Notes under the pieces: generated by a model
Seen by the model: only the letters and a program-made list of their open reading frames with translations
What the model was told of the DNA's origin: nothing
Database searches by the model: none
Translations under genes and position numbers: made by a program
Part shown: positions 1 to 64,000 of the stretch, one piece after another
Layout: each line of letters opens with the position of its first letter
How positions within the stretch are numbered: position 1 is the stretch's first letter
NCBI GenBank assembly: GCA_963717935.1
Contig: CAVQXP010000004.1
Coordinates: 1,600,001-1,664,000, forward strand
DNA from: Candidatus Eiseniibacteriota bacterium
GTDB taxonomy: Bacteria > Eisenbacteria > RBG-16-71-46
DNA length: 64,000 nucleotides
Direction: 5' to 3'

Positions 1-30
1 GGCCAGCGACGAGGCCGGCGCGCCGCGCGG

Positions 31-59
31 TTGACGGGCGCGGGAGGGGCTCCCAATAT
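31..59 (+). promoter_or_regulatory. Putative sigma70-type promoter (TTGACG-N17-CAATAT) for the antiporter, probably giving a near-leaderless transcript
   Basis: 17-nt spacer; -10 ends 8 nt before the ATG at 68; no Shine-Dalgarno upstream. Confidence 0.5.
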
Positions 60-67
60 GTCCCGCC

Positions 68-1333
68 ATGACGCCGTTCGAGGTCTTCGCCACGATCACG
101 ACGCTCGCGGGCCTCTTCAGCTGGATCAACCTCCGCTGGGTGCACCTGCCGACGACCATCGGGCTCCTCGTGATCGCGATGCTGAGTTCGCTGGGGCTGG
201 TCGCCCTGCACGCGACGGGCCTGTTCCGGAACGATCCGCTCGTTCCGGTGATCCGGGACCTCGACTTCCATGACGCGCTCCTGAACGGGATGCTCGGGGC
301 GCTGCTCTTCGCGGGCGCGATCCGCCTGCAACTGGATGACCTGCTCTCGCAGAAGTGGGCGATCGCGCTGCTCGCCACGGGCAGCGTCGTGCTCTCGACC
401 CTGATCGTCGGGGGCGCCTCGTGGCTGGTGTTCCGCTGGCTCGGGCTGGGCGTTCCCTTCATCTACTGCCTGCTGTTCGGCGCCCTGATCTCGCCGACGG
501 ACCCGATCGCGGTGGGCGCGATCCTCCGGCAGGCCGGGGTTCCGAAATCGCTGAGCATCAAGATCACCGGCGAATCGCTCTTCAACGACGGCTTCGGGGT
601 CGTGGTGTTCCTCGTGATCCTCGGCATCGCCACGGCGGGCGAAGAGGCCTCCCTCGGGCACGTCGCGGAGCTGTTCGCCCGGGAGGTGTTCGGTGGCGTG
701 GTCTATGGAGCGGTCGTGGGCTACGTCACGTATCGCATGCTGAAGAGCGTCGACCACTACCAGGTGGAGATCCTCCTCACGCTCGCGCTGGTGACGGGCG
801 GCTATGCGCTGGCGCAGCGGCTGCAGGTCTCCGGGCCCCTCGCGATGGTGGTCGCGGGCCTCCTGGTGGGCAACCAGGGCCGCGACTTCGCGATGTCCCA
901 GCGCACGCAGGAGCGGCTGGATTCGTTCTGGGAGCTCGTGGACGATTTCCTCAACGCGATGCTGTTCGTGCTGATCGGCGTCGAGGTGGTCGTCCTCGAC
1001 CTTGCATCGTCGTTCATCGTCGCCGGACTGCTGCTCATCCCCCTGATCCTGCTCGCGCGCTGGATCAGCGTCGGCCTGCCGATCTCGCTCCTGAGGGTCG
1101 TCCGCCGGGCGGTGAGCCCGCACGCGATCAAGTTGCTCACGTGGAGCGGCCTTCGCGGGGGCATCTCGGTCGCCCTCGCGCTGTCGCTACCGAAGGGCGG
1201 CCACCACGACCTCATCGTCACCGTGACCTACATCGTCGTGGCGTTCTCGATCATCGTTCAAGGACTCACCGTGGGACCGCTCGCCCGGCGCCTCGCGGCC
1301 CGAGACGCGCCACGCGAGGCGCGGACCGCGTGA
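68..1333 (+). CDS. Na+/H+ antiporter, CPA1 (NhaP-like) family
   Basis: 421 aa, many hydrophobic helices, motifs FGALISPTDPIAV, GESLFNDG, GLRGGISVALAL. Confidence 0.93.
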   Translation: MTPFEVFATITTLAGLFSWINLRWVHLPTTIGLLVIAMLSSLGLVALHATGLFRNDPLVPVIRDLDFHDALLNGMLGALLFAGAIRLQLDDLLSQKWAIALLATGSVVLSTLIVGGASWLVFRWLGLGVPFIYCLLFGALISPTDPIAVGAILRQAGVPKSLSIKITGESLFNDGFGVVVFLVILGIATAGEEASLGHVAELFAREVFGGVVYGAVVGYVTYRMLKSVDHYQVEILLTLALVTGGYALAQRLQVSGPLAMVVAGLLVGNQGRDFAMSQRTQERLDSFWELVDDFLNAMLFVLIGVEVVVLDLASSFIVAGLLLIPLILLARWISVGLPISLLRVVRRAVSPHAIKLLTWSGLRGGISVALALSLPKGGHHDLIVTVTYIVVAFSIIVQGLTVGPLARRLAARDAPREARTA

Positions 1334-1453
1334 GCGGGGGGAGGCTCGCATGAGCTTCGGGGCGAGCTGGAACCGGGTCATCGCCAGGGTGGGTGCGGAG
1401 CCGTTCACCGTCGGTACGCTGGTCACGGCATCGCCCTGATCCCGGCGGCAGGC

Positions 1454-4400
1454 TCACCTCCGCGCGGCCGGCGGCCGCCGGGCGGAACCGGCGGCGATTG
1501 GGGTGCCCAGCACGACGCGCAGGCGGTGCTCCGCGCCATCATCGACCAGCGGGATCGCGCCGGCATCGACCACGACGCCATCCAGCAGTGCCTCCGCGAC
1601 GCCGCGGTTCCGGTGGCCGGGGTTCTCCACGGTGATCTCGTAGGGGCTGCGCCCGTACCGCCAGCGCACGACGAAGCCGTCCCATGACGCGGGCACGCAG
1701 GGCGCGATCGCGAGGCGCTCACCCCGGCGCCGGAGCCCGAGAATCGACTCGAGCCCGAGCCGGTACATCCACGCCGCCGCGCCGGTGTACCAGGTCCAGC
1801 CGCCGCGGCCGATGTGCGACGGGTGCGTGTAGACGTCGGCCGCCACCACGAAGGGCTCCGCCTTGTAGCGCTCGACTTCGGCCCGCGAGCGGGTGTGGTT
1901 GATCGGGTTCAGCATGTGGAACAGTTCGAACGCCTCGTCGCCGTTGCCGAGATGCGCGAACGCCATCACCGTCCAGAGCGCGGCGTGGGTGTATTGCCCG
2001 CCGTTCTCGCGCACCCCCGGCACGTAGCCCTTGATGTAGCCGGGGTCGAGCGGCGACTGGTCGAACGGCGGCGCGAGCAACTGGATCACACCGGCGTCGC
2101 GCCGCACCAGCTGCATGCGCACGGAATCCATGGCGCGCTCGGCCCGGCCGGGCGGAGCGGAGCCGGAGAGCACGGCCCAGCTCTGCGAGATCGAATCGAT
2201 CCGGCACTCCGGGGCCTGGGCGGAGCCCAGGGGGCTGCCGTCGTCGAAGTAGGCGCGGCGATACCAGTCCCCGTCCCACGCCTGCTCGAGCATGGTGCCC
2301 AGCCGCCTGCGTTCGCCGCGCCAGCGGGTGGCGCGCTCGGGATCACCGTGTGCTTCGACGATCGTCGCGAAGTCGCCCAGGATCTTCGAGACGAACCAGC
2401 CCAGCCACACGCTCTCGCCCCGGCCCTGGTGCCCGACGCGGTTCATGCCGTCGTTCCAGTCGCCCGTGCCGATCAGCGGCAGACCGTGCGACCCGACGGT
2501 CAGGCTGCGCTCGATGGCCAGCACACAGTGCTCGTAGAGCGTGCCAGTCAGTCGCGACACCTCGGGCAGGCCGTAGGTCTCCAGTTCCGTCGGCTGGAGG
2601 ACGGGTGCCTCCAGGAAAGCCACGCGCGCGTCGAGCACCGCCCGATCGCCGGTGCATCTCACGTAGTGGGCGACGGCATAGGGGAGCCACAACAGGTCGT
2701 CGGAGCAACGGCTCCGCACGCCGCGGCCCGAGGGCTCGTGCCACCAGTGCTGCACGTCGCCCTCGGCGAACTGGTGCGCAGCGGCACGCAGCAGGTGCTG
2801 CCGGAAGAGGTCCGGCCGCGCGAACGCGAGCGCCATCACGTCCTGCAGTTGGTCGCGGAAACCGTAGGCGCCGCCGGGCTGGAAGAAGCCGGTGCGGCCC
2901 CACAACCGCGAACTGACCGCCTGGTAGAGCAGCCAGCGGTTCATGATCAGGTCGAACGAGTCGTCCGGCGTCTCGACCTGCACCGCGCCGAGCAGTTCGT
3001 CCCAGCGCTGCTCGACCTCTTCCAGGGCGGAGCGCGCGGCCTCGACGCTGCCGAAGCGACGCGCCAGCTCCAGCGCGTGCTCGCGGTTGTCCCCCTGGCC
3101 GAGCAGCAGGACCACTTCGCGCGTCTCGCCAGGCTCGAGATCCACGCCGAGTTGCAGCGCCGCGCACGGGTCGAGGCCCGCGCCGAAGCGATGCGACAGC
3201 GCCTCGCGGGCCAGCGCCGCAGGGCGCCGCAGCGAGCCGTTCCGGCCGAGGAACTCGAGCCGGTCGGCGGTCGCCGACAGGGGCCGAAGGCTCGCGTGCG
3301 CGAAGGCGACGCGTCCGGCGAAGTCGGGGTTGTACGGGTTGCGCGCCAGCACGGCGCCGGTCTTCGGGTCCTGCTCGGTGATCACGAAGCGCTGCTCGCC
3401 GGCGCGCGGCGGGCACAGCGCCCACTCGTTGTAGGCGAAGACGCTGAGGCGCCGCGGCCAGTCCGTGTGATTGGTGAGCCTGAGCAGCGAGAGCCTGAGC
3501 GGCTCCTGTACATGCACGAAGACCGTGAGTTCGCAGGCGACGCCGTGGTCGCCGTGGCTGAAGCGCGTCACGCCGGCCCCGTGGCGGGTCACCCAGCGGC
3601 CGCCGTCGTGCGACCGCGGCAGCGGGCCCGGGGTGGCGCCCCAGGTCTCGCCGTCCTCCTCGTCGCGCAGGTAGAGGGCCTCGCCGCTGAACTCGCTCAC
3701 CGGGTCGTTGCCGAACGGGGTCAGGCGGTTCTCGCGGCTGTTCCCGCCCCAGGTCCAGGCGGCGCCCGTGGCCCCGATGACGGTGCCGAAGCGCTCGTTC
3801 GCGATCACGTTCACCCAGGGCAGCGGCGTGTCTTCCTGGCCGTTCAGCACGATCGCATATTCGTTCCCGCCCGCGGTGAAGCCTCCGCGGTCGTTGGCGT
3901 GGTCGAGCGGCGGCACTTCGACCTCGGGGCCACGGTCCCGCGCGATCGCCGTCTCGGGCGCTGGGCGCGCGGCCAGTGCGCGCGGCCAGCGTGGCTCGGG
4001 GAAGGGCAGCTCGAGCTGGTCGGCGAGCCCGCCGCGCTCGCCGCTCAGCAGCACGCGGGCGGCCGCCATCAGCAGCCTGCGCTCGGCTTCGGGCATGCCC
4101 TCGCCACGCAGCAGGAACACCCCGCCGGGGCGGTGCTTCCACGCAGCCCAGGGGCCGCTCTCGAGCAGGCCCTGGAGCTGCTCGTGCATCTCGTCGAGGT
4201 AGCTCGCCGGATGCTCGTTCAGGATCACGACCTCGGCGTCGAGGCCCTTCAGCCGCCAGTATTCCTGCGCTCGCAGTACCTGGTGCACCAGCGACAGGTC
4301 GTTCTCCTCGACCACCCGCACGATCAGGATGGGCCGGTCGCCGGAGATGCCGTGCGGCCAGAGACCTGGCTGGCCGAGCGTGTTGCCCGCCAGGAACTCG

Positions 4401-7400
4401 GGCGCCGCGCGCAGGGAGGCGTCGGTCCACAGCACGTACGAGGCGAGTTGTTCGTAGAGTTGCGCCTCGTCGGTCGAGATGCCGAGATGGCGCATCCGCA
4501 TGTGGGTCTGGGTCGTGGCGAGGGCGAACGTGCGGGCGGCCGAGGCGGGATCATCGTACTTCTCGGCGAGCGCGATCGCAGCGGCCCGGCTCGTGGCCAC
4601 GCCGGTCGAGAAGGCGAGACGCACCTGTCCGCCGGGCGCGATGCGCACGCGCCGCCGCAGGCTCAGGACCGGGTCGAGCACTGCTCCGGTGGTGCCCGAG
4701 AGCGCCCGGCCGTCGAGTGCGACCGGGTCTTCCGGCGTGCGCCCGCGGCCAAGGAAACGCGCGCGGTCGGTCTCCCACTCGATCGCGCCGTGCACGCCTC
4801 CCTCGGCGCTCAGCACGTGCACGGCCCAGAGCGCAGGCTCGTCGGGCGAGCGCGGGCGGCGCCCGCACAGCAGTGCCGAGCACTCGGGGCGGTACTCGGT
4901 CTCGAGGAAGAGCTTCAGGAACGCCGGGTGGGCGAGATCGTCGGCGGGTGGCGCGAGCACGATCTCGACCAGGCTCGTCACCTCGATCTCGCGCAGGTGG
5001 TCGCTGCGGTTGAGCAGTGAGACACGGCGCACCTCGACGTCGTCTTCCGGCGATACCGTGATCTCGAGCCGGGTCTCGATGCCGTCATCCGTGCGGTCGA
5101 ACACGGCCTCGTCGGCGCGGAAGCTCACCTGGTAGCATTCGGGTTCACGGCATACCGGCTGGTAGGCGGCCGACCAGAGTTGTCCGCTGCGCACGTCGCG
5201 CAGGTAGATGAACTGGCTGCCCGGGTCGCAGGTCGGATCATCGCGCTGGCGCGTGACGGCGTGCCCGCGCCAACTGCTCGCGCCGCCCCCGGCGTTGGTG
5301 ACCACGGCCGTGTACTGGCCGTTCGACAGGAAGTGGGCGCTCGGGTAGAGGGTGTGCGGCGAGCGGAAACGCCGTGGCGAGAGGTCCGGCGCCAGCGCCT
5401 CGACCCGCGTCGACTCGGCGGGGCGCGGCTGGGTGACAGGCACGAAGCGCGGCACGCGCTCCTGCAGCAGCGGCTCCGTGGCCTGTACGCGCGGATCGGA
5501 GTGGAAACGTCGCACCATCGGTGCGTCGAGCACGGCGTTCGCGAGCGCGACCAGGCTCATGCCCTGATGATGGGCGAAGAACGCGCGCACGGCGTGGACC
5601 CGCGCGGGGTCGGGCGCGGCCTCGCCGTCGGTGAGGAAGGCCCTGCGCGGCGTGTAGTCGAGCGCCTCGTCGAACCCGAAGCGCCCGGACGCGCCCTCGC
5701 GGGCCAGGCGGCGGAAGTTCGCCGCGGCGGCCGTCGGGTCGACCATGGCCGCCAGCGCGGTGGCGTAAGGGGCGATCACCAGGTCCTCGGCGAGCCCGCG
5801 CTTGAGTCCCAGGCCGGGGACCCCGAAGGCCTTGTAGTGATAGTCGCCGTGTGGGTCCAGCACGTTGAATGCCGATTCCGAGATGCCCCACGGCACGCCC
5901 TGGCGCCGGCCGTAGAGGATCTGCGCGCGCACCACGGCCCGGCAGGTGTTCTCGAGCAGCGTTTCGGGATGGCTGCGCAGCACCAGCAGCGGCATCAGGT
6001 ACTCGAACATCGAGCCGCTCCACGACACCAGCGTGGCACGGCCCTCGACGCTCACCAGCGCGCGCGAGAGCCGGAACCAGTGCTCCTGCGGCACCTCGCC
6101 CCGGGCGATGGCGATGAAGCTGGCGAGCCGGGATTCCGACGCCAGCAGGTCGTAGTACGAGGTGTCGAGACGGCCCGGCCCCTCGGCATCGGCGAGCCGG
6201 AAACCGATCGAGAAGATCCCGCCCTGGCGGTCGTAGAGGAACTTCCAGTCCATGGCGTCGGCCAGCGCGTCACAGCGACGGGCGAGGCCCTCGAGGCGCG
6301 CGGGCAGGTCGGCGGGCGGAGTGGCGGCCGTCGTCCACCGGCCGAGCGCGTCGAGCAGCGCCCGGTCCCAGTCGGTGATCTCGTCGGCTTCGGGCCCGGG
6401 CGCCGCATCCGCCGCGACTTGCTGCAGCGCCGCGCTCAGGGCCGCGGTCCCCGGCAGCGCGTTCTCGAGCCGGCCGCGCGTCGGCTCCGGGCCGGCGAGC
6501 ATCGCGCGCAGCGGCTCCAACTCGCGCAGTGCTGCGCTGCAGTGCTGGCGCAGAGGCGCGGCCGCGTGCGTGCCGTGGCCCAGGGCCGCCAGCGAGTCTG
6601 CGAGGGCGCCTGCGGTGTCGAGGGCGCCGGCCCACAACCGGCGCACGTCCTCCGGCTCCTCCGCGAGCTGGCGCAGCCCGGCGGCCAGCGCCATCAGTGC
6701 GCCCGCCAGGTTGCCGCTGTCCACGGTCGAGACGTAGCGCGGGAGAAGCGGTGCCAGGTTGATCGTGTCGTACCAGTTGAGCAGGTGACCTTCGTGGCGC
6801 TCGAGCGACTCGACGATGGTGAGCGTGCCCTCGATCCGGTCCGCGAACTCATCGGTGCGCAGGTAGCCCAGATCGTGCGCGGCGAGCGTGGAGAGCAACC
6901 CCATGCCGACGTTGGTCGGCGAGGTGCGGTGGGCGACGTGCGGCTCCGGCACCTCCTGGACATTGTCGGGTGGCAGCCAGTGATCCTGCTCGGTGACGAA
7001 GTGCTCGAAGTAGCGCCAGGTCCGGCGTGCGACGCGGCGCAGCTGCCCGGTGTCCTCGGCGCTGAGCGCGAGGCGCCGGGGCACGACGGGCCGGCTCAGC
7101 CACCACGCGACGACCGGGGAGGCCAGCCACGCGGCGAGGAAGGGCAGCGCCACCGGCAGTGCGGTGATGCGGAGCGGCAGTACGCCCAGCAGCACGACCA
7201 GCGTGGCAGCCGGGCCCGCCCACATCTCGGCGAGGAAGACCCGCAACCCCCGACGTGAGAGCAGCCCGGAGGCCCGCACCGCACCGGCCGCGGCGGTCTC
7301 CCACTCGAGCAGCCGCCGCTGCGTGCTCACCATCCGCACCAACGTGAGCACGATGGCGTGCAGCATCTCGTAGGCGTGGTAGGCGAGGAGCGTGATCTCG

Positions 7401-10081
7401 AGCAGTACCTGAACGAGGGCGGTCTCGAGCTCGGCCCAGATGTCGCGCAGGAACACGCCCAGCGGCTGCTGCGGGCGCGGGCCACGCGCGAGGTGGACCG
7501 CCGCCGGGATCAGCGGGAGCCCGAGCGCGGCCAGCGCGGCCAACGTCCAGCCGAGCGGCGAGCCCGGCAGCCAGGTCCACGCGGACACGAGCAGTATCAC
7601 CAGTGCCGGCGCCACCAGGCTGCGGCGCAGGTTGTCGAGGATCTTCCAGCGGCTGATGAGCGGCAGCCGGCTGCTCTCGAGGCCGTGGCGGGTCGGCACC
7701 AGGGGCAGCAGCCACAGCAGGATCTGCCAGTCGCCCCGCACCCAGCGGTGCTGGCGGCGCGCGTGGGCGAGCACGCTCGAGGGGAAGTCGTCCACCACCT
7801 CGACGTCCGAGACCAGCGCACAGCGCGCGTGCAGGCCCTCGAAGAGGTCGTGCGAGAGCATCGCGTTCTCCGGCACGCGGCCCTCGAGGGCCGCGGCGAA
7901 CGCGTCCACGTCATAGAGCCCCTTGCCGGTGAAGCTGCCCTCGCCGAACAGGTCCTGGTAGGTGTCGGACACGGCCGTGGTGTACGGGTCGACCCCGGTG
8001 TGCCCGGCGTAGACGCGCGCGAACAGCGAGCCCGCGGCGCTGGCCAGCGTCACGCTGACCCGCGGCTGGAGGATCCCGTAGCCCTCGACGACCCGCATGA
8101 GCTTCGGGTCGAGGCGCGGGCGGTTGAGCGGATGCTCGATCACGCCGATCAGCTGCCGGGCCACGTCCCGCGGCAGGCGGGTGTCGCTGTCGAGCGTGAT
8201 GCAGTAGCGGACGTGCGGCAGGATCCCGGGGTCGCCGATCTGCACGACGAAGCTGCTGTCGGTGGCGCCCCGCAGCAGCCGGTTGAACTCCTCGATCTTG
8301 CCGCGCTTGCGCTCCCAGCCCATCCACACGCCCTCGCTCGCGTTCCAGCGTCGCTCCCGGTGGAAGAGGTAGAAGCGGTCCGCGGTCGCCGGGGCGTAGC
8401 GCGCGTTGAGGGAGCGGACCCCGGCGACCGCCGTCTCGAGCGCCTCGTCCTCGCCCGGCAGGTGCTCGGCGGCCGCGTCCGGGAAGTCGGTGAGCAGCGC
8501 GAAGTGGATGTGCGGGTCCATGTTTCCGAGCGCATGCACCTCGAGACGTTCGACCAGCGCCCGCGCGCCCTCGACCGACGTGAGGATGGTTGGCACGATC
8601 ACCATGGTGCGCGCCGCCTCGGGCACGCCACCTAGCAGGTCGAGCCGCGGCAGTGGCTGCGGCCTGGCGATCCGGTGGACGATGCGCTGCACGAGCGCCA
8701 CCGCGAGGTCGCTGGCGGGGATGAGCGCGACCACTCCCACCCAGCCCCACGTCCAGGGCGATGCCTGCGCCACCCGCGCGATGACCACCGCGAGCGCCAC
8801 CGGGAGCGCCGAGAGCAGGGCGATCGAGCCGAGGTAGAAGAGCGTGGCGTGGGCGAAGAGCCCGCGCTTCAGGCGTTGCTTGAGACGCGGGTGGTGAGCC
8901 ACGTCGATCTCGAGGTCGCGGCGGCCGCGCCCGATCAGGTGGTGGCCGACGTGGGCCGCGCTGGATCCGAGGCCCTGGGTCTCCGCCGCTTGGCGCGCGC
9001 TCTCGATGGCGCGCAGGGCGACCCGCACCTGAGCCTCGCCGGTCGGCTCGGCCAGTTCCTCGACCGCGTGGCGGTAGCGGTCGCGGCCCGTGAAATCCAT
9101 GCGGACGTAGACCCCGGGCGGGTCGCGCTGCAGGACCTGCTCGATCAGGCTGACGCGCTCGACGTACCGGTTCCAGTCGAGCGTGGCGCACAGCCGCAGG
9201 CTGGTGATGGAGTTCTCCATCGAGACGTGGTTCATCGCCTGGCGCTGGTGCTCGGCGCGCACGGCCTCCTCGACCGTCGTGCCGGCGGCAGCCAGGCGTT
9301 CCTCGAGCTGCTTCCGCAGCTCGGCGGCCCCGGCGCCGTGCTCGCGCATGCGCTGGAGCAGTTGGTTCACGAACGCGACGTGGAGGACCGCGGGCAGGGA
9401 CGGCAGGTGGCCGCTCGCTCGTGCGCTCTCGAAGCCGCCGAAGTGGCGATCGGCCTCGAGGCGCCCCGCACGGCTCTCGAGCAGCTCCTCGGAGAGCCGG
9501 CGCACGTGCTCGATCAGCGCGAGCTTGAGCATGCTGGGCCACGCCCACAGCTCGCCGATGCTGAGCGGCGCCACGGTCTGGTAGGCGTTCATGAACCGGG
9601 CCAGGCGCCCGAGATCGAGCCGCGCGTCGCTGTAGCGCAGCAGTTCCACGGCCATCGCGTAGACGCGCGCCGTGCCGGAGAGCTCGCGGGTGGCGAGCTT
9701 CGGGAGCTCGAGGTAGTAGCGCGTCGGCAGGTGGTGGCGGACCTCGCGGATCTCGCCCTCCACCAGATGGAAGTTGTCGAGTAGCCATTCGGCGGCGGGC
9801 CCCATGGCCTCGCCACGTCGCACGTCGCCGGCGAGCAGGCGGTACGTCTGACGGAGCACGCGGGCGTCGTCCGTGAGGTGACGCAGCAGGCGGTGGGGAC
9901 CGCGCCGGGGGTGTCGCGAGAGGGTGAAGCCCGCGGCGAGGGCCCGGGCGCGCTCTTCCAGACGCTCGACGCCGAGGAGTTCGCCGTGCAGCGGACTGGA
10001 GTCGAGACCGATCGGTCGGAGATGGATTCCGCCCGGTGGAGTGGGGGCGGGCCGGAACGGCTTGACGCGTACGACTGCCAA
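1454..10081 (-). CDS. ndvB: Cyclic beta-1,2-glucan synthase/phosphorylase (Cgs/NdvB/ChvB-like: GT84, glycoamylase-like and GH94 domains)
   Basis: ~2875 aa; motifs [81 protein letters not shown]. Start set at TTG 10081 behind an AGGAAGGA SD; the ORF stays open to 10270. Confidence 0.93.
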
Positions 10082-10693
10082 CGCCGGCCGTCCTTCCTGA
10101 ATGGACCGCAGGGAGCCCACGGCCCGAATCGCAGCGACGCGGCCATAGTAGCAGAGAGGGGCTCGGCGAACCTCTGACCGGCGGGGGGCTCTCGTCCTGG
10201 GTTCCCGGGCGCGTTTCGCGAAGGCTGGCGGCAGCCGGCCAGGACGCTCGCGCGCCGGGCACAGACTCATGTCGGCCGGCTGTCAGTCCTTAGCTCGCGA
10301 TGAGGGGGCCAGCCCCGGACGGTAGGTGGGCTTTCGTCCGCTGCCCGAGCGCCCTCGGACGCGGTTGGGGTGAGCCTGCAGCGCGGTTCAAATCGAACCG
10401 TGGATGGGACTGTGCCAGTACAGCCTCACGATTCTTGTTGTGTTTGCGGGTGCACAGGTAGAGGCTATCCCTCGTTCCCCGCTCGATGTACGGGGCGGCC
10501 CTGAGGCCCGGTCCCCACACCGCATGCGAGCCACGAATCTTCGGACCGACCAACTCAGGTCGGCCTGCGGTCGATTCTCCGGACCGCGCACTGCCGAGGA
10601 TTCCCGAAGATCCACCACCGACGCCGACATCCACTCGCGGATCGCGGGAAGACCGCGATGCCCGCTGGCAAAGCTCTCCTGCAGGAGTCATAC

Positions 10694-11299
10694 GTGCGCT
10701 ATCCACTTTGGATTTCGCTGTTCGTGGTCGCGGCGACGGTCGTTCTGTCCGGATGTCGCAACGATCAGCAGGCCGGTGATGACCTCGGTGCCTCCCGCGT
10801 GGCCCACAGGACGGTCCCTTCCGGCACATCGCTCGAGGTGACGCTCGGCACCGGCCTTTCGTCGGAGAATGCCAGCGTCGGCGATGGGTGGAACGGATCG
10901 GTCCTGAACGGCCAGGACGGGATCCCCGCCGGCAGCGCGGTCACGGGCACGGTCAGCGGGGTCAGGGCAGCGCAGAAGGGCAACCGGGCCATGCTCGACC
11001 TCGGGCTGACTTCGATCACCATCGCGGGGCACCGGTACACGGTGCACGGCAGCACGGAAGCCGTCATCGCCGGTTCGCCGCGCGCTCGGAACCTCGGCGC
11101 GATCGGCGCGGCGACGGCGGCCGGCGCGCTCGTCGGCAACGCGGTCGGCGGCTCGGGCAAGGGAACGCTCATCGGGGCGATCGTGGGTGGTGGTGCGGCG
11201 ACCGGAGTCGTGTCACAGACGAAGGGCTGGCAGGTGGTGCTCAAGAGCGGGACCCCGCTCACCTTCACGACCAGCCAGGCCGTCGCGGTCAGGCTGTAG
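10694..11299 (+). CDS. Lipoprotein with glycine-zipper segment
   Basis: GTG after CAGGAG SD; signal peptide with LSGC lipobox; GAATAAGALVGNAVGG...GAIVGGGAATG glycine zipper. Confidence 0.75.
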   Translation: MRYPLWISLFVVAATVVLSGCRNDQQAGDDLGASRVAHRTVPSGTSLEVTLGTGLSSENASVGDGWNGSVLNGQDGIPAGSAVTGTVSGVRAAQKGNRAMLDLGLTSITIAGHRYTVHGSTEAVIAGSPRARNLGAIGAATAAGALVGNAVGGSGKGTLIGAIVGGGAATGVVSQTKGWQVVLKSGTPLTFTTSQAVAVRL

Positions 11300-11314
11300 G
11301 CGAGGGCGATCGAG

Positions 11315-11665
11315 ATGGTGCGCATCGCCAGGAAGTCGGACGGCCGGCGGATCTTCACCGCCGAGTTCAAGCGCGAGCACATCGGCCGCGTGCTGCGCGG
11401 TGAACTGACGCTCGCGGAGCTGAGTCGAAAGCTGGGGATCGCGCGGGGGCTGTTGCAGCGCTGGAAGCGGCTCCTGACGCAGAGGGCAGGAATCGAGGGC
11501 GCGGCGGGAGGTCACACGACACGGGCGAGCGGGCCGCGAGCGGCGCAGTACGTCCGTGAGCTCCAACTGCTGGTCGGGAAGCAGGCGATGGAGCTGGAAC
11601 TCCTGCGCGCGGAGTTCGATGCGCTCAGGAAGGGACGGCGCTTCCCGGGGGCACGCAGGCGGTGA
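11315..11665 (+). CDS. IS3-family (IS2 InsC-like) OrfA HTH protein with no OrfB
   Basis: RRIFTAEFK...LAELSRKLGI...LLQRWK HTH plus VRELQLLVGKQAMELELLR zipper; no DDE ORF downstream. Confidence 0.7.
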   Translation: MVRIARKSDGRRIFTAEFKREHIGRVLRGELTLAELSRKLGIARGLLQRWKRLLTQRAGIEGAAGGHTTRASGPRAAQYVRELQLLVGKQAMELELLRAEFDALRKGRRFPGARRR

Positions 11666-12057
11666 CCGGTCCGGGTGGTGGCGACGGCCAGAGGAGGACT
11701 TGCGGACGCTCTCGTGGCGCATCGTGCGGCGCGGGCCGCCGGAACGCCATCCCCGACGTGGAACTGCAGCGTCTGCGCGATCAGCAGCAGCGCAAGCTCG
11801 AAAGCGATCTCAAGGCCGGGCAGGCCCGCCTTGCGCGCGCCCAGCAGAACGAACTGCGCTCGCGCCCGGCGGGGCCCGGAGCCGACGAGATCCGCAAGCA
11901 GCACGCCGCCGAGCAGCAGGCGTTCGAAGCGCACGCGGTGCAGCAGCGGCATGTGCTGACGCAGCGCATGCAGAAGCAGATCGTGAACCCGGGCAAGGTC
12001 AAGCCCGCCGCCAAGTCGAACGGCAAGGACAAGGGGCAGGACAAACGGCGCGAGTGA
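11662..12057 (+). CDS. Hypothetical Gln-rich coiled-coil protein, possibly a C-terminal remnant of a larger gene
   Basis: GTGA overlap with upstream stop; from ~11755 the frame is GC3-rich and Q/E/K-rich, while the N-terminal part looks non-coding. Confidence 0.4.
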   Translation: MTGPGGGDGQRRTCGRSRGASCGAGRRNAIPDVELQRLRDQQQRKLESDLKAGQARLARAQQNELRSRPAGPGADEIRKQHAAEQQAFEAHAVQQRHVLTQRMQKQIVNPGKVKPAAKSNGKDKGQDKRRE

Positions 12058-12186
12058 CAGCTTCGCCGCCCGGGCAGTGTCCGGCCGTACGGCTGAAGAC
12101 GATCCCCCGGGTGCGCGGCGCCGGCCGCGCCACTCCGGCCTGTCGGTCCTGAACACGGACCGGCGGATCAGCACGGGAGGCAGGAA

Positions 12187-12336
12187 ATGCTGTGGACGAT
12201 CGCAGTGGTGCTCATCGTTCTCTGGCTGCTCGGTCTGGTGACGTCGTATACGTTGGGAGGCTTCATCCACGTTCTGTTCGTCATCGCCGTCATCGCCGTG
12301 CTGCTCAGGGTCATCCAGGGCCGGAGGGTGCTGTAG
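12187..12336 (+). CDS. lmo0937-family (DUF5670) small membrane protein, 49 aa; missing from the ORF track
   Basis: MLWTIAVVLIVLWLLGLVTSYTLGGFIHVLFVIAVIAVLLRVIQGRRVL; GGAGG SD upstream. Confidence 0.88.
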   Translation: MLWTIAVVLIVLWLLGLVTSYTLGGFIHVLFVIAVIAVLLRVIQGRRVL

Positions 12337-12366
12337 TCGATCCTTCGGCCGCAGGGGAGACATGAA

Positions 12367-12582
12367 ATGAAGATCGTCGGTGTCGCGCTCGTGATTCTCG
12401 GGATCGCCGCCTTGTTCTATGGCGGGATTGGCTACGACCGCAAGACGACGATCCTGGACGTGGGCGGGATCAAGGCTACAGCCACGGAGCACAGGACCCT
12501 CCCGATCGCGCCTGTCGTCGGGGTGATCGCGTTAGTCGGTGGCGTCGCGCTGCTGGTCTTGCCCCGATCGCGCCGTGCCTGA
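12367..12582 (+). CDS. Small two-helix membrane protein (DUF3185-like)
   Basis: 71 aa; two hydrophobic segments flanking TTILDVGGIKATA. Confidence 0.7.
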   Translation: MKIVGVALVILGIAALFYGGIGYDRKTTILDVGGIKATATEHRTLPIAPVVGVIALVGGVALLVLPRSRRA

Positions 12583-12662
12583 CGTTTTCAGTGCACCACC
12601 CATCTTCTTCGCGCTGGCGATCGACGCCGGCGCCGTCGGTTGCTCAGATCGCGAGGTATGAC

Positions 12663-13067
12663 ATGAAGACCTTCCCACGGAAACTCCGCTTCTCGACGAC
12701 TCTGATCGTCGTCCTGTGCATGAGCGCGCTCAACGTCAGCCCTGCTCTGGCGGGACTCGCGCCCTCGCAGACCTCGGGTGCGACCACCATCGCCTCGGCG
12801 CGCGACGCCGACCTGCTCGTGGCGCAGCGGGCGCTCGAGAACAAGATCGTGGCGCAGAAGCTGCGCGACTACGGCGTGGCGGCCACGGATGCCCAACTCA
12901 AGCTGGCGAGCCTGTCAGACCGGGATCTGCACACCCTGGCCAGTGCGTCCCGGGGGCTGCCGAGCGGTGGAGATGGGGCGACCGGAGCCATCATCGGGGT
13001 CCTGGTCGTCGTCATTCTGGTGATCGTCATCCTCAGGCTCACGAACCACCAAGTGGTCGTGAGGTGA
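12663..13067 (+). CDS. PA2779-family secreted/membrane protein
   Basis: GAGG SD; signal peptide; KLRDYGV...AQLKLASLSD.DL..LA...LPSGG followed by a C-terminal TM helix. Confidence 0.75.
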   Translation: MKTFPRKLRFSTTLIVVLCMSALNVSPALAGLAPSQTSGATTIASARDADLLVAQRALENKIVAQKLRDYGVAATDAQLKLASLSDRDLHTLASASRGLPSGGDGATGAIIGVLVVVILVIVILRLTNHQVVVR

Positions 13068-13594
13068 CGCTGCAGATGCTGGCGGCGTTGCTGCTGGTGG
13101 CTTCGGCGTCCGTCACACCGTCCGGGTTGCCCGCTGCGGCCCGGACGGACCTCGACGTGCCGGTCGTCGTACAGGCGCCCGAGCGCTGTGGCCAGGCTGC
13201 GCTCGAGATGGTGCTGCGCTACTACGGCGCCGATTCCGCGGGCCTTCAGGAGCCCGGCCGAGCCTACGATCCCGCACTGCGAGGCTCGCTCATCACCGAC
13301 CTGGCGGCGGCCTCGCGCCGGGCCGGGTACGAAGCGACCATCGCGACCCTCCTCCCTGATTCGCTGATCGCCCTGCTCGCAGTCGGCGTGCCGCCCATCG
13401 TGCTCTACCAGAAGGGGCGGGCCCCGCTCACCGTCGCCCACTTCGGGGTGGTGACCGGCTGGGATCCGGCGCGCGAGGTCTTCACCCTGAACGACGGTGG
13501 AGCCCGTCCTCGCGTCCTGGGCCGCGACGACCTGACGAAGCGGTGGCGGACGGCGGGCTCGCAGGCGCTGATCATCCGGCGGAGATCGCCATGA
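13064..13594 (+). CDS. Peptidase C39-like cysteine peptidase (PA2778-type N-terminal domain)
   Basis: Q..ERCGQAALEMVLRYYG (catalytic Cys) and HFGVVTGWD (His); GTGA coupling to upstream gene. Confidence 0.8.
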   Translation: MTLQMLAALLLVASASVTPSGLPAAARTDLDVPVVVQAPERCGQAALEMVLRYYGADSAGLQEPGRAYDPALRGSLITDLAAASRRAGYEATIATLLPDSLIALLAVGVPPIVLYQKGRAPLTVAHFGVVTGWDPAREVFTLNDGGARPRVLGRDDLTKRWRTAGSQALIIRRRSP

Positions 13595-14067
13595 ATGTGC
13601 TGCGGCTCGTTCGCTCCGTCCTGGCCGCCCTCACACTGGTGGTGGTCGCGGCACTTGCGGGCTGTGCCCACCTGGTCGTGCTTCACGACCCGCTGACGGC
13701 GAGCGAGCACAACGACCTCGGCGTGGCATACGAATCGAGCGGCCAGCTCGATCTGGCGGCGAGGGAGTATCGCAAGGCCCTGAGACTCGATCCCCACCAG
13801 GCCCGGGCGCGCGTGAACCTCGGCAATGTCGAGGCCGCTACCGGCCGTTGGGGCAGCGCGGAGAAGTGCTACCGGCGCGCGCTCAGCGATTCCGTGACGG
13901 ATTACGACGCCATGAACAATCTCGCGGTGGCATTGCTCAGGCAGGGGCGGCGGCTGGATGAGGCCCGCGCACTCGCCGAGAGCGCAGTGGCCGCGGGTGG
14001 TGAGCGTGACTCGGTCTACCGGGCCACACTCGCCGAGGTGAGGGCGTTCAGCAGGCCATTGCCGTAG
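13591..14067 (+). CDS. TPR-repeat lipoprotein
   Basis: LAGC lipobox; HNDLGVAY, ARVNLGNV and AMNNLAVAL TPR units; ATGA coupling. Confidence 0.85.
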   Translation: MNVLRLVRSVLAALTLVVVAALAGCAHLVVLHDPLTASEHNDLGVAYESSGQLDLAAREYRKALRLDPHQARARVNLGNVEAATGRWGSAEKCYRRALSDSVTDYDAMNNLAVALLRQGRRLDEARALAESAVAAGGERDSVYRATLAEVRAFSRPLP

Positions 14068-14128
14068 GCCGCGCGAAGCCCGGGTTCACGCCTCGCACGG
14101 AGCGGGGCGGGAAGATGGAGTCTGGCTG

Positions 14129-15559
14129 ATGTCACGATCACTCAAGCGCACGCTCTTCGCCCTCGGCGGCGCCGTCGGGCTGCTGGTACTCGTCGCGTTG
14201 GCCGTGCCGCTGGTCGTGGACGTCGATGCCTACAGGCCCCGAGCGGAGGGGGCTGCCTCCGACGCCCTGGGGATGGACGTCCGGATCGGCGGTCGGCTGG
14301 GCATGGGCTTCTTCCCGGGCTTCCACGTCACGGTGGCGGAGGTCCGCATCCTGGACGAGCAAGGGGTGGCGGTCGCCTCCGCCAGGAGGGCCCGCCTCTG
14401 GGTCGCGCTGTTTCCCCTGCTCCGCAAGGAACTCCGGCTGAGCAGGATCGAACTGACGAGGCCGAGGCTCTCCCTCGAGCGGGACCCTGAGGGCAGGTTC
14501 AATGTCGAGAGGCTGAGGAAGGCGGCAGCGCTGCTGGGTGCGCTGCGCGGAGGCAGCGTCTCGGTCTCGGACGGGACGCTCCTCTACGCAGACCGGAGAT
14601 CCGGGGAGGGGTTCGAGGCCATGGGCCTCAAGCTGAAGGTGAGCCGCATGCGGTTCACGGAAAAGCAGGGCCCGGGGCTCTTGAAGGGCCTTTCCCTCAG
14701 GGCGGAGCTCGCTTGCGGAGAGATCCGGACGAAAGACTTCTCGGTGTCCGCCTTGAAGGTCTCGGTCCGTGGGAAGGACGGGGTCTTCGATCTCAAACCG
14801 GTCACGATGGGCATCTTCGGCGGGGCGGTAGCGGGAAGCATCCAGGCGGATTTCTCAGGTCCCGTTCCCCTGGGTCGGATCCGCTGCTCCCTGCCGCACT
14901 TCCGCATCGAGGAGTTCCTCAAGACCCTGTCCCCGGAGAAGGCTGTGGAAGGGGAGATGGACTTCACGGCGAGCCTGTCGATGCAGGGAAGGACCATGAG
15001 CGAGCTGGTGCAGACCGCGGCGGGAGAGGTGTCCCTTCGGGGCGAGAACCTCACGCTCGTGGACAACGACCTCGACCGCAGGCTCTCGCGGTTTGAATCC
15101 AGTCAGAACTTCAACCTCGTGGACGTGGGCGCCGTCTTCTTCGCGGGGCCCCTGGGTCTGGCGGTCACGAAGGGCTACAACTTCGCGAGCCTCTTCCAGG
15201 GCTCGGGAGGCACCAGCAGGATCCACACGCTCGTTTCCGACTGGAGGGTCGAGTGTGGCGTGGCGCGGGCCAAGGACGTGGCTCTCGCGACGACCGAGAA
15301 CCGGATCGCCCTCCAGGGCGGGCTCGATTTCGTCGATGGACGGTTCGTGGACGTGACCGTGGCCGTGATCGATGCGAAGGGGTGTGCCAGCGCACGGCAA
15401 GTGATACGCGGCACCTTCGCGAAACCGGTGGTCGAGAAGCCGCGCGTCATCACGTCCCTTGCGGGGCCGGTGCTCAAGCTCTACCAGCAGACGAGGGGCC
15501 TCTTCCCGGCCGAGCCGTGCGAGGTCTTCTACTCGGGCTCGGTGGCCGCGCCGAGGTGA
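14129..15559 (+). CDS. AsmA-family protein
   Basis: N-terminal TM anchor, DVDAYRP..E..ASDALG, LFPLL..ELRLSRIEL..P.LSLERDPEGRFN, beta-rich body. Confidence 0.85.
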   Translation: MSRSLKRTLFALGGAVGLLVLVALAVPLVVDVDAYRPRAEGAASDALGMDVRIGGRLGMGFFPGFHVTVAEVRILDEQGVAVASARRARLWVALFPLLRKELRLSRIELTRPRLSLERDPEGRFNVERLRKAAALLGALRGGSVSVSDGTLLYADRRSGEGFEAMGLKLKVSRMRFTEKQGPGLLKGLSLRAELACGEIRTKDFSVSALKVSVRGKDGVFDLKPVTMGIFGGAVAGSIQADFSGPVPLGRIRCSLPHFRIEEFLKTLSPEKAVEGEMDFTASLSMQGRTMSELVQTAAGEVSLRGENLTLVDNDLDRRLSRFESSQNFNLVDVGAVFFAGPLGLAVTKGYNFASLFQGSGGTSRIHTLVSDWRVECGVARAKDVALATTENRIALQGGLDFVDGRFVDVTVAVIDAKGCASARQVIRGTFAKPVVEKPRVITSLAGPVLKLYQQTRGLFPAEPCEVFYSGSVAAPR

Positions 15560-15757
15560 ATGATGGGGCTCAGTGAACGGTGAGGGCCACCGGGGGAGAC
15601 ATCCGGTCGCGGTGCCGCGGGGCTCCGGTTCCACCGCACCCGGGGGGGGCGCAGCGGCCAGCCAATGAACGGTTACAGCGACAACCAGGGCGGTGGGTCT
15701 GAACGGCTCCGCACGCTCCCCGCTCCCGGGGCGACGGGTTCACGAAAGGAGATCGCA

Positions 15758-16252
15758 ATGAGACGCAGCTGTGTTCTGCCGTACGCGACCGCCATCGCAG
15801 GCGCGTTCGCCGCGGCGATCCTCGCCGGCATCCTGTTCACCGGCGTTCCCGCGCGCGCGGACATCGAGGTGCGCATCGACATCGGCAACGCTCCGCCAGC
15901 GCCACACTTCGTCTTTAGCGCGCGGCCGCGGGAGCGGTACGTTCCCGCACAGCGTGTGTACGTGGTGGACGATCCCGGCGTCGGGGACTACGACTGCTTC
16001 CGCCGCGGCGGCTACTACTGGGTGTTTCGCGAGGGCTACTGGTATCGGGCGAGGAACTGGCGCGGTCGGTTCACGGTGGTCCACCCGCGTCACGTGCCGC
16101 AGGTGTTCTACCAGGTGCCGCCCACGCGCTGGAAGCATCACCCCGCCGGCCCTCCGGGGCTCGTGAAGAAGAAGAGCGCTGGCGGCCCTCAGGGGGCCAC
16201 GGAAAAGGGCGGCAAGGGCCAGGACAAGCATGGCAACCGCGGCAGGAAATAG
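15758..16252 (+). CDS. Hypothetical secreted protein (Tyr/Trp/Pro-rich core, Lys/Gly tail)
   Basis: AAAGGAG SD; signal peptide ending ARA; YYWVFREGYWYR and PPGLVKK segments. Confidence 0.7.
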   Translation: MRRSCVLPYATAIAGAFAAAILAGILFTGVPARADIEVRIDIGNAPPAPHFVFSARPRERYVPAQRVYVVDDPGVGDYDCFRRGGYYWVFREGYWYRARNWRGRFTVVHPRHVPQVFYQVPPTRWKHHPAGPPGLVKKKSAGGPQGATEKGGKGQDKHGNRGRK

Positions 16253-16292
16253 GCTGCCAGAGCTTGCCCCTGGACTCAGGCGCTGATCCACG

Positions 16293-16320
16293 GCCGCCCG
16301 GTTCGAGAGAGCCGGGCGGC
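16293..16320 (+). terminator. Stem-loop, probable terminator
   Basis: GCCGCCCGGTT/AGCCGGGCGGC stem downstream of the stop at 16252; short T tail. Confidence 0.5.
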
Positions 16321-16631
16321 TTCGGCGTTCCGGCACGAGACCGGCTTCCGCCGTCCCTGCCGAGGGGCACCGTGGGAGGCGCGCGGTCATGGCGCCGGAG
16401 TGCCCTGATCGCGGCCCTGTTTGCGTTCCGGGCCCGAAGGGTGCACAGTGGCCGTGTCTTCGGTTGATTGGGATGTGGCCAGACGTTTCGATTCCGCCAG
16501 GGACAGAACCCTGGCGTTCTCATTTACCCGCACCTGGTCGCCGGAGCACCGGTCATAGTGACCGGCCGTCGCCGCCACGTGAATGGGCGGCAAAGCACAG
16601 GGTCTTCGGACCCGGCATCAAGGAGTTCCAA

Positions 16632-16832
16632 GTGGCTCGTGGCACCGTGAAGTGGTTCAACGAAGCGAAGGGTTTCGGTTTCATCTCCCAGGAGGGTGGC
16701 GAGGACGTGTTCGTCCACTTCTCAGCGATCTCGGGCGAGGGCTTCAAGACGCTCGCCGAGGGTGAGGCGCTCGAGTTCGACGTCACGCAGGGCCCGAAGG
16801 GCCTGCAGGCCTCGAACGTCCGGAAGGCGTAG
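16632..16832 (+). CDS. cspA: Cold-shock protein
   Basis: [42 protein letters not shown] before GTG. Confidence 0.96.
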
Positions 16833-16859
16833 CCGCTCCGGGAACCACTTCACGCCCGG

Positions 16860-16887
16860 GAGGCGGCGCCCGCATGGGCGCCGCCTC
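16860..16887 (+). terminator. Perfect 12-bp stem-loop after cspA
   Basis: GAGGCGGCGCCC-GCAT-GGGCGCCGCCTC; no U-tract. Confidence 0.5.
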
Positions 16888-16951
16888 AGGCGTTCAGGGG
16901 CAGGTGCGGCTCATCGACGGATGAGCGGGAACCCCACGAGAGGAGTCCCTG

Positions 16952-17137
16952 GTGGCAGTCGTCAAGAGACCGGCCTACGTCATGCGGCAGAAGGAGCAGC
17001 AGCGCCTCGCCCGCGCGACCGAGCGGCGCGCGGCGCGCCGGGACCGCAAGCACTCGACGGGCACGGAATTCGAGGACCCCGAGGCGGAGGGCCCGCCGGC
17101 GGAAGAGATGGAGACCGACGCGGAGGCCGGGGACTGA
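16952..17137 (+). CDS. Small hypothetical protein with basic N-terminal helix and acidic tail
   Basis: GAGGAG SD; 61 aa; RQKEQQRLARATERRAARRDRK then E/D-rich. Confidence 0.65.
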   Translation: MAVVKRPAYVMRQKEQQRLARATERRAARRDRKHSTGTEFEDPEAEGPPAEEMETDAEAGD

Positions 17138-17351
17138 TCGGACAGAGTCGGTCCCGTTCGCGATCAGCGCGGACTCGAGCCCAGGACTGCCCGCCGCCCC
17201 CCAGAATCACCCGAGCGCGCCCCGGCCACCCCTTTCCCATGCGGCAGGGGATGGGCCGTTTCTTGGCGGCGCCGGCCCACGGGTGGTACGTTTCACGTGC
17301 TCTACCCGTTCACGCCTCGTGGAAGCGCACTGAGCTCAAAGGTGGATCTCG

Positions 17352-18806
17352 TTGCTCGACACACAACATACGGCCACGGGTCCCGATGCTCCGGTGGTGC
17401 CAGGGCTGCCTGTGATCATCCAGGGTGGCATGGGGGTCGGAGTCTCCAACTGGCGGCTGGCACGCGCCGTGTCGCGCCTCGGTCAGCTGGGGGTGGTTTC
17501 GGGCACGGCGCTCGACACCGTGCTCGCGCGGCGGCTTCAGAGCGGCGATATCGGCGGTCACATGCGCCGCGCGATGGAGAAGTTTCCCATCCCGCAGGCT
17601 GCAGCCGAGGCGCTGAAACGCTACTTCCACCCCGGGGGTCTCCCGCCGGGCGCGCCGTACGCCACGCTGCCCATGCCCCAGCAGATGATGAGCAGGGCGC
17701 GCGAACAGTTCACCATGCTCGCAGCGTTCGTCGAGGTCCAGCTCGCCAGGGAAGGCCACGACGGTCTCGTCGGCATCAACCTGCTGACGAAGGTGCAGCA
17801 CTCGAATCTGCCGCTGCTGTACGGCGCGATGCTCGCGGGGGTCGGTTTCGTGCTGATGGGCGCGGGCATCCCGCGCGAGATCCCGGCGGCGCTCGACGCG
17901 CTCGCCCTGCATCAGCCTGCCGCACTCCGCCTGGAGATCGAGGACGGTGCTGCGGATGCCGCCCAGTACCTGCGGCTGGATCCGGGCAGTTTCTGGGAGG
18001 GCGCGCCACCGCAGCTCCTCCGTCCGAGATTCCTGCCCATCATCTCCAGTAATTCGCTCGCGACCATGATGGTGCGCAAGGCCTCCGGCCGGGTGGATGG
18101 GTTCGTCATCGAGGGCCCCACCGCCGGCGGTCACAACGCGCCGCCGCGTGGCGGCAGCGTGCCGGACGAGCAGGGCGACATCACGTACGGTCCGCGCGAC
18201 GAGGTGGACCTCGCGAAGATCCGCGAGCTGGGCCTGCCGTTCTGGGTCGGGGGGGGCGAGGGCTCGCCGCAGCGGTTGCGCGAAGCGCTCGCGGCCGGCG
18301 CGGCCGGCATCCAGGTGGGCACCCTGTTCGCCTACTGTGATGAGTCCGGGATCGAACCCAGGCTGCGCAGCACCGTGCTGATGCACGTCGCTCGTGGCGA
18401 GATCAAGGTGCGCACCGATTCGCGCGCCTCGCCGACCGGGTACCCGTTCAAGGTGGTCACATGGGGTGACGCCGCCACCGTTCGCGAGCGCGTCTGCGAT
18501 CTGGGCTACCTGCGCACCGCCTACGCGATGCCGGACGGCCGCGTCGGCTATCGCTGCCCGAGCGAACCCGCCGGCACGTTCGTCGCCAAGGGTGGGAGCG
18601 TCGCGGACACGGCGGGACGTCTGTGCCTGTGCAACGCGCTGCTCGCCACGATCGGGCTCGCGCAGGCGCGCGGGGGTGGGCAGGCCGAGCCGCTGCTGCT
18701 GACGAGCGGCGACGACCTCATCCGGCTCGGCGGCTTCCTGGCCGGCCGCACGCACTATTCGGCGGGGGACGTGATCTCCTACCTGCTCGAGGCCGGCACG
18801 GCCTAG
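17352..18806 (+). CDS. Nitronate monooxygenase (2-nitropropane dioxygenase)-family flavoprotein
   Basis: IIQGGMGVGVS, GVVSGT, MGAGIP, EGPTAGGHNAPPR, GIQVGT, SPTGYPFK, C-terminal Cys cluster. Confidence 0.88.
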   Translation: MLDTQHTATGPDAPVVPGLPVIIQGGMGVGVSNWRLARAVSRLGQLGVVSGTALDTVLARRLQSGDIGGHMRRAMEKFPIPQAAAEALKRYFHPGGLPPGAPYATLPMPQQMMSRAREQFTMLAAFVEVQLAREGHDGLVGINLLTKVQHSNLPLLYGAMLAGVGFVLMGAGIPREIPAALDALALHQPAALRLEIEDGAADAAQYLRLDPGSFWEGAPPQLLRPRFLPIISSNSLATMMVRKASGRVDGFVIEGPTAGGHNAPPRGGSVPDEQGDITYGPRDEVDLAKIRELGLPFWVGGGEGSPQRLREALAAGAAGIQVGTLFAYCDESGIEPRLRSTVLMHVARGEIKVRTDSRASPTGYPFKVVTWGDAATVRERVCDLGYLRTAYAMPDGRVGYRCPSEPAGTFVAKGGSVADTAGRLCLCNALLATIGLAQARGGGQAEPLLLTSGDDLIRLGGFLAGRTHYSAGDVISYLLEAGTA

Positions 18807-18892
18807 AGTCGTCCGTCCGGCTCAGCCCGCTCCGGGGACCCGCACCTCTCCGCCCTGTCGCGCCTGCGGCCCGTTCCTGCAGCCCCGCTTCT

Positions 18893-19693
18893 TCAGCCCC
18901 GTGCGCCTCGCCGGCGCCGCGGGCGCTCGCTGGCCACGCCGGTCACCATGTAGGTGCCGCTACGCTCGTCCTTGCGCAGCGTGACGACCTTGGATTCCTG
19001 CGCGTCCTCGAGCAACTCGCTGAAGCTGCCGTAGCCCAGAGCGGCCTCGCTGAAGGCGGGGCGCTTGCGCTTCATGGTGTCCTTCACGAGCGAGGCCTGG
19101 ATCACCTCGAAGTTCTCCCGCTGCAGCGCCCGCACGGTGTCCGCCAGCAGCCGGAACGCCTCGTCCTTGTCGTGCGCGGGCTTCGCGCCGGCCTTCACCG
19201 GCTCGGGACCGTGCTCGAGATCCTCGTAGTAGATGAACTCGTCGCAGGCGTTGGCCAGCAACGACGAGGTGGACGCCTTCATGCCGAGGCCGATGACGTG
19301 CTTGCCGTTCTCCTTGAGCTTGGCGACCAGGGGGGAGAAGTCGCTGTCGCCGGAGACGACCACGAAGGTGTCGATGTGCTCCTTGCTCCAGCTCAGGTCC
19401 ATGGCGTCCACGACCAGGCGGATGTCCGCCGAGTTCTTGCCGGTGCTCTCGCGGCGCGGGATCTCGATCAACTCGATGCCGTTCTCGTGCAGGCTCTGCG
19501 TGTGGCTGCGGAAGCGGTGCCAGTCGGCATAGGCCACCTTGACGATGACCTTGCCCTTCTCGAGCAACCGGTCGAGGACGCGCCGCACCTCGAAGGGGGC
19601 GCTGGCGTCGCGCAGGCCCAGCGCGATGTTCTCGAAGTCGATGAACACGGCGATCTGCAGTTGAGGGCCGGTGGTCGTGGGCGACGCGGGCAT
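18893..19693 (-). CDS. NYN-domain ribonuclease-like protein with C-terminal LOTUS/OST-HTH domain
   Basis: AVFIDFEN, GKNSADIRLVVDAM, VSGDSDFSPL, CDEFIYY, F.E..LGYGSFSELLE. Confidence 0.92.
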   Translation of the reverse strand: MPASPTTTGPQLQIAVFIDFENIALGLRDASAPFEVRRVLDRLLEKGKVIVKVAYADWHRFRSHTQSLHENGIELIEIPRRESTGKNSADIRLVVDAMDLSWSKEHIDTFVVVSGDSDFSPLVAKLKENGKHVIGLGMKASTSSLLANACDEFIYYEDLEHGPEPVKAGAKPAHDKDEAFRLLADTVRALQRENFEVIQASLVKDTMKRKRPAFSEAALGYGSFSELLEDAQESKVVTLRKDERSGTYMVTGVASERPRRRRGARG

Positions 19694-20016
19694 GGGCGCA
19701 CCTCCGGGGCTGGGTGGACGCGGGGCGACCCACGCATCCTAGGAGCCGCGCGGTCCGGGGCACAAGCGGGGAGGAGCCGGGCCCCGCGCCGGCGTCTTTC
19801 TCCCTAAGTCCTGGTCCCCTGGCTGCCGATACCTGACCCGAACAGCCCCCGGCCCCGCGGCGGGCGCGCGCAAGGCGTGGGTTTGTCGCGGGGTGGGGGC
19901 CCGACTTCGTCGCAGGACACCCGATGGACCGGGGCCCGCGCAGGAGCCGGGCGTTCATTGCACGCGGCGGGAGGGCACGGCCCTCCCGACTCCACCTCGT
20001 TCCCCTCCGAGGCGTC

Positions 20017-22920
20017 ATGGCCGAGCGAAGCGCAGGCATGAACAACGACATGACGGGCTTGCATCTCATTGCCCCGGGATTGCGCGAGCTGCTCGACGCG
20101 AGTCCGGACCTGCTCTTCGCCTGCGACGCCGACGGCGCGGTGCTGTGGTTGAGCCGGGCCTTCGAGACGCTTACCGGGCGCGTGGCCGCCGACCAGATCG
20201 GGCGGCGCTGGTCCACGCTGGTCGCCCCGCACGAGGCGCGCCGCGTGATGCGCCTGGTCCTGCGCCAGCGCCGCCGGCGCACGCCGGTGGTCGAGGTGAC
20301 GCTGCCGCTGCTCGCGAGCCAGGGGCGCGAGGCCTGGGTCACGGCGCGCGTGAGCCTGCTCGAGCGCGCGGATGGCGGCATGATCTTCGTGGGCACGGCG
20401 CGTGGGCTCGAGCCCGGCACGGATGCCGGCGGGACCGAGCCGCAGTCCGCAGCCGGAACGACGTGCGCGGAGACGAGCATGTGCGCGTTGCCGGCCGCAC
20501 CGGAGTGCCCCGCACCAGCGGTGGCCGCCGAGGCCGCGACCGGCCCCGCGGTGGTGCAGACCGAGTCGCGTCCACGCGGCGGTCTGGCGTCCGCGTTCTC
20601 GTTCCTGTCGCGTGGTGGCAAGAACGATGCGCCGGCCGCGACGGGTCCGGCCTCACCGCGCGACGACCACGCCGCGCTCCTGAGCCGCATGGAGCAGTTG
20701 ACGGTCATGCTGGACGGGGCCCGCGCCACGGCGCAGGCCAAGGGCGAGTTGCTGGCGACCATGACGCACGAGCTGCGCACGCCCATGAACGGCATGATGG
20801 GCATGGCCCACCTGCTGCTCGAGACGGAGCTGGACCGCGAGCAGCGGGGCATGGTCGAGGTGCTGCTCCACGCGGGCGAGTCGCTGCTCGAGCTGGTGAA
20901 CGACACGCTGGAGTTCTCGCGGGGCGAGGCGGGCAAGCTCGAACTGGAACGCCTGCCGTTCGATCTGCGGACGACGACGTACGAGACTGGGGCGCTGCTG
21001 GCGCCGCTGGCGAACGAGAAGCGCCTGCACTTCGAGTGTGAGGTGCAGGACGAGGTGCCCGCGCGGGTCTGGGGCGACCCGGGCCGCCTGCGCCAGGTGC
21101 TGCTCAACCTGGGCGGCAACGCCGTCAAGTTCACCGAACAGGGAATGGTCCGGCTGGCGGTCGAGCGGGTGCGTGAGGACGAGCGTGAGGTGACGCTGCG
21201 CTTCGCGGTCCAGGACACGGGCATCGGCATGACCGAGGAGCAGAGGGGCCGCATCTTCCAGGCCTTCCAGCAGGCCGATGCCTCGATCGCCCGCCGTTAC
21301 GGCGGCACGGGCCTGGGGCTGGCGATCTCGAGCCGGCTGGTATCGCTGATGGGTGGCGCGGTGGGGGTCGAGAGCGCGTCGGGCCAGGGCAGCCGGTTCT
21401 GGTTCGACGTCACGCTCGAGAAGCAACGCGACGCGGCGCTCGGGCTCGACGGCGCGCCCCTGCGGACGGAACTCGCGGGCCTGAAGGTGATGGTGGTGGA
21501 GCCGTCGCCGGCGATGCGGCGCTCGTATCTCTGCAGGCTCGATGCCTGGGGCTGCCGCGTCGAGGCGGCCGAGGACGCCGAGGTCGGGCTGGCGATGCTC
21601 GAGAAGGCTGCCGAGGCGGGTGACCCGTTCCGCTTCGCCCTGATCGAGCGGCAGCTGCCGGGCATGGACGGCGAGGAGATGGGGAAGGCGATCCGCGCGG
21701 ACGGCAGGCGCGATCGCACGCTGACGGTGCTCGTGACGTCGGCGGGACGCCGCGGCGATGCCGTCCGGGCGAAGGCGCTGGGATTCTCGGCCTATCTCTC
21801 CAAGCCGCTCGACTGGGAGCAGCTGGCCGGAGCGCTGGTTGAGGTGCTGCGGCGGGTGGAGACCACCCCGATGGGCGAGACGCCGGAGCTGGTCACGCTG
21901 CACTCGATGGCCAGGACGCGGCGCGGCGGCCTGCGCATCCTGCTGGTCGAAGACAGCGCGGTGAACCAGCTGGTCACGCAGTGGACGCTCAAACGGCTGG
22001 GCTACGGGCTGCAGACCGCGCCCACGGTGCGCGCGGCGCTCGAGGCCTGGAAGCGGGAACAGTTCGACGTGGTGCTGATGGACATCCAGCTGCCGGACGG
22101 TGACGGCTATGCGCTGGCGCGCGAGCTGCGCTCGAGCGAGACGTCGGGCCGCCGGACGCCGATCGTGGCGATGACGGGGAGCACCGAACCGGGCGACCGC
22201 GAAAAGTGCTTCGCGGCCGGGATGGACGAGTACCTCCCGAAGCCGGTGGACCTGGGGCTGCTGTGCCGCGTGGTCGAGAACTTGGCGGGTGGTGGGGCGA
22301 GGGCGGGCGCCGAGGCGAGCGCCGAGGCAAGCACCGTGATGTCGTCACGAGGCGCCACCGACCCGGGGAAGATCGCCGTCGCGGTGGATGACGCATCGCT
22401 CCTGCACGAGATCGAAGCAGCCGAGGCGGAGATGAGCGGGATGCAGCGGCCGTTCGCGGTCGTGGCGGCGGACCTGGTCGCCGGGCTGGCCCCGACGGTG
22501 GTCTCGCTCTCGAGCGCGGACGTCATGCCGCTGGCCGAGGTTCTGCTCCGGGACGAGCTCGCGAGCGAGGCCCCCCTGCCGGCGCTCGACCTCGCGCGGC
22601 TCGAGGAGCTCAGTATGGGCAACCCGGCCCTGCGCGACTCCCTGCTCAGCACGTTCCTCAGCGACGTCCGTCCGCGGCTGGAGCAACTGGGGCTGGCGGT
22701 GAACGGGCGTGACGCCCACCGGGTCGAATTCGAGGCGCACGGCCTGAAGGGCATGTGTGCCTCGCTCGGAGCGACGGCCAGCGCCGAGCTGTTCGCGGAA
22801 CTCGAGCGCGTGGGGCGCGAGAAGACGCTCGACCTCGCGCCATCGTTGCTCAAGCGGGCGTACCTCGAGGTGACGCGCACGGAACGCTACATCTTGATGA
22901 TAGAGCGCCTGGCGGCCTGA
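20017..22920 (+). CDS. Hybrid sensor histidine kinase (PAS-HisKA-HATPase-REC-REC-HPt)
   Basis: [35 protein letters not shown] and AHGLKG motifs; start uncertain (20017 or 20038). Confidence 0.92.
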
Positions 22921-22990
22921 CCGGCTGCTGCGCTCGTCTCGGCGCCCCGCCTGAGTCCCGGCGGGGCGCTGTGTTATCGTCAGCGGTCCC

Positions 22991-24187
22991 ATGCGCTCCG
23001 TACTCACCCCGCGTCTCGCGCTGCTCACCACGGCGCACTTCACCGTCGATGTGTACTCCTCGTTCTTCTCGCCGCTGCTGCCGCTGCTGGCCCTGCGCCT
23101 GCACCTGAACCTGGCGATGGTGGGCACGCTGGTGGCGCTGGCCTCGCTCTCGTCCGCGTTCTCGCAGCCGCTCTTCGGGCTGGTGGCGGACCGCATACGC
23201 CGCCCGTGGCTGATCGGCTTCGGACCGCTGGTGGCAGCCGTGTTCATGAGCGCGGTGGGGCTGGCGCCCTCGTACGCGGCGCTGGTCGTGATCCTGATGG
23301 TGGGGGGTCTGGGGATCTCCTGGTTCCACCCGCAGTCGGCGGTGCTGGCCACGCAGTCATCGGAGCGCCGCTCGCTCGCCATGTCGGTGTTCATCACGGG
23401 TGGCACGCTGGGTGGCTCGCTGGGTCCGCTCATCTCGGTGACGGTGGTGGGCTGGGTCGGGCTCGAGCGCTCGTGGGTGGTGATGTTCCCGGGGCTGGCG
23501 CTGGCCGCAGTGCTGATGGTGGCGCTGAGGCGCCTGCACGGCGCCGGGCGCGAGCCGGGCGGGGCGGGTACCGCCTCCGGTGCCGGCGCGCCGCCGCTGC
23601 GGGCGCTGAAGCCGGTGCTCCGGCCGCTGACGTTGCTCTACATCGCGGTGGTGGCGCGCTCGGCCGTCTCGTACGGGTTCATGACCTTCCTGCCGATCCA
23701 CCTGCACCGGCTGGGCCATTCGGTCGCATTCGGGGGCACGGCGCTCACGGCCTACCTCTCGATGGGGGCGCTGGGGGGGTTCCTGGGCGGCTGGCTGGCG
23801 GAGAAGGTCGGTGGCCGGGCGGTGGTGGTGCGGTCGTTCGTGGGCGCGATCCCGTTCTTCCTCGCGTTTCTGGTGCTGCCCACGGGGCCCGGGCTGGTCT
23901 GCCTGGTGATCGGTTCGTTCATCGTGCAGGGCTCGCTGCCGGTGAACATCGTGCTCGGGCAGGAGCTGGCGCCACGGCACTCCTCGACCATCTCGAGCCT
24001 GCTGATGGGCGCGGCCTGGGGCGTGGGGGCGCTGCTGGTCGCGCCGATCGGCGTGCTGGCCGACGCGTTCGGGATCGTCGTGGCGCTGACGGCGCTCACC
24101 GGGTTCCTGCTGGTCGGGCTGGTCTGCGGCCTGGCGCTGCCCTCGCCGCGCGAGCAGGCACGGCTCGCGGAACTGACGCACGCCTGA
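22991..24187 (+). CDS. MFS transporter (Fsr-like)
   Basis: HFTVD.Y, SQPLFG..ADR, GLGISWFHP, GGTLG; about 12 TM segments. Confidence 0.9.
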   Translation: MRSVLTPRLALLTTAHFTVDVYSSFFSPLLPLLALRLHLNLAMVGTLVALASLSSAFSQPLFGLVADRIRRPWLIGFGPLVAAVFMSAVGLAPSYAALVVILMVGGLGISWFHPQSAVLATQSSERRSLAMSVFITGGTLGGSLGPLISVTVVGWVGLERSWVVMFPGLALAAVLMVALRRLHGAGREPGGAGTASGAGAPPLRALKPVLRPLTLLYIAVVARSAVSYGFMTFLPIHLHRLGHSVAFGGTALTAYLSMGALGGFLGGWLAEKVGGRAVVVRSFVGAIPFFLAFLVLPTGPGLVCLVIGSFIVQGSLPVNIVLGQELAPRHSSTISSLLMGAAWGVGALLVAPIGVLADAFGIVVALTALTGFLLVGLVCGLALPSPREQARLAELTHA

Positions 24188-24234
24188 CGGGGGTGGCGGG
24201 GCTGCGGTTCGAGCCCACCGGCCCCCGCAACGCC

Positions 24235-24263
24235 GCGCGGCCCGCCATGACGACGGGCCGCGC
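24235..24263. terminator. Stem-loop between convergent genes
   Basis: GCGCGGCCCG...CGGGCCGCGC. Confidence 0.4.
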
Positions 24264-24280
24264 TCGCGTCCTGCGGGGGA

Positions 24281-24634
24281 CTACGTCTGCTTGCGCCGGC
24301 GCCGGCGCTGCTGGCCGAAGATCGAGTCCAGGTAGGCGCTCACCTCGGTGCGCACGATGCCGGGGATGATCTGTCGCATCTTGTTCTGCACCTCGCTGCG
24401 GACCTGCGCGCTGAGATCGCCCGCGGCCGGGCGGGCCACGACGACCGCCGCGCCTCCGGCCCCGCGCCTGCGCGCGACGCCGGACTTCTTCCGCCACGAG
24501 TAGTACGTCACCGGGGTGACGCCGAACTTCTTCTGAACCTGCGCTGCCGTGAGCTTCTCGGCCTTCGCTGCGGCGAGCACCTTCGCACGCTGCTCGGGTG
24601 TGTACTCCGTACGCTTCTTACGTGTCTTGGCCAT
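24281..24634 (-). CDS. Small basic HTH protein (transposase-OrfA-like N-terminus), candidate DNA-binding protein
   Basis: YTPEQRAKVL...TAAQVQKKFGVTPVTYYSWRKK; AGGAGG SD; Lys/Arg-rich termini. Confidence 0.75.
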   Translation of the reverse strand: MAKTRKKRTEYTPEQRAKVLAAAKAEKLTAAQVQKKFGVTPVTYYSWRKKSGVARRRGAGGAAVVVARPAAGDLSAQVRSEVQNKMRQIIPGIVRTEVSAYLDSIFGQQRRRRRKQT

Positions 24635-25012
24635 GTGGCCTCCTATTCCGAGGGGGGGAGATATGCAACTTGGGAGAATAGGCCATATCGGTGTTCTGGA
24701 GTCAATGGAGATGGCAAGCGAATTGACGCGTGCCTTACATTCTGGATATCAGATGCGGTGCTCCGGACGCTGAATACGAAGTCGTCTCTCTCGATCGTCC
24801 CGGATCGCGTCGGTGGCCCGTGCCAGTGCCGACGCGCTTGTGCAACGTCGAAAGCGAACACGACGGGCGCAGGCAGGAGGCACGCGGGGTCGCCCGAGGT
24901 GGCGCTGGCGCACGGGCGGCAAAGCCCATAGACTCCGCCCGCATCCTGTTCCACGGAGTGCCGTAGATACGGAGCGCAAGACGGGCCGCATGAGCGGCCG
25001 CGGGAGTTCCTC

Positions 25013-25468
25013 ATGAGTGACGCGCCCCTGAAGCCGCCCACGCACAGCACCAGCCACGCCACGCTCAATCTCGAGACCGTCGAGGGCACGCGCATGCGCT
25101 TCGGCGTGCGCGTCGGCGAGCACGCCTTCCAGTTCGACGCCGGCCCCGAGGCCGAGGGCCCCAGCCCGATGCAGGTCGTGCCGGCCGCGCTCGGCGGCTG
25201 CACGGCGATGGACGTCATCAGCATCCTGCGCAAGAAGCGCCAGGCCGTCACGGGCTACGAGGTCGAGGTCGTGGCCGAGCGCCGCATGGACCAGCATCCG
25301 AAGACCTTCACGCGGATGGAGATCGTCCATCGAGTGCGCGGCCGGGGCATCAGTCCGGCGGCGGTGGCCGAGGCGGTCGAGTTGAGCGACACGAAGTACT
25401 GTGGCGTTCACGCCATGCTGGAGCCCAAGGTCGCGATCACGAGCCGCTACGAGATCATCGAGGAGTGA
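25013..25468 (+). CDS. OsmC/YhfA-family protein
   Basis: GPSPM...ALGGCTAMDVISILRKKRQ and KYC motifs. Confidence 0.9.
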   Translation: MSDAPLKPPTHSTSHATLNLETVEGTRMRFGVRVGEHAFQFDAGPEAEGPSPMQVVPAALGGCTAMDVISILRKKRQAVTGYEVEVVAERRMDQHPKTFTRMEIVHRVRGRGISPAAVAEAVELSDTKYCGVHAMLEPKVAITSRYEIIEE

Positions 25469-25537
25469 GGCGCGGGCCCGGCCCGGAGCCGGGTGCGCCC
25501 TGGAGAGGACGTCGGCGTCGGCCGCGCGAGGTGGACG

Positions 25538-26938
25538 ATGAGCGGATCCCGCATCGAGAAGGACAGCATGGGCGAGATGAAGGTGCCCGCGGCGGCCCTC
25601 TACGGCCCGCAGACGCAGCGCGCCGTGGAGAATTTCCCGGTCTCGGGCGAGCCCATGCCGGTGGAGTTCATCCACGCGCTGGGGCTGCTCAAGCAGGTCG
25701 GCGCGCGGGTGAACGCCGGTCTCGGGCTGCTCGATCCCGCCCTTGCCGCGGGCATCGAGCAGGCCGCCGCCGAGGTGGGGGGGGGCCGGTGGGACGCCGA
25801 GTTCCCGGTCGACGTCTTCCAGACCGGCAGCGGCACCAGCACCAACATGAACGCCAACGAGGTGATCGCCCGGCGCGCGGGCGAGATCCTCGGCCGCAGG
25901 GTCCACCCCAACGACCACGTCAACCTGGGCCAGAGCAGCAACGACGTGATCCCCACCGTGCTCCACGTCTCGGCGGTGCTGGGGATCGAGCGGCAACTCG
26001 TCCCCGCGCTCGAGCACCTGCGCGCGGCCCTGGCGGAGAAGGCGCGGGCCTGGGACGGCATCATCAAGACCGGACGAACGCACCTGATGGATGCGACGCC
26101 GATCCGGCTGGGGCAGGAGTTCGGGGGCTACGCCTCGCAGGTCGAGCACGGCATCGCGCGGCTGAAGGCCGTGCTGCCCGACCTGCGCGAGCTGGCGCTG
26201 GGTGGCACCGCCGTCGGCACCGGGCTCAACACGCACCCGGAGTTCGCCAGACGCGTGGCCGCGGAGCTTTCGCGCGTCGCCGGCACGGAGTTCCGAGAGG
26301 CGGCGGACCACTTCGAGGCGCAGGCTTCGCAGGACGCCGCGACCTGGGCGAGCGGCGCCCTGAACACGGTGGCCGCGAGTCTGATGAAGATCGCCAACGA
26401 CCTGCGACTCCTGAACTCCGGTCCGCGCTGCGGCCTGGCCGAGGTCGCCCTGCCGGCGGTCCAGCCCGGTTCGAGCATCATGCCGGGCAAGGTGAACCCG
26501 GTCATCTGCGAGTCCGTGATCCAGGTGGGGGCGCAGGTGATGGGCAACCACGTCGCGGTCACGGTCGGCACCCAGTGGGGGCAGCTCGACCTGAACACCA
26601 TGCTGCCGCTCATCGCCCGCAACCTGCTCGAGAGCATCCGGCTGCTGGCGAACGTGGCGCGGGTGTTCGCCGACAAGGCCATCGCCGGTCTGGTCGCGAA
26701 CGAGGAGACCTGCCGCGGCTACGTCGAGATCTCGCCCGGCATGGCCACGGCGCTGAACCCGCTCATCGGCTACGACCGGGCGGCCGAGATCGCCAAGCGC
26801 GCGTTCCAGGAGCGGCGCCCGGTGCGCGAGCTGGCGAAGGAGATGACGGACCTCACACCGGAGCAGATCGAGCAGGCTCTGGACCCGAGGCGGCAGACCG
26901 AGCCCGGCCTGGGACCGGACGGGGGCGGGGGCGGATGA
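25538..26938 (+). CDS. fumC: Class II fumarate hydratase
   Basis: RIEKDSMG, FQTGSGTSTNMNANE, QSSND, GRTHLMDATP, GSSIMPGKVNP. Confidence 0.95.
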   Translation: MSGSRIEKDSMGEMKVPAAALYGPQTQRAVENFPVSGEPMPVEFIHALGLLKQVGARVNAGLGLLDPALAAGIEQAAAEVGGGRWDAEFPVDVFQTGSGTSTNMNANEVIARRAGEILGRRVHPNDHVNLGQSSNDVIPTVLHVSAVLGIERQLVPALEHLRAALAEKARAWDGIIKTGRTHLMDATPIRLGQEFGGYASQVEHGIARLKAVLPDLRELALGGTAVGTGLNTHPEFARRVAAELSRVAGTEFREAADHFEAQASQDAATWASGALNTVAASLMKIANDLRLLNSGPRCGLAEVALPAVQPGSSIMPGKVNPVICESVIQVGAQVMGNHVAVTVGTQWGQLDLNTMLPLIARNLLESIRLLANVARVFADKAIAGLVANEETCRGYVEISPGMATALNPLIGYDRAAEIAKRAFQERRPVRELAKEMTDLTPEQIEQALDPRRQTEPGLGPDGGGGG

Positions 26939-27951
26939 GCTCGCCCGGCCCCGTCCCGCCACCGCCCGGCCCCGACGGGCTCCCCACGCGTCTCGAGATG
27001 GCGGCGCGCCTCGACGACGCCGTCGGCCGCGTGAGCGCGGTCGCCCATCGCACGCCGGTCGCCACCTCGCGCACGCTCGACCGGCTCACCGGCGCGAGCG
27101 TGTTCCTCAAGTGCGAGAACCTGCAGCGCATGGGGGCGTTCAAGTTCCGCGGGGCCTACAACACCATCTCGCGGCTCGCGCCCGAAGCGCTGAAGCGCGG
27201 CGTGATCGCCTACTCGTCGGGCAACCACGCGCAGGCCGTCGCGCTGGTCGCGCGCATGCTCGAGGCCCCGGCGGTGATCGTGATGCCGAGCCACGCGCCG
27301 CGGCCGAAGCTCGAGGCCACTCGCGGCTATGGCGCCGAGGTCGTCTTCTACGACGTGCTGGGCAAGGAGCGCGAGGCCCTGGCTGCGCGGCTCGCCACCG
27401 AGCGCGGGCTGACCCTCATCCCGCCCTTCGACCACCCGGACATCATCGCCGGGGCGGGCACGGCCGCGGTCGAGCTGTTCGAGGACGCCGGGCCGATGGA
27501 CCTGCTGCTGGTGCCGGTCGGAGGTGGCGGGCTCATCTCGGGCTCGGCGCTGGCCGCGGATCTGAGGTGCGGCGAACGCTGCCGCGTGATCGGCGTGGAG
27601 CCCGAGGCGGGCGACGACGCCTGTCGCTCGTTCCGCGAGGGCCGGATCGTGCGCATCGAGCCGCCCGTGACCATCGCCGACGGCGCGCGCACGCCGTGCG
27701 TGGGGCCGCTCACCTTCGAGATGATGCGCCGCCACGTGGACGAGATGACGAGCGTCCCCGACGCGGCGCTGATCGAGACCCTGCGCTTCGTCTGGGAGCG
27801 CATGAAGCTCGTGGTCGAGCCGACCGGGGTGCTGGGCCTGGCCGCGCTGCTCACCGGCCAGGTGCGCGCCGAGGGCAAGCGCGTGGGCGTCATCCTCTCG
27901 GGCGGGAACGTCGAGCTGGCGCGGGCCGCGGACTGGTTCGCGGCAGGCTGA
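26935..27951 (+). CDS. PLP-dependent serine/threonine ammonia-lyase family (threo-3-hydroxyaspartate ammonia-lyase-like)
   Basis: KCENLQRMGAFKFRGA, SSGNHAQ, VGGGGL, VEPTG, LSGGN; ATGA overlap with fumC. Confidence 0.9.
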   Translation: MSSPGPVPPPPGPDGLPTRLEMAARLDDAVGRVSAVAHRTPVATSRTLDRLTGASVFLKCENLQRMGAFKFRGAYNTISRLAPEALKRGVIAYSSGNHAQAVALVARMLEAPAVIVMPSHAPRPKLEATRGYGAEVVFYDVLGKEREALAARLATERGLTLIPPFDHPDIIAGAGTAAVELFEDAGPMDLLLVPVGGGGLISGSALAADLRCGERCRVIGVEPEAGDDACRSFREGRIVRIEPPVTIADGARTPCVGPLTFEMMRRHVDEMTSVPDAALIETLRFVWERMKLVVEPTGVLGLAALLTGQVRAEGKRVGVILSGGNVELARAADWFAAG

Positions 27952-27999
27952 GCGCGGCGCCGGCCTGCGGGCCAGGACTTCGAGGACGAAGGTCCGCCG

Positions 28000-29193
28000 C
28001 TACTTGATCCCCGCCTTGGCCAGCGCCTCGCGCAGGACCTCCTCCTCGCGCACGCCCTGGAAGTACGAGCTGATCTTGCCATCCTTGCCGATCACGACCA
28101 ACGTCGGGATGGCATCGGCCTGGTAGAGCCGCGCGGCCTCGCCCTTCGGGTCGAGCAGGATGGGCATGGTGTAGGGGTTCCTGGCGAGGAAGGCCTTCAC
28201 GGTGGCGGGATCCTCGGCGTAGTTGACGCCGAAGACCACCAGGCCCTTGGCCTTGAACTCCTTGTGGAGCGTCTCGACGCGCGGCATCTCGACGCGGCAC
28301 GGCCGGCACCAGGTGGCCCAGAAGTCGAGCAGCACGACCTTGCCCTTGTAGGAGGCGAGCGAGACGGTGCTGCCCTTGACGCCCTTGAGCGTGAACGGCG
28401 GCGCGGGCTGGCCGATCAGCGGGGACGGGGTCTCGGGGGGAGCCTGCGGGCCGAACGTCTGAACGAGCTTCGCGTCCGGCGGAGGGGTGAAGACGAAGAG
28501 CGAGTCGGGCAGTGCCTCGTTCACGCGGCCGAGCGCGAAGCTCGTGACCTGGTCCATCACCAGGCCCGCGCCGGTCGCCGGGTTGCGCATGCTGATGCTC
28601 GTGCTGTCGCGCAGCACCAGCGCGCGGGCCTTCTCCACCCAGAAGGTGGCGATGGCGCGCGCGGAGCTGTCGGCGGCGAGCGCCTGGGGCGGCGTCATGT
28701 CGCAGCGCACCACCCAGCAGTCGGCGGGCGTGCCGCCGACCGTGAGCCGCTGCTCGCCCGTGAGTTCGGCGGTCTTGAGGCCGTGGAGCAGATCGAAGTA
28801 GCGCGTGAGCGGCGAGTTCTGCGGCGGCTTCGGCATGCGGGTGCTGTCCGGCGCGGCTTCCACCGGATTCTGCGTGTACTGGTTGAGCGAGTAGACGTAG
28901 GTCGAGAGCTGCCTGCCGTCCGAGACGGCCAGCCCGCCCATCTGGGGATGGCGGATGTCCACCCGCAGGCGTCCCGCGCGGTCGGCCGCCACGTCCAGCG
29001 GCACGTCCGCGGTCTGGTCCACGCCAGCGCCGCTCATGCGGATGCTCATCACGCCCTCGAAGTGGTAGGTCGCGAGGGCGCGATAGGCATCGCTCACCTT
29101 CTGGAGCAGGGCGCGCGCGTCGGGCGCCGGCTCGGCCCGCACCGGGCCGGCGAGAGTGAGGGCGAGCACCGCGGCCAGGATGGGCTTGAACAT
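28000..29193 (-). CDS. Secreted redoxin: LolA-like (DUF2092-type) N-terminal domain plus TlpA thioredoxin domain
   Basis: Signal peptide; F.FTPPPDAK end of the LolA-like domain; DFWATWCRPC active site. Confidence 0.85.
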   Translation of the reverse strand: MFKPILAAVLALTLAGPVRAEPAPDARALLQKVSDAYRALATYHFEGVMSIRMSGAGVDQTADVPLDVAADRAGRLRVDIRHPQMGGLAVSDGRQLSTYVYSLNQYTQNPVEAAPDSTRMPKPPQNSPLTRYFDLLHGLKTAELTGEQRLTVGGTPADCWVVRCDMTPPQALAADSSARAIATFWVEKARALVLRDSTSISMRNPATGAGLVMDQVTSFALGRVNEALPDSLFVFTPPPDAKLVQTFGPQAPPETPSPLIGQPAPPFTLKGVKGSTVSLASYKGKVVLLDFWATWCRPCRVEMPRVETLHKEFKAKGLVVFGVNYAEDPATVKAFLARNPYTMPILLDPKGEAARLYQADAIPTLVVIGKDGKISSYFQGVREEEVLREALAKAGIK

Positions 29194-29331
29194 GGAGGCA
29201 TTCCTTTGGGCTGAGGTCGGTCGGGCGGCAGATGTGGCGGAGAAGAGTACCCCGCGGGAGCGGGGCGCGTCCAAGGGGGTGTGGAGCGCTGCGGGTCCGC
29301 CTCCGGGGTGCTCCGCGCCCGCGCGCGCGGG

Positions 29332-30974
29332 TCAGGCCCCCGCGAGCCTGGCGAGCGCGGCCGCGACGCCGCGCTCGAGGTGCAGCCGCACGAGCCGCCG
29401 GCCGCGCTTGGCCAGCACCTCGTAGTCCCCGGCGGCCTGCGCGCGGCGCAGCATGCCGAAGCTGTACGGTTCGCCCGGGATCGGGACGTCCGGGCCCTCG
29501 TCCGCGGTGATCTGCAGGAAGAGGCCACGGTCGGGCCCGCCCTTGTGCAACTGGCCGGTCGAGTGCAGGAAGCGCGGGCCGATGCCGAGCGTGGTCGCGA
29601 GCCCGGAGCGCCCGCCCGCCGCCACGCGCAGGCGCTGGAGCGCCTGGTCCACCGCGGGCGTGACGTGCAGGTAGGCGAGCAGCGCGAGGTAGTCGCCCGG
29701 GCGCGCCAGCGACAGGAGTGCCGCGAGCGCCGCACCGGGCTCGCAGGCCCCCGCCTCGCGCAACGCACGCTCGGCCGGGCCCGCCGCGTGGAGGCTCCAG
29801 CCGTCGCCGTGTGCCAGCGGCACCTCCGCGGGGAAGCGGCCCCCGGCGAGCGCGCGGTCGAGCACGGCCTGGGTCGCCTGCTTGGCTTCGGAGACGTTGG
29901 GCTCGTCGAAGGGGTCCACGCCCAGCACCGCGGCCGCGGTCGCGGTGGCGATCTCCCAGCGCAGGAAGGCCGCGCCCAGGTCGCGCGGTGCATCGAGGTC
30001 GAGCAGCCAGGCGGGGCCGTCGCGATGCGCGATCGGCCGGCCCAGGCCGGGGTCGAGGTCGGGGGTCGCGACGAAGGCGCGGTCCGGGCGGGCGAGTACG
30101 GCGGGGCCGGGCGCCTCGCCGTCCACGGGCACGACGCCGTGGCCGTCCTTGCCCGTGCTCTCGGCGACCAGTTGCTCGACCCAGGCGCCGAACGGTGCCC
30201 AACGGGGGCCGAAGGCGAGCGTGAGCTTGTCCTGGCCGGCGAGTGCCGCCTCGCCCACCGCGGCGCCGAAGGCCACGCCCGCGCCGCCGGCCGTGTCGCG
30301 CCGGGCTTCGTCCAGCTCGCGCGCCGCGCTCTCGAGCAGTGCGGCGGGGCTCGCGCCGATGAGCGCGGTGGGCACCAGCCCGAAGAGCGAGAGCGCGGAG
30401 TAGCGTCCGCCCACGTCGGGCGGGTTCAGGAACACCCTGCGGTAGCCGCGCTCGGCGGCGCGCCGCGCCAGCGGGCTCCCGGGGTCGGTGATGGCGACGA
30501 AGGCGCGGCCGGCATCGGCCCCGCGCGCCGCGCGCGTCCACTCGAAGAAGTACTTCTCGAAGGAGGCGACCTCGATGGTGCCGCCCGATTTCGAGGAGAC
30601 CAGGAAGAGCGTGTGCCGGGGATCGTGCGCAACCGCGACGGCGCGCACCGCGGCGGGGGAGGTGTTGTCGAGCACCGTGAGGTCGAGGAACCCGGGTGCC
30701 ACGCCGAGCATGCGCCGCAGGACCTCGGGCGCGAGGCTCGAGCCGCCCATGCCGAGGAGCACGGCGTGGGTGAAGCCGTCGGCCCGGACCTCGGCCGCGA
30801 AGGCCTCGAGCCCCGCGACCTCGCCGCGCATGCCCGCGGGCAGGTCGAGCCAGCCCAGGCGGTTCGCCGCGACCTTCTGATGCGCGGCCTCCGCGCTCCA
30901 GAGCGTTCGGCGTCCTTCCGCCAGAGCCGGGCGGCGAACTCCCCGCGCCGCGCGCTGTCCCAGCCCGCGCCCAC
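29332..30974 (-). CDS. pgi: Glucose-6-phosphate isomerase (Tal/Pgi-type), one frameshift near 30905
   Basis: RLWRKDA|TLW...NRLGWL across frames; GMGGSSL, SSKSGGT, GGRYSAL, EQLVAESTGK, GPRFLHSTGQLHKGG. Confidence 0.85.
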
Positions 30975-30975
30975 G

Positions 30976-32109
30976 CTAGCCCGCCATCCGCGCGCGTTTC
31001 TCCTCGAGCGTGGCGAGCAGGGACTCGAACGACTTCACGAACGCCGTGACACCTTCCTCCTCGAGCTGGCCGATGAGGCCGTCCACCGGCACGCCCAGCT
31101 CGGGCAGGCGCCGGAACAGCGCGCGGGCCTCGTTCACGTCGCGCAGCAGCCGCGGGTCGAGCACGCCGTGGTCGTTGTAGGCCGCCAGCGTCCCGGGCGG
31201 GATCGTATTCACCGTGTCGGGGCCGATCAGCTCGTCCACGTAGAGCGTGTCGCGGTAGGCCGGGTTCTTGGTGCTGGTCGAGGCCCAGAGCGGGCGCTGC
31301 ACCCGCGCGCCGCGCGCGGCGAGCGCGTGGAAGCGCGGCGCATCGAAGACCTCGCGGAAGCGCGCGTAGGCCAGCTTCGCGTTGGCGACCGCGGCCTGGC
31401 CCCGCAGGTCCGCGAGCTCGACGTGCTCGACCGAGTCCGCGGGCAGCGTGGCCAGGCGCTGCTCGATCGCGGCGTCCACCTTGCTGTCCACGCGCGAGAC
31501 GAAGAACGAGGCCACCGAGACGACCGGCTCGAGCGGCTGGCGCCGGGCCGCGCGCGACTCGAGCCCGGAGAGATAGGCGTCCATCACCTGCTCGTAGCGC
31601 GCGAGCGAGAAGATGAGCGTGACGTTCACGCAGGTGCCCTCGTCGATCAGCGTGCGGGCCGCCGGCAGGCCCTCGGCCGTGGCGGGCACCTTGATCATCA
31701 CGTTCGCGCGGGCCACCGCGGTCCGGAGCCGGCGCGCCTCCTCGACCGTGCCGTCGGTGTCGTGCGCGAGCCGCGGGTTGACCTCGATGCTCACCCGGCC
31801 GTCGAGCCCGCCGCTCCTCTCGAACACCGGCAGGAGCGCGTCGCAGGCGGCCTGCACGTCCTCGACGGCGATCGACTCGTAGAGCGGCACGCCCGCGAGG
31901 CTGCGGGCGAGCCGCTCGCGGATGGCCGCGTCGTAGTCGGTGCCCTGGCCGATGGCCTGCTGGAAGATGGTCGGGTTCGAGGTCACGCCGACGACGCCCT
32001 GGTCGCGGACCTGCGCGGCGAAGACCCCGGACTGGAGTTCGCGGCGGTGGATGTAGTCGAGCCAGACGCTCTGGCCGAGGTCGAGCAGTTGCTGGGCGCG
32101 ACTGGGCAT
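30976..32109 (-). CDS. tal: Transaldolase
   Basis: GQSVWLD, GVTSNPTIF, MIKVPAT, NVTLIFS, SFFVSRVD, LWASTSTKNP. Confidence 0.95.
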   Translation of the reverse strand: MPSRAQQLLDLGQSVWLDYIHRRELQSGVFAAQVRDQGVVGVTSNPTIFQQAIGQGTDYDAAIRERLARSLAGVPLYESIAVEDVQAACDALLPVFERSGGLDGRVSIEVNPRLAHDTDGTVEEARRLRTAVARANVMIKVPATAEGLPAARTLIDEGTCVNVTLIFSLARYEQVMDAYLSGLESRAARRQPLEPVVSVASFFVSRVDSKVDAAIEQRLATLPADSVEHVELADLRGQAAVANAKLAYARFREVFDAPRFHALAARGARVQRPLWASTSTKNPAYRDTLYVDELIGPDTVNTIPPGTLAAYNDHGVLDPRLLRDVNEARALFRRLPELGVPVDGLIGQLEEEGVTAFVKSFESLLATLEEKRARMAG

Positions 32110-32353
32110 GGGATCTCCTGTGGCATGGCTTCGGGAGACCGCGCCGCGCGGCGCGGAACCCGGATGGAGGTCGGAGCATCAAAGGGCACTGATTCACGGC
32201 CAAGATGCGCCCGGGCAAGGGCCCGATGCAAGGAGGCGCGCTGCGGAACGGCGCGGTCCCCGGGAGTGGTGGAGGGCGAGCAGAGGCACCATGCGCTCGC
32301 CCCGCGCCACTCCCGGGGACCGCTTGCGCTGTGCTTCGCACCCCCACTGCCGT

Positions 32354-32382
32354 TTGATGCCCCGGCGAGCGGACGCTACCAT
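32354..32382 (+). promoter_or_regulatory. Putative sigma70 promoter (TTGATG-N17-TACCAT) for pckG
   Basis: Consensus-like hexamers with 17-nt spacer, 110 nt upstream of the ATG. Confidence 0.5.
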
Positions 32383-32491
32383 GCCCGCGTGATTCGAAGG
32401 GCCGAGTCGAGGTCATCCCGAGGCCGCCCACCCCAGTCTCCCGCCGCCAGTTTCCTGGCCGGCCCGGGGGCGTCACCGTAGGACGGACGAC

Positions 32492-34285
32492 ATGGTTGCC
32501 AATCGCAAACTCGAGGCCTGGGTTCAGGAAGTCGCCGCCATGTGCCAGCCGGAGAAGGTGGTCTGGTGCGACGGCTCGGCCGCGGAGTACCAGACCATGC
32601 TGCGCCTCATGGTGCAGGCGGGCACGGCCCAGTGGCTCGATGCGGGGACGCGCCCCAACAGCGTCTTCGTGCGCTCCGACCCGGCCGACGTCGCGCGGGT
32701 CGAGGAGTTCACCTTCATCTGCTCGAAGAGCCGCGAGGACGCCGGACCGACCAACCACTGGCGCGATCCGGACGAGATCCGCCGGACGCTGACCGGGCTC
32801 TTCACCGGCTGCATGGCGGGCCGCACGCTCTACGTGATCCCCTACAGCATGGGGCCGATCGGCTCGCCGATCGCCAAGATCGGCGTGGAGATCACCGACT
32901 CGCCCTACGTCGTCGCGAACATGCACATCATGACCCGCGTCGGCACACGCGTGCTCGACGTGCTCGGCCCCGAGGGCGAGTTCGTGCGCGGGCTGCACTC
33001 GGTCGGAGCGCCGATCGGCTCGCCCGCCGTGGCCGACGCGCCCTGGCCCTGCAACGCGCAGAACAAGTACATCTGCCACTTCCCCGAGACGCGCGAGATC
33101 TGGTCGTTCGGCTCGGGCTACGGCGGCAACGCCCTGCTCGGCAAGAAGTGCCACGCGCTGCGCATCGCCTCGGTGCAGGCCCGCGACGAGGGCTGGCTGG
33201 CCGAGCACATGCTGATCCTCAAGCTCACGAACCCCGAGGGCAGGAGTCTCTACGTCGGAGCGGCGTTCCCCTCGGCCTGCGGCAAGACCAACCTGGCGAT
33301 GATGGAGCCGACCGTGCCGGGCTGGAAGGTCGAGACCATCGGTGACGACATCGCCTGGATGAAGTTCGGCCCCGACGGGCGGCTCTACGCCATCAACCCC
33401 GAGGCCGGGTTCTTCGGCGTGGCGCCGGGCACCAGCATGCAGAGCAACCCGAACGCCCTGCGCACGCTCGCGAAGAACGCCATCTTCACGAACTGCGCGA
33501 TCACGCCCGAGGGTGACGTCTGGTGGGAGGCGATGACCGACCCGCCGGCGAACCTGATGGACTGGCTGCGGCGCCCGTGGACGCCGCAGAGCGGCCGCAA
33601 GGCGGCGCACCCGAACGCCCGCTTCACCGTGCCGGCGCGGCAGTGCCCGGTGATCGCGTCCGAGTGGGAGGACCCGAAGGGCGTGCCGATCTCGGCCTTC
33701 CTCTTCGGCGGCCGGCGCGCCACCACGGCGCCGCTGGTCAACGAGGCGTTCTCGTGGCAGCACGGCACGTTCCTCGGCTCGATCATGAGCAGCGAGACCA
33801 CGGCCGCCGCGGCCGGCGCCCAGGGCCAGTTGCGCTTCGACCCGTTCGCCATGCTGCCGTTCTGCGGCTACCACATGGGTGACTACTTCGCCCACTGGCT
33901 CGAGATCGGCGGGGCGAGCGCGCCCGAGAAGCTGCCGCGCATCTACTACGTGAACTGGTTCCGCCGCGGCGCCGACGGCGGCTTCCTGTGGCCGGGTTAC
34001 GGCGAGAACAGCCGCGTGCTCAAGTGGGTCTTCGAGCGCGTCACCGGGAAGGCCCAGGCCGTGGACACGCCCATCGGCCGCCTGCCGGCTCCGGGAGCGC
34101 TCGACCTGACCGGTCTCGCGGTGCCGAAGGCGGATCTCGAGGAACTGCTGCGCGTGGATGCGGAGCGCTGGCTCGCGGACCTGCCGCTGGTGCGCGCACA
34201 CTACGAGAAGTTCGGCGCGCGCCTGCCGGCGGCGCTGAAGGAGGAGCTGGCCACGCTCGAGCAGCGGCTGCGCGCGGTGAAGTGA
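32492..34285 (+). CDS. pckG: Phosphoenolpyruvate carboxykinase (GTP)
   Basis: [57 protein letters not shown]. Confidence 0.97.
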
Positions 34286-34325
34286 GCGGCGGGCCGACGC
34301 GGTCGCGCGGCCCGCAGGAGAACGA

Positions 34326-34364
34326 GAGACGACGCCCGCGGCGGATGGTCGCGGGCGTCGTCTC
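34326..34364. terminator. Bidirectional terminator-like hairpin between pckG and glk
   Basis: GAGACGACGCCCGCG / CGCGGGCGTCGTCTC 15-bp stem. Confidence 0.65.
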
Positions 34365-34366
34365 GT

Positions 34367-35344
34367 TCAGGCGCTCGAGCGGGCCAGCTGGGCGGCGCCC
34401 CAGAGCGCGGCGCGGTCGTCGCGCAGGACCGTGACGGGGATGTGCGCCAGCAGCGGGCCCAGGCGGCCCTTGTCGTGGAGGGCGTCGAGGAAGGCGCCGG
34501 AGCGCAGGAGCGGCAGGATGCGCGGGGCGATGCCGCCGCCCAGGAAGATCCCGTTCACGGCGAGCGCCTTGAGGGCCAGGTTCCCGGCCTCGGCGCCGTA
34601 GATCGAGACGAAGCGCTCGAGCGCCAGCCGGGCGCGCTCGCAGGAACCGTCGAGCGCGGCCGTGCTCACGACCGCGGCGGGGTCCGCGGCGGCGGCGAAG
34701 CGGGCGGCTACTTCGCCCGATGCGGTCCCCCGGCCGGTCTCGGCGAGGAAGCGGTAGAGGTCCGCGAGTCCGGGTCCCGAGAGGACGCGTTCATAGCTCA
34801 CGCGCCCGTAGCGTCCGCGGAGCCACTGCAGCAGCTCGTCCTCGAGCGCGTCGCGCGGGGCGAAGTCGGTGTGTCCGCCCTCGGAGGCGGACGGCCACCA
34901 GGTCTTTCCGTCCCAGACGAGCAGGGCCTCGCCCAGACCCGTGCCGGCCGCGATCAGGACGCGGTTGCCGGGCCGGGGCGTGCCGGGATGCAGCGTTTCG
35001 ACCTCGTGCCCTCCCAGCAGCGGCAGCCCCCAGGCGGTGGCCTCGAGGTCGTTGACGAGCAGCACCGGGGCGCCGTCGAGTTCCGCGCTGAGCGCCGTCG
35101 CGCCGATCCTCCACGGCAGGTTGGTGGCCTCGACGTGCTGTTCGACGACGGGTCCGGCGATGCCCAGGACGGCGCGGGTGGGACGCGCGGGCGCGCCGGC
35201 CAGGAATTCGCGCACCAGGGCCTCGATCGTGGCGTACTCACGGCTGGGCAGGCGGCGCTCGAGGACGGGCTCGCGCACGGAGGAGGCGGGCTCGTAGAGG
35301 GCAAGGTGGGTCTTGGTCCCACCGACGTCACCAGCGAGGATCAC
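34367..35344 (-). CDS. glk: Glucokinase
   Basis: LAGDVGGT, GIAGPV, TNLPW, ND, AGTGLG, SEGGH, ERVLSGPG, GGGIAP. Confidence 0.95.
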   Translation of the reverse strand: MILAGDVGGTKTHLALYEPASSVREPVLERRLPSREYATIEALVREFLAGAPARPTRAVLGIAGPVVEQHVEATNLPWRIGATALSAELDGAPVLLVNDLEATAWGLPLLGGHEVETLHPGTPRPGNRVLIAAGTGLGEALLVWDGKTWWPSASEGGHTDFAPRDALEDELLQWLRGRYGRVSYERVLSGPGLADLYRFLAETGRGTASGEVAARFAAAADPAAVVSTAALDGSCERARLALERFVSIYGAEAGNLALKALAVNGIFLGGGIAPRILPLLRSGAFLDALHDKGRLGPLLAHIPVTVLRDDRAALWGAAQLARSSA

Positions 35345-35350
35345 GGTGGC

Positions 35351-35379
35351 ATCCTAAGGAGTGCCGGGCGGGTGGGCAA
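35351..35379 (-). promoter_or_regulatory. sigma70 promoter TTGCCC-N17-TAGGAT giving a leaderless glk mRNA
   Basis: -10 hexamer ends 6 nt before the GTG start; no SD. Confidence 0.6.
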
Positions 35380-35417
35380 GCCCGGACGGTTCGTGACCCG
35401 CGTCCCGGCCGGGGCGG

Positions 35418-35446
35418 TTGACGCCGCGCGCCGGGGCGGACAGTAT
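35418..35446 (+). promoter_or_regulatory. Putative sigma70 promoter TTGACG-N17-CAGTAT for the M48 protease
   Basis: Same architecture as the promoters at 31-59 and 43390-43418. Confidence 0.5.
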
Positions 35447-35493
35447 CGGTCACGTCGCGCGGGGTTTGCGCTCATCTCACCGGGAGAGACGTC

Positions 35494-36945
35494 ATGAAAC
35501 GCATCCCTCATCTGGTGCTGCCGCTCGTGGTGCTGGGGATCCTGGCCCCGGGTTGCGCGATCAATCCCGTCACCGGCCAGCGCGAATTGTCGCTCGTGAG
35601 CCCTGCGCAGGAGCTGCAGATCGGGAGCGAGGGCTACAAGGCGGTGGTCGCGGAATACGGGCTCTACGATGACCCGGCGCTCCAGGCGTACGTGAACGAG
35701 GTGGGGCAGAAGGTGGCGCGGGTCTCGCACCAGCCCGGCCTGGTGTGGCACTTCGCCGTGCTCGACGATCCCACGGTGAACGCCTTCGCCATGCCGGGCG
35801 GCTACATCTACATCACCCGCGGGATCCTCGCCCACCTGAACTCCGAGGCGCAGCTGGCGGGCGTGCTGGGCCACGAGATCGGCCACGTCACCCACCGTCA
35901 CACGGCCGAGCGCATCACGCAGCAGCAGCTCTACGGGCTGGGCCTGGGCGTCGCCTCGGCCTTCTCCGAGACGATGCGCCGCTACGGTGACCTGGCCCAG
36001 CAGGGCCTGGGGCTGCTGTTCCTCAAGTACAGCCGCGACGACGAGCGGCAGGCCGACGAGCTGGGGGTCGCCTACGCGACCGGGGCCGGCTACGATCCGC
36101 GCGAGGTCCCCTCGACCTACGCCACGCTCAAGCGCGTGAGCGATCAGGCCGGGCAGCGGCTCCCGGGCTTCCTCTCGACCCATCCCGACCCGGGCGACCG
36201 CGAAGTGACCACCGCGGCGCTGGCGAGGCGGGCGGTGCAGGGGAAGACGGGCCTCACCGTCAACGGGCGCGGCTACGTGCAGCGCCTGGACGGCGTGGTC
36301 TTCGGCAGTGATCCGCGGCAGGGCTACTTCGCGGGCGACGAGTACATCCATCCCACGCTGCGCTTCCAGTTGACCTTCCCGGCGGGCTGGAAGCACCAGG
36401 ACACGCGCTCGGCCGTGGCGGCGCAGGAGCCGGGCCAGCAGGCGGTGCTGCAACTGACGCTGGCCGACGCCGGCACGCTCGCGCCGGCTGCATTCGTCCA
36501 GCAGTTGGGCGGCCGCGGCACCTTCGCGGACGTCTCGGGCAAGCCGGAGACCATCGGCGGCTTCGCGGCCTGGGTGGGACGGGTCTCGCTCCCGCAGCAG
36601 CAGGGGGCGGCGGTGGCGGCCACGGCCGGCTACATCCGCCGGGCCGACTCGCTGATGTTCCAGTTGCTGGGCCGCAGCCAGCAGCCCGGGGACGCCAACG
36701 ACGCGAAGATCCATGCGAGCCTGCGCTCGTTCCGCGCCCTGACCGACCCCGCGCGGCTCGCGGTCCGGCCCGACCGGGTGAAGGTGGAGAAGGTCGCCAC
36801 GACGGCTACCCTGGAGGCGACCCTGCGCAGGCTGGGAGCGACGGAGAGCCTGTTCCAGACCGACGCGCTCCTGAACAACCTCGAGACCGACGAGACGGTG
36901 ATGGCGGGCACGCTGCTCAAGGTGGTCGTGCCCGGGAAACGTTAG
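35494..36945 (+). CDS. M48-family Zn metalloprotease lipoprotein (LoiP/BepA-like) with C-terminal extension
   Basis: APGC lipobox, NAFAMPGG, HEIGH, YSRDDE.QAD, LSTHP. Confidence 0.92.
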   Translation: MKRIPHLVLPLVVLGILAPGCAINPVTGQRELSLVSPAQELQIGSEGYKAVVAEYGLYDDPALQAYVNEVGQKVARVSHQPGLVWHFAVLDDPTVNAFAMPGGYIYITRGILAHLNSEAQLAGVLGHEIGHVTHRHTAERITQQQLYGLGLGVASAFSETMRRYGDLAQQGLGLLFLKYSRDDERQADELGVAYATGAGYDPREVPSTYATLKRVSDQAGQRLPGFLSTHPDPGDREVTTAALARRAVQGKTGLTVNGRGYVQRLDGVVFGSDPRQGYFAGDEYIHPTLRFQLTFPAGWKHQDTRSAVAAQEPGQQAVLQLTLADAGTLAPAAFVQQLGGRGTFADVSGKPETIGGFAAWVGRVSLPQQQGAAVAATAGYIRRADSLMFQLLGRSQQPGDANDAKIHASLRSFRALTDPARLAVRPDRVKVEKVATTATLEATLRRLGATESLFQTDALLNNLETDETVMAGTLLKVVVPGKR

Positions 36946-37020
36946 CGGGGCGCGCGGGCCGACTCTTTCGCGCGCACCGGGGCGCCCGGGTCCAGGATGG
37001 GCCCGGGCGTTTGGAGCGCC

Positions 37021-37108
37021 GCCGGGGTGGCGGAACTGGCTAGACGCGGCGGACTTAAAATCCGCTGGGCTCACGCCCGTCCGGGTTCGACTCCCGGCCC
37101 CGGCACCA
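37021..37108 (+). tRNA. tRNA-Leu (anticodon TAA, reads UUA)
   Basis: GCCGGGG/CCCCGGC acceptor stem, GCGGA-CTTAAAA-TCCGC anticodon arm, long variable arm, GGTTCGACTCC T-arm, encoded CCA. Confidence 0.96.
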
Positions 37109-37132
37109 GGCGCGGCGCCCGTGGGGGGCTGG

Positions 37133-38707
37133 CTACGGCTCCGGGGCGACCTTGCAGATGATCGCGGTCAGGTCGTCGGTCTGGGGGCCGCCCTCCGCGA
37201 AGGCCCGCGCGCCGGCGATGAGCCCTTCGAGCACCTGCCGGGCGGACCCCGCGAGGTGGGCCCTGACGATTCGCAGGGCCCCTTCGGCGCCGAGGAGGCG
37301 GCCATCGGGTGCCTGGCTCTCCGTGATCCCGTCGGTCATGAGGACGACGGTGTCGCCGGGTTCGAGCGCGATGGGCGCGGCGTCCGTGACGCCCCAGGCC
37401 GCGGAGACGCCCAGCGGAGTCCCGCTGCTCTCGAGCGCGGCCCGCACCCGGCCGTCGCGCCCCAGGACGAACCCGGAGGGATGGCCGGCATTCGCGTAGG
37501 TCAGGGACCGGGTGCGCGCGTCCAGACGCGCCAGCAGCATGGTGACGAAGCGCCCGTCCTCCAGGTCCGCGATCAGCGTCCGGTTGAGGGCGCGCAGCAC
37601 GTCGCCCGTGCCGGGGAGCGTGCGCACGAAGGCGCGCAGGTACGCGCGTGTCGCGGCCATGACCAGGGCGGGGCCCAGGCCGTGCCCGCTGACGTCGCCG
37701 ATGACGATCTCGAGCCGGCCGTCCTCCGTGACGACATAGTCGAAGCAGTCGCCGCACATCGCGGCGGCCGGGTGCGCGGCGCCGGCGATGTCGAACCCGG
37801 GGAACTCGGGTGCGCGCGCGGGGAAGAGCCCCTGCTGCACCCGGCGGGCGATCTCCAGCTCGAGTTCGTGCTCCCGCCGCAGATGGCGGTCGGTCATGTC
37901 CTTGCCGACCGCCACGAAGTGCGTGACCGTCCCGGTCGGGTCCTTGATCGGCGTGATGGTCATCTCGGCGTAGTAGATCTCCCCGCTCTTGCGCCGATTG
38001 ACCATCGTGCCGCGGAAGACCTCGCCGGCGAGCACCGTGCTCCACAGTTCGCGATAGTGGGCCGCGTCATGCCGGCCCGAGCGGAGCAGCCGCGGTGTCC
38101 GGCCGAGGATCTCGTCCTTCGAGTAGCCGGTGATGCGCTCGAAACCGGGGTTGACGTATTCGACCACGCCGTCGCGGTCCGTGATGTAGATGGCGTCGGC
38201 GGTCTGCTCCACCGCGTTGGACAGGCGACGGACGGCGTCGTCGGCGTTCCGGTGGGCGGTGATGTCCCGGAAGACCGCGACCCCGCCGAGGAGTTCTCCC
38301 GAGGGGTCCCGCCAGGGCATGGCGGTAACGCTGATCACCGCGCCGTCCGGCCGGTGCGGACCGCGCACGTAGATCTCGGCGTCGCGCGCGGCCTCGCCCC
38401 TGGCGGCGCGGACCAGGGGCAGCTGCTCGGGTGGATAGGGCGTGATCCGGTCGGGGAGGAAGAGGCCGTAGGCGTCGGACCAGGCGCCCGGGGGCGCGTC
38501 CAGAGAACCGACGCCGAGGATCCGTTCGGCGGCCTCGTTGAAGACCAGGAACACGCCCCGGCGATCGACGACGACGATGCCGTCGGAGACGGTCTGGAGG
38601 ATGGGTTCCAGGGCCCGCGACCGCGCGCGCACCGAGGCGCGGCCGGCACCGGACCGATACGAGCGTGTCCCGGGATCGCTGCGGGTCCGTTCCCTGGCGG
38701 TCGGCAT
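37133..38707 (-). CDS. PAS-PAS-SpoIIE (PP2C/RsbU-like) phosphatase
   Basis: Two PAS domains; ARRVQQGLFP, CGDCFD, GDVSGHG, NAGHP, TDGITE, DDLT; start uncertain. Confidence 0.9.
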   Translation of the reverse strand: MPTARERTRSDPGTRSYRSGAGRASVRARSRALEPILQTVSDGIVVVDRRGVFLVFNEAAERILGVGSLDAPPGAWSDAYGLFLPDRITPYPPEQLPLVRAARGEAARDAEIYVRGPHRPDGAVISVTAMPWRDPSGELLGGVAVFRDITAHRNADDAVRRLSNAVEQTADAIYITDRDGVVEYVNPGFERITGYSKDEILGRTPRLLRSGRHDAAHYRELWSTVLAGEVFRGTMVNRRKSGEIYYAEMTITPIKDPTGTVTHFVAVGKDMTDRHLRREHELELEIARRVQQGLFPARAPEFPGFDIAGAAHPAAAMCGDCFDYVVTEDGRLEIVIGDVSGHGLGPALVMAATRAYLRAFVRTLPGTGDVLRALNRTLIADLEDGRFVTMLLARLDARTRSLTYANAGHPSGFVLGRDGRVRAALESSGTPLGVSAAWGVTDAAPIALEPGDTVVLMTDGITESQAPDGRLLGAEGALRIVRAHLAGSARQVLEGLIAGARAFAEGGPQTDDLTAIICKVAPEP

Positions 38708-39057
38708 GGGGGATGTGCACTCCTGAGGCGAAGGGCCGGTGAAGTGCGCCGCCGCGGCGAACGGTGCGGGTGCGTCCCTGCGGGGGGATGCCGGTTTCTC
38801 GAATCCGGAGGGCGCGCGATCTGGAACGCGATCCCACCGTGGCCGAGAGGTTGTGTCCGGAGCGGGCGACAGTTGTCCGGGGGAGGACAATCATCCCGGG
38901 CCGGCGTCACAGCGGGCTCTGGTGTGGTGCCCGCGTGCGGCGGGCCTGAACTTCCGGGCCGCTCCGGCGGCGTCTGCGGCTTCGGGCAGGCGACGCGCTC
39001 TCATGCTATCCTCGGCGCGCCTTCGTCACGCCCAACCTGCCTTCCAGGGGAGCCGCC

Positions 39058-39963
39058 ATGCCGATCACCAAGCTCGACCAGATCGTCGAAACCGTGAAGT
39101 CCCGCCCCCGCAAGCGCCTCATCGCCGTCTGGGCCAACGACTCGCACACCATCGCCGCCGTGGGGCAGGCCGTGAGCCTGGGCCTCGTGGAGGGCACGCT
39201 GGTAGGCGACGAGGCCGCCATCCGCTCCGTCTGCAAGAGCGAGGGGCTCGACCCCGGGATGTTCGCCATCGTGCAGGAGTCGTCCGACACGAGCGCGGCC
39301 GCCCGCGCCGTGGCCATGGTGAACGCCGGTGAAGCGCAGATCCTGATGAAGGGGCTGGTCTCGAGCGACAAGTACATGCGCGCCATCCTCCACAAGGAAA
39401 AGGGACTCATGGATGCCGGCGCGATCCTGAGCCACGTGACCGTGATCGAGGTCGAGCGCTATCCGAAGCTCATTGTCTGCGGCGACGTGGCGGTCCTGCC
39501 GGCGCCGGAGCTCAAGGAGAAGATCGCGATCACGCGCTACCAGATCGCGGTGGCCCACGCGCTGGGCATCGAGCGGCCCAAGGTGGCGATCATCGCGGCC
39601 ACCGAGCAGATGCTCTACAAGATGCAGGCCTGCGTGGACGCGGCGATCATCGCGAAGATGGCGGATCGCGGCGACATCAAGGGCGCGCTCGTGGACGGTC
39701 CGCTCGCCCTGGACGTGGCGGTGGATGCCGAGGCGGTGGCGATCAAGGGGCTGAAGAGCGCGGTGGCCGGAGACGCGGACTGCCTGGTGTTCCCCAACAT
39801 CGAGTCGGGGAACGTCTTCTACAAGACCTGCACCAAGCTGGCGGGCGCGGAACTGGCGGGTCTGGTGGTGGGCGCCCGTGTCCCGTGCGTACTGACCTCG
39901 CGGGGCGACACGGCGAAGAGCAAGATGTACTCGATCGCCCTGGCGGCCCTCACGGCGCGCTGA
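39058..39963 (+). CDS. ptb: Phosphate butyryltransferase
   Basis: LMKG, LSHV, DGPLALDVA, GDADCLVFPNIESGNVFYK, VLTSRGD. Confidence 0.9.
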   Translation: MPITKLDQIVETVKSRPRKRLIAVWANDSHTIAAVGQAVSLGLVEGTLVGDEAAIRSVCKSEGLDPGMFAIVQESSDTSAAARAVAMVNAGEAQILMKGLVSSDKYMRAILHKEKGLMDAGAILSHVTVIEVERYPKLIVCGDVAVLPAPELKEKIAITRYQIAVAHALGIERPKVAIIAATEQMLYKMQACVDAAIIAKMADRGDIKGALVDGPLALDVAVDAEAVAIKGLKSAVAGDADCLVFPNIESGNVFYKTCTKLAGAELAGLVVGARVPCVLTSRGDTAKSKMYSIALAALTAR

Positions 39964-39969
39964 CCGGTA

Positions 39970-40040
39970 GCGGCTCCAGCGAATCGACCCCGGCGAGCGC
40001 ATGGTGCCTCTGCTCGCCGGGGTCGATTCGCTGGAGCCGC
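39970..40040. repeat. Perfect 29-bp inverted repeat with 13-nt loop
   Basis: GCGGCTCCAGCGAATCGACCCCGGCGAGC (39970-39998) and its exact reverse complement (40012-40040). Confidence 0.9.
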
Positions 40041-40124
40041 AGCCCCCCGGGCCGGTTCCGCGGCTCCGGTGGGCGATGGTCGGAAAGGGTGCCCCGGGCT
40101 CGAACCCGGATCGCCTTCGTTCGT

Positions 40125-42377
40125 CTACCCGCCCTGGCCGGACGCCGGCCGGGACGCCGGCTGCCGGGGCTCCGCCACGTACTGGCGCGCTTCCTCCTTG
40201 CCGTCGAGGACGCGCAGGACGCCCTTGACCAGCGCGGAGAGTTCGTTCTCGCCAGGGTAGAGGCTCACGCCGCAGCCCATGGCCGCGACCATCCGCGTGA
40301 TCTCGCCCACGAGGCGCTGCGAGCGGGCCATGCCACCCGTGAGCAGGATGCGATCGACCGGCTCGCCGTCGAAGGCCGGGACGAGCGAGGCGATCTCCTT
40401 GGCGATCTGGTAGACCATCGCCTCGAAGACCTGCGCCGCCTCCTGGTCGCCGGCATCGATGCGGCGCTCGACCTCGCGCAGGTCGGCCGTGCCGAGCAGA
40501 TCGATGAGCCCGCCGCGCCCCTTGTTGAGCAGCTTGAGCTCGGGCTTCGTGTAGCGGCCCGAGAAGCACAGCTCGATCAGTTGGCCGGTGGGCATGCCGC
40601 CCGAGCGCTGCGGCGAGAACGGCCCTTCGCCGTCCAGCGCGTTGTTGACGTCGATGTAGCGGCCGCGCTTGTGCGCGCCCACGCTGATGCCGCCGCCCAG
40701 GTGGCAGACGATGACGTTCACCTTCTCGTAGAACGTCTCGTGCTCCTCGGCGTAGCGGCGTGCGGTGGCGATCTGGTTGAGGGCGTGGCTGATGATCTTG
40801 CGGCGCACGGCCTTCATGCCGCTCACGCGGACGCGCTCGGGTGCCTCGTCCACCACCACGGGGTCCACGATGAAGGCGGGCTTGCCGAGGCCGGTGGTCA
40901 GCTCGCGGGCGATCAGCGCGCCCAGGTTCGAGGCGTGCTCGCCGTAGCGTGCCGTGCGCAGGTCGGCCACCATGTCGTCGGAGACGGCCAGCGTGCCGTG
41001 CGGGATGGGGTGCAGGATGCCGCCGCGGGCCGCGATGGCATCCAGGTCCGCCACGCTCAGTCCGTGGTCGGCCAGGGCCTTCGTGATGATCTGCTTGCGG
41101 AAGGCGTATTGCTCGGTGATGCCCTTGCCCTCGAAGGGGAGCAGCTCCTCGGCCGTGTGCTGCAGTTCGAGCGTGAAGCGCTCCTCCTCGCCCTCGAAGA
41201 CGCCGATCTTGGTCGACGTGGAACCTGGATTCAGGGCCAGCACGCGGTGGCGGTGGAAGAAGGTATCGCGCGGCGTGCGGTCCCACTCGCCGAAGCGGTA
41301 CATGCGGAGCACCGAGGCCTTGACCGCGAGCCGGATGTCCTCGGGCGCGCAGTCCATGGGAAGGTCTACGCCGCGGAACCGCAGGCCGAACATGGCGGGG
41401 AACTTCTTCGCGTCCGGGAAGCGCGCCGCGTAGAGGTGGTAGAGCAGGTTCCCCATCTCGAGGTTCGGGCAGATGATCACGTTGGGGCTGCCGCCCCACG
41501 TCGACTCGCGGTTCCCGTCGTAGTACATGGCCGAGCGCTGCGACAGCGCCACCGAGACCTTGACCTCGCCCTGGATGCGGATCGTCGCGTAGCGCTCGTT
41601 CTTGTCCACGCGCTCGGCCAGCACGCGGGGGATGAGCGCCATGGCCTGCCGGACCAGTTCGGGCGAGGGGCCCTCGTCCGAGCCGCGGTTCGAGTAGGAG
41701 ACGATGACGCCGTGGATCTCGGGCAGCACCTCCACCGGGATCAGGTCGCGCGCGATCACGCAGGTGCCGACCGCCACGTGGGCGAGCGCCTCGGGCGTCA
41801 TGGTGGCGTTCACGCCGACGTCACCGAAGACCACGATGCCGTGCGGGAAGACATCGGGCGTCGTGTCGTCGGGGAGCACGAAGACCCCCGCCTCGCAGCG
41901 CACCGGCTGCCGGGCGAGCAGCCGGACCATGGGCCGGAAGTAGTCCCTGGGTGCGTGTGTGGCGCCGCCCACGACCGTGTCGGCGTGGCCGAGGCGCACG
42001 GCCCAGATGCCGAAGCGGGCGGGCTCCATGACCGTGCGCCGCGCCTGGTCGAGCGGGATCTCGGCATCCTGCTCCTTGCAGAATTCGAACTGTGCGCGCG
42101 CGAACTCCTCGACCAGGTCGGTGCGCCCGGGGATGTCCACGAAGGCGCTCTCCGACAGGAAGAAGTCCACGCGGTCGGCATCCACGTGACCGAGGCTCCG
42201 GGCGATCACGTCACGCACCTGCGGCTCGGAGGCCAGGAACACGGGGCGCACGAAGCGGACGAGGTGGCAGACCGCCTCGATGACGCGCGGGTCGAGGGCC
42301 TCCGGGAAGACGACGGTGGGGCGGGCCTTGGTGAAGCCCTGGATCTGCTGGTCGAAGGTGTCTTCGATATCGAACAT
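40125..42377 (-). CDS. buk: Fusion of a phosphotransacylase (Pta)-like domain and butyrate kinase
   Basis: N-half VVFPE, SYSN.GS, PNLEMGN; C-half NPGSTSTK, RGG, HASNLG, DPVVVDE, HALNQ, HLGGGISV, GEGPFSPQRSG, LTGG, YPGENE. Confidence 0.9.
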   Translation of the reverse strand: MFDIEDTFDQQIQGFTKARPTVVFPEALDPRVIEAVCHLVRFVRPVFLASEPQVRDVIARSLGHVDADRVDFFLSESAFVDIPGRTDLVEEFARAQFEFCKEQDAEIPLDQARRTVMEPARFGIWAVRLGHADTVVGGATHAPRDYFRPMVRLLARQPVRCEAGVFVLPDDTTPDVFPHGIVVFGDVGVNATMTPEALAHVAVGTCVIARDLIPVEVLPEIHGVIVSYSNRGSDEGPSPELVRQAMALIPRVLAERVDKNERYATIRIQGEVKVSVALSQRSAMYYDGNRESTWGGSPNVIICPNLEMGNLLYHLYAARFPDAKKFPAMFGLRFRGVDLPMDCAPEDIRLAVKASVLRMYRFGEWDRTPRDTFFHRHRVLALNPGSTSTKIGVFEGEEERFTLELQHTAEELLPFEGKGITEQYAFRKQIITKALADHGLSVADLDAIAARGGILHPIPHGTLAVSDDMVADLRTARYGEHASNLGALIARELTTGLGKPAFIVDPVVVDEAPERVRVSGMKAVRRKIISHALNQIATARRYAEEHETFYEKVNVIVCHLGGGISVGAHKRGRYIDVNNALDGEGPFSPQRSGGMPTGQLIELCFSGRYTKPELKLLNKGRGGLIDLLGTADLREVERRIDAGDQEAAQVFEAMVYQIAKEIASLVPAFDGEPVDRILLTGGMARSQRLVGEITRMVAAMGCGVSLYPGENELSALVKGVLRVLDGKEEARQYVAEPRQPASRPASGQGG

Positions 42378-42571
42378 GCGGTCTCCGGCTCCCGCGCCGG
42401 CCGGGGAAGAGGGTCGGTCCGTGCGCACGGCGGTACTTGGTTAAGCCATCGGACGACCGGCGACGCCGGTCGCAACGGGGCATTCTAGCAATGGAACGGC
42501 CCCACGTCGCGCAACGCGCCCGCTCGAGCGCCGCGGCCAGGCTGGCGGCGCTCGAGGGGACGATCCCGGCC

Positions 42572-43183
42572 TTACACGGATTCCCTGGTCCCGCCCTCCG
42601 GCTCGATGCCCTCCGGGGTCCGTTGCCTGCATTCGGTGCAGAGCTCGTCCGCGAGCAGGAAGTCAGGGTGCTTGCGCAGGAAGATTCGCACCTGGCCGAG
42701 GGGATCGGACGCCTTGCGGTCCGCGCCGCAGCCCGGGCAGAGGGGGAGGAGCTCGCGCAGCTCGACGAGCTGGGTGGCGTCCTCCAGCACGACCAGCACG
42801 AGCTTGCGGCCCTCGAGTGCCAGCGGCGAGGCGCTGACCAGGAACCAGCGGTCCTCGGGCGGTCCCGTCGCGCCGAGGATCATGTGCGCCATGCGGCGCG
42901 GCGCCGGCCGTCCCGACACCACCGCCTCGATGGACTGCCGCAGGACACAGGACGGGCAGAAGTCGGTGGTGCCGCAGCCGCCGCGGGAGTCCTGCGGGAA
43001 GATGCAATGGAGCACGTCTCCGGGATGCAGGCTCAGCCGCGTTCCGACTCCGTCGCCCAGCCACTGCCGGGCGGCCCGGTTCGCTTCGAGGATCGTCGCT
43101 TCGCCATCCGCGACGAAGGCCAGGGAAGGGAGCGCATCGAGCAGCGCGAGCAGGCTGGAGCCTTCCGGTAGCACGTGTTCCAT
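42572..43183 (-). CDS. PAS-domain protein with two Cys clusters and no output domain
   Basis: LLDALP...ILEAN; GDVLHC...CGTTDFCPSC; LPLCPGC...LCTEC. Confidence 0.7.
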   Translation of the reverse strand: MEHVLPEGSSLLALLDALPSLAFVADGEATILEANRAARQWLGDGVGTRLSLHPGDVLHCIFPQDSRGGCGTTDFCPSCVLRQSIEAVVSGRPAPRRMAHMILGATGPPEDRWFLVSASPLALEGRKLVLVVLEDATQLVELRELLPLCPGCGADRKASDPLGQVRIFLRKHPDFLLADELCTECRQRTPEGIEPEGGTRESV

Positions 43184-43389
43184 GGTGGCAACCTCGCAGC
43201 GAGCGATGGAGGGCAGCGGGACAGCGGCGGGCCCGGGTGGTGGACGCCGTTTCGGAAGGTGGGCGCTCCGGCACCGAAATCGGGTCGAGCCTGCCACAGG
43301 CCCGGACCCCAGGCAAACGGTCCGGCCTGCCGGGGGCCCGCGCCACCCCGCACTCGTGGTCACATCCGTCACGTCCGGGGTCTGGGTCT

Positions 43390-43418
43390 TTGACGCGGGG
43401 CCGCGGGGGGCGGACGAT
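43390..43418 (+). promoter_or_regulatory. Putative sigma70 promoter TTGACG-N17-GACGAT for the S46 peptidase
   Basis: Hexamers with a 17-nt spacer. Confidence 0.4.
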
Positions 43419-43561
43419 AGGGCCGCGAGCGCGCCGCGTGGCCGCGCGGCCCGTCCTGCGGACGGGGCCGTGCGGCGGGGAGTGCCCGACCAGACTCGCG
43501 TCCTGTCCCATCCCGGTCCTCCGGCCCCTGCCGGTCGGGCCGCGTCCCCGGGGGAGAACTC

Positions 43562-45678
43562 ATGAGCCGCACCGCCACGCTCCGGCGCGGAACCCGCGCC
43601 TTCGCCGCCTCTGCGGCACTCTTCGCCATCCTGGTCGCAGCCGTTCTCCTGCCGGACGCCGTCCGAGCGGACGAGGGCATGTGGACCTTCGACCACCTGC
43701 CGCTCCAGCGGCTGCAGGAGCGCTACGACTTCACGCCCACGCCCGAATGGGTCGAGCACGTCCAGAGGGCCTCGATCAACTTCGGCGGTGGTTCGGGTGC
43801 CTTCGTGTCGCCCGACGGGCTGGCGCTCACGAACCACCACGTGGCGCTCGGCCAGATGGCGAAGATGTCCTCGCCCGGGCACGACTACGTCCGCGACGGC
43901 TTCTTCGCGCGCACTCGCGCCGAGGAGCTGCCCTGCCCCGACCTCGAGCTCAAGGTGCTGATGACCAGCCAGGACGTGACCGCCCGCGTCCTGGGGGCGG
44001 TGGACTCGGCGGCCGTCGACCAGCGAGCAGAGCGCCCAGCGCAAGGTGGCCATGGCCCGCATCGAGCAGGAGGGGAGCCGCGACGGGCTCAGGGGCGAGG
44101 TGGTCGAGCTGTACCGCGGTGGCGAGTACTGGCTCTACCGCTACAAGACCTACAAGGACGTGCGCCTGGTGTGCGCGCCCGAGGAGCAGGCCGCCTTCTT
44201 CGGCGGCGACCTCGACAACTTCTGCTATCCCGCGCCACGACCTGGACTTCGCCTTCTTCCGCGTCTACGAGGACGGCCGGCCGGTCCGCCCGCAGCACTG
44301 GTTCCGCTGGAGCAAGGAGGGCGCGCGCGAGGGCGACCTCGTCTTCGTGGCGGGCAATCCGGGCACGACCAAGCGACTCTACACCGTGGCGCAACTCGAC
44401 CACGAGCGGAACCTGCGATCTGCCGCTGCGGATCCGCCTCAACGAGCAGCGCCTCGCGGCCTACCGGGCCTACGGGGCGCGCGGGCCCGAGCAGGAGCGC
44501 CAGGCCCGCGACCGGGTCCGCGGCCTCGAGAACAACCTCAAGCGCCAGCACGGTTTCCTGGAGGTGCTCTCGGACTCCGGCGGTGATGAAGGCGCGCCGC
44601 GACCGCCGAGGCGGCCCTGCGCCAGCGCATCGCCGCGAACCAGGCGGTCTCGGGGCTGGCGAGCCTCGCCTGGGAGCGCATCGCCGGCGCCATGAAGGAG
44701 ATGGGCCGCCGGCACACGGAGCACGTGGTGCGCGATCTCTCGCGTTCGAGCCGCCTGCTCGACATCGCGAACGGCATCGTGCGCTACACCACCGAGGTGG
44801 TGAAGCCCAACGAGCGAGCGCTTCAAGGAGTACCGCGACGCGAGGCTCGACTCCGAGCGCTTCCGGCTCTTCTCGCTCGCGCCCGTCTATCCCGAGATGG
44901 AGGAGATGACCCTCGGCGTGGTCCTGAGGCAGTGCCGCGGACGAGCTGGGCGCGGACGATCCGTTCGTCCAGGCTGGCGCTGGGCGGACGCACGCCGCAG
45001 GAGTGTCGCGCACACGCTGATCGCGGGCACGAAGCTGGGCGACCTCGCCGTGCGCACGGGCCCTGATCGAGGGCGGTGCGCAGGGCCGTGGCCGCCTCGA
45101 AGGATCCGCTCATCGTCTGGGCGCGTAGGCTCGACGCTCCCTACCGCGAGCTGCGTGCCTGGCACGAGGACCGCGTGCAAAGCGTCGAGACCCTGGACGG
45201 CGGGAGGATCGCGCGGGCGCGCTTCGCGCTCGAGGGCCGGGCGCTGCCCCCGGATGCCACCGGCTCGCTGCGGCTCTCCTACGGGAAGGCGGTCGGCTAC
45301 CCGCAACTGAGCACGCTGGTGCCCTGGGCCACCACGTTCCACGGCCTCTTCGACCGGGCGCTGAGCTTCGGTGGCCAGCCGCCGTTCGACCTGCCGGCGC
45401 GCGTCGCCGAGCACGAGAAGGACCTCGATCTGGCCACGCCGCTGAACTTCGTCAGCACCGACGACATCATCGGGGGGAACTCGGGCAGCGCGGTGCTGAA
45501 CCGCGCAGGCGAGTACGTGGGCCTGGTGTTCGACGGCAACGTGCAGGCCTACGCCTGGGACTACTACTACACCGAGGAGCAGGCGCGCTGCGTCTCGGTG
45601 CATTCGCGGGCGCTGATCGAGGTGCTGCGGAAGGTCTACGACCTGGGCGCGCTGGCGGACGAGGTGGAGGGGAAGTAG
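43562..45678 (+). pseudogene. S46-family dipeptidyl peptidase, multiply frameshifted (probably sequencing indels)
   Basis: ADEGMW, LTNHHV, DVRLV.APE, FFGGD.DNF, GNPGTT, PDATGSLRLSYG, DIIGGNSGS and GLVFDGN spread over all three frames. Confidence 0.85.
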
Positions 45679-45890
45679 CCCCCGGGCACGGCGCCAGAGG
45701 CGCGGCGGGGACCAGCGGAGGGCGAGCGTGTCCGTACTTAGCCGCCTTCCGCTGGTCCCCGCCGCGCCTCTGGCGCCAGGGCAGGTCGGAGGGCGAACGT
45801 GCGGACGATCAGCCGCCCTCCGGCTGGCCCCGCCTCCGTCGCGCCCTGTTGGAGTCCCGGACTCGCCCTGTGGCATAGTGCGGCCCGACC

Positions 45891-47386
45891 ATGACCTCCA
45901 CCCGCGCATCCGGTCTCCTGCTGCATCCGACGTCGCTCCCCGGACGCTTCGGCATCGGCGACCTCGGGCCCGAGGCGTCGCGCTGGGTGGACTTCCTCGC
46001 CGCGGCAGGGCAGAGGCTCTGGCAGGTCCTGCCGCTCGGTCCCACCGGATACGGCGACTCGCCCTACCAGAGCTTCTCGGCCTTCGCCGGGAACCCGTAC
46101 CTCGTGAGCCCCGAGCGGTTGTCCGAGGACGGTCTGCTGGGGCCCTCGGACCTCGCGGGAGTGCCAGCGTTCCCCGCCGACCGCGTGGACTACGGTCCGG
46201 TGATCGAGTGGAAGCTCGCGATCCTGGCGAAGGCCCACGCGCGCTTCTCGGCGGGCGCCGTCCCCGTGCTGCGCGCGGAGTACGATGGCTTCTGCCACGC
46301 ACAGGCGGACTGGCTCGAGGACTTCGCCCTCTTCATGGCGCTCAAGGAAGCGCACGGCGGTGCGACCTGGACCTCGTGGGAGAAGGGCCTGGTCGCGCGG
46401 GAGCCCGGGGCCCTCGCCGCCGCGCGCGAGCGCCTCGCGTCGGCGGTGGACTCGCAGCGTTTCCGCCAGTTCCTCTTCTTCCGCCAGTGGAGGGCGCTGC
46501 GCGCGCGCGCGCGCGCGGCAGGGCGTGCGCATCATCGGCGACCTGCCCATCTTCGTCGCGCACGACAGCGCCGACGTCTGGGCCCATCCGGAACTGTTCC
46601 AGCTCGACGCCCGGGGCGCGCCCGACGGTCGTGGCCGGCGTGCCGCCGGACTACTTCGCGAAGACCGGGCAGCTCTGGGGCAACCCGCTCTACCGCTGGG
46701 ACGACGCTGCGCGCGGGACGGCTACGCCTGGTGGGTGGAGCGGCTGCGCGCCACCTTCGAGGTCGTGGACGTCGTGCGGCTCGACCACTTCCGCGGCTTC
46801 GAGGCATGCTGGGAGGTGCCGGCGGGGCATGCCACGGCCGAGAACGGGCCGCTGGGTGAAGGGGCCGGGCGCGGCACTTCTTCGAGAGCGTGCGCGCCGC
46901 GCTGGGAGCGCTGCCCATCATCGCCGAGGACCTCGGCCTGATCACCCCCGAAGTCTTCGCGCTGCGCGACCGCTTCGATCTGCCGGGGATGAAGGTCCTG
47001 CAGTTCGCCTTCGAGAAGGACGCGCTGCACCCGTTCCTGCCGCACAACTTCCCGCACGAACTGCGTGGTCTACACCGGGACCCACGACAACGACACCACG
47101 CGCGGCTGGTACGCGAGCGCGCCCGAGAAGGAGCGCCACTTCGCGCGGTCCTATCTGGGTCGCGGAGGGCAGCGACATCACCTGGGACCTGATCCGCGCC
47201 GGCATGGCCTCGGTGGCCGACACGTTCATCGTGCCGCTGCAGGACGTCCTGGACCTGGGGCCCGAGGCGCGCATGAACCTGCCCGGCCGGCCGGGCGGCA
47301 ACTGGGGCTGGCGTTTCCGGCACGAGCAGGTGACGGACGCCGAGCGCGACCGGCTGCGGGGGCTCGTGGAGACCTACGGGCGATAG
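45891..47386 (+). pseudogene. malQ: 4-alpha-glucanotransferase (GH77), multiply frameshifted (probably sequencing indels)
   Basis: LLHPTSLP, WQVLPLGP, IIGDLPIFV, GVPPDYF..TGQLWGNP, RLDHFRGF, IAEDLG, YTGTHDNDT and RMNLPG in different frames. Confidence 0.88.
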
Positions 47387-47467
47387 CAGACCGCGGAGTT
47401 GGAGGCGCGTGGCCCTCTCCCGGTGTATATTCCCGGATTCCATGACCTTCCACCCGAGGCCCGCCGC

Positions 47468-49540
47468 ATGAATCCAGTCCCCGACTCGCCTGCCCTCCAG
47501 CCGCCCTCCGATCTCAACCCCCGGCACGAGCCGGTGCTCGACTTCCCCGACCGCGAGCTCGGAGAGATGACGCCGGCGGACTACCAGGCTCTGGGCTTCA
47601 TGTCGGGTCTCGAGGTGCACCAGCAGATCGTCACCCGCGGCAAGCTCTTCTGCCGCTGCCCGGCCGGCCGGCGCGTCACCCGCGTGGACGCCGAGGTGCT
47701 GCGTCACATGAGGCCCACGCTCTCCGAGTTGGGCGAGTACGACGGCTGCGCGCTCATGGAGTTCAAGACCCGCAAGGAGATCGTCTACCTGCTCGAGCGG
47801 GGCACGGTCTGCACCTACGAGATCGACGATACGCCGCCCTTCCCCATGGACGACGAGGCCGTGCGCGTGGCGCTCGAGATCGCGCTGCTCTTCGGCCTGA
47901 ACCTGGTCTCCGAGCTGCACGTGATGCGCAAGCAGTACCTGGATGGCTCGATCCCGACGGGCTTCCAGCGCACGGCGATGATGGGGCTCGCCGGGTGCAT
48001 CCCCTTCCGCGTGCCCGAGCTGGGCGTGGACCGCGAGCTGCGCATCCGGCAGTTCTCGCTCGAGGAGGACTCCTGCCGCGAGGTCTCGGACGTCGGGCAC
48101 CGCATCACCTTCCGCACCGACCGGCTGGGGATGCCGCTGATCGAGACGGTGACCGAGCCCGATCTCCTCACGCCCTACGAGGTCGCGGCGGGCGGGCGCC
48201 TCCTCTCCCGCGTGGCGCGGGCTTCGGGCAAGGTGCGTCGCGGGGCGGGCGCGGCGCGTCAGGACACGAACGTCTCGGTCGCGGGCGGCCGGCGCGTCGA
48301 GATCAAGGGCGTGGGCAACCACCGGCACCTGCCGCTGCTCACGCATAACGAGGCCTTCCGGCAGTTGAACCTGCTGCGGGTGCGGGCCGAGCTGCGCAGC
48401 CGCGGGGTGGAGGCGAAGGACCTGGCCGTCCCCGACGGGCCGCGGCCCTGGGAGCGCTCGCCACTCGTCGTGCACGCGGGCCCGATGCTCAGGCGCTGCG
48501 ACTACATGCCGCTGCGCGAGGCGCGCGAGCGCGGCGACACGGTGGTGGCGCTCGCGCTGCCCGGCTTCGGCGGCCTGCTGACGCGGGGCACCCAGCCGGG
48601 CGTGACCTTCGCGCGCGAGTTCGCCGACCGCGTGCGGGTGATCGCGTGCCTCACGGCGCGGCCCTTCATGATCCACTCCGACCTGTCGGACTACGGTCTG
48701 ACCCCGGCCGAATGGCGGTCGCTGCGGAAGAGCCTGCGCGCGGGGCCGTCGGACGCCGTCCTGGTGCTGTGGGGCACCGAGCAGGATGTGGAGACGGCGG
48801 TGCGCGAGGCGTTCCTGCGGGCGCGTGACGCGCTGGTCGGCGTGCCCGCGGAGACGCGGCAGTCCTTCCTGGACGGGACCACCGGATTCGAGCGCATCCT
48901 GCCCGGGGCCGATCGCATGTACCCCGACACCGATACACCCCCGAAGGCCATCCCGGAAGCGTGGGTGGCCGAGATCACCGCGCGCCTGTCCGAGCGCCCC
49001 TGGGAGCGGGAGAAGCGCTACCGCGCCCTCGGGTTCGCCGTGGTGCTGGCGGGCCGGCTGGCCGATGCCACCGAGACCGCGGATCTCTTCGACGCGCTCG
49101 CCGTGCCGGCAGGACCGGCTGCGGCGCGCGTGGCGGGCGCGCTGCTCAAACGTCCTGCGCGCTGGCGCCGCAGGCGGGCGGGCGAATCCCCGGCGAATCC
49201 GGAGCGGTTGAAGCCCCTGGTGGATGCCTTCGTGCAGGGCGAGTTACGGCCGGAGGGCTTCGAGCGCGCGCTCGAGCGCGCGCTGGCCGAGCCGGAACGG
49301 ACGGTGGCGGAGCTGCTCGACAGCGTGCGACCGCGAGCGGGCGATGTCGAAGAGGCCGGGCGGAGCATCGCCGCGGCGGTCGAGCGCTGCCGGGCGCTGC
49401 CGGACCGTCCGCGCGCGAGCCTGGTGCGCTGGGCCATGGGACTGGTGATGCGCGACCTGATCGGGCGCGTGGACCCGCGCGAGGTGCAGGCGCGGCTCGA
49501 GCGAGCGCTCGCGGCCCGGAAGGAGGGGGTGGGGCGATGA
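47468..49540 (+). CDS. gatE: Glu-tRNA(Gln) amidotransferase subunit E (archaeal type)
   Basis: GLEVHQQ..KLFCRCP, RPTLSELGEYD, MRKQYLDGS..TGFQRT, LEEDSCR, DRLGMPLIE, RQDTNVSV.GG.RVEIKGV, an insertion domain (IHSDL..YGL), LPGADRMYPDTD. Confidence 0.92.
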   Translation: MNPVPDSPALQPPSDLNPRHEPVLDFPDRELGEMTPADYQALGFMSGLEVHQQIVTRGKLFCRCPAGRRVTRVDAEVLRHMRPTLSELGEYDGCALMEFKTRKEIVYLLERGTVCTYEIDDTPPFPMDDEAVRVALEIALLFGLNLVSELHVMRKQYLDGSIPTGFQRTAMMGLAGCIPFRVPELGVDRELRIRQFSLEEDSCREVSDVGHRITFRTDRLGMPLIETVTEPDLLTPYEVAAGGRLLSRVARASGKVRRGAGAARQDTNVSVAGGRRVEIKGVGNHRHLPLLTHNEAFRQLNLLRVRAELRSRGVEAKDLAVPDGPRPWERSPLVVHAGPMLRRCDYMPLREARERGDTVVALALPGFGGLLTRGTQPGVTFAREFADRVRVIACLTARPFMIHSDLSDYGLTPAEWRSLRKSLRAGPSDAVLVLWGTEQDVETAVREAFLRARDALVGVPAETRQSFLDGTTGFERILPGADRMYPDTDTPPKAIPEAWVAEITARLSERPWEREKRYRALGFAVVLAGRLADATETADLFDALAVPAGPAAARVAGALLKRPARWRRRRAGESPANPERLKPLVDAFVQGELRPEGFERALERALAEPERTVAELLDSVRPRAGDVEEAGRSIAAAVERCRALPDRPRASLVRWAMGLVMRDLIGRVDPREVQARLERALAARKEGVGR

Positions 49541-50925
49541 CGGACGACCGCTACAAGGGCTACCGCGAGCCCTGCCTGTCGGTCCTGAAGCGGTTCGACG
49601 TGACCGTGTGGTGCGAGGTGCGGGCCCGCACCTCGCGCGGCGATTTCGAGGGCCTGCTGCTCCCGCGCTCGGAGACCGCCGACCCGCTCCACCTCGTGCT
49701 CAAGCTCACCACCGGCTACAACGTGGGGCTGCGCCACGACACGGTCACCGGGCTCGAGAAGATCGGCTACCGCGAGGCGCACTACCAGATCCCCGAGCGT
49801 GAGTTCCCGGTGAACCCGGCCATGCCCCGCGTCAAGCTCCTCGGCACGGGTGGTACGATCGCCTCGCGGCTCGACTACCGCACCGGGGCGGTCATCCCCG
49901 CCTTCAGCCCCGGCGAGCTCTACGGCTCGGTGCCCGAGCTCGCCGACATCTGCAACCTCGAGACGGAGAAGCTCTTCGGGGTGTTCTCGGAGAACATGGG
50001 GCCGGAGCAGTACATCGTGCTGGCGGAGCGGATCGGCGAGGCCATCCGAGACGGCTGGGACGGCGTCGTGGTCGGGCATGGCACCGACACCATGCACCAC
50101 ACGGCCGCGGCGCTCTCGTTCATGGTCCAGCGCTCGCCGGTGCCCGTCATCATGGTGGGCAGCCAGCGTTCCTCGGACCGGCCTTCCTCGGACGCGGCGC
50201 AGAACCTCATCAGCGCGACGTGGGCCGCCGCGCACGGGCCCATCGCCGAAGTCATGGTGTGCATGTTCGGCCCGACGTCTGACCGCTACAACCTGCTGCA
50301 CCGGGGGACGCGCGTGCGCAAGATGCACACCTCCTACCGCAGCACCTTCCGCACGCTGGGGGACATCCCGCTCGCGATGGTCGAGCGCGGGAAGCTCACG
50401 CCGCTCAAGGAGGACTGGGCACCCCGGCGCAAGGACCGGGACGTGACGGTGCAGGCGGTCTTCGAGGAGCGCGTCACGATCGTCTACTACTATCCGAACA
50501 TGAACCCCGACCTGATCGACGCGCTGGTGGAGAAGGGCTACAAGGGGATCGTCATCGCGGGCACGGGCCTGGGGCACGTGAACCGCAAGATCTATCCGGC
50601 CCTCGATCGCGCCCGCAGCGCCGGGGTGCTGATCTTCATGGCCGTGCAGACGCTCTGGGGCTTCGTGCAGATGTACGTCTACGAGACGGGGCGGGAGATC
50701 CTGGAGCTGGGGGTCACTCCGCTCGCGAACATGCTGCCCGAGGTGGCCTACATCAAGCTGGGCTGGGCGCTCGGCGTGCATCCCGACGATCCCGAGGCGG
50801 CGCGGCGGCTCATGGTCACGCCGATCGCGGGCGAGACCACCGAGCGCGAGCCGCACGACGGCTACCTGGTGTTCCAGGGCGGTGTTCCCGAGATCCAGGA
50901 GTTCCTGGGCAAGGTCTGGAAGTGA
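49537..50925 (+). CDS. gatD: Glu-tRNA(Gln) amidotransferase subunit D (archaeal type; asparaginase fold plus N-terminal domain)
   Basis: VLKLTTGYNVG, TGGTIASRLDYRTGAV, HGTDTM, GSQRSSDRPSSDA, RKMHTS.R, GTGLGHV; ATGA overlap with gatE. Confidence 0.94.
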   Translation: MTDDRYKGYREPCLSVLKRFDVTVWCEVRARTSRGDFEGLLLPRSETADPLHLVLKLTTGYNVGLRHDTVTGLEKIGYREAHYQIPEREFPVNPAMPRVKLLGTGGTIASRLDYRTGAVIPAFSPGELYGSVPELADICNLETEKLFGVFSENMGPEQYIVLAERIGEAIRDGWDGVVVGHGTDTMHHTAAALSFMVQRSPVPVIMVGSQRSSDRPSSDAAQNLISATWAAAHGPIAEVMVCMFGPTSDRYNLLHRGTRVRKMHTSYRSTFRTLGDIPLAMVERGKLTPLKEDWAPRRKDRDVTVQAVFEERVTIVYYYPNMNPDLIDALVEKGYKGIVIAGTGLGHVNRKIYPALDRARSAGVLIFMAVQTLWGFVQMYVYETGREILELGVTPLANMLPEVAYIKLGWALGVHPDDPEAARRLMVTPIAGETTEREPHDGYLVFQGGVPEIQEFLGKVWK

Positions 50926-50947
50926 ACCGACGAGGACGGATGACCGC

Positions 50948-52407
50948 ATGAAGCCGACGACGATGGCACCGACCGAAGCGAAACCGGCGCGTGGAGCGGG
51001 AGCGGTGGCTGCCGCGAGTCCCGGGTCCCCGAGCCTGCCCGCCTGTCTGCTCGAACGCCTGATCGGCCGCCCGGCCGCCACCTGGACGGTGGACGACCTG
51101 GTGACGCTCGCCGCCGGGCGCGGCGTGCGTCTCGTGAGCCTCATGCACGTGGGCGGCGACGGCTGGCTCAAGGTCCTGGACTTCGTGCCACGGAGCCGCG
51201 AGCACCTGCGCGACATCCTCTCCGGGGGCGAGCGCGCCGACGGCTCGAGCCTGTTCGCGGGGCTCGGGCCTCGAGGTGGGGGCCTCGGACATCCTGTTGC
51301 GGCCCCGTGTCGAGACCGCGTTCCTCGATCCGTTCGCGGTCCAGCCGACGCTGGTGCTGCTCTGCGGCCACGCGGGGCGCGACGGCGCGCCGCCTGCCGC
51401 AGTCACCCGACACCATCGTGCGCCAGGCCGGCGAGCGGCTGGTGCGCGAGCTGGGCGTCGAGTTGCACGCGCTGGGCGAGGTCGAGTACTTCCTCGGCCG
51501 GCGCGCGGGCGAGGAGGATGTCTACGGCGCGAACGACCGGGGCTACCACGCCACGTCGCCGTTCGTCTTCGGCGAGGCGCTGCGGCGCGAGGCCATGGCC
51601 CTGCTGGCCGAGATCGGCGTGCCCGGTCAAGTACGGGCACAGCGAGGTGGGCTACGTCCAGGCCACCGAGGCGGACGGGCTCATCTGGGAGCAGCACGAG
51701 ATCGAACTGGGACTCGCTCCGCTGCGCGGCCGCCGCCGACGCGGTGGTGCTCACCCAGTGGGTGCTGCGCAACCTCGCGCACCGGCAGGGCATGCGCTGC
51801 AGCTTCGATCCCATCCTGCGACGCGGCCACGCCGGCACGGGCCTGCACTTCCACTTCTCGCCGGTCCGCGACGGGGAGCACCTCGGCGGGCGCGGCGCGG
51901 ACGGGAGCGCTGAGCCCGCCGGCGCAGTGGCTCATCGCGCGGGCTGGTGCGCATGGGCGGGGCGCTCATGGCGTTCGGCAACCGCACCGAGGGCTCGCTC
52001 ATCCGCCTGACCCAGGCCAAGGAGGCGCCCAACGCCATCGTCTGGGGCGAGTTCGACCGCAGCGCGCTGGTGCGGCTGCCGATCGTGGCGCGCACCGAGG
52101 ACGGCCGGCCGGTGAGCCCGCCGACCATCGAGTTCCGGCTGCCCGACGGCTCGGCCCACCCGCACCTGCTGCTCGCGGGCGTGGCGCAGGTGATGGTCGA
52201 GGCGACGGGCGAGCGCGGACGTCGAGGCGCTGCTCGAGCGCACGTCGGTGACGGCGCTCAAGCGCGGAGCGGGGACGGTCGACACCCGTGCCGACACGGT
52301 TCCTCGAGGTGGCGGAGGCGCTGACGGCCAGCCGCGCCGCGCTCGAAGCGGGCGGGGTCTTCCCGCCGGTGCTCCTCGACCGGCTGATCGAGCGCCTGCG
52401 GGCGTAG
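50948..52407 (+). pseudogene. glnA: Glutamine synthetase (type I-like), multiply frameshifted (probably sequencing indels)
   Basis: DGSS, GEVEYF, HSEVG, QHEIE, GTGLHFHFS, RL...EAP...WG..DRSALVRLP and IEFRLPD across frames. Confidence 0.8.
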
Positions 52408-52416
52408 CGCGCCCGC

Positions 52417-53768
52417 TCAGGCGGTGGTCGCCAGCGCCTCGTCGATGGTCGTGCAGTCCACCAGCCCGCTGCAGCCGTAGAGCACGGGCAGCAGCTTCTC
52501 CGGCGGATGATGGCGCCGCAGCTCGGCGACGAGATCGGTCCCCGCGCGGTAGCACGGCAGGTACATGCGCCCCATCAGCGGGTGCCTGCCCCAGGCGCCG
52601 GCGAACTTCTTCGCCCGCTCCTCGGAGACCAGGAAGTCGCGCCGCAGCACCGGCGCCACGTCCGCCTCGGCCGCGCGCTCCTGCCAGGTGAGGTACGAGG
52701 CCTGGTTCTTGGCGTCGTCCTGCAGCAGCGCCAGCAGCAGCCCGATCTTCAGGTCGTCGTCGGGGATCTGGTCCAGCTCGGTCACGCCGTGAGCGATGAG
52801 GATGGCGTTGTTGGCGATGCCCTCGAAGAGCGTGGCCGCGCGGGTGTTCATGGTGAGCACCGAGGCCTCGAAGCCCACCTGGCCGCGCCAGTAGAGGTCC
52901 TGCAGGAAGGCGAAGGTGGTGACGTGGCCGGGCACGACCTCGTGCGAGACGAGCTGCTCGAACTCCGGCACCGTGATCTGGAGCGACGCGTTGATCTCGT
53001 AGGAGGCCTCGTACTCGGGCCGGCCGCCGGGACGGCGCCTGCGGCCGAGGTAGTTCATCGAACCCGAGAACCAGGCGTCCTTGATGGGCAGGAACTCGAT
53101 GTTGTCCATGGGCACGTCGCCGAGTTCGGCTCGGCAGGAACGGGCGCAGGTTGCGCTCGGCCAGCGCGCGATAGTGGGCGATGTAGGCGCCGCCCACGGA
53201 GCGCACGCAGGCCATCGGGCACGTAGCGCGTGCCGCGCCAGGCGTCCACCGCCGCGAGCAGGTCGGCGTCGCTCGCCGACGGGTGGCCCGCGCGCGCCAG
53301 CAGTTCCTGCACCTGGCGGCGCTTCGTCGCCGGGTCCGAGGGCGAGGGCGGCTGGCCGGTCGAGGCCAGCACGCAGCGCTCGTAGGGGACGGGCTCACCC
53401 TTGCCGAGGATCTCCAGCCCCAGGTCCAGCATGACCTCGAAGCACAGGGCGAGTCCCGCGACGTAACGGCCGCGCAGGCCGCTCATGCTCTTCGCCTCCG
53501 TGCCGAGGGCGGCGATGGCGCCGCGCACGTCCACCGCGGCGAGGTAGGTCTCGACGGCGGCGCGGTCGGGCTCCTTCGCGGACACCCCGCCGCTCTCGCG
53601 CACGCGCGCGGCCGCCGGGTGCGTGTAGGCGGGTGGCAAGGGGGCGTCGGAGAACCAGGAGTCGGCGATGAAGCGCCCGAGGCCGGAGGGGTTCATGACG
53701 TCGCCGCCCCAGAGGGTGTCGATGCCGAGGACGGCGTTGGCGACGTGCTCGTCGAAGCGCTGGCTCAT
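52417..53768 (-). pseudogene. Zincin-like protein with DUF885-type HExxPGH motif, frameshifted near 53130-53220
   Basis: GAGGAGG SD at start; ORFs 53055..53768 and 52417..53115 join into one protein; HEVVPGH...FEG motif. Confidence 0.65.
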
Positions 53769-53926
53769 GGAGCCTCCTCATGCCTGGCCCGGGACACGAG
53801 CGCGGGCCGCGCAGGGCTGGATGGACATGCGATCGGGCCCACCCGCGCGGACGCGGATGGTGGAGCGGGCAGTCTAGCGCAAGATGTGCCCGGCTGCCGC
53901 CCGGGGAGCGGTCCGGCCTGGAAACG

Positions 53927-53962
53927 AACGCGCCCGGACCGCTTCACGGGTTCGGGCGCGTT
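53927..53962 (-). terminator. Intrinsic terminator-like hairpin
   Basis: On minus strand AACGCGCCCGAACC-loop-GGTCCGGGCGCGTT (one mismatch) followed by CGTTT. Confidence 0.55.
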
Positions 53963-54000
53963 GCTTGAGGCGGGGAGGCCCCGCCCATGTTCCGCCGAAG

Positions 54001-54057
54001 CTAGCGGCGGATCCACCACAGCAGATCGATGAACAGAACGATCAGGCCGACTTCCAC
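54001..54057 (-). CDS. Putative 18-aa micropeptide MEVGLIVLFIDLLWWIRR
   Basis: GGAGGT SD 5 nt before GTG; GC3-rich codons; hydrophobic core with basic tail; not in the ORF track. Confidence 0.5.
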   Translation of the reverse strand: MEVGLIVLFIDLLWWIRR

Positions 54058-54162
54058 GGTCCACCTCCGGTGGGAGAGTGGCGCGCTCTTCGCGCGGTCA
54101 ACCGTCTGGATCGGCCGTCCGTGGGTTGGCATCACGGACGGGGGAAGCGGCTTCCTGTCGCT

Positions 54163-56634
54163 TCACCTCGTAGTGTCGGCAGCCTCGGGCTGGAACTTTA
54201 GCTCTTCCTGGCGGGGCCCGGGACGCGCGTGGGCGGGCCGGGTGACCTGCTTGAGCACCACCACGGTCACGTCGTCCAGGGGTCGATCGGTGAAGGCCTG
54301 GACCGCGGCCAGCAGCGCCCGCAGGATCTCGGCCGCGCCCTTGCGGGCGTGGGCCTCGAGCACCCTGCGGACCCCCTCCGGACCGAACTCCTCCTCGCCG
54401 TGCCGTGCCTCCGTGAGCCCGTCCGAGTAGAGCACGATGATGTCTCCGGCATCGAGCTCGACGCTGCAGTCCTCGTACTGCGCCCGGGGGGAGACCCCGA
54501 GCAGGACCCCGCTCTGGCAGAATTCCTCGAAGCGGCCGTCGCGCCGGCGCAGCAGCGGCGGGGTGAGCCCCGCGTTGGCGAAGGTGAGCGAGGCGCCTCG
54601 CACGTCGACCCGGGCGCAGAGCAGGGCCACGAAGGCCTCCGGCTGGTTCAGCGCCACCAGGTCGTGGTTCAGGGCGGAGAGCAGCTGGCCCGGCGCGGCG
54701 CCCCGGCGCGCCCGGTCCCGGAAGGCGGCGTGCGCCCAGGTGCCCATGAGCGCGGCGGGGATGCCCTTGCCGGCCGCGTCCCCCACGGCCAGCGTCACCA
54801 CCGGGCCGGGGCTGCGGACGAAGTCGTAGTAGTCGCCCCCGATCGATTCGGAGGAGAGTGCGGCCGCCGCGCAGTCGAGTGAGCGGAAGACCGGCACCCG
54901 CCGGGGAAGCAGATGCGCCTGGATGACGCCGGCCTTCGAGAGCTCGCGATCCCTGACGCCGTGCGTGCTCGCCGCCTCGCGCAGGCGTGCGTTCTCGAGC
55001 AGCACTTCGAGGTGCCCGGCAAAGCGCCTCAGCTCGCGCTGGTCCTCGAGCCCGAACCAGGAGCCGCCCAGACGCCGGCCCAGCATCAGGCAGTGCCGGA
55101 CGGCCCCGCCCACGGGCAGCAGCCACGCCACGCCGGCGCGCTCCAGCGCGCGGCGGTCAGGCGCGCGCAGGCACAGGTCCTCCAGCGCCACGACCCCGCC
55201 GCCCTCGGGCAGGGCCGCGCTGAAGTCGGTCTCCGGCGATGGGCTCACCGTCACGCCGGCGCACGCCGCGGTCCGCAGTCCCCCGCGGGCGAACTCGAGC
55301 GCCAGGCAGCCGTCGAGGTGGAAGGCCCCGGCCAGTGCCCGGCAGGCCGCCTCGATCACGTGGCTCGGGGGGCCGTGGCGTGCGCCGGGGTCGGCGTCCA
55401 GCCGTTCGGTGGCCGTGGCCACGTCGGGGACGAAGCGCGCCCCGAGCGAGCGCAGCCAGCGGCTCGCGGGTCCGGCGACCGCGGCGGTGAGGGCCACGAA
55501 CGTCAGCGCTCCGCCGGCCAGGCCCGAGCCGAGATCCCGGTGCCACGCGGCGGCGAGCCATTCGCCCGCGACGTAGACGAGCCCGCCCAGCGTGGCGAGC
55601 ACCACCAGTACGACCGCAGCCCGCATGGCGACCTTGAACTCGAAGACGCGGTGCACACCGGTGGCCCAGGCGAACGACGCCGGCACGAGCAGGGTGAGGA
55701 GCACGGCCAGGCGCTCGCCGGGGATCGGTTCACCGGGCGAGAGGTTCCGCACCGCGACCAGCGTGGCGAAGGGCAGGGCCCCGAGCGCGGTGCCTGCCAG
55801 CGCCACCCGCAGCCGCCGCCGCGCGTCCGTGGAGCGCGCGCGGCGATAGGAACCCGCGAACACGTAGAGCGCGGCCAGCAGCCCGAACGCGAACCACAGT
55901 CCGGCCATGCCCTGGATCAGGGACTGCGCGGTCGCGGCGATGACCCCGAAGACCGGTTCGGCCAGTGTGATGAGGAACGAGGCCCCGAAGAGACCCGTGG
56001 CCACACCGTAGGCGATGGTGGTGGCCGAGCGCAGACGGCCCCTCGGCCGGCCCGACTCGGGGAAGAGGGCGAAGAAGTGGATGAACAGCGCCGGCAGGTA
56101 GAGGCCCACGCCGGTGTAGAGCGCGTCGTACAGCACGCCCGAGGCCTCGCTGCGCCAGCGCGGCAGCGGCGCGAGGAACCAGGCGAAGGCCAGGCAGAGC
56201 AGGAAGAAGGTCCGCGTGAGCCGGTCGCGGCGCTCGCTCCAGACCCAGCCGCCGATGAGCACGAAACCCGACGCCGCGGCCAGCAGGGCGGCCATCATGC
56301 GGCGCTCGCCGTCGGGGAGCGCTATCGGCACCACGCGGATCGTGGCCAGGTCAGGGCCGCGCTCGCGCAGCAGGACCATGGGCACGCCCGGGACCGCGGA
56401 GGCGAGGGGGGAGCGCGCGAAGGGCGGCTGGCCGGGTTGCGGGAGCAGGTGGTCCCCGGGGGCGAGCCCGGCGCCCTCGGCCGGGCCGCCGGGAACGACC
56501 GCCACGACGCGGTCCCCGCGCAGGACGAGCCCCGCGTATGGCTGGAGGGGCAGGCTCAGGGCCGACAGGATCAGCGCGGCCGCGACGGGCAGGAGCAGCC
56601 AGGACAGGAGGGAAGACGAAGTGCCGCGATCCAT
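54163..56634 (-). CDS. Membrane-bound PDZ + multi-TM + SpoIIE (PP2C) phosphatase
   Basis: V.PGGPAEGAGL.PGD PDZ; several TM helices; IGGDYYDF, GDAAGKG, NAG, YSDGLTE, DDVT. Confidence 0.88.
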   Translation of the reverse strand: MDRGTSSSLLSWLLLPVAAALILSALSLPLQPYAGLVLRGDRVVAVVPGGPAEGAGLAPGDHLLPQPGQPPFARSPLASAVPGVPMVLLRERGPDLATIRVVPIALPDGERRMMAALLAAASGFVLIGGWVWSERRDRLTRTFFLLCLAFAWFLAPLPRWRSEASGVLYDALYTGVGLYLPALFIHFFALFPESGRPRGRLRSATTIAYGVATGLFGASFLITLAEPVFGVIAATAQSLIQGMAGLWFAFGLLAALYVFAGSYRRARSTDARRRLRVALAGTALGALPFATLVAVRNLSPGEPIPGERLAVLLTLLVPASFAWATGVHRVFEFKVAMRAAVVLVVLATLGGLVYVAGEWLAAAWHRDLGSGLAGGALTFVALTAAVAGPASRWLRSLGARFVPDVATATERLDADPGARHGPPSHVIEAACRALAGAFHLDGCLALEFARGGLRTAACAGVTVSPSPETDFSAALPEGGGVVALEDLCLRAPDRRALERAGVAWLLPVGGAVRHCLMLGRRLGGSWFGLEDQRELRRFAGHLEVLLENARLREAASTHGVRDRELSKAGVIQAHLLPRRVPVFRSLDCAAAALSSESIGGDYYDFVRSPGPVVTLAVGDAAGKGIPAALMGTWAHAAFRDRARRGAAPGQLLSALNHDLVALNQPEAFVALLCARVDVRGASLTFANAGLTPPLLRRRDGRFEEFCQSGVLLGVSPRAQYEDCSVELDAGDIIVLYSDGLTEARHGEEEFGPEGVRRVLEAHARKGAAEILRALLAAVQAFTDRPLDDVTVVVLKQVTRPAHARPGPRQEELKFQPEAADTTR

Positions 56635-56714
56635 GCGGACCTCCCGGTGCAGTTCGGGTGCTGGTGCGGTGTCGGGGCGGACTTGCGCAGCCAACGCCAC
56701 GTACAGACATTGGC

Positions 56715-56742
56715 AGGCTATCAACAGCGAGACGGCTGTCAA
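56715..56742 (-). promoter_or_regulatory. sigma70 promoter TTGACA-N16-TAGCCT (extended TGn) for the PDZ-PP2C gene
   Basis: Perfect -35 and extended -10 in a locally AT-richer stretch. Confidence 0.55.
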
Positions 56743-56800
56743 CGCCTGATTTTGCGCCTGATTCCACGCCGGCCGGGACCGGCCCGGGCCCGGACACGGC

Positions 56801-56831
56801 GACGCGGCCCCGGTGAAGCCGGGGCCGCGTC
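56801..56831. terminator. 13-bp stem-loop downstream of the porB-like gene
   Basis: GACGCGGCCCCGG-TGAAG-CCGGGGCCGCGTC. Confidence 0.5.
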
Positions 56832-56900
56832 TTCGCCACGCCCCGGGCCGGGACCTTGCGGCCGGTGGAGCGCGCCGGGTGCCCGGCGGGGCCGGTGGAG

Positions 56901-57797
56901 CTAGGTGCCGGACTCGACGCGTCGCTTGAGCAGCTCCCAGCGCGTGTCGACCTCGGCCTGGACGTGGCGGACCTGCTCGGGCGTCAGGTGCCGGAAGCGC
57001 CCTTGCCGGCGGATGTAGGGTTCGACCGGGTCGCCCGGGTGGTCCGCGGTGAAACGCCAGCGCTGCCCGTTCTCCACCTCGAAGAGCGGGAACACGCGGG
57101 TGCGCACGGCCTGGCGTGCCAGATCCACGGTTTCCTCGTCGGGGACGTTCCAGCCCGGTGGGCAGGGCGCGAGTATGTGCAGGAACTTCGTGCCACGGAT
57201 CGTCCCGGCCTTCCGCACCTTCTCGATGAGGTCCACCGGGTGGGCCACCGTGCTCGTCGCCGCGTACGGGATGCGGTGCGCGGCGAGGATGCCGATCATG
57301 TCCTTCTTCGCGTGGGGCGTGGGAGTACCGCTCGAATCGGCAGCAGCCGGCAACTCCAGCGGCCCTGCCGGGGGACACGGGACTCCGACGTTCAGGCCTG
57401 CTCCGGCATCATGGCAGACGTAGAGGATGTCCTCGTTGCGCTCGGCGGCGTCCGACAGATCCTGCAGGCCGGTGCCGGACGTGTCGCCGGCCTCCGCCCA
57501 GGCCAGCACGGTCGTCTCCCGGTCGCCGCGCCCGTCGAGCGCAGCGCGGATGCCCGAGGCCGCAGCGGCTGCGGCCCCGGGAGTGACGCGCAGATGCGGT
57601 ACGCCGAGCGCCGACCGCGGTTCCGAGCCGCTGAGGATGGTCCAGGCGTACGCCGGCGAGGCGATGATGGTCTCGGGCCCGAGCGCCTTGAGAACGAGCC
57701 GCATGGCGATGCTGCCGCCGCAGCCCGGGCAAGCCAGGTGCCCTGACGCGAGCCACTCCTCGGGAGGGATCCGGTCCTTGATCGTGGATTGGCTCAT
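56901..57797 (-). CDS. 2-oxoacid:ferredoxin oxidoreductase beta-subunit (PorB)-like protein with degenerate TPP motif
   Basis: GHLACPGCG, AAAASG, H.IPYAAT and PCPPGW present; GDG and NxxYxNTG replaced. Confidence 0.8.
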   Translation of the reverse strand: MSQSTIKDRIPPEEWLASGHLACPGCGGSIAMRLVLKALGPETIIASPAYAWTILSGSEPRSALGVPHLRVTPGAAAAAASGIRAALDGRGDRETTVLAWAEAGDTSGTGLQDLSDAAERNEDILYVCHDAGAGLNVGVPCPPAGPLELPAAADSSGTPTPHAKKDMIGILAAHRIPYAATSTVAHPVDLIEKVRKAGTIRGTKFLHILAPCPPGWNVPDEETVDLARQAVRTRVFPLFEVENGQRWRFTADHPGDPVEPYIRRQGRFRHLTPEQVRHVQAEVDTRWELLKRRVESGT

Positions 57798-57871
57798 GAC
57801 CTCGCTCCCATCCGGGGGTCTGCGGGCCTGCCACACGCGAAGGCCTGGTTGCCCAGGAAGCCCTTCTTCAC
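57794..57871 (-). pseudogene. 25-aa remnant of a PorA (alpha subunit) N-terminus
   Basis: MKKGFLGNQAFA resembles the GNxAxA start of alpha subunits; overlaps both the upstream stop (GTGA) and the porB start (ATGA). Confidence 0.5.
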
Positions 57872-59707
57872 CGGCCCTCCCTCGTCATGACCATGGCGCC
57901 GCGCGGGCATTCCTCCACGCAGATGCCGCAGCCCTTGCAATGCTCGTAGGAGAGCAGGAAGCCGTGCCCGTCCGGGTGGCGCTCGATGGCGATGTCGGGG
58001 CAGAAGATGAGGCACAGTTCGCACTGGTTGCAGACGCCACAGTCGAAGCAGCGGCGTGCCTCGGCGAGCGCCTCGTTGGTGGTGAGGCCGAGGTTGGCCT
58101 CGGCGAAGCTCGAGCGGCGCTCCTCGAAGGAGCGGTGCCGGTCGGGCTTGCCGGACCCGCTCGTGAAGTGCGCCATGTTGAGACGCTCGAACGGCACCAC
58201 CTCGTTCACCTCGCCGGTGCGGTGGACGGGGTCGTCCTTGCGCCAGCGGGTGATGCTGAAGTTGCCAGCGCCGCCGTAGCGCAGCGCTTTCGGGCCGGCT
58301 TCGGCGACCGGCTCGCCGGCCTTCTCGCGCAGGTGGCGGTCGATGCCGATGGCCGCCCGCTTGCCCGAGCCGAGCGAGTGCGCCACGGTGCGCGCCTCGC
58401 CGGTGATGTCGCCGCCGGCGAAGAAGCCGGGGTGGCTCGTGCGCCCGAACTCGTCCACCTTGACCACGTAGCCCTTGCGCGTGATCTCGGACGGCAGGAA
58501 ATCGAGGTCGGGCTCCTCGCCCAGCGCGGTGAGCAGAGTGTCGGCCGGGATGAGGAAGTTGCTCCCCTGGATCGGCAGCGAGCGCCGCTCCCCGGACGGG
58601 CCAGGCTCGCCGGCGCGCATGCGCACGCACTCGACGCCCACCAGCCGTGTCCTCGGCCGGTCGCCCTCGCCCTCGACGTACATGGTGCGGATGGCCTCGA
58701 TCGCCTCCTCGTTCTCGGCGTGCTCGGAGGTCTGCACGGCCACCGGCCACACCTGGAACTCGAAGCGCACGCCCTCGCGGACGGCCTCCTCGAAGGCCTC
58801 CGCGCTGGCCGAGAGGTCGGCGCGCGAGCCCTGGCAGAGGACCACCGGGCTCCGCCCCGAGCCTCAGCGCGGTGCGGGCGCAGTCCACCGCGGTGTCGGT
58901 GCCGCCGACCACGACCACGCGGTGCCCGACGGCGCCACGGTCGCCGACCTTCGCCTCGCGCAGGAACTCGAGACCGGGCCGCACGTCCGCCGGGTCCTGG
59001 CCGGCGAGCTCGAGCGGCCGGTTCACGCGCGCGCCGCTCGCGAGGAAGATGGCGTCGTGCGACTCCAGTTCCTTCCACGGGAGGTTGCCGCCCACGCGCA
59101 CGTCGCACTGGAAGTTGACCCCCTGCGAGCGGATGTGCTCGATCTCGCGCGCCAGCACGTCGCGGGGCAGGCGATACTCGGGGATGCCGTAGCGCAGCGC
59201 CCCGCCCGGCTCGGGCTCCGCCTCGAACACGTTGACCGCGTAGCCGAGGCGGGCGAGGTGGTAGGCGCAGGCCAGGCCGGCCGGGCCCGAACCCACGACG
59301 GCCACCTTCTCCTTGCGGGTGCGCGCCGGGACGGGCACGCGGACCTCGGGCTCGAGGTCTCCCAGCATGCGCTCGACGGCGTGGATGTTCACGGCGTCGT
59401 CGAAGAACGCGCGGTTGCAGGCGGTCTGGCAGGGATGGTCGCAGACCCTCCCGGTCACGGCCGGCATGGGGTTCTCGCGCAGCAGCAGGTCGCGGGCCTC
59501 CGCGACCCTGCCCTCCCGCAGCAGGTTCATGCAGCCCTCGACGTCCGTGCCCACCGGACAGGCCGCGTTGCAAGGCGCGACCATGTCCTGGTAGGTGGGC
59601 CGGGTGCACTTCGACGACCCGGTCCGCTTCGCGCGGGTCGATCCGGCGTCCGCCGCGATGGACGGCACGCCGTGCTGGATGCCGCCCTCGGCCTGGTCGT
59701 CACGCAT
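57868..59707 (-). CDS. GltD/DsrL-like FAD/NAD(P)-dependent Fe-S oxidoreductase with C-terminal ferredoxin (PorD-like); one frameshift near 58850
   Basis: PCNAACP, GRVCDHPCQTAC, GSGPAG, YGIPEYRL, FAGGD, RCFDCGVCNQCELC..FCP, CKGCGICVEECP. Confidence 0.85.
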
Positions 59708-59804
59708 GCTGCACCTCCCAGTCCCCGACCTTCACCACAGCCTCGCGGGTTGCTTCACTCCGGCTGGCAAGGGGCACTCCATCCAAGGAAGCATGGTCGC
59801 GAGC

Positions 59805-59819
59805 GCATGGTTCGTGCCA
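59805..59819 (-). promoter_or_regulatory. Putative sigma54 promoter TGGCACGAACCATGC
   Basis: Matches TGGCAC-N5-TTGC with one mismatch and correct GG/GC spacing; about 100 nt upstream of the oxidoreductase start. Confidence 0.5.
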
Positions 59820-60105
59820 GCGCTGTCCCGAGCAACCACGGCCGGGGGGCGCGGGAATCCTGCGCCCGGATGCGCGAAATCATGCACCGGAGCCGGGTTC
59901 CCAGTCCACCCGTGCGGGAGCGTCCGGACCCTCCGCTGCCAACCTGTCAGGCCGATGGCTCGGGCTGTCAGCCCTCCGGCTGCGGTCCGTCGGCGCGCGA
60001 GCGCGATGGGGGGTGGTCGCGGCCGGGGTTTGCGCGGTGCCGGGCACCTGCCTAGAGTGGGTTCGGGAGGCCGGAAGCGGGGCCTGCACCACCACCGAGG
60101 AAGCC

Positions 60106-60699
60106 ATGATCACGTTCACCGACGTCGCACGCGGGAAGGTGCTCGAGCTGTTGGCGGGCGAGGGCCGCGAGGGCTCGGCCCTGCGTTTCTCCATCAGCGG
60201 GCGGATGGGCGGCGTGTTCCAGTACCGGCTGGCCTTCATGAAACCGGAGGAGCGCGAGCCCGGCGACGTGCTGGCCGACGCGGGCGGCTTCCAGGTCGTG
60301 GTGGACGCGCGCAGCGCGCCGTACCTGGCGGGCACCGTCGTGGACTACGTCGAGGCCCCGTCGCAGAGCGGATTCAAGATCGACAACCCCAACCCGCTCT
60401 GGAGCGACCCGCTGGCGACCGCGGTGCAGCGGCTCATCGACGACGAGATCAACCCGGCCCTGGCCTCGCACGGCGGCTTCGTGCACCTGCTGGAGCTGAA
60501 GGAGGGCGTGGCCCACGTCGAGCTCGGCGGTGGCTGCCAGGGCTGCGGCATGGCACATGTCACCCTCAAGCGGGGCATCGAGGCCCGCATCCGCGAGGTC
60601 CTCCCCGAAGTGAAGGAAGTGGTGGACGCGACCGACCACTCCGGCGGGGCGAATCCGTATTTCCGCGGGTCGGAGTCCCGCGAATCCCCCTACGCCTGA
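60106..60699 (+). CDS. nfuA: Fe-S biogenesis protein NfuA (degenerate A-type domain plus NifU-C domain)
   Basis: MITFTD.A, SAPYL.G..VDY, GFKIDNPN, INPALASHGG, GGCQGC. Confidence 0.9.
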   Translation: MITFTDVARGKVLELLAGEGREGSALRFSISGRMGGVFQYRLAFMKPEEREPGDVLADAGGFQVVVDARSAPYLAGTVVDYVEAPSQSGFKIDNPNPLWSDPLATAVQRLIDDEINPALASHGGFVHLLELKEGVAHVELGGGCQGCGMAHVTLKRGIEARIREVLPEVKEVVDATDHSGGANPYFRGSESRESPYA

Positions 60700-60752
60700 A
60701 TCGCAGCGGCGCCCCGGAGCATCCCAACCTCCGCGACCCACGAGGAGGCATC

Positions 60753-61178
60753 ATGCAACGCAAGGCGACGGCGGTATGGAAGGGTGGACTGAAGGATGGC
60801 AAGGGCACGATCTCGGGGGAGAGCCGGGCCTTCCACGATCTGGCCTACGACTTTCGCAAGCGCTTCGAGAGCGATCCCGGCACGAACCCGGAGGAGTTGA
60901 TCGCCGCGGCCCACGCGGGTTGCTTCTCGATGGCGCTCTCGGCCGAGCTGGGCAAGGCCGGCCTCGTGCCCGAGAGCATCCGCACCACGGCGGGCGTGAC
61001 GCTCGAGATGCTGGAGACCGGCCCGACGGTGACGGCCATCCACCTCGAAGTGGCGGCACGCGTCCCCGGCGCGGCCCCCGCGGCGTTCGAGCAGGCCGCC
61101 CTGGCCGCGAAGGACGGCTGCCCCATCTCCCGGTTGCTCCAGGCGGCGCGGATCACGCTGGCGGCGAAGCTCGAGTAG
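60753..61178 (+). CDS. osmC: OsmC peroxiredoxin
   Basis: W.GGLKDGKG, GTNPEELIAAAHAGCFSMALS, CPIS; GAGGAGG SD. Confidence 0.94.
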   Translation: MQRKATAVWKGGLKDGKGTISGESRAFHDLAYDFRKRFESDPGTNPEELIAAAHAGCFSMALSAELGKAGLVPESIRTTAGVTLEMLETGPTVTAIHLEVAARVPGAAPAAFEQAALAAKDGCPISRLLQAARITLAAKLE

Positions 61179-61205
61179 CGGCCGCGGCCGGTCCGATGGG
61201 CATGG

Positions 61206-61239
61206 CGAAGCCCCGTTCCCTGCCGGGAGCGGGGCTTCG
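61206..61239. terminator. Hairpin between convergent osmC and BamA-like genes
   Basis: CGAAGCCCCGTTCCC-TGCC-GGGAGCGGGGCTTCG. Confidence 0.6.
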
Positions 61240-61267
61240 TCGTGCGTGCCGCGGGCGCGGCCCGGGC

Positions 61268-64000
61268 TCAGAAGCCGGGTTGGAGCGAGAGTTCCCAGTA
61301 CCAGCCCTGGCCGGGCCGGTCGTTGGGGTGGACGAGGTCGACCTCGCCGATGGCGAAGCCGAGCAGGTTGGCACGCAGGGCGACGCCGTAGCTCGTCACG
61401 GGACGGCGCGGGCCGCCAAGGATCCGGGTCCTCTCCTCCCGCGTCCAGGCGGTGCCGGCGTCGAAGAAGATCGCGGTCTCGATGGGCGGCACGGCCGGCG
61501 TGGGGTAGAGCCCGAGGGCCCCGAGCAGTGGCACCCGCAGCTCGAGGTTGGCCACGGCGAGCCGGCTGCCATACAGGCGATCGTAGGCAGTGGCCGCGGC
61601 CTGGTCGCCGTCGGTCAACTGGGTGCTGAAGGAGGCGTAGTCGTAGCCGCGCATCAGCCACGGGTCCCCGAGGTAGAGCCACGAGAGCCGCGAATCCTCG
61701 GCGCCGGGGCCATAGCGGCCGTAGTGGAGCGCCCGCCCGGCCAGGATGAAGGAGCGGCCGAGCCGCAGGTAGCGCCGGTAGTCGGCGAGCACGTCGTGAT
61801 ACTGGATGCTGCCCCCGAGCCCCGAGACCTCGAAGCGGTAGCGCTGGCCCATCACCGGGCTCGTGCCGCCGAAGACGCCGCTGTCGTGGACCAGCGCGAC
61901 CCCGCCGCCCGCGAGATTCAGCGAGGGCGGGTTGCCGTACGGGTTGTTCAGGGTCTCGTCCACGTACGTGGTGTTGTTGTCGTACACGATCCTGCGGACC
62001 CGGTTGGCGAAGGAGATGTTGCGCACCCCGGCCGAGAACTCCACGCGCGAGAAGCGGCTGAACGGGTAGGAGACGCTGCCCATCAGCGCCCGCTCGATCT
62101 GCCAGACGGTGTGCTCTTCCTCGCGCCACACGTCCTGACCGCCGGCTAGGGTGTCCACGCCCTGGAGGTAGTACTGCGTGATGTAGGGGATCTGGCTGGC
62201 CTGCAGCCCCCAGTTCCAGCGCGCGCGCAGGTCCTGGTACGCGACCGCTGTCGCCGTGTTGTTCAGGATGTTGCCGCCCACGTTCGTGATCTGAAGCAGG
62301 GTCACCAGCTCGTGATCGCCCAGCATGTCGCTCCAGTAGAGCCCCGCGCCGCCGCCCACGCCGACCCCGGCGGAGCCGGCCGCCACGCCCAGGCTCGGCT
62401 GGGAGACGTAGTCGAGCGAGAGCCGCGGACGGTAGCGCGTGGACGAGAAGCGCATGGTGTCCACGGCGGCGACCGCGGTGCGCGCCGAGTCCATCCAGGC
62501 CGCGCGGGCCCGCGGCGAAGGAGGCAGCGTCGCGGGGGCGGCTGCCGAGGAGTCGTGCCCGGCCGCTTGTGATTCGGCGCCGGCCACGGGCGCCACCGGC
62601 AGCGAATCGCGCACGGTGGCCAGCGCGACGGACAGCGAGTCGCGCACGGTGGCCGACACGACCAGAACCGAGTCGCGCACCGGGGTCAGCGCTGCCGGCA
62701 GCGAATCACGCACGGTGGCCAGCGCGGCGGGCAGCGAGTCGCGCGGCAGCCCGCCGGCACGGCGCGCCTCGTCGAGGCGGAAGAGCCCGAAGCTGCCGGC
62801 GTCGTAGGCGCTGAACACGATCTGGCCGGACTGGCGCGCCACCGTGAGGGCCGGGCTGAGGTGCGTCAGGCCCGAGACGCCGGTGAGCAGGTTGGTGAGC
62901 GGCTCGAGGTGTCCGCCCTCCAGGTCGAGGCGGTAGAGATTGGAGATCCCGTCGGGGTCGGCGATGAAGCAGAGGCTGCGCCCGTCGGGGGTCCACTGCG
63001 GGTTGATGTTCTTGCCGGTCGCGAAGGTCTCGAGCGCGCGGACGGCACCGGTCTCCGGGTCGATGAGGGCGAGGCGGTAGCTGCCGTAACGGGCGCCGTT
63101 CACCGCCGGGCCGAAGCGGTCGGTGACGAACGCGATGCTCTCTCCGTCGGGCGACCACGCGGGCTGCAGGTCGGCCCAGTCGTCGTGCGTGAGGCGGCGC
63201 GCGACCTTGCTCTCGAGGTCGAGCACCCAGAGATCCGTCACGCCCCGGCCGAGGGCGGAGAAGGCGATGCGCCGGCCGTCGGGGGACCAGGTCGGACGGA
63301 AGACCTCGCCGAGGTCCGCGAAAGGCACCCGCCGCACGATGCGGCCGCTCGCCACGTCCATCACCGAGAGCATGGGGCGGCCACGGCTCGCGCTGGAGAA
63401 GGCGAAGCGCTTGCCGTCGGGGCTCCACTCGCCGCCGGAGTTGATGAAGCCGAGATTCTGCATCTCGGGGTCCACGGTGCTCCGGGTGATGGCCCGCAGT
63501 ACCTTCCCGCTCACCGCGTCCGCGAGGTACATCTCGATCGAGAGCTGGCCGCGCTCCGAGAAGAAGACGACCTTCCGGCCGTCGGGCGAGAGTGCCGGAC
63601 CCAGGTTCATGCGGCCGATGCCGCGCTTCGCGATCACGAGCGGAGCGGCGGCCTTCAGGGTCGGCTCGGTCCGGCGGGCGAGCGGGCCCTCCCAGTCGCG
63701 CAGGGCCTGGTGCCAGCCCATGATGACCGAGTCGGCCGGCACGCCGAGCGTGCCCTGCAGCGCCTGGCGGACGTCGCCCGAGCGGCCCGCGGCCTTGAGC
63801 ACGCGGGCGACGGCATCCTCGCCGAAGCGGCCGGTCAGGTAGGCCCACAGCGACTGGCCGAAGCGGTAGGGGAAGTAGCGTGAATCCTCGAGCCGGCCGT
63901 AGTTCGGGAGCTTGTTGACCTGCGCCGCGTCGCGCATCCACATCGCGGTGTGCGGGTCGTCCGCACCCAGCGTCAGGTACTCGGCCATGCCCTCCATGAA
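61268..64000 (-). CDS. Omp85/BamA-TamA-family outer-membrane protein with peptidase-like and PD40/TolB beta-propeller domains (5' end outside the window)
   Basis: EGMAEY; repeated P.WSPDG units; MRGY, ELRVP, FFDAG; C-terminal Phe. Confidence 0.88.
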   Translation of the reverse strand, partial: FMEGMAEYLTLGADDPHTAMWMRDAAQVNKLPNYGRLEDSRYFPYRFGQSLWAYLTGRFGEDAVARVLKAAGRSGDVRQALQGTLGVPADSVIMGWHQALRDWEGPLARRTEPTLKAAAPLVIAKRGIGRMNLGPALSPDGRKVVFFSERGQLSIEMYLADAVSGKVLRAITRSTVDPEMQNLGFINSGGEWSPDGKRFAFSSASRGRPMLSVMDVASGRIVRRVPFADLGEVFRPTWSPDGRRIAFSALGRGVTDLWVLDLESKVARRLTHDDWADLQPAWSPDGESIAFVTDRFGPAVNGARYGSYRLALIDPETGAVRALETFATGKNINPQWTPDGRSLCFIADPDGISNLYRLDLEGGHLEPLTNLLTGVSGLTHLSPALTVARQSGQIVFSAYDAGSFGLFRLDEARRAGGLPRDSLPAALATVRDSLPAALTPVRDSVLVVSATVRDSLSVALATVRDSLPVAPVAGAESQAAGHDSSAAAPATLPPSPRARAAWMDSARTAVAAVDTMRFSSTRYRPRLSLDYVSQPSLGVAAGSAGVGVGGGAGLYWSDMLGDHELVTLLQITNVGGNILNNTATAVAYQDLRARWNWGLQASQIPYITQYYLQGVDTLAGGQDVWREEEHTVWQIERALMGSVSYPFSRFSRVEFSAGVRNISFANRVRRIVYDNNTTYVDETLNNPYGNPPSLNLAGGGVALVHDSGVFGGTSPVMGQRYRFEVSGLGGSIQYHDVLADYRRYLRLGRSFILAGRALHYGRYGPGAEDSRLSWLYLGDPWLMRGYDYASFSTQLTDGDQAAATAYDRLYGSRLAVANLELRVPLLGALGLYPTPAVPPIETAIFFDAGTAWTREERTRILGGPRRPVTSYGVALRANLLGFAIGEVDLVHPNDRPGQGWYWELSLQPGF
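62599..62744 (-). repeat. In-frame 33-bp tandem repeat (~4.4 copies) encoding RDSLPAALATV-like units
   Basis: Units begin at 62599, 62632, 62665, 62698 and 62731. Confidence 0.9.

Follow-up and report, generated by a model that had tools for sequence, protein, structure and literature searches.

A butyrate kinase fused to a catalytically degenerate phosphotransacylase-like domain, possibly a sensor of CoA thioesters

Why would a butyrate kinase carry a phosphotransacylase-like domain that lacks catalytic residues, next to a gene for a phosphotransacylase that retains them? Phosphate butyryltransferase (Ptb) and butyrate kinase (Buk) together convert acyl-CoA to acyl-phosphate and then to acid and ATP. 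The pair is a textbook example of substrate-level phosphorylation, with buk in wide use as the marker gene of butyrate production. The question is raised by a gene in the window, that is, the whole stretch of 64,000 nucleotides from Candidatus Eiseniibacteriota bacterium analysed here, with the following features:

40125..42377, minus strand: fusion gene (750 aa plus stop), a PTA-like domain followed by butyrate kinase (ORF translation, Pfam, NCBIfam, homologue architecture)
42378..42395, minus strand: ribosome-binding region (GGAG) preceding the ATG (sequence read)
41253..42377, minus strand: PTA_PTB-fold N-domain plus conserved linker, residues 1–375, catalytically degenerate (PF01515, AF2, Foldseek)
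40128..41252, minus strand: butyrate kinase domain, residues 376–750, apparently intact (TIGR02707, Buk2 similarity, motif)

Architecture of the fusion gene

The gene lies in a single ORF (40125..42428, minus strand) of the ORF list, and reading from the ATG at 42377 yields 750 residues; this start is preceded by GGAG at a distance of 5 nt and agrees with the MFDIE N-terminus of all homologues. The original prediction of a Pta-like N-domain fused in frame to a complete Buk was confirmed by Pfam, NCBIfam and the homologues: profile PF01515 (PTA_PTB) matches residues 15–348 with 98.5 bits (gathering score 24; E 6e-28), and both Pfam domains are present in 120/120 of the homologues listed (731–758 aa; 67–90% identity). 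Since this architecture recurs in all of them, in a single frame and with a conserved linker TP.DTFF between the domains, and the one-frame fusion is encoded in 27 independent genome assemblies or loci from several phyla, an assembly or frameshift artefact is ruled out.

Unlike malQ and a Peptidase_S46 gene of the same window, both of which are disrupted by frameshifts, the fusion gene is intact. Public annotation names the 750-residue proteins simply ‘butyrate kinase’, so that the additional conserved domain is hidden, and no paper describing a PTA-Buk fusion was found in the literature searched, subscription journals being outside its reach. Among the hosts of the fusion are cultured Geothrix species. 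A scan of positions 38850–42650 for promoters and terminators returned nothing above chance. The gene and its domain junction are covered by metatranscriptome contigs from relatives that are ∼91% identical (X19 record 18, 40339–42407; X18 record 14, 40864–41408); because RNA libraries can hold DNA, such cover is only a hint of expression.

For the kinase half (residues 377–733), the NCBIfam butyrate kinase equivalog TIGR02707 scores 447.4 bits at residues 378–731 (cut-off 289.1), residues 3–365 of the Buk domain match T. maritima Buk2 (1saz/1x9j) with 330 bits, and the phosphate-1 motif (ASKHA) NPGSTSTK is located at residues 383–390, the motif NPGSTSTK/R being present in 149/157 sequences. 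No second Buk occurs in the genome, whose sole predicted kinase for butyrate (short- or branched-chain acyl groups) is hence encoded here.

Profile, AF2 model (pLDDT 89.5; pTM 0.90) and Foldseek all place the N-domain in the PTA_PTB fold family (PF01515), with Foldseek matches to Ptas at E 1e-19 to 1e-21. Fold comparison does not separate an enzyme-like from a MaeB-like domain, since the TM-scores are alike (TMq 0.68–0.72 to active Ptas; 0.70–0.74 to the PTA domains of MaeB), and the ESM Atlas contains only generic PTA_PTB clusters for the domain. With class I Ptas (M. thermophila 1QZT/2AF3; P. gingivalis 6IOW; E. coli EutD) the N-domain shares the same two-domain fold and ∼22–30% sequence identity over its full length. 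It differs from them in being fused to a kinase, in scoring below the pta equivalog cut-off (TIGR00651, EC 2.3.1.8/19; 101.3 bits versus 311.2), and in the replacement of six catalytic or CoA-site residues.

Remodelling of the former active site

Two replaced segments stand out:

41349..41366, minus strand: DLPMDC, residues 338–343, replacing the catalytic DLSRGC loop (alignments to 1qzt, 6iow, 8fir and 1r5j; census of 147 relatives)
41559..41570, minus strand: GEVK, residues 270–273, replacing GELQ (Gln244 → Lys; alignment, census)

Residue-by-residue alignments of the N-domain to five solved Ptas reproduce exactly what had been read from the sequence, namely DLPMDCAPEDI (residues 338–348) for DLSRGC..EDI and QGEVKVSVA (residues 269–277) for DGELQ.DAA. 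Ser309, Arg310 and Gly311 of the DLSRG loop are replaced in the window protein by Pro340-Met341-Asp342, and the CoA-contacting residues Ser128, Gln244' and Lys257' by Pro143, Lys273 and Tyr286. The PTA-like domain is thus, as proposed, devoid of the catalytic Ser-Arg pair as well as of several CoA-contacting residues, and the census of 147 close relatives reveals that this loss is fixed throughout the clade: the Ser309 position is occupied by Ala (75), Pro (71) or Ser (1), that of Arg310 by Met in 136 and by Arg in only 2, that of Lys257 by Tyr (131) or His (15), and that of Ser/Thr128 by Pro in 137, while Asp at the Gly311 position and Lys at the Gln244 position are found in all 147. By contrast, S, R, G, Q and K, along with T/S at position 128 (51+4), are kept in 55/55 canonical Pta representatives; these were chosen by length only, and the contrast with them is the one that counts.

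In P. gingivalis Pta, S311A, R312A and D309A, at the equivalent positions, each result in the loss of all activity (PMC6461089). The CoA-contacting residues of M. thermophila Pta are Ser128, Gln244' and Lys257', of which Gln244 extends into the CoA site of the partner subunit (PMC9706017); roles of residues in this enzyme are given second-hand, via PMC9706017 and PMC6461089. We infer inactivity from the mutants of other Ptas, and the predicted loss of transacylase catalysis in the N-domain is well supported.

The cleft has not decayed. Arg148, Asn310, Tyr313, Asp338 and Asp347 are retained, equivalents of Asp307, Asp316, Asn279, Tyr282 and Arg133 being present in the window domain; the remodelled residues Lys273, Tyr286, Met341, Asp342 and Pro143 are invariant, with substituted positions fixed at 93–100% among the 147 relatives. 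Arg is found at the Arg133 position in 147/147 members of the degenerate clade versus 0/12 basal fusions, and the residue at this position touches the CoA pyrophosphate both in P. gingivalis Pta (PMC6461089) and in B. bacteriovorus MaeB (PMC7902834).

These retained residues, together with the new and invariant Lys273 and Asp342, could equally represent an altered catalytic site, which is an observation against the sensor reading favoured below. The N-domain might then still be an enzyme with a rebuilt active site, making the protein a true bifunctional Ptb-Buk and leaving other acyl chain lengths to the neighbouring Ptb. The strong purifying selection on the N-domain and its bifunctional-looking ancestors, both described below, are in line with such a scenario. 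We nevertheless consider it quite improbable, considering that five positions invariant in the 55 active-type Ptas were replaced together, that a single Ala at either Ser or Arg suffices to abolish activity in the P. gingivalis enzyme (PMC6461089), that the TIGR00651 score is low, and that a Ptb with intact TSR is present alongside the fusion in all genomes tested (next to it in 17, elsewhere in 5/5, and in 8/8 of the genus), while none of five Ser-Arg-keeping fusions has ptb in its flanks (≤5 kb).

Descent of the domain and linkage to Ptb

In a tree of N-domains rooted on 12 canonical Ptas, from which MaeB sequences were left out, those of the fusion type form one clade (support 100/100). Fusions that keep the Ser-Arg pair are basal, and the degenerate clade together with four intermediates (SK, AR, AR and AS at the motif) is derived (support 100/100). 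The Ser-Arg-keeping fusions, known from metagenomes (P0137, L106–L110), share architecture, linker, N-domain clade and an intact Buk motif with the window protein, but differ in keeping LDFSRSS, ELQ and Ser/Thr128 and in having no Arg at the Arg133 position; this group (n=12) was picked by motif, and its 12/12 at Ser309 and Arg310 is true by definition. They are presumably bifunctional. Since the window domain is descended from fusions which still keep the catalytic residues, it is a derived, putative pseudoenzyme rather than an outside sensor that was co-opted.

Purifying selection acts equally on the two domains, with dN/dS of 0.05–0.38 for the N-domain versus 0.06–0.35 for Buk in nine pairs. 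The kinase can exist without the PTA domain, because the stand-alone Buks L030 and L079 nest within the fusion Buk clade (support 91); this counts against the sensor reading. The degenerate domain has no recurrent stand-alone version among the 40 short matches, each of which is a singleton; those with full coverage lie on contigs of 1.5–1.8 kb, and one (P0122) is a frameshifted gene call. Several phyla have kept the domain, which has also persisted after apparent lateral transfer.

One may ask whether the domain is an evolutionary relic that has no function of its own and is required only so that the kinase folds or stays stable. Partner domains are often kept in fusions for stability, and the nested stand-alone Buks indicate that the kinase fold is in principle independent of the PTA domain. 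Such a relic appears very unlikely, however, in view of an N-domain dN/dS as low as that of the kinase, of replaced cleft residues that are fixed rather than drifting, and of the retention just described.

The second gene of the pair is encoded on the opposite strand:

39058..39963, plus strand: stand-alone phosphate butyryltransferase (Ptb), convergent, the likely catalytic partner (250 bits to C. acetobutylicum PTB, CaPTB, 7vg9)
39895..39909, plus strand: catalytic motif TSRGD of Ptb, residues 280–284 (sequence, alignment to 7vg9)

That the convergent ptb keeps its TSR motif holds true, VLTSRGD being present, and the pattern [TS]SR[GAS]D recurs in 16/16 of the neighbouring Ptbs that are complete. 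The window Ptb and Buk are ordinary members of the families represented by the clostridial and Thermotoga Ptb-Buk pair (CaPTB 7VG9; T. maritima Buk2 1SAZ), in which, however, the two are separate proteins and Buk is without an additional domain. Conserved synteny supports the proposed functional link between the fusion and the neighbouring Ptb: ptb adjoins the degenerate-type fusion in 17/27 loci, in 9 of these 17 on the same strand directly downstream, and is adjacent in five genomes of the window's genus, accompanying the fusion in 8/8 genomes of this genus. Five of five further degenerate-type genomes tested contain ptb elsewhere (at least 10 kb away or on another contig). Beyond ptb no conserved neighbourhood was detected, the flanking genes varying among loci; many of the flanking ORFs picked for this check are without Pfam match and probably spurious in this high-GC DNA. 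Pairwise distances of fusion and Ptb correlate (r 0.79), as shared ancestry alone would also produce. In the flanks (≤5 kb) of Ser-Arg-type fusion loci ptb was found in 0/5, a small sample of about two lineages without whole genomes; because only these flanks were covered, ptb could lie elsewhere in the hosts.

The tight linkage to ptb also bears on a purely structural role, in which the dead, ligand-free PTA domain would form an oligomer core or a dock for Ptb (e.g., as a pseudo-dimer), keep Ptb and Buk side by side and allow direct passage of the labile acyl-phosphate. Pta and Ptb dimerise via domain II, each active site receives Gln244 and Lys257 from the partner subunit, and CaPTB assembles into octamers (all PMC9706017). 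Exactly both partner-contributed residues are changed in the clade, and the conserved linker and the distance correlation would fit as well. On the other hand, a pure scaffold has no need for a former active-site cleft that is invariant instead of relaxed, nor for the gain of Arg at the CoA-pyrophosphate position in the degenerate clade; ptb is remote from the fusion in five genomes, and the correlation is expected from common ancestry too. On balance we regard a pure scaffold as unlikely.

A putative sensor of CoA thioesters and its implications

A domain which has lost its catalytic residues yet is strictly conserved most likely has a regulatory or assembly role, and it is the kinase-like purifying selection combined with a remodelled yet invariant cleft that leads us to read it as a ligand sensor. 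The likening to the hybrid malic enzyme MaeB put forward in the original prediction proved apt: the PTA domain of MaeB is inactive, binds acetyl-CoA and allosterically regulates the enzyme to which it is fused (PMC7902834, PMC12704298), even though a different set of residues was lost. Like the window N-domain, that of MaeB (B. bacteriovorus 6ZNG/6ZNT; E. coli 8JZO/9KRT) is a PTA fold that has lost transacetylase residues and is joined to another enzyme; unlike it, the MaeB domain is C-terminal. In B. bacteriovorus MaeB, Asp307, Ser309 and Ser128 are replaced by Val, Gln and Tyr with Arg310 and Gln244 kept, and E. coli MaeB exhibits Val, Thr and Pro at positions 307, 309 and 310, whereas the window domain keeps Asp307 and Asp316, has Pro, Met and Asp at 309–311 and Lys at 244, and is fused to the enzyme that comes next in the same pathway. 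The two appear to be of independent origin, the window N-domain grouping with the PTA-Buk fusion domains, and common descent with the MaeB domains is not indicated by the alignments (E 1e-16 to 1e-19 to Ptas versus 1e-8 to 1e-10 to MaeB) or by the tree, which does not include MaeB sequences.

We thus favour, at somewhat short of an even chance, a pseudoenzyme PTA domain of a formerly bifunctional fusion that senses CoA or acyl-CoA and gates the kinase, with Ptb supplying catalysis. The N-domain would have descended from a bifunctional phosphotransacylase-kinase fusion and would no longer perform the canonical reaction, acyl-CoA + Pi ↔ acyl-phosphate + CoA; the transacylase step would be supplied by the intact Ptb next door, fusion and ptb presumably being inherited together as a two-gene cassette. 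By analogy to MaeB, the dead domain may act as a regulatory module that senses a ligand, most likely CoA or acyl-CoA, and in response gates the reversible kinase; it might also help to organise the oligomer. Both the sensing by the domain and any control of the kinase are what we infer from this comparison.

It is tempting to speculate further, and more tentatively, that this is a second, independently evolved PTA fold turned allosteric sensor, gating an acyl kinase and born by subfunctionalisation after the recruitment of Ptb. The intermediates with motifs SK, AR and AS would then mark the path, and the protein would be the first allosterically controlled butyrate kinase. If the domain indeed senses CoA thioesters, it would constitute the second natural PTA-fold sensor besides MaeB and show how cells restrain both a kinase that is reversible and consumes ATP and a pool of reactive acyl-phosphate. 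The family itself offers an unusually complete series, from bifunctional-looking fusions via intermediates to the pseudoenzyme form.

The fused gene and its relatives

Starting from an ATG at 42377, with GGAG 5 nt upstream, the open frame of the fusion encodes 750 residues, and the start MFDIE, common to the fusion and all its homologues, agrees with this ATG. The features concerned are:

40125..42428, minus strand: open frame of the fusion (ORF list)
Residues 15-348 of the fusion: PTA_PTB (Pfam, 98.5 bits)
Residues 378-731 of the fusion: butyrate kinase (Buk), TIGR02707 (NCBIfam, 447.4 bits; cut-off 289.1)
39058..39963, plus strand: stand-alone phosphate butyryltransferase (Ptb)

The kinase half matches T. 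maritima Buk2 with 330 bits, and the score of the fusion for the pta equivalog TIGR00651 (NCBIfam, 101.3 bits) lies below the cut-off of 311.2. Residue-level alignments to solved Ptas bear out the original prediction that, in the N-terminal PTA-like domain (N-domain), the segments DLSRGC..EDI and DGELQ.DAA read DLPMDCAPEDI and QGEVKVSVA; likewise, the convergent ptb, said to keep a TSR motif, proved to encode a genuine Ptb (250 bits with C. acetobutylicum PTB 7vg9; motif VLTSRGD).

That the fusion might be an assembly artefact absent from relatives is ruled out by 27 genome assemblies, along with listed homologues, in which it is present as a single frame. Among 8000 candidates scored, 727 proteins match the fusion with E <= 0.001, and among the matches listed 120/120 comprise 731-758 residues, share 67-90% identity and have the two Pfam domains. 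The 27 assemblies include five cultured Geothrix species as hosts and MAGs labelled Acidobacteriota, Holophagaceae, Eisenbacteria, Krumholzibacteriia, Fibrobacteraceae, Spirochaetales, Elusimicrobia and Myxococcota. The domain junction is also covered by metatranscriptome contigs from relatives with roughly 91% identity, which gives only a hint that the fusion is expressed. The 40 short look-alikes, every one a singleton, fit gene calls that were cut off where a contig ends or disrupted by frameshifts. Frameshifted genes do occur in the window, each over several frames:

43562-45678, plus strand: Peptidase_S46 (dipeptidyl-peptidase), split over three frames (43562-44695, 44046-44909 and 45076-45678; profile positions 1-128, 136-195 and 494-697)
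45728-47386, plus strand: GH77 4-alpha-glucanotransferase (malQ), likewise disrupted, with at least three frames (45891-46859, 46890-47192 and the C-terminal end of 45728-47386)

The Peptidase_S46 split reflects frameshifts or a pseudogene, and may stem from indel errors in the assembly.

Active site, constraint and fold of the N-domain

Close relatives (the window protein, 27 loci and 119 listed homologues) were picked by similarity only, and canonical Pta representatives (320-346 residues) by length only. A further group of 12 deeper fusions or stand-alone relatives was labelled 'SR' after its Ser-Arg motif had been seen, so that its counts at Ser309 and Arg310 are true by definition; the intermediates P0123, P0124, P0126 and P0135 were excluded from residue counts.

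Residues at Pta active-site positions (M. thermophila Pta numbering): 147 close relatives; 55 canonical Ptas
Ser309: Ala 75, Pro 71, Ser 1; Ser 55
Arg310: Met 136, Leu 4, Lys 3, Ile 2, Arg 2; Arg 55
Gly311: Asp 147; Gly 55
Gln244: Lys 147; Gln 55
Lys257: Tyr 131, His 15, Phe 1; Lys 55
Ser/Thr128: Pro 137; Thr 51, Ser 4

In M. thermophila Pta, Ser309 is described as stabilising the substrate, and CoA contacts include Ser128, Asn279, Tyr282, Lys283, Gln286, Thr298 and Cys312, with Gln244 and Lys257 contributed by the partner subunit (PMC9706017). For P. gingivalis Pta, no activity is reported for D309A, S311A and R312A, 11% activity for D318A, and moderate effects for R89A and R135A (PMC6461089). 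Given such replacements, the N-domain probably lacks canonical Pta activity. Kept in close relatives are Asp307 (145/147), Asn279 (146/147), Tyr282 (135/147; Phe in 12) and Asp316 (147/147), the last being the proposed base in the M. thermophila enzyme (PMC9706017); these residues speak for, and the replaced ones against, a reading in which the N-domain keeps, or has gained, catalysis, and this reading appears unlikely.

For nine pairs, dN/dS (Nei-Gojobori) is 0.05-0.38 in the N-domain, as low as in the kinase domain (0.06-0.35), and the N-domain is therefore functional and not decaying; the replacements of catalytic residues are themselves fixed in close relatives. Within the fusion Buk clade (support 91) fall two butyrate kinases that stand alone and have ordinary starts (locus L030, 5938-7083; locus L079, 5842-7071), which suggests that the PTA-like domain was lost secondarily and argues that the kinase has no strict need of it. 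That the N-domain persists as a stability relic, a reading against which the low dN/dS speaks, is very improbable.

The AF2 model built for residues 1-375 (alignment of 33 sequences; pLDDT 89.5, pTM 0.90) is as close to active Ptas (TMq 0.68-0.72) as to MaeB PTA domains (0.70-0.74), confirming the predicted PTA fold. The PTA domain of MaeB is described as an inactive acetyl-CoA sensor (PMC7902834), with binding sites reported to differ between E. coli and Bdellovibrio (PMC12704298). In direct alignments, Bdellovibrio MaeB has Val, Gln and Tyr at 307, 309 and 128 and keeps Arg310 and Gln244, and E. coli MaeB has Val-Leu-Thr-Pro at 307-310, His at 244 and Arg at 279, whereas the window N-domain keeps Asp307 and Asp316 and has Pro-Met-Asp at 309-311 and Lys at 244. 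The residues lost differ, and the likeness is convergent, not that of one family. An Arg at the Arg133 position, which contacts the CoA pyrophosphate in P. gingivalis Pta and Bdellovibrio MaeB (PMC6461089, PMC7902834), is found in 147/147 close relatives versus 0/12 basal relatives, a small argument that nucleotide binding may have been retained or regained. Among the roles considered for the N-domain, that of a ligand sensor is the likeliest, though at a little below even odds.

Evolutionary order and linkage to ptb

Searching the N-domain against 1.84 billion representatives yielded 40 proteins at E <= 1e-30, clearly apart from canonical Ptas (~30% identity). These, together with a metagenome scan, include fusions with LDFSRSS, ELQ, Ser/Thr128 and an intact kinase motif (P0137, L106-L110) and stand-alone relatives (P0131, L111/L112). 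In an IQ-TREE phylogeny of 47 N-domains (4 intermediates, 12 SR-type, 19 close relatives out of the 147, and an outgroup of 12 canonical Ptas), fusion-type domains form one clade (100/100), within which SR-type rows are basal and paraphyletic, and intermediates and the degenerate type, in which the catalytic residues are replaced, constitute a derived clade (100/100). P0124 (motif SK) and P0126 (AR) branch first in the latter; P0135 (AR) and P0123 (AS) then group with the degenerate type (100/99). This order implies stepwise loss of catalytic residues in an already fused family.

The metagenome fusions P0130, P0141 and P0142 exhibit the reverse pattern: Ser-Arg is kept (PF01515, 140-169 bits), and the kinase, on a very long branch, has a degenerate phosphate-1 motif (NTARDSTH, IPDYYTTE). 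Another N-domain relative, P0149 (905 residues), fuses aldehyde dehydrogenase, 4Fe-4S, BMC shell and PTA_PTB domains and looks like a microcompartment-linked multi-enzyme protein.

A ptb adjoins the fusion in 17/27 degenerate-type loci, 8 convergent as in the window and 9 on the same strand directly downstream (1 cut by a contig end), and [TS]SR[GAS]D is kept in 16/16 complete neighbouring Ptbs. Ten loci are without adjacent ptb, 5 of them with short flanks; genome-wide searches for the other 5 found a Ptb-type gene in 5/5, in two cases 10-17 kb away on the contig of the fusion and in three on other contigs. Flanks (up to 5 kb) of SR-type loci, a small sample of five from about two lineages that covers flanks and not whole genomes, hold no Ptb-like frame (0/5; tblastn and Ptb-alignment HMM, with positive controls). 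Fusion and Ptb pairwise distances correlate (r about 0.79), which shared ancestry alone could yield. Adjacent ptb genes speak for, and distant ones against, a role of the N-domain as pure scaffold or dock for Ptb, which we consider rather unlikely.

Other arrangements were observed around such genes. Many Clostridia-type loci (L032-L083, mostly Bacillota) read buk-ptb-buk, with paralogous kinases on both sides of ptb. The cassette in the window is flanked by:

37133-38890, minus strand: PAS-PAS-SpoIIE (PP2C) phosphatase, directly upstream of ptb on the opposite strand
42572-43300, minus strand: Cys-rich ORF, directly upstream of the fusion on the same strand (194-bp gap)

The former is not conserved beside the cassette in other loci. 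The latter matches PAS_4 weakly, contains several CxxC pairs and could be a regulator that senses redox state or metals; it did not turn up as a conserved neighbour of the fusion.

Among 201 genomes of the phylum, the N-domain occurs only in the window's genus (the window genome and 6/6 congeners sampled, 7/201), and in none of 80 other same-family genomes or 17 other families sampled. Every genome of the genus (8/8) has a Ptb gene, which in five of them lies next to the fusion in convergent orientation. This genus-only occurrence, along with the multi-phylum spread, fits lateral transfer of a two-gene fusion-ptb cassette.

A proposed regulatory or organising role

The window genome encodes one AckA, one canonical Pta and one Ptb, and the fusion is its only Buk. 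Acyl-CoA could be supplied from four POR_N and two strong E1_dh loci, none of which lies in an operon with the fusion-ptb pair in this genome. No published description of a PTA-Buk fusion was found in our literature search. Ptb would make the acyl-phosphate and the Buk domain would then make ATP, and the N-domain, descended from a former transacylase, would no longer be catalytic. The best-supported reading is that this domain now regulates or organises the kinase, leaving catalysis of acyl transfer to Ptb.

Follow-up and report, generated by a model that had tools for sequence, protein, structure and literature searches.

What would an amidotransferase described as archaeal do in a bacterial chromosome that also encodes a glutaminyl-tRNA synthetase? 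As far as the available text of the reviews goes, GatDE was held up to 2022 to occur in archaea only and to have co-evolved with archaeal tRNA(Gln), an argument used to account for the failure of GlnRS to reach archaea (PMC9499178; PMC2811023); the archaeal enzyme is described there as acting solely on Glu-tRNA(Gln) (PMC2811023). The locus considered here lies in a 64,000-nucleotide stretch of a Candidatus Eiseniibacteriota contig, hereafter the window. An earlier note on this stretch had proposed that two adjacent genes encode an intact GatDE, and had seen in them either an old transfer between domains or an unrecognised bacterial GatDE clade. Judged by their sequences, gatE and gatD encode a genuine GatDE of a bacterial GatDE clade. 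The restriction of GatDE to archaea is contradicted, since the 16S rRNA of the host is bacterial (1598.8 bits) and the best 80 related loci all belong to bacterial MAGs, from more than 10 phyla.

The gatE and gatD genes and their products

The gatE gene (47468..49540, forward strand) is an uninterrupted open reading frame for the kinase/amidotransferase subunit of Glu-tRNA(Gln) amidotransferase; its product has 690 residues counted from the ATG, whose Met also starts the homologues. The equally uninterrupted gatD gene (49537..50925, forward strand) encodes the 462-residue asparaginase-like amidase subunit that supplies ammonia. A coupling signal joins the two (49520..49540, forward strand): the printed sequence has AAGGAGG at 49520-49526, followed at 49537-49540 by ATGA, in which the start codon of gatD (ATG) and the stop codon of gatE (TGA) overlap. 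Third-codon-position GC follows a single constant frame throughout each gene, and GatE aligns end to end with five bacterial homologues without out-of-frame patches. The intact, translationally coupled pair of the earlier note is thus borne out, as is its remark on base composition, with a GC content of 0.71-0.74 for gatDE and of 0.68-0.75 across the window. A scan of positions 47200-52700 for promoters and terminators returned 0 and 0 sites. The Rfam scan of the window returned a tRNA-Leu only.

GatE comprises a cradle, an inserted AspRS-like domain and probably a helical/tail region. It passes the NCBIfam equivalog TIGR00134 (gatE_arch; 391.1 bits, cut-off 319.55) and falls narrowly below PRK04028 (451.3 bits, cut-off 456), of which positions 4-625 of 630 are covered by the alignment; the GatB family models give at most 133 bits for cut-offs of at least 315. 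The Pfam GatB_N profile, of 277 positions, matches as one stretch spread over residues 69-523 of the 713-residue reading frame (137.4 bits, E 6.9e-40), which leaves space for an inserted domain. The GAD match there (residues 374-467) is weak, at 21.9 bits and below the cut-off of 23.4; the region aligns with the Pyrococcus abyssi chain 1zq1_C, and PF02938 is carried by many close GatE homologues. The putative C-terminal tail, helical and YqeY-like, has no Pfam match at E <= 1e-3, its alignment with 1zq1_C reaches chain residue 626, and PF02637 is carried by some homologues. The proposed identity of GatE, including the insertion domain that GatB lacks, therefore holds.

Conservation was assessed over 33 presumed-archaeal and 42 presumed-bacterial GatE sequences at a threshold of at least 94%, together with three GatB. 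GatE keeps 57 positions in common with its archaeal counterparts; the three GatB are identical at 29 of these, and the remaining 28 are GatE-specific. Fixed differences between the presumed-archaeal and presumed-bacterial sets amount to only 3 positions. The 29 shared positions include E49, H51, R154, K155, E199, E200, N268, E278 and K280, which we take to be cradle core residues. A positively charged stretch of GatE, KVRRG, aligns with KKVKRG of P. abyssi and is, in our own reading of the alignment, the loop described in the available text of PMC2811023, where a GXXAXGX motif is also named.

GatD passes both TIGR02153 (gatD_arch, NCBIfam equivalog; 485.9 bits, cut-off 324) and PRK04183 (479 bits, cut-off 310), and contains GatD_N (37.7 bits), Asparaginase (190.5) and Asparaginase_C (102.3). 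It is accordingly the GatD recognised in the earlier note and not a plain asparaginase. In the alignment, GatD and 1zq1_A agree letter for letter over GTGGTIASR, HGTDTM and VRKMHTS, which presumably hold the asparaginase-type catalytic Thr, Thr-Asp and Lys. Identity of GatD reaches 81-98% with relatives and spans 65-98% across phyla.

Archaeal GatDE, as solved for P. abyssi (1ZQ1) and for Methanothermobacter thermautotrophicus with tRNA(Gln) (2D6F), has the same two subunits in the same domain order, encoded by adjacent genes, and both structures align over their full length (GatE 300.8 and 269.2 bits, the former over query residues 38-680; GatD 384 and 371.4 bits). The host pair differs from it in its gatE to gatD order with ATGA coupling, and its GatD is longer at the N-terminus than the solved archaeal chains, by some 25-30 residues. 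Bacterial GatCAB (GatB in 3KFU, 3H0L and 2DF4) fills a corresponding role in bacteria, and GatB has the catalytic cradle (GatB_N), and probably the tail region, in common with GatE. However, GatB chains score GatE with only 34-86 bits, GatE has the inserted domain, and the ammonia donor is the asparaginase-like GatD instead of the amidase GatA with GatC.

Genomic context and distribution

The many frame breaks on either side of a clean gatDE could raise the suspicion of a faulty assembly that placed archaeal DNA in a bacterial contig, the chimeric insert that the earlier note had itself considered, or of contamination of the bin. No support for this was found: gatDE sits inside a 2.14 Mb contig with local GC and third-position GC, and contigs of other public runs bridge the junctions malQ/gatE (run X2, 47258-48091), gatE/gatD (X2, 48133-49959) and gatD/glutamine synthetase (GS)-like gene (X18, 49858-52409; X2, 50742-52407). 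The malQ-gatE-gatD-GS-like order recurs on these independent contigs and in same-genus genomes, and the nearest relatives are bacterial. Since independent contigs bridge both gatDE junctions, an artefact can be dismissed with near certainty. The breaks themselves are numerous, with 701 events and 83 clusters counted on contig C4. Contigs of other runs display single-base 'left out' sites at 44024, 44229, 44416, 44579, 44603, 44817, 44935, 44972, 45004, 46845, 46876 and 47054, and at 57 more, which coincide with the frame-switch points of the window. The breaks are therefore read as consensus indels of the assembly, and their interpretation as pseudogenes was rejected. High conservation among co-occurring strains might account for a clean gatDE amid broken flanks, which is only a guess. 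In X18, an RNA-library run, contigs match gatE, gatD and the GS-like gene at 90-95%, but contigs cannot show transcription; in a habitat search of runs, the fraction of sampled words present in any one run was 0.21 at most.

About 22 nt 3' of gatD lies a glutamine-synthetase-family gene (50948..52400, ends approximate, forward strand) whose frame is broken several times, which is why Pfam returned no match on the window's own GS-like reading frames. An intact orthologue in a same-genus locus (L026:9481-10923) matches Gln-synt_C with 119 bits, yet scores far under every NCBIfam GS cut-off. The gatD-GS order recurs in four loci (L026, L117, L118 and L119), and one X18 contig covers both gatD and the GS-like gene. 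In this genus, gatDE and the divergent glutamine-synthetase-family gene probably form one operon.

Among the best 80 related loci, 67 have gatE followed by gatD, and 12 of the other 13 end at a contig edge. Across phyla, no conserved neighbour other than gatD was found: adjacent genes vary from locus to locus and include DUF1223, a kinase, a methyltransferase, an M42 peptidase, GcvH, MFS and an H+-PPase. None of the 80 has a tRNA-Gln gene beside gatDE, and five have some tRNA gene. In seven, glnS (660-743 bits) lies less than 6 kb from gatE, in differing arrangements, and a bacterial gltX is also found upstream in L047 and L049. This recurrent linkage to glnS and gltX, a matter of gene order, points to tRNA(Gln).

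Relatives are encoded by at least 575 species-representative genomes, and the best-matching bacterial ones already bear GatD and GatE names from NCBI and JGI, as the earlier note had guessed. Within the phylum, GatE occurs in 26 of 206 genomes with a patchy distribution among close relatives; a same-genus genome that is 96% complete (G136) is without GatDE. Phylogenetic statements rest only on a careful tree and its AU test; a quick rooted tree was discarded as a poor optimum, the better tree exceeding it by 176.6 log-likelihood units. The window's proteins group with GatE and GatD, and neither with GatB nor with plain asparaginases, in keeping with the phylogeny that the earlier note had called for. 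The bacterial sequences form one clade (UFBoot 100 / SH-aLRT 100), separate from archaeal GatDE, the bacterial domain of the basal rows P0260, P0264, P0249, P0253, P0251, P0257, P0266 and likewise P0267 being assumed. The nearest named archaeal relative is a Heimdallarchaeota-labelled GatE. The topology with monophyletic archaea is not rejected (p-AU 0.186), which allows more than one position of the root. The gatDE of the window is thus an unexceptional representative of an extensive bacterial group found in hundreds of genomes. The suggestion of a bacterial clade stands, and it was unrecognised in papers only, as databases label it: our literature search found no paper on, and no biochemical data for, a bacterial GatDE.

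Routes to Gln-tRNA(Gln) in the host and its relatives

The survey suggested by the earlier note (glnS, gatCAB, GluRS and the 1-72 pair of tRNA-Gln) reveals a bacterial translation system around this GatDE. The host genome encodes GlnRS (635 bits with neighbours, over cut-off), AsnRS, two bacterial-type GluRS loci and a gatCAB operon, whose gatA and gatB are each split among several frames in the assembly. Both tRNA-Gln genes carry U1-A72 instead of the archaeal A1-U72, the sole A1-U72 tRNA being tRNA-Trp. An archaeal-type GluRS partner was seen neither in the host nor in the same-genus genome, where GluRS is of bacterial type (TIGR00464, 525 bits) and gltX_arch gave only a sub-threshold cross-match to GlnRS.

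Co-occurrence was followed in one phylum (206 genomes) and in five other genomes. In the phylum, a hand cross-tabulation places GlnRS in 23 of 26 GatE-positive versus 91 of 180 GatE-negative genomes. In family f6, the carriers G017 and G018 and the non-carriers G015, G016 and G019 share one GluRS and GlnRS, with no GatB-type match, and no extra GluRS was seen to accompany GatDE. Carriers G209 and G210 possess GlnRS, AsnRS and GatDE without GatB; G207 and G208, carriers from other phyla, lack GlnRS and have GatB. AsnRS is found in all five carriers tested and in the host. The patchiness among close relatives, the likeness of f6 carriers and non-carriers and the retention of GatDE in G209 and G210 despite GlnRS and AsnRS make GatDE look dispensable.

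Such coexistence has a parallel. In the available text of PMC4206432, Deinococcus, Thermus and Bdellovibrio keep GatCAB beside GlnRS and AsnRS, in connection with asparagine; the amidotransferase is retained there, as in the host, despite direct synthetases, which implies a role other than sole charging route, although the host enzyme in question is GatDE and not an asparagine-tied GatCAB (PMC4206432).

Function of bacterial GatDE

We infer the chemistry, substrate and physiological role of bacterial GatDE, the reaction steps by analogy with the archaeal enzyme. GatD would release ammonia through amide hydrolysis of Gln or Asn and pass it on to GatE, which with ATP would activate the side-chain carboxyl of tRNA(Gln)-bound glutamate and amidate it to Gln-tRNA(Gln). 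In the host, Glu-tRNA(Gln) would come from one of the two bacterial-type GluRS, on a U1-A72 tRNA. As the host has GlnRS and almost certainly GatCAB, GatDE would be accessory and not the sole route. We therefore favour, with reasonable though far from full confidence, canonical amidation of Glu-tRNA(Gln) beside GlnRS without replacing it, whether as a parallel or back-up route or for the clearance of mischarged Glu-tRNA(Gln).

More tentatively, bacterial GatDE could be a mobile accessory module working with GlnRS and not a redundant third route. It might clear or use Glu-tRNA(Gln) that a leaky GluRS produces, supply Gln-tRNA(Gln) when free glutamine is scarce, via Asn or a dedicated GS-family enzyme, or keep up supply during GlnRS inhibition. 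A module coupled to GlnRS would explain why GatDE tracks GlnRS, why it adjoins glnS, gltX or the GS-family gene in several lineages, and why it is strongly conserved yet gained and lost among close relatives.

It is unlikely, though worth weighing, that the bacterial clade has kept GatDE chemistry and changed its job, acting as amidotransferase on a different tRNA-bound substrate, for instance Asp-tRNA(Asn), or serving a process outside translation. The GatB-less carriers with GlnRS (G209 and G210, which also have AsnRS, and family f6), the patchy, accessory distribution and the U1-A72 pair fit this reading; if the single GluRS of f6-type genomes discriminates against tRNA(Gln), GatDE would there be without its canonical substrate. 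The near-absence of fixed GatE differences, the conserved core, the KVRRG alignment and the glnS and gltX linkage argue against it, as does the presence of AsnRS in every carrier tested. It is very improbable that the host depends on GatDE as its principal or sole route, as archaea do: this reading could draw on the broken gatA and gatB and on the GlnRS-less G207 and G208, but the host has GlnRS, the breaks fit a genome-wide single-base indel pattern absent from independent contigs, GatB is intact in the same-genus G206 (489 bits), and G207 and G208 have GatB. A decaying, functionless relic, which patchy presence might suggest, is less probable still, for the frames are intact, GatD is conserved across phyla, the core residues are kept, and gatDE is under purifying selection, with dN/dS against the same-genus locus L026 of 0.169 for gatE (dS 0.32) and 0.044 for gatD (dS 0.30).

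The window itself adds little beyond another clean example, its specific contribution being the link of gatDE to a GS-family gene in the genus. A large conserved bacterial clade beside GlnRS and U1-A72 tRNA(Gln) suggests, from sequence comparison, that GatDE can work, or was re-tuned, in bacterial translation, and it makes testable the question of what purpose a tRNA-dependent amidotransferase serves where a direct synthetase is already present. Should GatDE indeed be a mobile module, the GatDE/tRNA(Gln) 'domain barrier' of the reviews would have been crossed once, the enzyme then spreading through more than 10 bacterial phyla.

The gatE-gatD pair and its family

Two uninterrupted open reading frames lie on the forward strand of the window, gatE at 47468-49540 (690 aa counted from its ATG) and gatD at 49537-50925 (462 aa). 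An alternative TTG start at 47399 would lengthen GatE to 713 aa; in alignment, the Met at 47468 is the start also used by homologues. The gatE stop and the gatD ATG overlap in ATGA, with AAGGAGG located 10 nt upstream, and each gene keeps a single frame throughout, in the frame plot as well as in a seven-state segmentation. The coupled, intact arrangement described in the earlier note was thus recovered.

The identification of the two proteins, initially based on motifs, is upheld by family scores and by matches to solved structures. GatE reaches 391.1 against NCBIfam gatE_arch (cut-off 319.55) and GatD 485.9 against gatD_arch (cut-off 324), and the GatB and asparaginase models of NCBIfam score far under their cut-offs on this pair; PRK04028 is narrowly missed by GatE (451.3 for a cut-off of 456). 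By these profile scores, both proteins are placed among the NCBIfam archaeal equivalogs. The Pfam GatB_N match (E 6.9e-40) is stretched across residues 69-523 of the 713-aa GatE frame, the footprint of an inserted domain, and the GAD match falls narrowly below its Pfam cut-off. GatD carries GatD_N, Asparaginase and Asparaginase_C. Among solved structures, GatE aligns with that of P. abyssi at 300.8 bits (residues 38-680) and with that of M. thermautotrophicus at 269.2 bits, whereas GatB chains remain at or below 86 bits. Similarly, the two archaeal GatD chains give GatD matches of 384 and 371 bits but the top plain asparaginase chain one of only 134 bits, and GatD shares GTGGTIASR, HGTDTM and VRKMHTS identically with the P. 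abyssi chain. Only 3 positions show fixed differences between the archaeal and bacterial GatE clades, and the catalytic core is retained.

Assembly quality and gene neighbourhood

The genes flanking the pair change frame every 100-400 nt. Broken in this manner are an S46 peptidase gene (43.6-45.7 kb of the window), a GH77 malQ (45.9-47.4 kb) and a glutamine synthetase (GS)-family gene (50.9-52.4 kb), and their frame breaks span two blocks of the window, 43560-47390 and 50950-52400. Across contig C4 as a whole, same-strand frame switches number 701, and 83 clusters comprise at least three switches each. The 3.4 kb gatE-gatD stretch is clean though it lies between two such clusters. Logan contigs of four further public runs were aligned on window positions 43500-52500. 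Single-base omissions in these contigs coincide with frame-switch points at 12 places among those listed, besides 57 further omission places; gaps number 11 in the S46 gene (1.8 kb), 14 and 8 in the GS-like gene for two contigs, and 0-2 in each gatE or gatD piece. Because the contigs of other runs omit bases at the switch points, the flanking frame breaks appear to be consensus indels of the assembly of the window's own genome, G000. By extension, this would also apply to its gatCAB operon, outside the window at G000:C4:1961286-1964504, where gatC is intact and gatA and gatB are spread over several frames; in support, GatB of the same-genus genome G206 occupies a single frame (489 bits).

The earlier note had proposed mapping reads to confirm the junctions. 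Contigs of the other runs bridge all three (malQ/gatE, gatE/gatD and gatD/GS-like) and the same gene order recurs in same-genus genomes, which rules out a chimeric archaeal insert.

In this genus the divergent GS-family gene starts about 22 nt after gatD, both in the window and at loci L026, L117, L118 and L119, and a true GS is found upstream of gatE at locus L064. At the same-genus locus L026, 3.7 kb separate malQ from gatE (L026:2273-5940), compared to 43 nt in the window, and this stretch holds an FG-GAP repeat gene split by an IS481-type transposase. Downstream of the GS-like gene, two frame-consistent frames of 232 and 237 aa on the reverse strand (52417-53768) match no Pfam family at E <= 1e-3.

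Distribution and phylogeny of bacterial GatDE

GatDE is presented as confined to archaea in PMC2811023, and full-text searches, with subscription journals mostly beyond their reach, returned no paper on bacterial GatDE. A word-indexed protein search gave 8000 matches per subunit. The best 120 of these share 61-92% identity with GatE and 81-98% with GatD (the window's own 100% protein left out), and the named sources are GatE or GatD of Candidatus Eisenbacteria or Gemmatimonadota MAGs; public databases already carry these names, as the earlier note had guessed. When one genome was scanned for each species, at least 599 stretches matched, at least 575 of them confirmed relatives. The best 80 all belong to bacterial MAGs, labelled Eisenbacteria, Gemmatimonadota, Acidobacteriota, Myxococcota, Planctomycetota, Krumholzibacteriota, Ignavibacteriota/Bacteroidota, Kapaibacteria, Aminicenantes, Zixibacteria, Fibrobacteraceae, CSSED10-310 and Rhodothermaceae, the closest among the matches listed being OY970178.1 (91%, Eisenbacteria). 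In 67 of these 80 loci gatD directly follows gatE; a contig end cuts 12 of the remaining 13, and L071 has flanking sequence without gatD. Two long GatE relatives were encountered: P0081 (969 aa), with GatD_N and asparaginase domains, which could represent a fused GatE-GatD protein or a read-through, and P0049 (916 aa), with additional N-terminal PF12840 and PF25212. Within the window's phylum, the gatE_arch cut-off is exceeded in at least 26 of 206 genomes, a lower bound since G137 carries gatD at a contig end with gatE undetected; the 206-genome counts for GatE and GlnRS take in the unpublished genome G073, which is negative for both and on which no further result draws.

An exhaustive search retrieved 2735 relatives at E <= 1e-3, and 581 at the stricter E <= 1e-30. 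In a FastTree phylogeny of 137 rows, a 77-row clade (support 100) that includes Heimdallarchaeota, Thorarchaeota and Thermoprotei names stands apart from all named bacterial rows. A second tree was built with IQ-TREE (78 rows, LG+G4, three bacterial GatB as outgroup) on an alignment of heterogeneous amino-acid composition, with a bootstrap short of full convergence. There, GatE rows cluster apart from GatB, and the 42 rows treated as bacterial, including 8 basal ones devoid of organism label, form one clade (100/100). This large clade bears out the earlier suggestion of an old transfer or an unrecognised bacterial GatDE lineage. It is sister to the Heimdallarchaeota-labelled P0285 (100/98), and both then group with Thorarchaeota-labelled rows with weak support (82/34). 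A tree constrained to keep the 33 archaeal rows as one group is worse by only 6.24 log-likelihood units (p-AU 0.186), so the data are compatible with either history, transfer from an Asgard-like donor or a bacterial line that is the sister group of archaeal GatE as a whole. The window's own subgroup of 12 rows (100/100) mixes five phylum labels, which argues for spread of GatDE between bacterial phyla.

Glutamine charging in the host and the role of GatDE

The host genome (3.02 Mb, 93% complete, GC about 0.71), whose 2.14 Mb contig C4 contains the window, carries a bacterial 16S rRNA (1598.8 bits). The survey proposed earlier found glnS, gatCAB, two GluRS loci, both of bacterial type, and two tRNA-Gln genes (UUG and CUG), each with the bacterial U1-A72 pair; A1-U72 occurs in tRNA-Trp only. 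GlnRS scores above cut-off and AsnRS is intact. A glnS-gltX-tRNA-Gln(CUG)-tRNA-Glu(CUC) cluster (G000:C4:1693226-1696932; also L115), about 29 kb past the window end in G000, is kept in G206 as well, and glnS and gltX are direct neighbours both in G209 and among genomes of f6, a family within the phylum. Its tRNA-Glu(CUC) (G000:C4:1696857-1696932) has G1-U72 atop the acceptor stem, either real or a base error. ARAGORN also called two tRNA-SeC (G000:C2:66885-66982 and C4:1910457-1910554) and several odd or over-long tRNAs, among them Trp (88 nt), Arg (97 nt) and Ala (86 nt); some of these calls are probably false. The sole Rfam gathering-level match in the window is tRNA-Leu(UAA) at 37021-37108.

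Relative to L026, dN/dS amounts to 0.169 for gatE and 0.044 for gatD, values indicative of purifying selection. As the core is kept, both genes are under purifying selection and the subunits stay together, the simplest reading is that GatDE would perform the canonical amidation of Glu-tRNA(Gln). The main rival, a bacterial GatDE with a changed substrate or role, seems unlikely beside this conservation.

GatDE is not a substitute for a missing GlnRS. By hand cross-tabulation of related, hence not independent, genomes of the phylum, GlnRS is present in 23 of 26 GatE-positive and 91 of 180 GatE-negative genomes. Five carriers of other lineages cover every pattern: G206 has GatB, GlnRS and AsnRS, G207 and G208 have GatB and AsnRS without GlnRS, and G209 and G210 have GlnRS and AsnRS without GatB. 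At 7 of the 80 loci, glnS is located no more than 6 kb from gatE, in varied arrangements, two of them additionally with a bacterial gltX; this linkage, far above the chance estimate of about 0.2 loci, ties the module to tRNA(Gln) charging. At L059:3626-5968, in a MAG labelled Planctomycetota, a GlnRS-YqeY/GatB-tail fusion (PRK14703, 1059 bits) directly precedes gatE. GatDE is an accessory module; the same-genus G136 (96% complete) is devoid of it, and f6 carriers (G017, G018) and non-carriers (G015, G016, G019) alike possess one GluRS and GlnRS, with no GatB-type match. Co-occurrence with GlnRS, glnS linkage and accessory distribution together point to a route operating beside GlnRS, whether in parallel, as back-up or for clean-up, which we regard as the probable role of GatDE.

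The observation of the earlier note is confirmed and its reading supported overall. What the window encodes is an unexceptional representative of a known enzyme family, within a large bacterial clade that is annotated yet apparently unstudied, and the point of interest is the role of this whole bacterial GatDE clade rather than the locus itself.

Follow-up and report, generated by a model that had tools for sequence, protein, structure and literature searches.

The closest described counterparts of the gatE and gatD genes studied here are the archaeal GatDE amidotransferases, with solved structures from Pyrococcus abyssi (1ZQ1) and Methanothermobacter thermautotrophicus (2D6F), and the excerpted text of a 2021 review restricts GatDE to archaea (PMC8007984). 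Among bacteria, Thermus, Deinococcus and Bdellovibrio keep GatCAB beside both direct-charging synthetases, AsnRS and GlnRS, for tRNA-dependent asparagine synthesis, according to the abstract of PMC4206432. For the third gene considered here, the reference points are type I glutamine synthetase (GlnA; 3NG0, 2BVC, 8OOQ) and the divergent glutamine-synthetase-family paralogs found alongside a housekeeping enzyme, namely PuuA and Streptomyces GlnA2/GlnA3, in which extracts of PMC8998196 report substitutions of the ammonium-site equivalents of S53, Y179 and E327 (GlnA2 or GlnA3).

We analysed a window (the whole stretch of DNA studied, 64,000 nt) from a Candidatus Eisenbacteria genome which carries gatE, gatD and a divergent glutamine-synthetase-family gene (GS). 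The pair resembles archaeal GatDE in full-length alignment, in domain order and in passing NCBIfam equivalog cut-offs, but differs in that its bacterial host already has GlnRS, AsnRS and GatCAB genes and in that gatE-gatD appear to be joined in an operon with GS. An amidotransferase kept despite both direct-charging synthetases recalls the Thermus, Deinococcus and Bdellovibrio situation, although the enzyme there is GatCAB and here it is GatDE. A literature search found no paper on bacterial GatDE.

Locus layout and identity of GatE and GatD

gatE, gatD and GS sit close together on the plus strand, as a unit resident in the Candidatus Eisenbacteria genome (Table 1). The gatD start codon overlaps the stop of gatE within an ATGA, the last base of the gatD TGA stop is 50925, and the GS frame runs from its first ATG to a terminal TAG at 52405–52407. 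The initial annotation was right about the strand of GS and one nucleotide short in its distance from the gatD stop, given as 22 nt. Its remark that no obvious terminator separates the two genes holds; a promoter/terminator consensus scan of 47000–53000 returned no terminator-like and no sigma-70-like sites, and a terminator would not fit in the spacer. Rfam gave no matches at E ≤ 1 over 46500–53500. From this layout we infer co-transcription of gatE, gatD and GS. An RNA-library contig joining gatD and GS from a relative of ~90% identity was not taken as transcript evidence, since a contig alone is no proof. An in-frame TTG lies at 47399, upstream of the gatE ATG.

Table 1. Coordinates of the gatE-gatD-GS locus in the window.
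Feature	Position	Strand	Description
gatE	47468-49540	+	690 aa from ATG at 47468; Pfam GatB_N, GAD, GatB_Yqey
gatD	49537-50925	+	462 aa; Pfam GatD_N, Asparaginase, Asparaginase_C
gatD-GS spacer	50926-50948	+	23 nt; contains a GAGGA Shine-Dalgarno-like motif
Divergent glutamine-synthetase-family (GS) gene	50949-52407	+	Pfam Gln-synt_C/N on frame pieces
Eight single-base insertions in GS	near 51266, 51388, 51622, 51724, 51907, 51939, 52205, 52279	+	alignment to G004

GatE scored 391.1 bits against the archaeal model TIGR00134 (gatE_arch), above its equivalog cut-off of 319.55, and 451.3 bits against NF003107, just short of the cut-off of 456. It has the architecture of the tRNA enzyme, with a GAD-like insertion in the GatB/GatE catalytic domain (GatB_N, 137 bits) and a YqeY-like tail at the C terminus, the insertion and the tail both under their Pfam gathering scores (GAD, 21.9 bits; GatB_Yqey, 19.2 bits). 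Its best solved relatives are the archaeal GatE chains 1zq1_C (E = 1.7e-88, alignment spanning residues 38–680) and 2d6f_C. GatD reached 485.9 bits against TIGR02153 (gatD_arch; equivalog cut-off 324), combines GatD_N with the N- and C-terminal asparaginase domains next to an adjacent gatE, and is closest among solved structures to 1zq1_A (E = 8.8e-114) and 2d6f_A. TGGTIA and HGTDTM, which we take to be catalytic motifs, are visible in its translation. On these matches GatD is classed as an asparaginase-type glutaminase subunit, and the two proteins as orthologs, over their full length, of the Glu-tRNA(Gln) amidotransferase of archaea, within a large bacterial branch. The substrate of the bacterial enzyme would presumably be Glu-tRNA(Gln).

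Reading frame and predicted activity of the GS gene

In the assembly GS is broken into several ORF pieces, three of which carry Pfam Gln-synt_C/N matches, and the high-GC3 frame changes approximately seven times across the gene. Alignment to the intact ortholog (90% DNA identity) of G004, a congeneric genome which is complete, attributes this to eight single-base insertions (Table 1), the places at which the frame switches, and without the inserted bases the gene has 478 codons and no internal stops, close to the ~480 aa of GS-clade proteins in relatives. The initial annotation had allowed for a true pseudogene, and the eight frameshifts in the deposited gene, next to a gatE and gatD free of them (gatE has no net frameshift relative to G004), would fit a recent loss in this strain. 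We nevertheless regard true breakage as quite unlikely. The corrected gene differs from its G004 ortholog at 79 synonymous and 56 non-synonymous codons, and its substitutions still look selected (84 at third versus 26 at second positions). All eight changes are +1 insertions which leave no stop once skipped, GS is intact at all nine relatives' loci, and all of the inserted bases are missing from a short-read contig of a different sample (run X2; 2,038 nt, covering 50742–52407). The same damage is found in malQ, the downstream gene and other neighbours, gatA and gatB are split too, and candidate frame switches occur in patches genome-wide (n = 627 in 3.02 Mb; the G004 control shows five over 80 kb). 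Taken together, these observations argue that the GS frameshifts are most likely assembly errors and not gene decay. Such assembly-wide patches of insertion errors will produce false pseudogenes. In a search for the source reads, the best-matching run contained 29% of the sampled words.

The encoded protein belongs to the glutamine synthetase superfamily. It scored 119 bits against Gln-synt_C and 29.4 against Gln-synt_N, the latter under the gathering score of 33.4, and the intact G004 ortholog failed the equivalog cut-off of GlnA (TIGR00653; 137.7 bits, cut-off 429.15) as well as that of PuuA (NF045547; 75.8 bits, cut-off 650). The AlphaFold model of the GS (pLDDT 86, pTM 0.88) retrieved only type I enzymes (GSI) as top Foldseek matches, at TM 0.75–0.82. 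In an alignment of 17 GS sequences, one of them a bona fide GlnA, the motifs DGSS, ExE, GY, HxE, E..E and GxGxHxH are invariant, as are the equivalents of R321, E327, R339, R344, E357 and R359; the metal ligands, the glutamate/ATP arginines and the ammonium-site equivalents D50, S53, Y179 and E327 (S. typhimurium numbering) are thereby kept in all 17. The residue numbering was mapped from known motifs and extracts of PMC8998196.

The clade shares fold and active-site residues with type I GlnA, but is only 24–32% identical to it and carries a variable N-terminal extension and two insertions of its own, one of ~10 residues lying between the equivalents of E212 and E220, the other of ~5 after that of R344. 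The stretch around what is presumably the adenylylation tyrosine of 3NG0 is not conserved in alignment to that structure. Within the clade, conservation exceeds 60% across several phyla. By sequence, these type-I-like glutamine synthetases make up an uncharacterised clade of their own.

The initial annotation had offered a gamma-glutamyl ligase as an alternative, in which case the trio could work on something other than tRNA. Such a ligase would use a non-ammonia amine, as PuuA, GlnA2 and GlnA3 do; like those enzymes, the clade consists of divergent paralogs retained in addition to a housekeeping glutamine synthetase. A GlnA score so far under the cut-off and clade-specific insertions near active-site strands would suit such a ligase, yet the ammonium-site positions reported as substituted in GlnA2 or GlnA3 are invariant in the clade, the alanine at the N264 position also occurs in the bona fide GlnA of the alignment, and the PuuA model gave 75.8 bits where its cut-off is 650. 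GatE, moreover, retains the tRNA-enzyme architecture, and both it and GatD lie above equivalog cut-offs, hence we consider the ligase reading highly improbable. A true glutamine synthetase is likelier than a PuuA-like ligase given the fold and the retention of every catalytic, metal and ammonium-site residue, and with its catalytic apparatus complete the enzyme most likely uses ATP to join glutamate and ammonia into glutamine.

GS partners across genomes

The explanation which we favour on balance is an operon of gatE, gatD and GS, with GS feeding glutamine to GatDE for Gln-tRNA(Gln) formation and with the frameshifts as assembly errors. Co-translated GS would supply glutamine as amide donor, GatD would hydrolyse it, and the released ammonia would pass to GatE, where Glu-tRNA(Gln) would be amidated with ATP, the net result being ammonia-driven formation of Gln-tRNA(Gln). 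Coupling would operate through co-expression and not through a dedicated complex; sister strains have this GS next to asnA, and in others it has neither partner.

Adjacency of GS to gatD recurs in relatives but is partial. Among 22 orthologous loci of the GS clade, GS follows gatE-gatD in eight, asnA in six and neither in eight. Genomes with gatD-GS adjacency are G000, G003, G004, G005, G007, G019, G065 and G098, and six Gemmatimonadota loci show it as well. Seen from the amidotransferase, only one of the 54 GatE-seeded bacterial loci whose sequence continues far enough past gatD has a GS of this clade there, and 15 of 23 judgeable loci in the phylum sample have no GS adjoining gatE; most bacterial gatE-gatD loci thus lack GS. 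Other types of glutamine synthetase do adjoin the pair. At a Phycisphaerae locus the gene just before gatE encodes a canonical GlnA (461 bits, cut-off 429), a 49%-identical GSI precedes gatE in G069, and a Planctomycetia locus has a third GS type immediately before gatE-gatD. GlnRS adjoins gatE-gatD in five of 80 GatE-seeded loci, AsnA in none of them. The occurrence of three GS types and GlnRS beside gatE-gatD in separate lineages strengthens the logic of glutamine supply. The GS clade is also found about as often beside asnA, whose product uses ammonia and not glutamine, which counts against that account.

A reading without dedicated coupling would have the GS clade head an amide-nitrogen locus whose upstream slot is filled by gatE-gatD, asnA or nothing, swapped by recombination, with the partner sharing only regulation with GS, for example by nitrogen status. 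In a quick IQ-TREE phylogeny with SH-aLRT support, GS sequences are not sorted by partner; the labels are interleaved, GatD changing at least five and AsnA at least six times on well-supported branches, and the sister sequences L028 and L029, 0.03–0.04 changes per site apart, have different partners. (L016 and L017 were omitted as duplicates of L003 and L002, and L036 was labelled “other” although asnA abuts its GS.) When gatED and asnA loci are compared, homology is lost exactly in the interval from the upstream NUDIX gene to the GS start, and the eight partnerless loci fit the same reading. However, gatDE or GS-linked asnA is present in 34 of 38 genomes with the GS clade versus 54 of 163 genomes of the phylum sample without it, and other GS types adjoin gatED independently, hence more than chance co-location is needed and we judge an absence of coupling unlikely.

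The proposal of a self-contained module from glutamate through glutamine to amide transfer therefore survives in part. The unit, its recurrence and the glutamine-supply logic stand, whereas the idea of a GS dedicated to the amidotransferase does not, given its occurrence after asnA or neither gene, the single case among GatE-seeded loci and the absence of sorting by partner.

Replacement by asnA and the amidated product

In Eisenbacteria and Gemmatimonadota, gatE-gatD and asnA replace each other as cassettes at one spot. Across 201 genomes of the phylum, gatE occurs in 26 and asnA of the GS-linked type in 61, with no co-occurrence (0/26 gatE genomes versus 61/175 others), a contrast which yields no clean statistic as the genomes are related. 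Exactly one of the two is present in 33 of 35 genomes of families f13, f10, f8 and f2. This exclusion points to asparagine over glutamine and is left unexplained by the glutamine-supply account, while the GlnRS and GS neighbours point to glutamine as the product of GatE.

GatDE may stand in for AsnA by amidating Asp-tRNA(Asn), either as its sole substrate or alongside Glu-tRNA(Gln), on glutamine supplied by GS, such that gatE-gatD and asnA would be alternative asparagine routes for translation. Replacement at the same locus and the exclusion are what such a role would produce, and in G000 the pair U1-A72 is common to tRNA-Asn and both tRNA-Gln, with G1-C72 in tRNA-Asp and tRNA-Glu, hence an enzyme reading this pair could accept both tRNA-Asn and tRNA-Gln. 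Against it, the neighbours of gatED favour glutamine, with GlnRS and three GS types represented and AsnA absent from all 80 loci, and other asparagine routes exist, since AsnRS was found in 179 of 201 genomes, AsnB-family genes in all 31 relatives and GatA in all five tested. G004 and G005 hold gatDE together with a different, E. coli-like asnA, and Gemmatimonadota are uninformative (14 gatE and nine AsnA in 201 genomes; overlap 0 versus 0.6 expected). We therefore find an AsnA role rather unlikely.

The wider form of the idea, that gatE-gatD and asnA are interchangeable cassettes before one GS clade and that GatDE plus GS is a tRNA-dependent equivalent of AsnA, is similarly doubtful. If true, GatDE would be, for example, a dual or asparagine-specific amidotransferase fed by its own GS, and not a straightforward copy of the pathway to Gln-tRNA in archaea. 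What GatDE does in bacteria and what the GS clade feeds become testable questions because of the same-locus swap, the lack of co-occurrence in 201 genomes and the presence of either partner in nearly all clade carriers.

G000 and G004 both encode GlnRS, AsnRS and GatA/GatB, so GatDE is, on paper, dispensable for Gln-tRNA. GlnRS is also present in G001 and was not found in G019 or G023. The near-universal AsnRS and AsnB do not separate gatDE from asnA carriers, and neither does GlnRS. Near 59 gatED or GS loci there are two tRNA genes, both unrelated (Ser and Leu).

The gatE-gatD-GS locus

In this assembly (G000; 3.02 Mb, five contigs C1-C5, 72% GC; window at C4:1600001-1664000) the tRNA-dependent amidotransferase genes gatE and gatD join in an ATGA overlap, and a divergent glutamine-synthetase-family gene (GS) follows 23 nt later. 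Scanning the gatE-gatD-GS region returned no terminator-like or promoter-like consensus site and no Rfam family, which bears out the initial annotation of three closely spaced genes lacking an intervening terminator. The best-supported reading of the sequence is a putative operon that would co-express GatDE with a catalytically complete GS as the source of its amide donor, the two being linked through expression rather than as a fixed complex.

Features of the gatE-gatD-GS locus
Feature	Position	Strand	Description
malQ	45728-47386	+	Glyco_hydro_77; end 81 nt before gatE
gatE	47468-49540		Pfam GatB_N; GAD and GatB_Yqey matches weak
gatD	49537-50925		Pfam GatD_N and Asparaginase N/C
GS-family frame	50949 (ATG) to 52407 (TAG)		Start 23 nt past gatD stop (50925)
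Convergent gene	52417-53768	-	About 450 aa; end 9 nt from GS TAG (52407)

Both amidotransferase products passed their family cut-offs (GatE, 391 bits on TIGR00134, cut-off 319.55; GatD, 486 bits on TIGR02153, cut-off 324), and their closest solved structures were the archaeal GatDE entries 1ZQ1 and 2D6F. A 2021 review describes GatDE as occurring in archaea only (PMC8007984). A literature search on bacterial GatDE found no paper. The evolution of GatCAB and GatDE is reportedly the subject of Sheppard and Söll 2008.

The convergent gene had no Pfam or NCBIfam match. It is conserved, and within the genus it flanks GS whether the locus is of the gatED or the asnA type. The malQ-gatE gap of G004, a complete genome of the same genus (C1; L016:840-2460), is longer by about 3.7 kb, in which an FG-GAP-repeat gene lies; the window lacks this DNA.

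Frame breaks in the GS gene

GS is not a single ORF in the window, as the high-GC3 frame (0.94–1.00) switches about seven times. Across gatE-gatD-GS the identity to G004 is 90%, and the GS alignment contains eight isolated one-base insertions in the window; in addition, the variable N-terminus differs once by 9 nt without loss of frame. Without the eight inserted bases GS reads as 478 codons with no stop. Of its nucleotide differences from G004, 84 fall at third codon positions, 42 at first and 26 at second; counted by codon, 79 are synonymous and 56 non-synonymous. The gene is a single open frame in all nine relatives' loci, and a protein search found it free of internal stops in 10/10 relatives. 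A 2,038-nt contig from an unrelated public run (X2, ~95% identical), spanning 50742-52407, lacks exactly those eight bases, and contigs from runs X1 and X3 lack the insertions at the sites tabulated for each.

Similar +1 insertions relative to G004 occur nine times in malQ and several times (about six) in the preceding gene (44024-45060). Both genes show up as overlapping ORF fragments, an artefact of the class seen in GS. The convergent gene is split by insertions near 53129 and 53219 and is intact in the relative G005 (L002:142-1497), while gatE-gatD shows zero net frame shift from insertions. Outside the window, adjacent gatA and gatB (G000:C4:1961771-1963931) are both split between frames, hence the breaks also hit genes expected to be essential. 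A GC3-based frame-switch scan of the whole 3.02 Mb gave 627 candidates with a strongly patchy distribution (0 to 30 per 20 kb), against 5 in 80 kb of the G004 control. The GS frame breaks are thus very probably assembly errors. A strain-specific pseudogene, which the initial annotation had allowed for, is quite improbable given the intact relatives, the X2 contig and the genome-wide +1 damage. When public runs were searched for source reads of the assembly, the best matched only 29% of words. As a speculation, the clean gatE-gatD between damaged flanks may indicate that the errors occur at sequence common to several strains. Contig GC is also uneven (C3 0.64, C1 0.68, others 0.71).

Assignment of the GS protein

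Profile scores were taken from an intact ortholog rather than the window's broken frame. The ortholog scored 138 bits on the GlnA equivalog (cut-off 429), 82 bits on GS type III and 76 bits on PuuA (cut-off 650), with GS domains present despite the low equivalog scores. The top structure matches of the predicted model (pLDDT 86, pTM 0.88) were type I GS only (TM 0.75–0.82, 22–26% identity). Across a 17-sequence alignment (14 of the GS clade, two of a sister type and one bona fide GlnA above its cut-off), the metal ligands, the arginines of the glutamate and ATP sites and the equivalents of ammonium-site D50, S53, Y179 and E327 were all invariant; the residue numbering is that of the S. typhimurium enzyme, cross-checked against PMC8998196. 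The polyamine ligases GlnA2 and GlnA3 are described there as substituted at S53, Y179, N264 or E327 (PMC8998196), whereas among these the GS clade differs solely at the N264 position, with an Ala common to the bona fide GlnA. As the active-site and ammonium-site residues are kept and this Ala also occurs in GlnA, the clade is much likelier to be a true glutamine synthetase than a gamma-glutamyl-amine ligase; the latter, put forward initially, fits poorly with the PuuA score and the intact ammonium site. Metagenomes contain many members of the clade: the best 120 clusters are 62–100% identical and named 'glutamine synthetase' or 'hypothetical' at source.

Gene neighbourhoods and alternation with asnA

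The gatED-GS linkage is partly conserved, and the proposal that GS is dedicated to the amidotransferase did not hold in that form. Among 22 GS-seeded loci (ortholog identity at least 54%), gatE-gatD lay directly upstream in eight (two Eisenbacteria, six Gemmatimonadota), but asnA did so in six and unrelated genes in eight. A quick GS tree (32 rows) grouped by taxon, with gatD-linked and asnA-linked GS interleaved down to sister pairs. In Gemmatimonadota either cassette sits between the same NUDIX gene and GS, with the same genes downstream, and DNA homology between a gatED and an asnA locus compared there breaks exactly at the cassette borders, as it does in the Eisenbacteria pairs G004/G001 and G019/G023.

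The best 80 GatE-seeded loci were all bacterial, spanning Gemmatimonadota, Acidobacteriota, many Bacteroidota, Krumholzibacteriota, Myxococcota, Planctomycetota and others, and 70 had gatE followed by gatD. This GS lay beyond gatD in 1/54 of them with at least 1.5 kb there, namely G004 itself. GlnRS adjoined gatED in five of the 80 (4/5 confirmed as glnS), and gatE neighboured canonical GlnA in a Phycisphaerae locus, a canonical-type GSI in the relative G069 and a third GS type in a Planctomycetia locus. A glutamine theme is backed by GlnRS and by the three kinds of GS that adjoin gatED in separate lineages. The GlnRS gene is directly after gatD or divergent before gatE (L105, L107, L109 and L118, Gemmatimonadales; L112, Myxococcota); in L107 a bacterial-type GluRS lies upstream as well, and gatE is separated from gatD by an Asp/Glu racemase-family gene.

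A single set of 201 genomes from the phylum was searched, in which related genomes are not independent. There gatE occurred in 26, the GS clade in 38 (including the present assembly, below the search threshold solely from its frame breaks) and AsnA in 63, of which 61 were the type found next to GS; G004 and G005 have a distinct high-scoring AsnA. The GS-linked type was found in 0/26 gatE genomes, and 33 of the 35 genomes in families f13, f10, f8 and f2 had exactly one of the two. GS-clade genomes comprised 16 with gatDE (G007 counted on its gatD), 18 with asnA and four with neither, while gatDE or asnA was present in 54/163 genomes without the clade. Seven gatE genomes had GS directly after gatD, one had a canonical GS before gatE, 15 had no adjacent GS and three were not judgeable. 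In a like Gemmatimonadota sample gatE and AsnA were too sparse for an overlap test.

The strict alternation with asnA, which glutamine supply leaves unexplained, lends some weight to the reading that bacterial GatDE substitutes for AsnA; it is nevertheless unlikely, as GlnRS and three GS types beside gatED favour glutamine. GlnRS, AsnRS and GatA/GatB are encoded in both this assembly and G004, AsnB-family genes occur in 31/31 relatives and AsnRS in 179/201 genomes (both totals include G020, flagged unpublished, on which none of the conclusions depends), and on this gene content GatDE is an accessory system here. The assembly's tRNA-Asn and both tRNA-Gln have U1-A72, and its tRNA-Asp and both tRNA-Glu have G1-C72. 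Outside the window, about 43 kb downstream of the putative operon (G000:C4:1693328-1696932), GlnRS, a GluRS-like gene, tRNA-Gln(CTG) and tRNA-Glu(CTC) are clustered.
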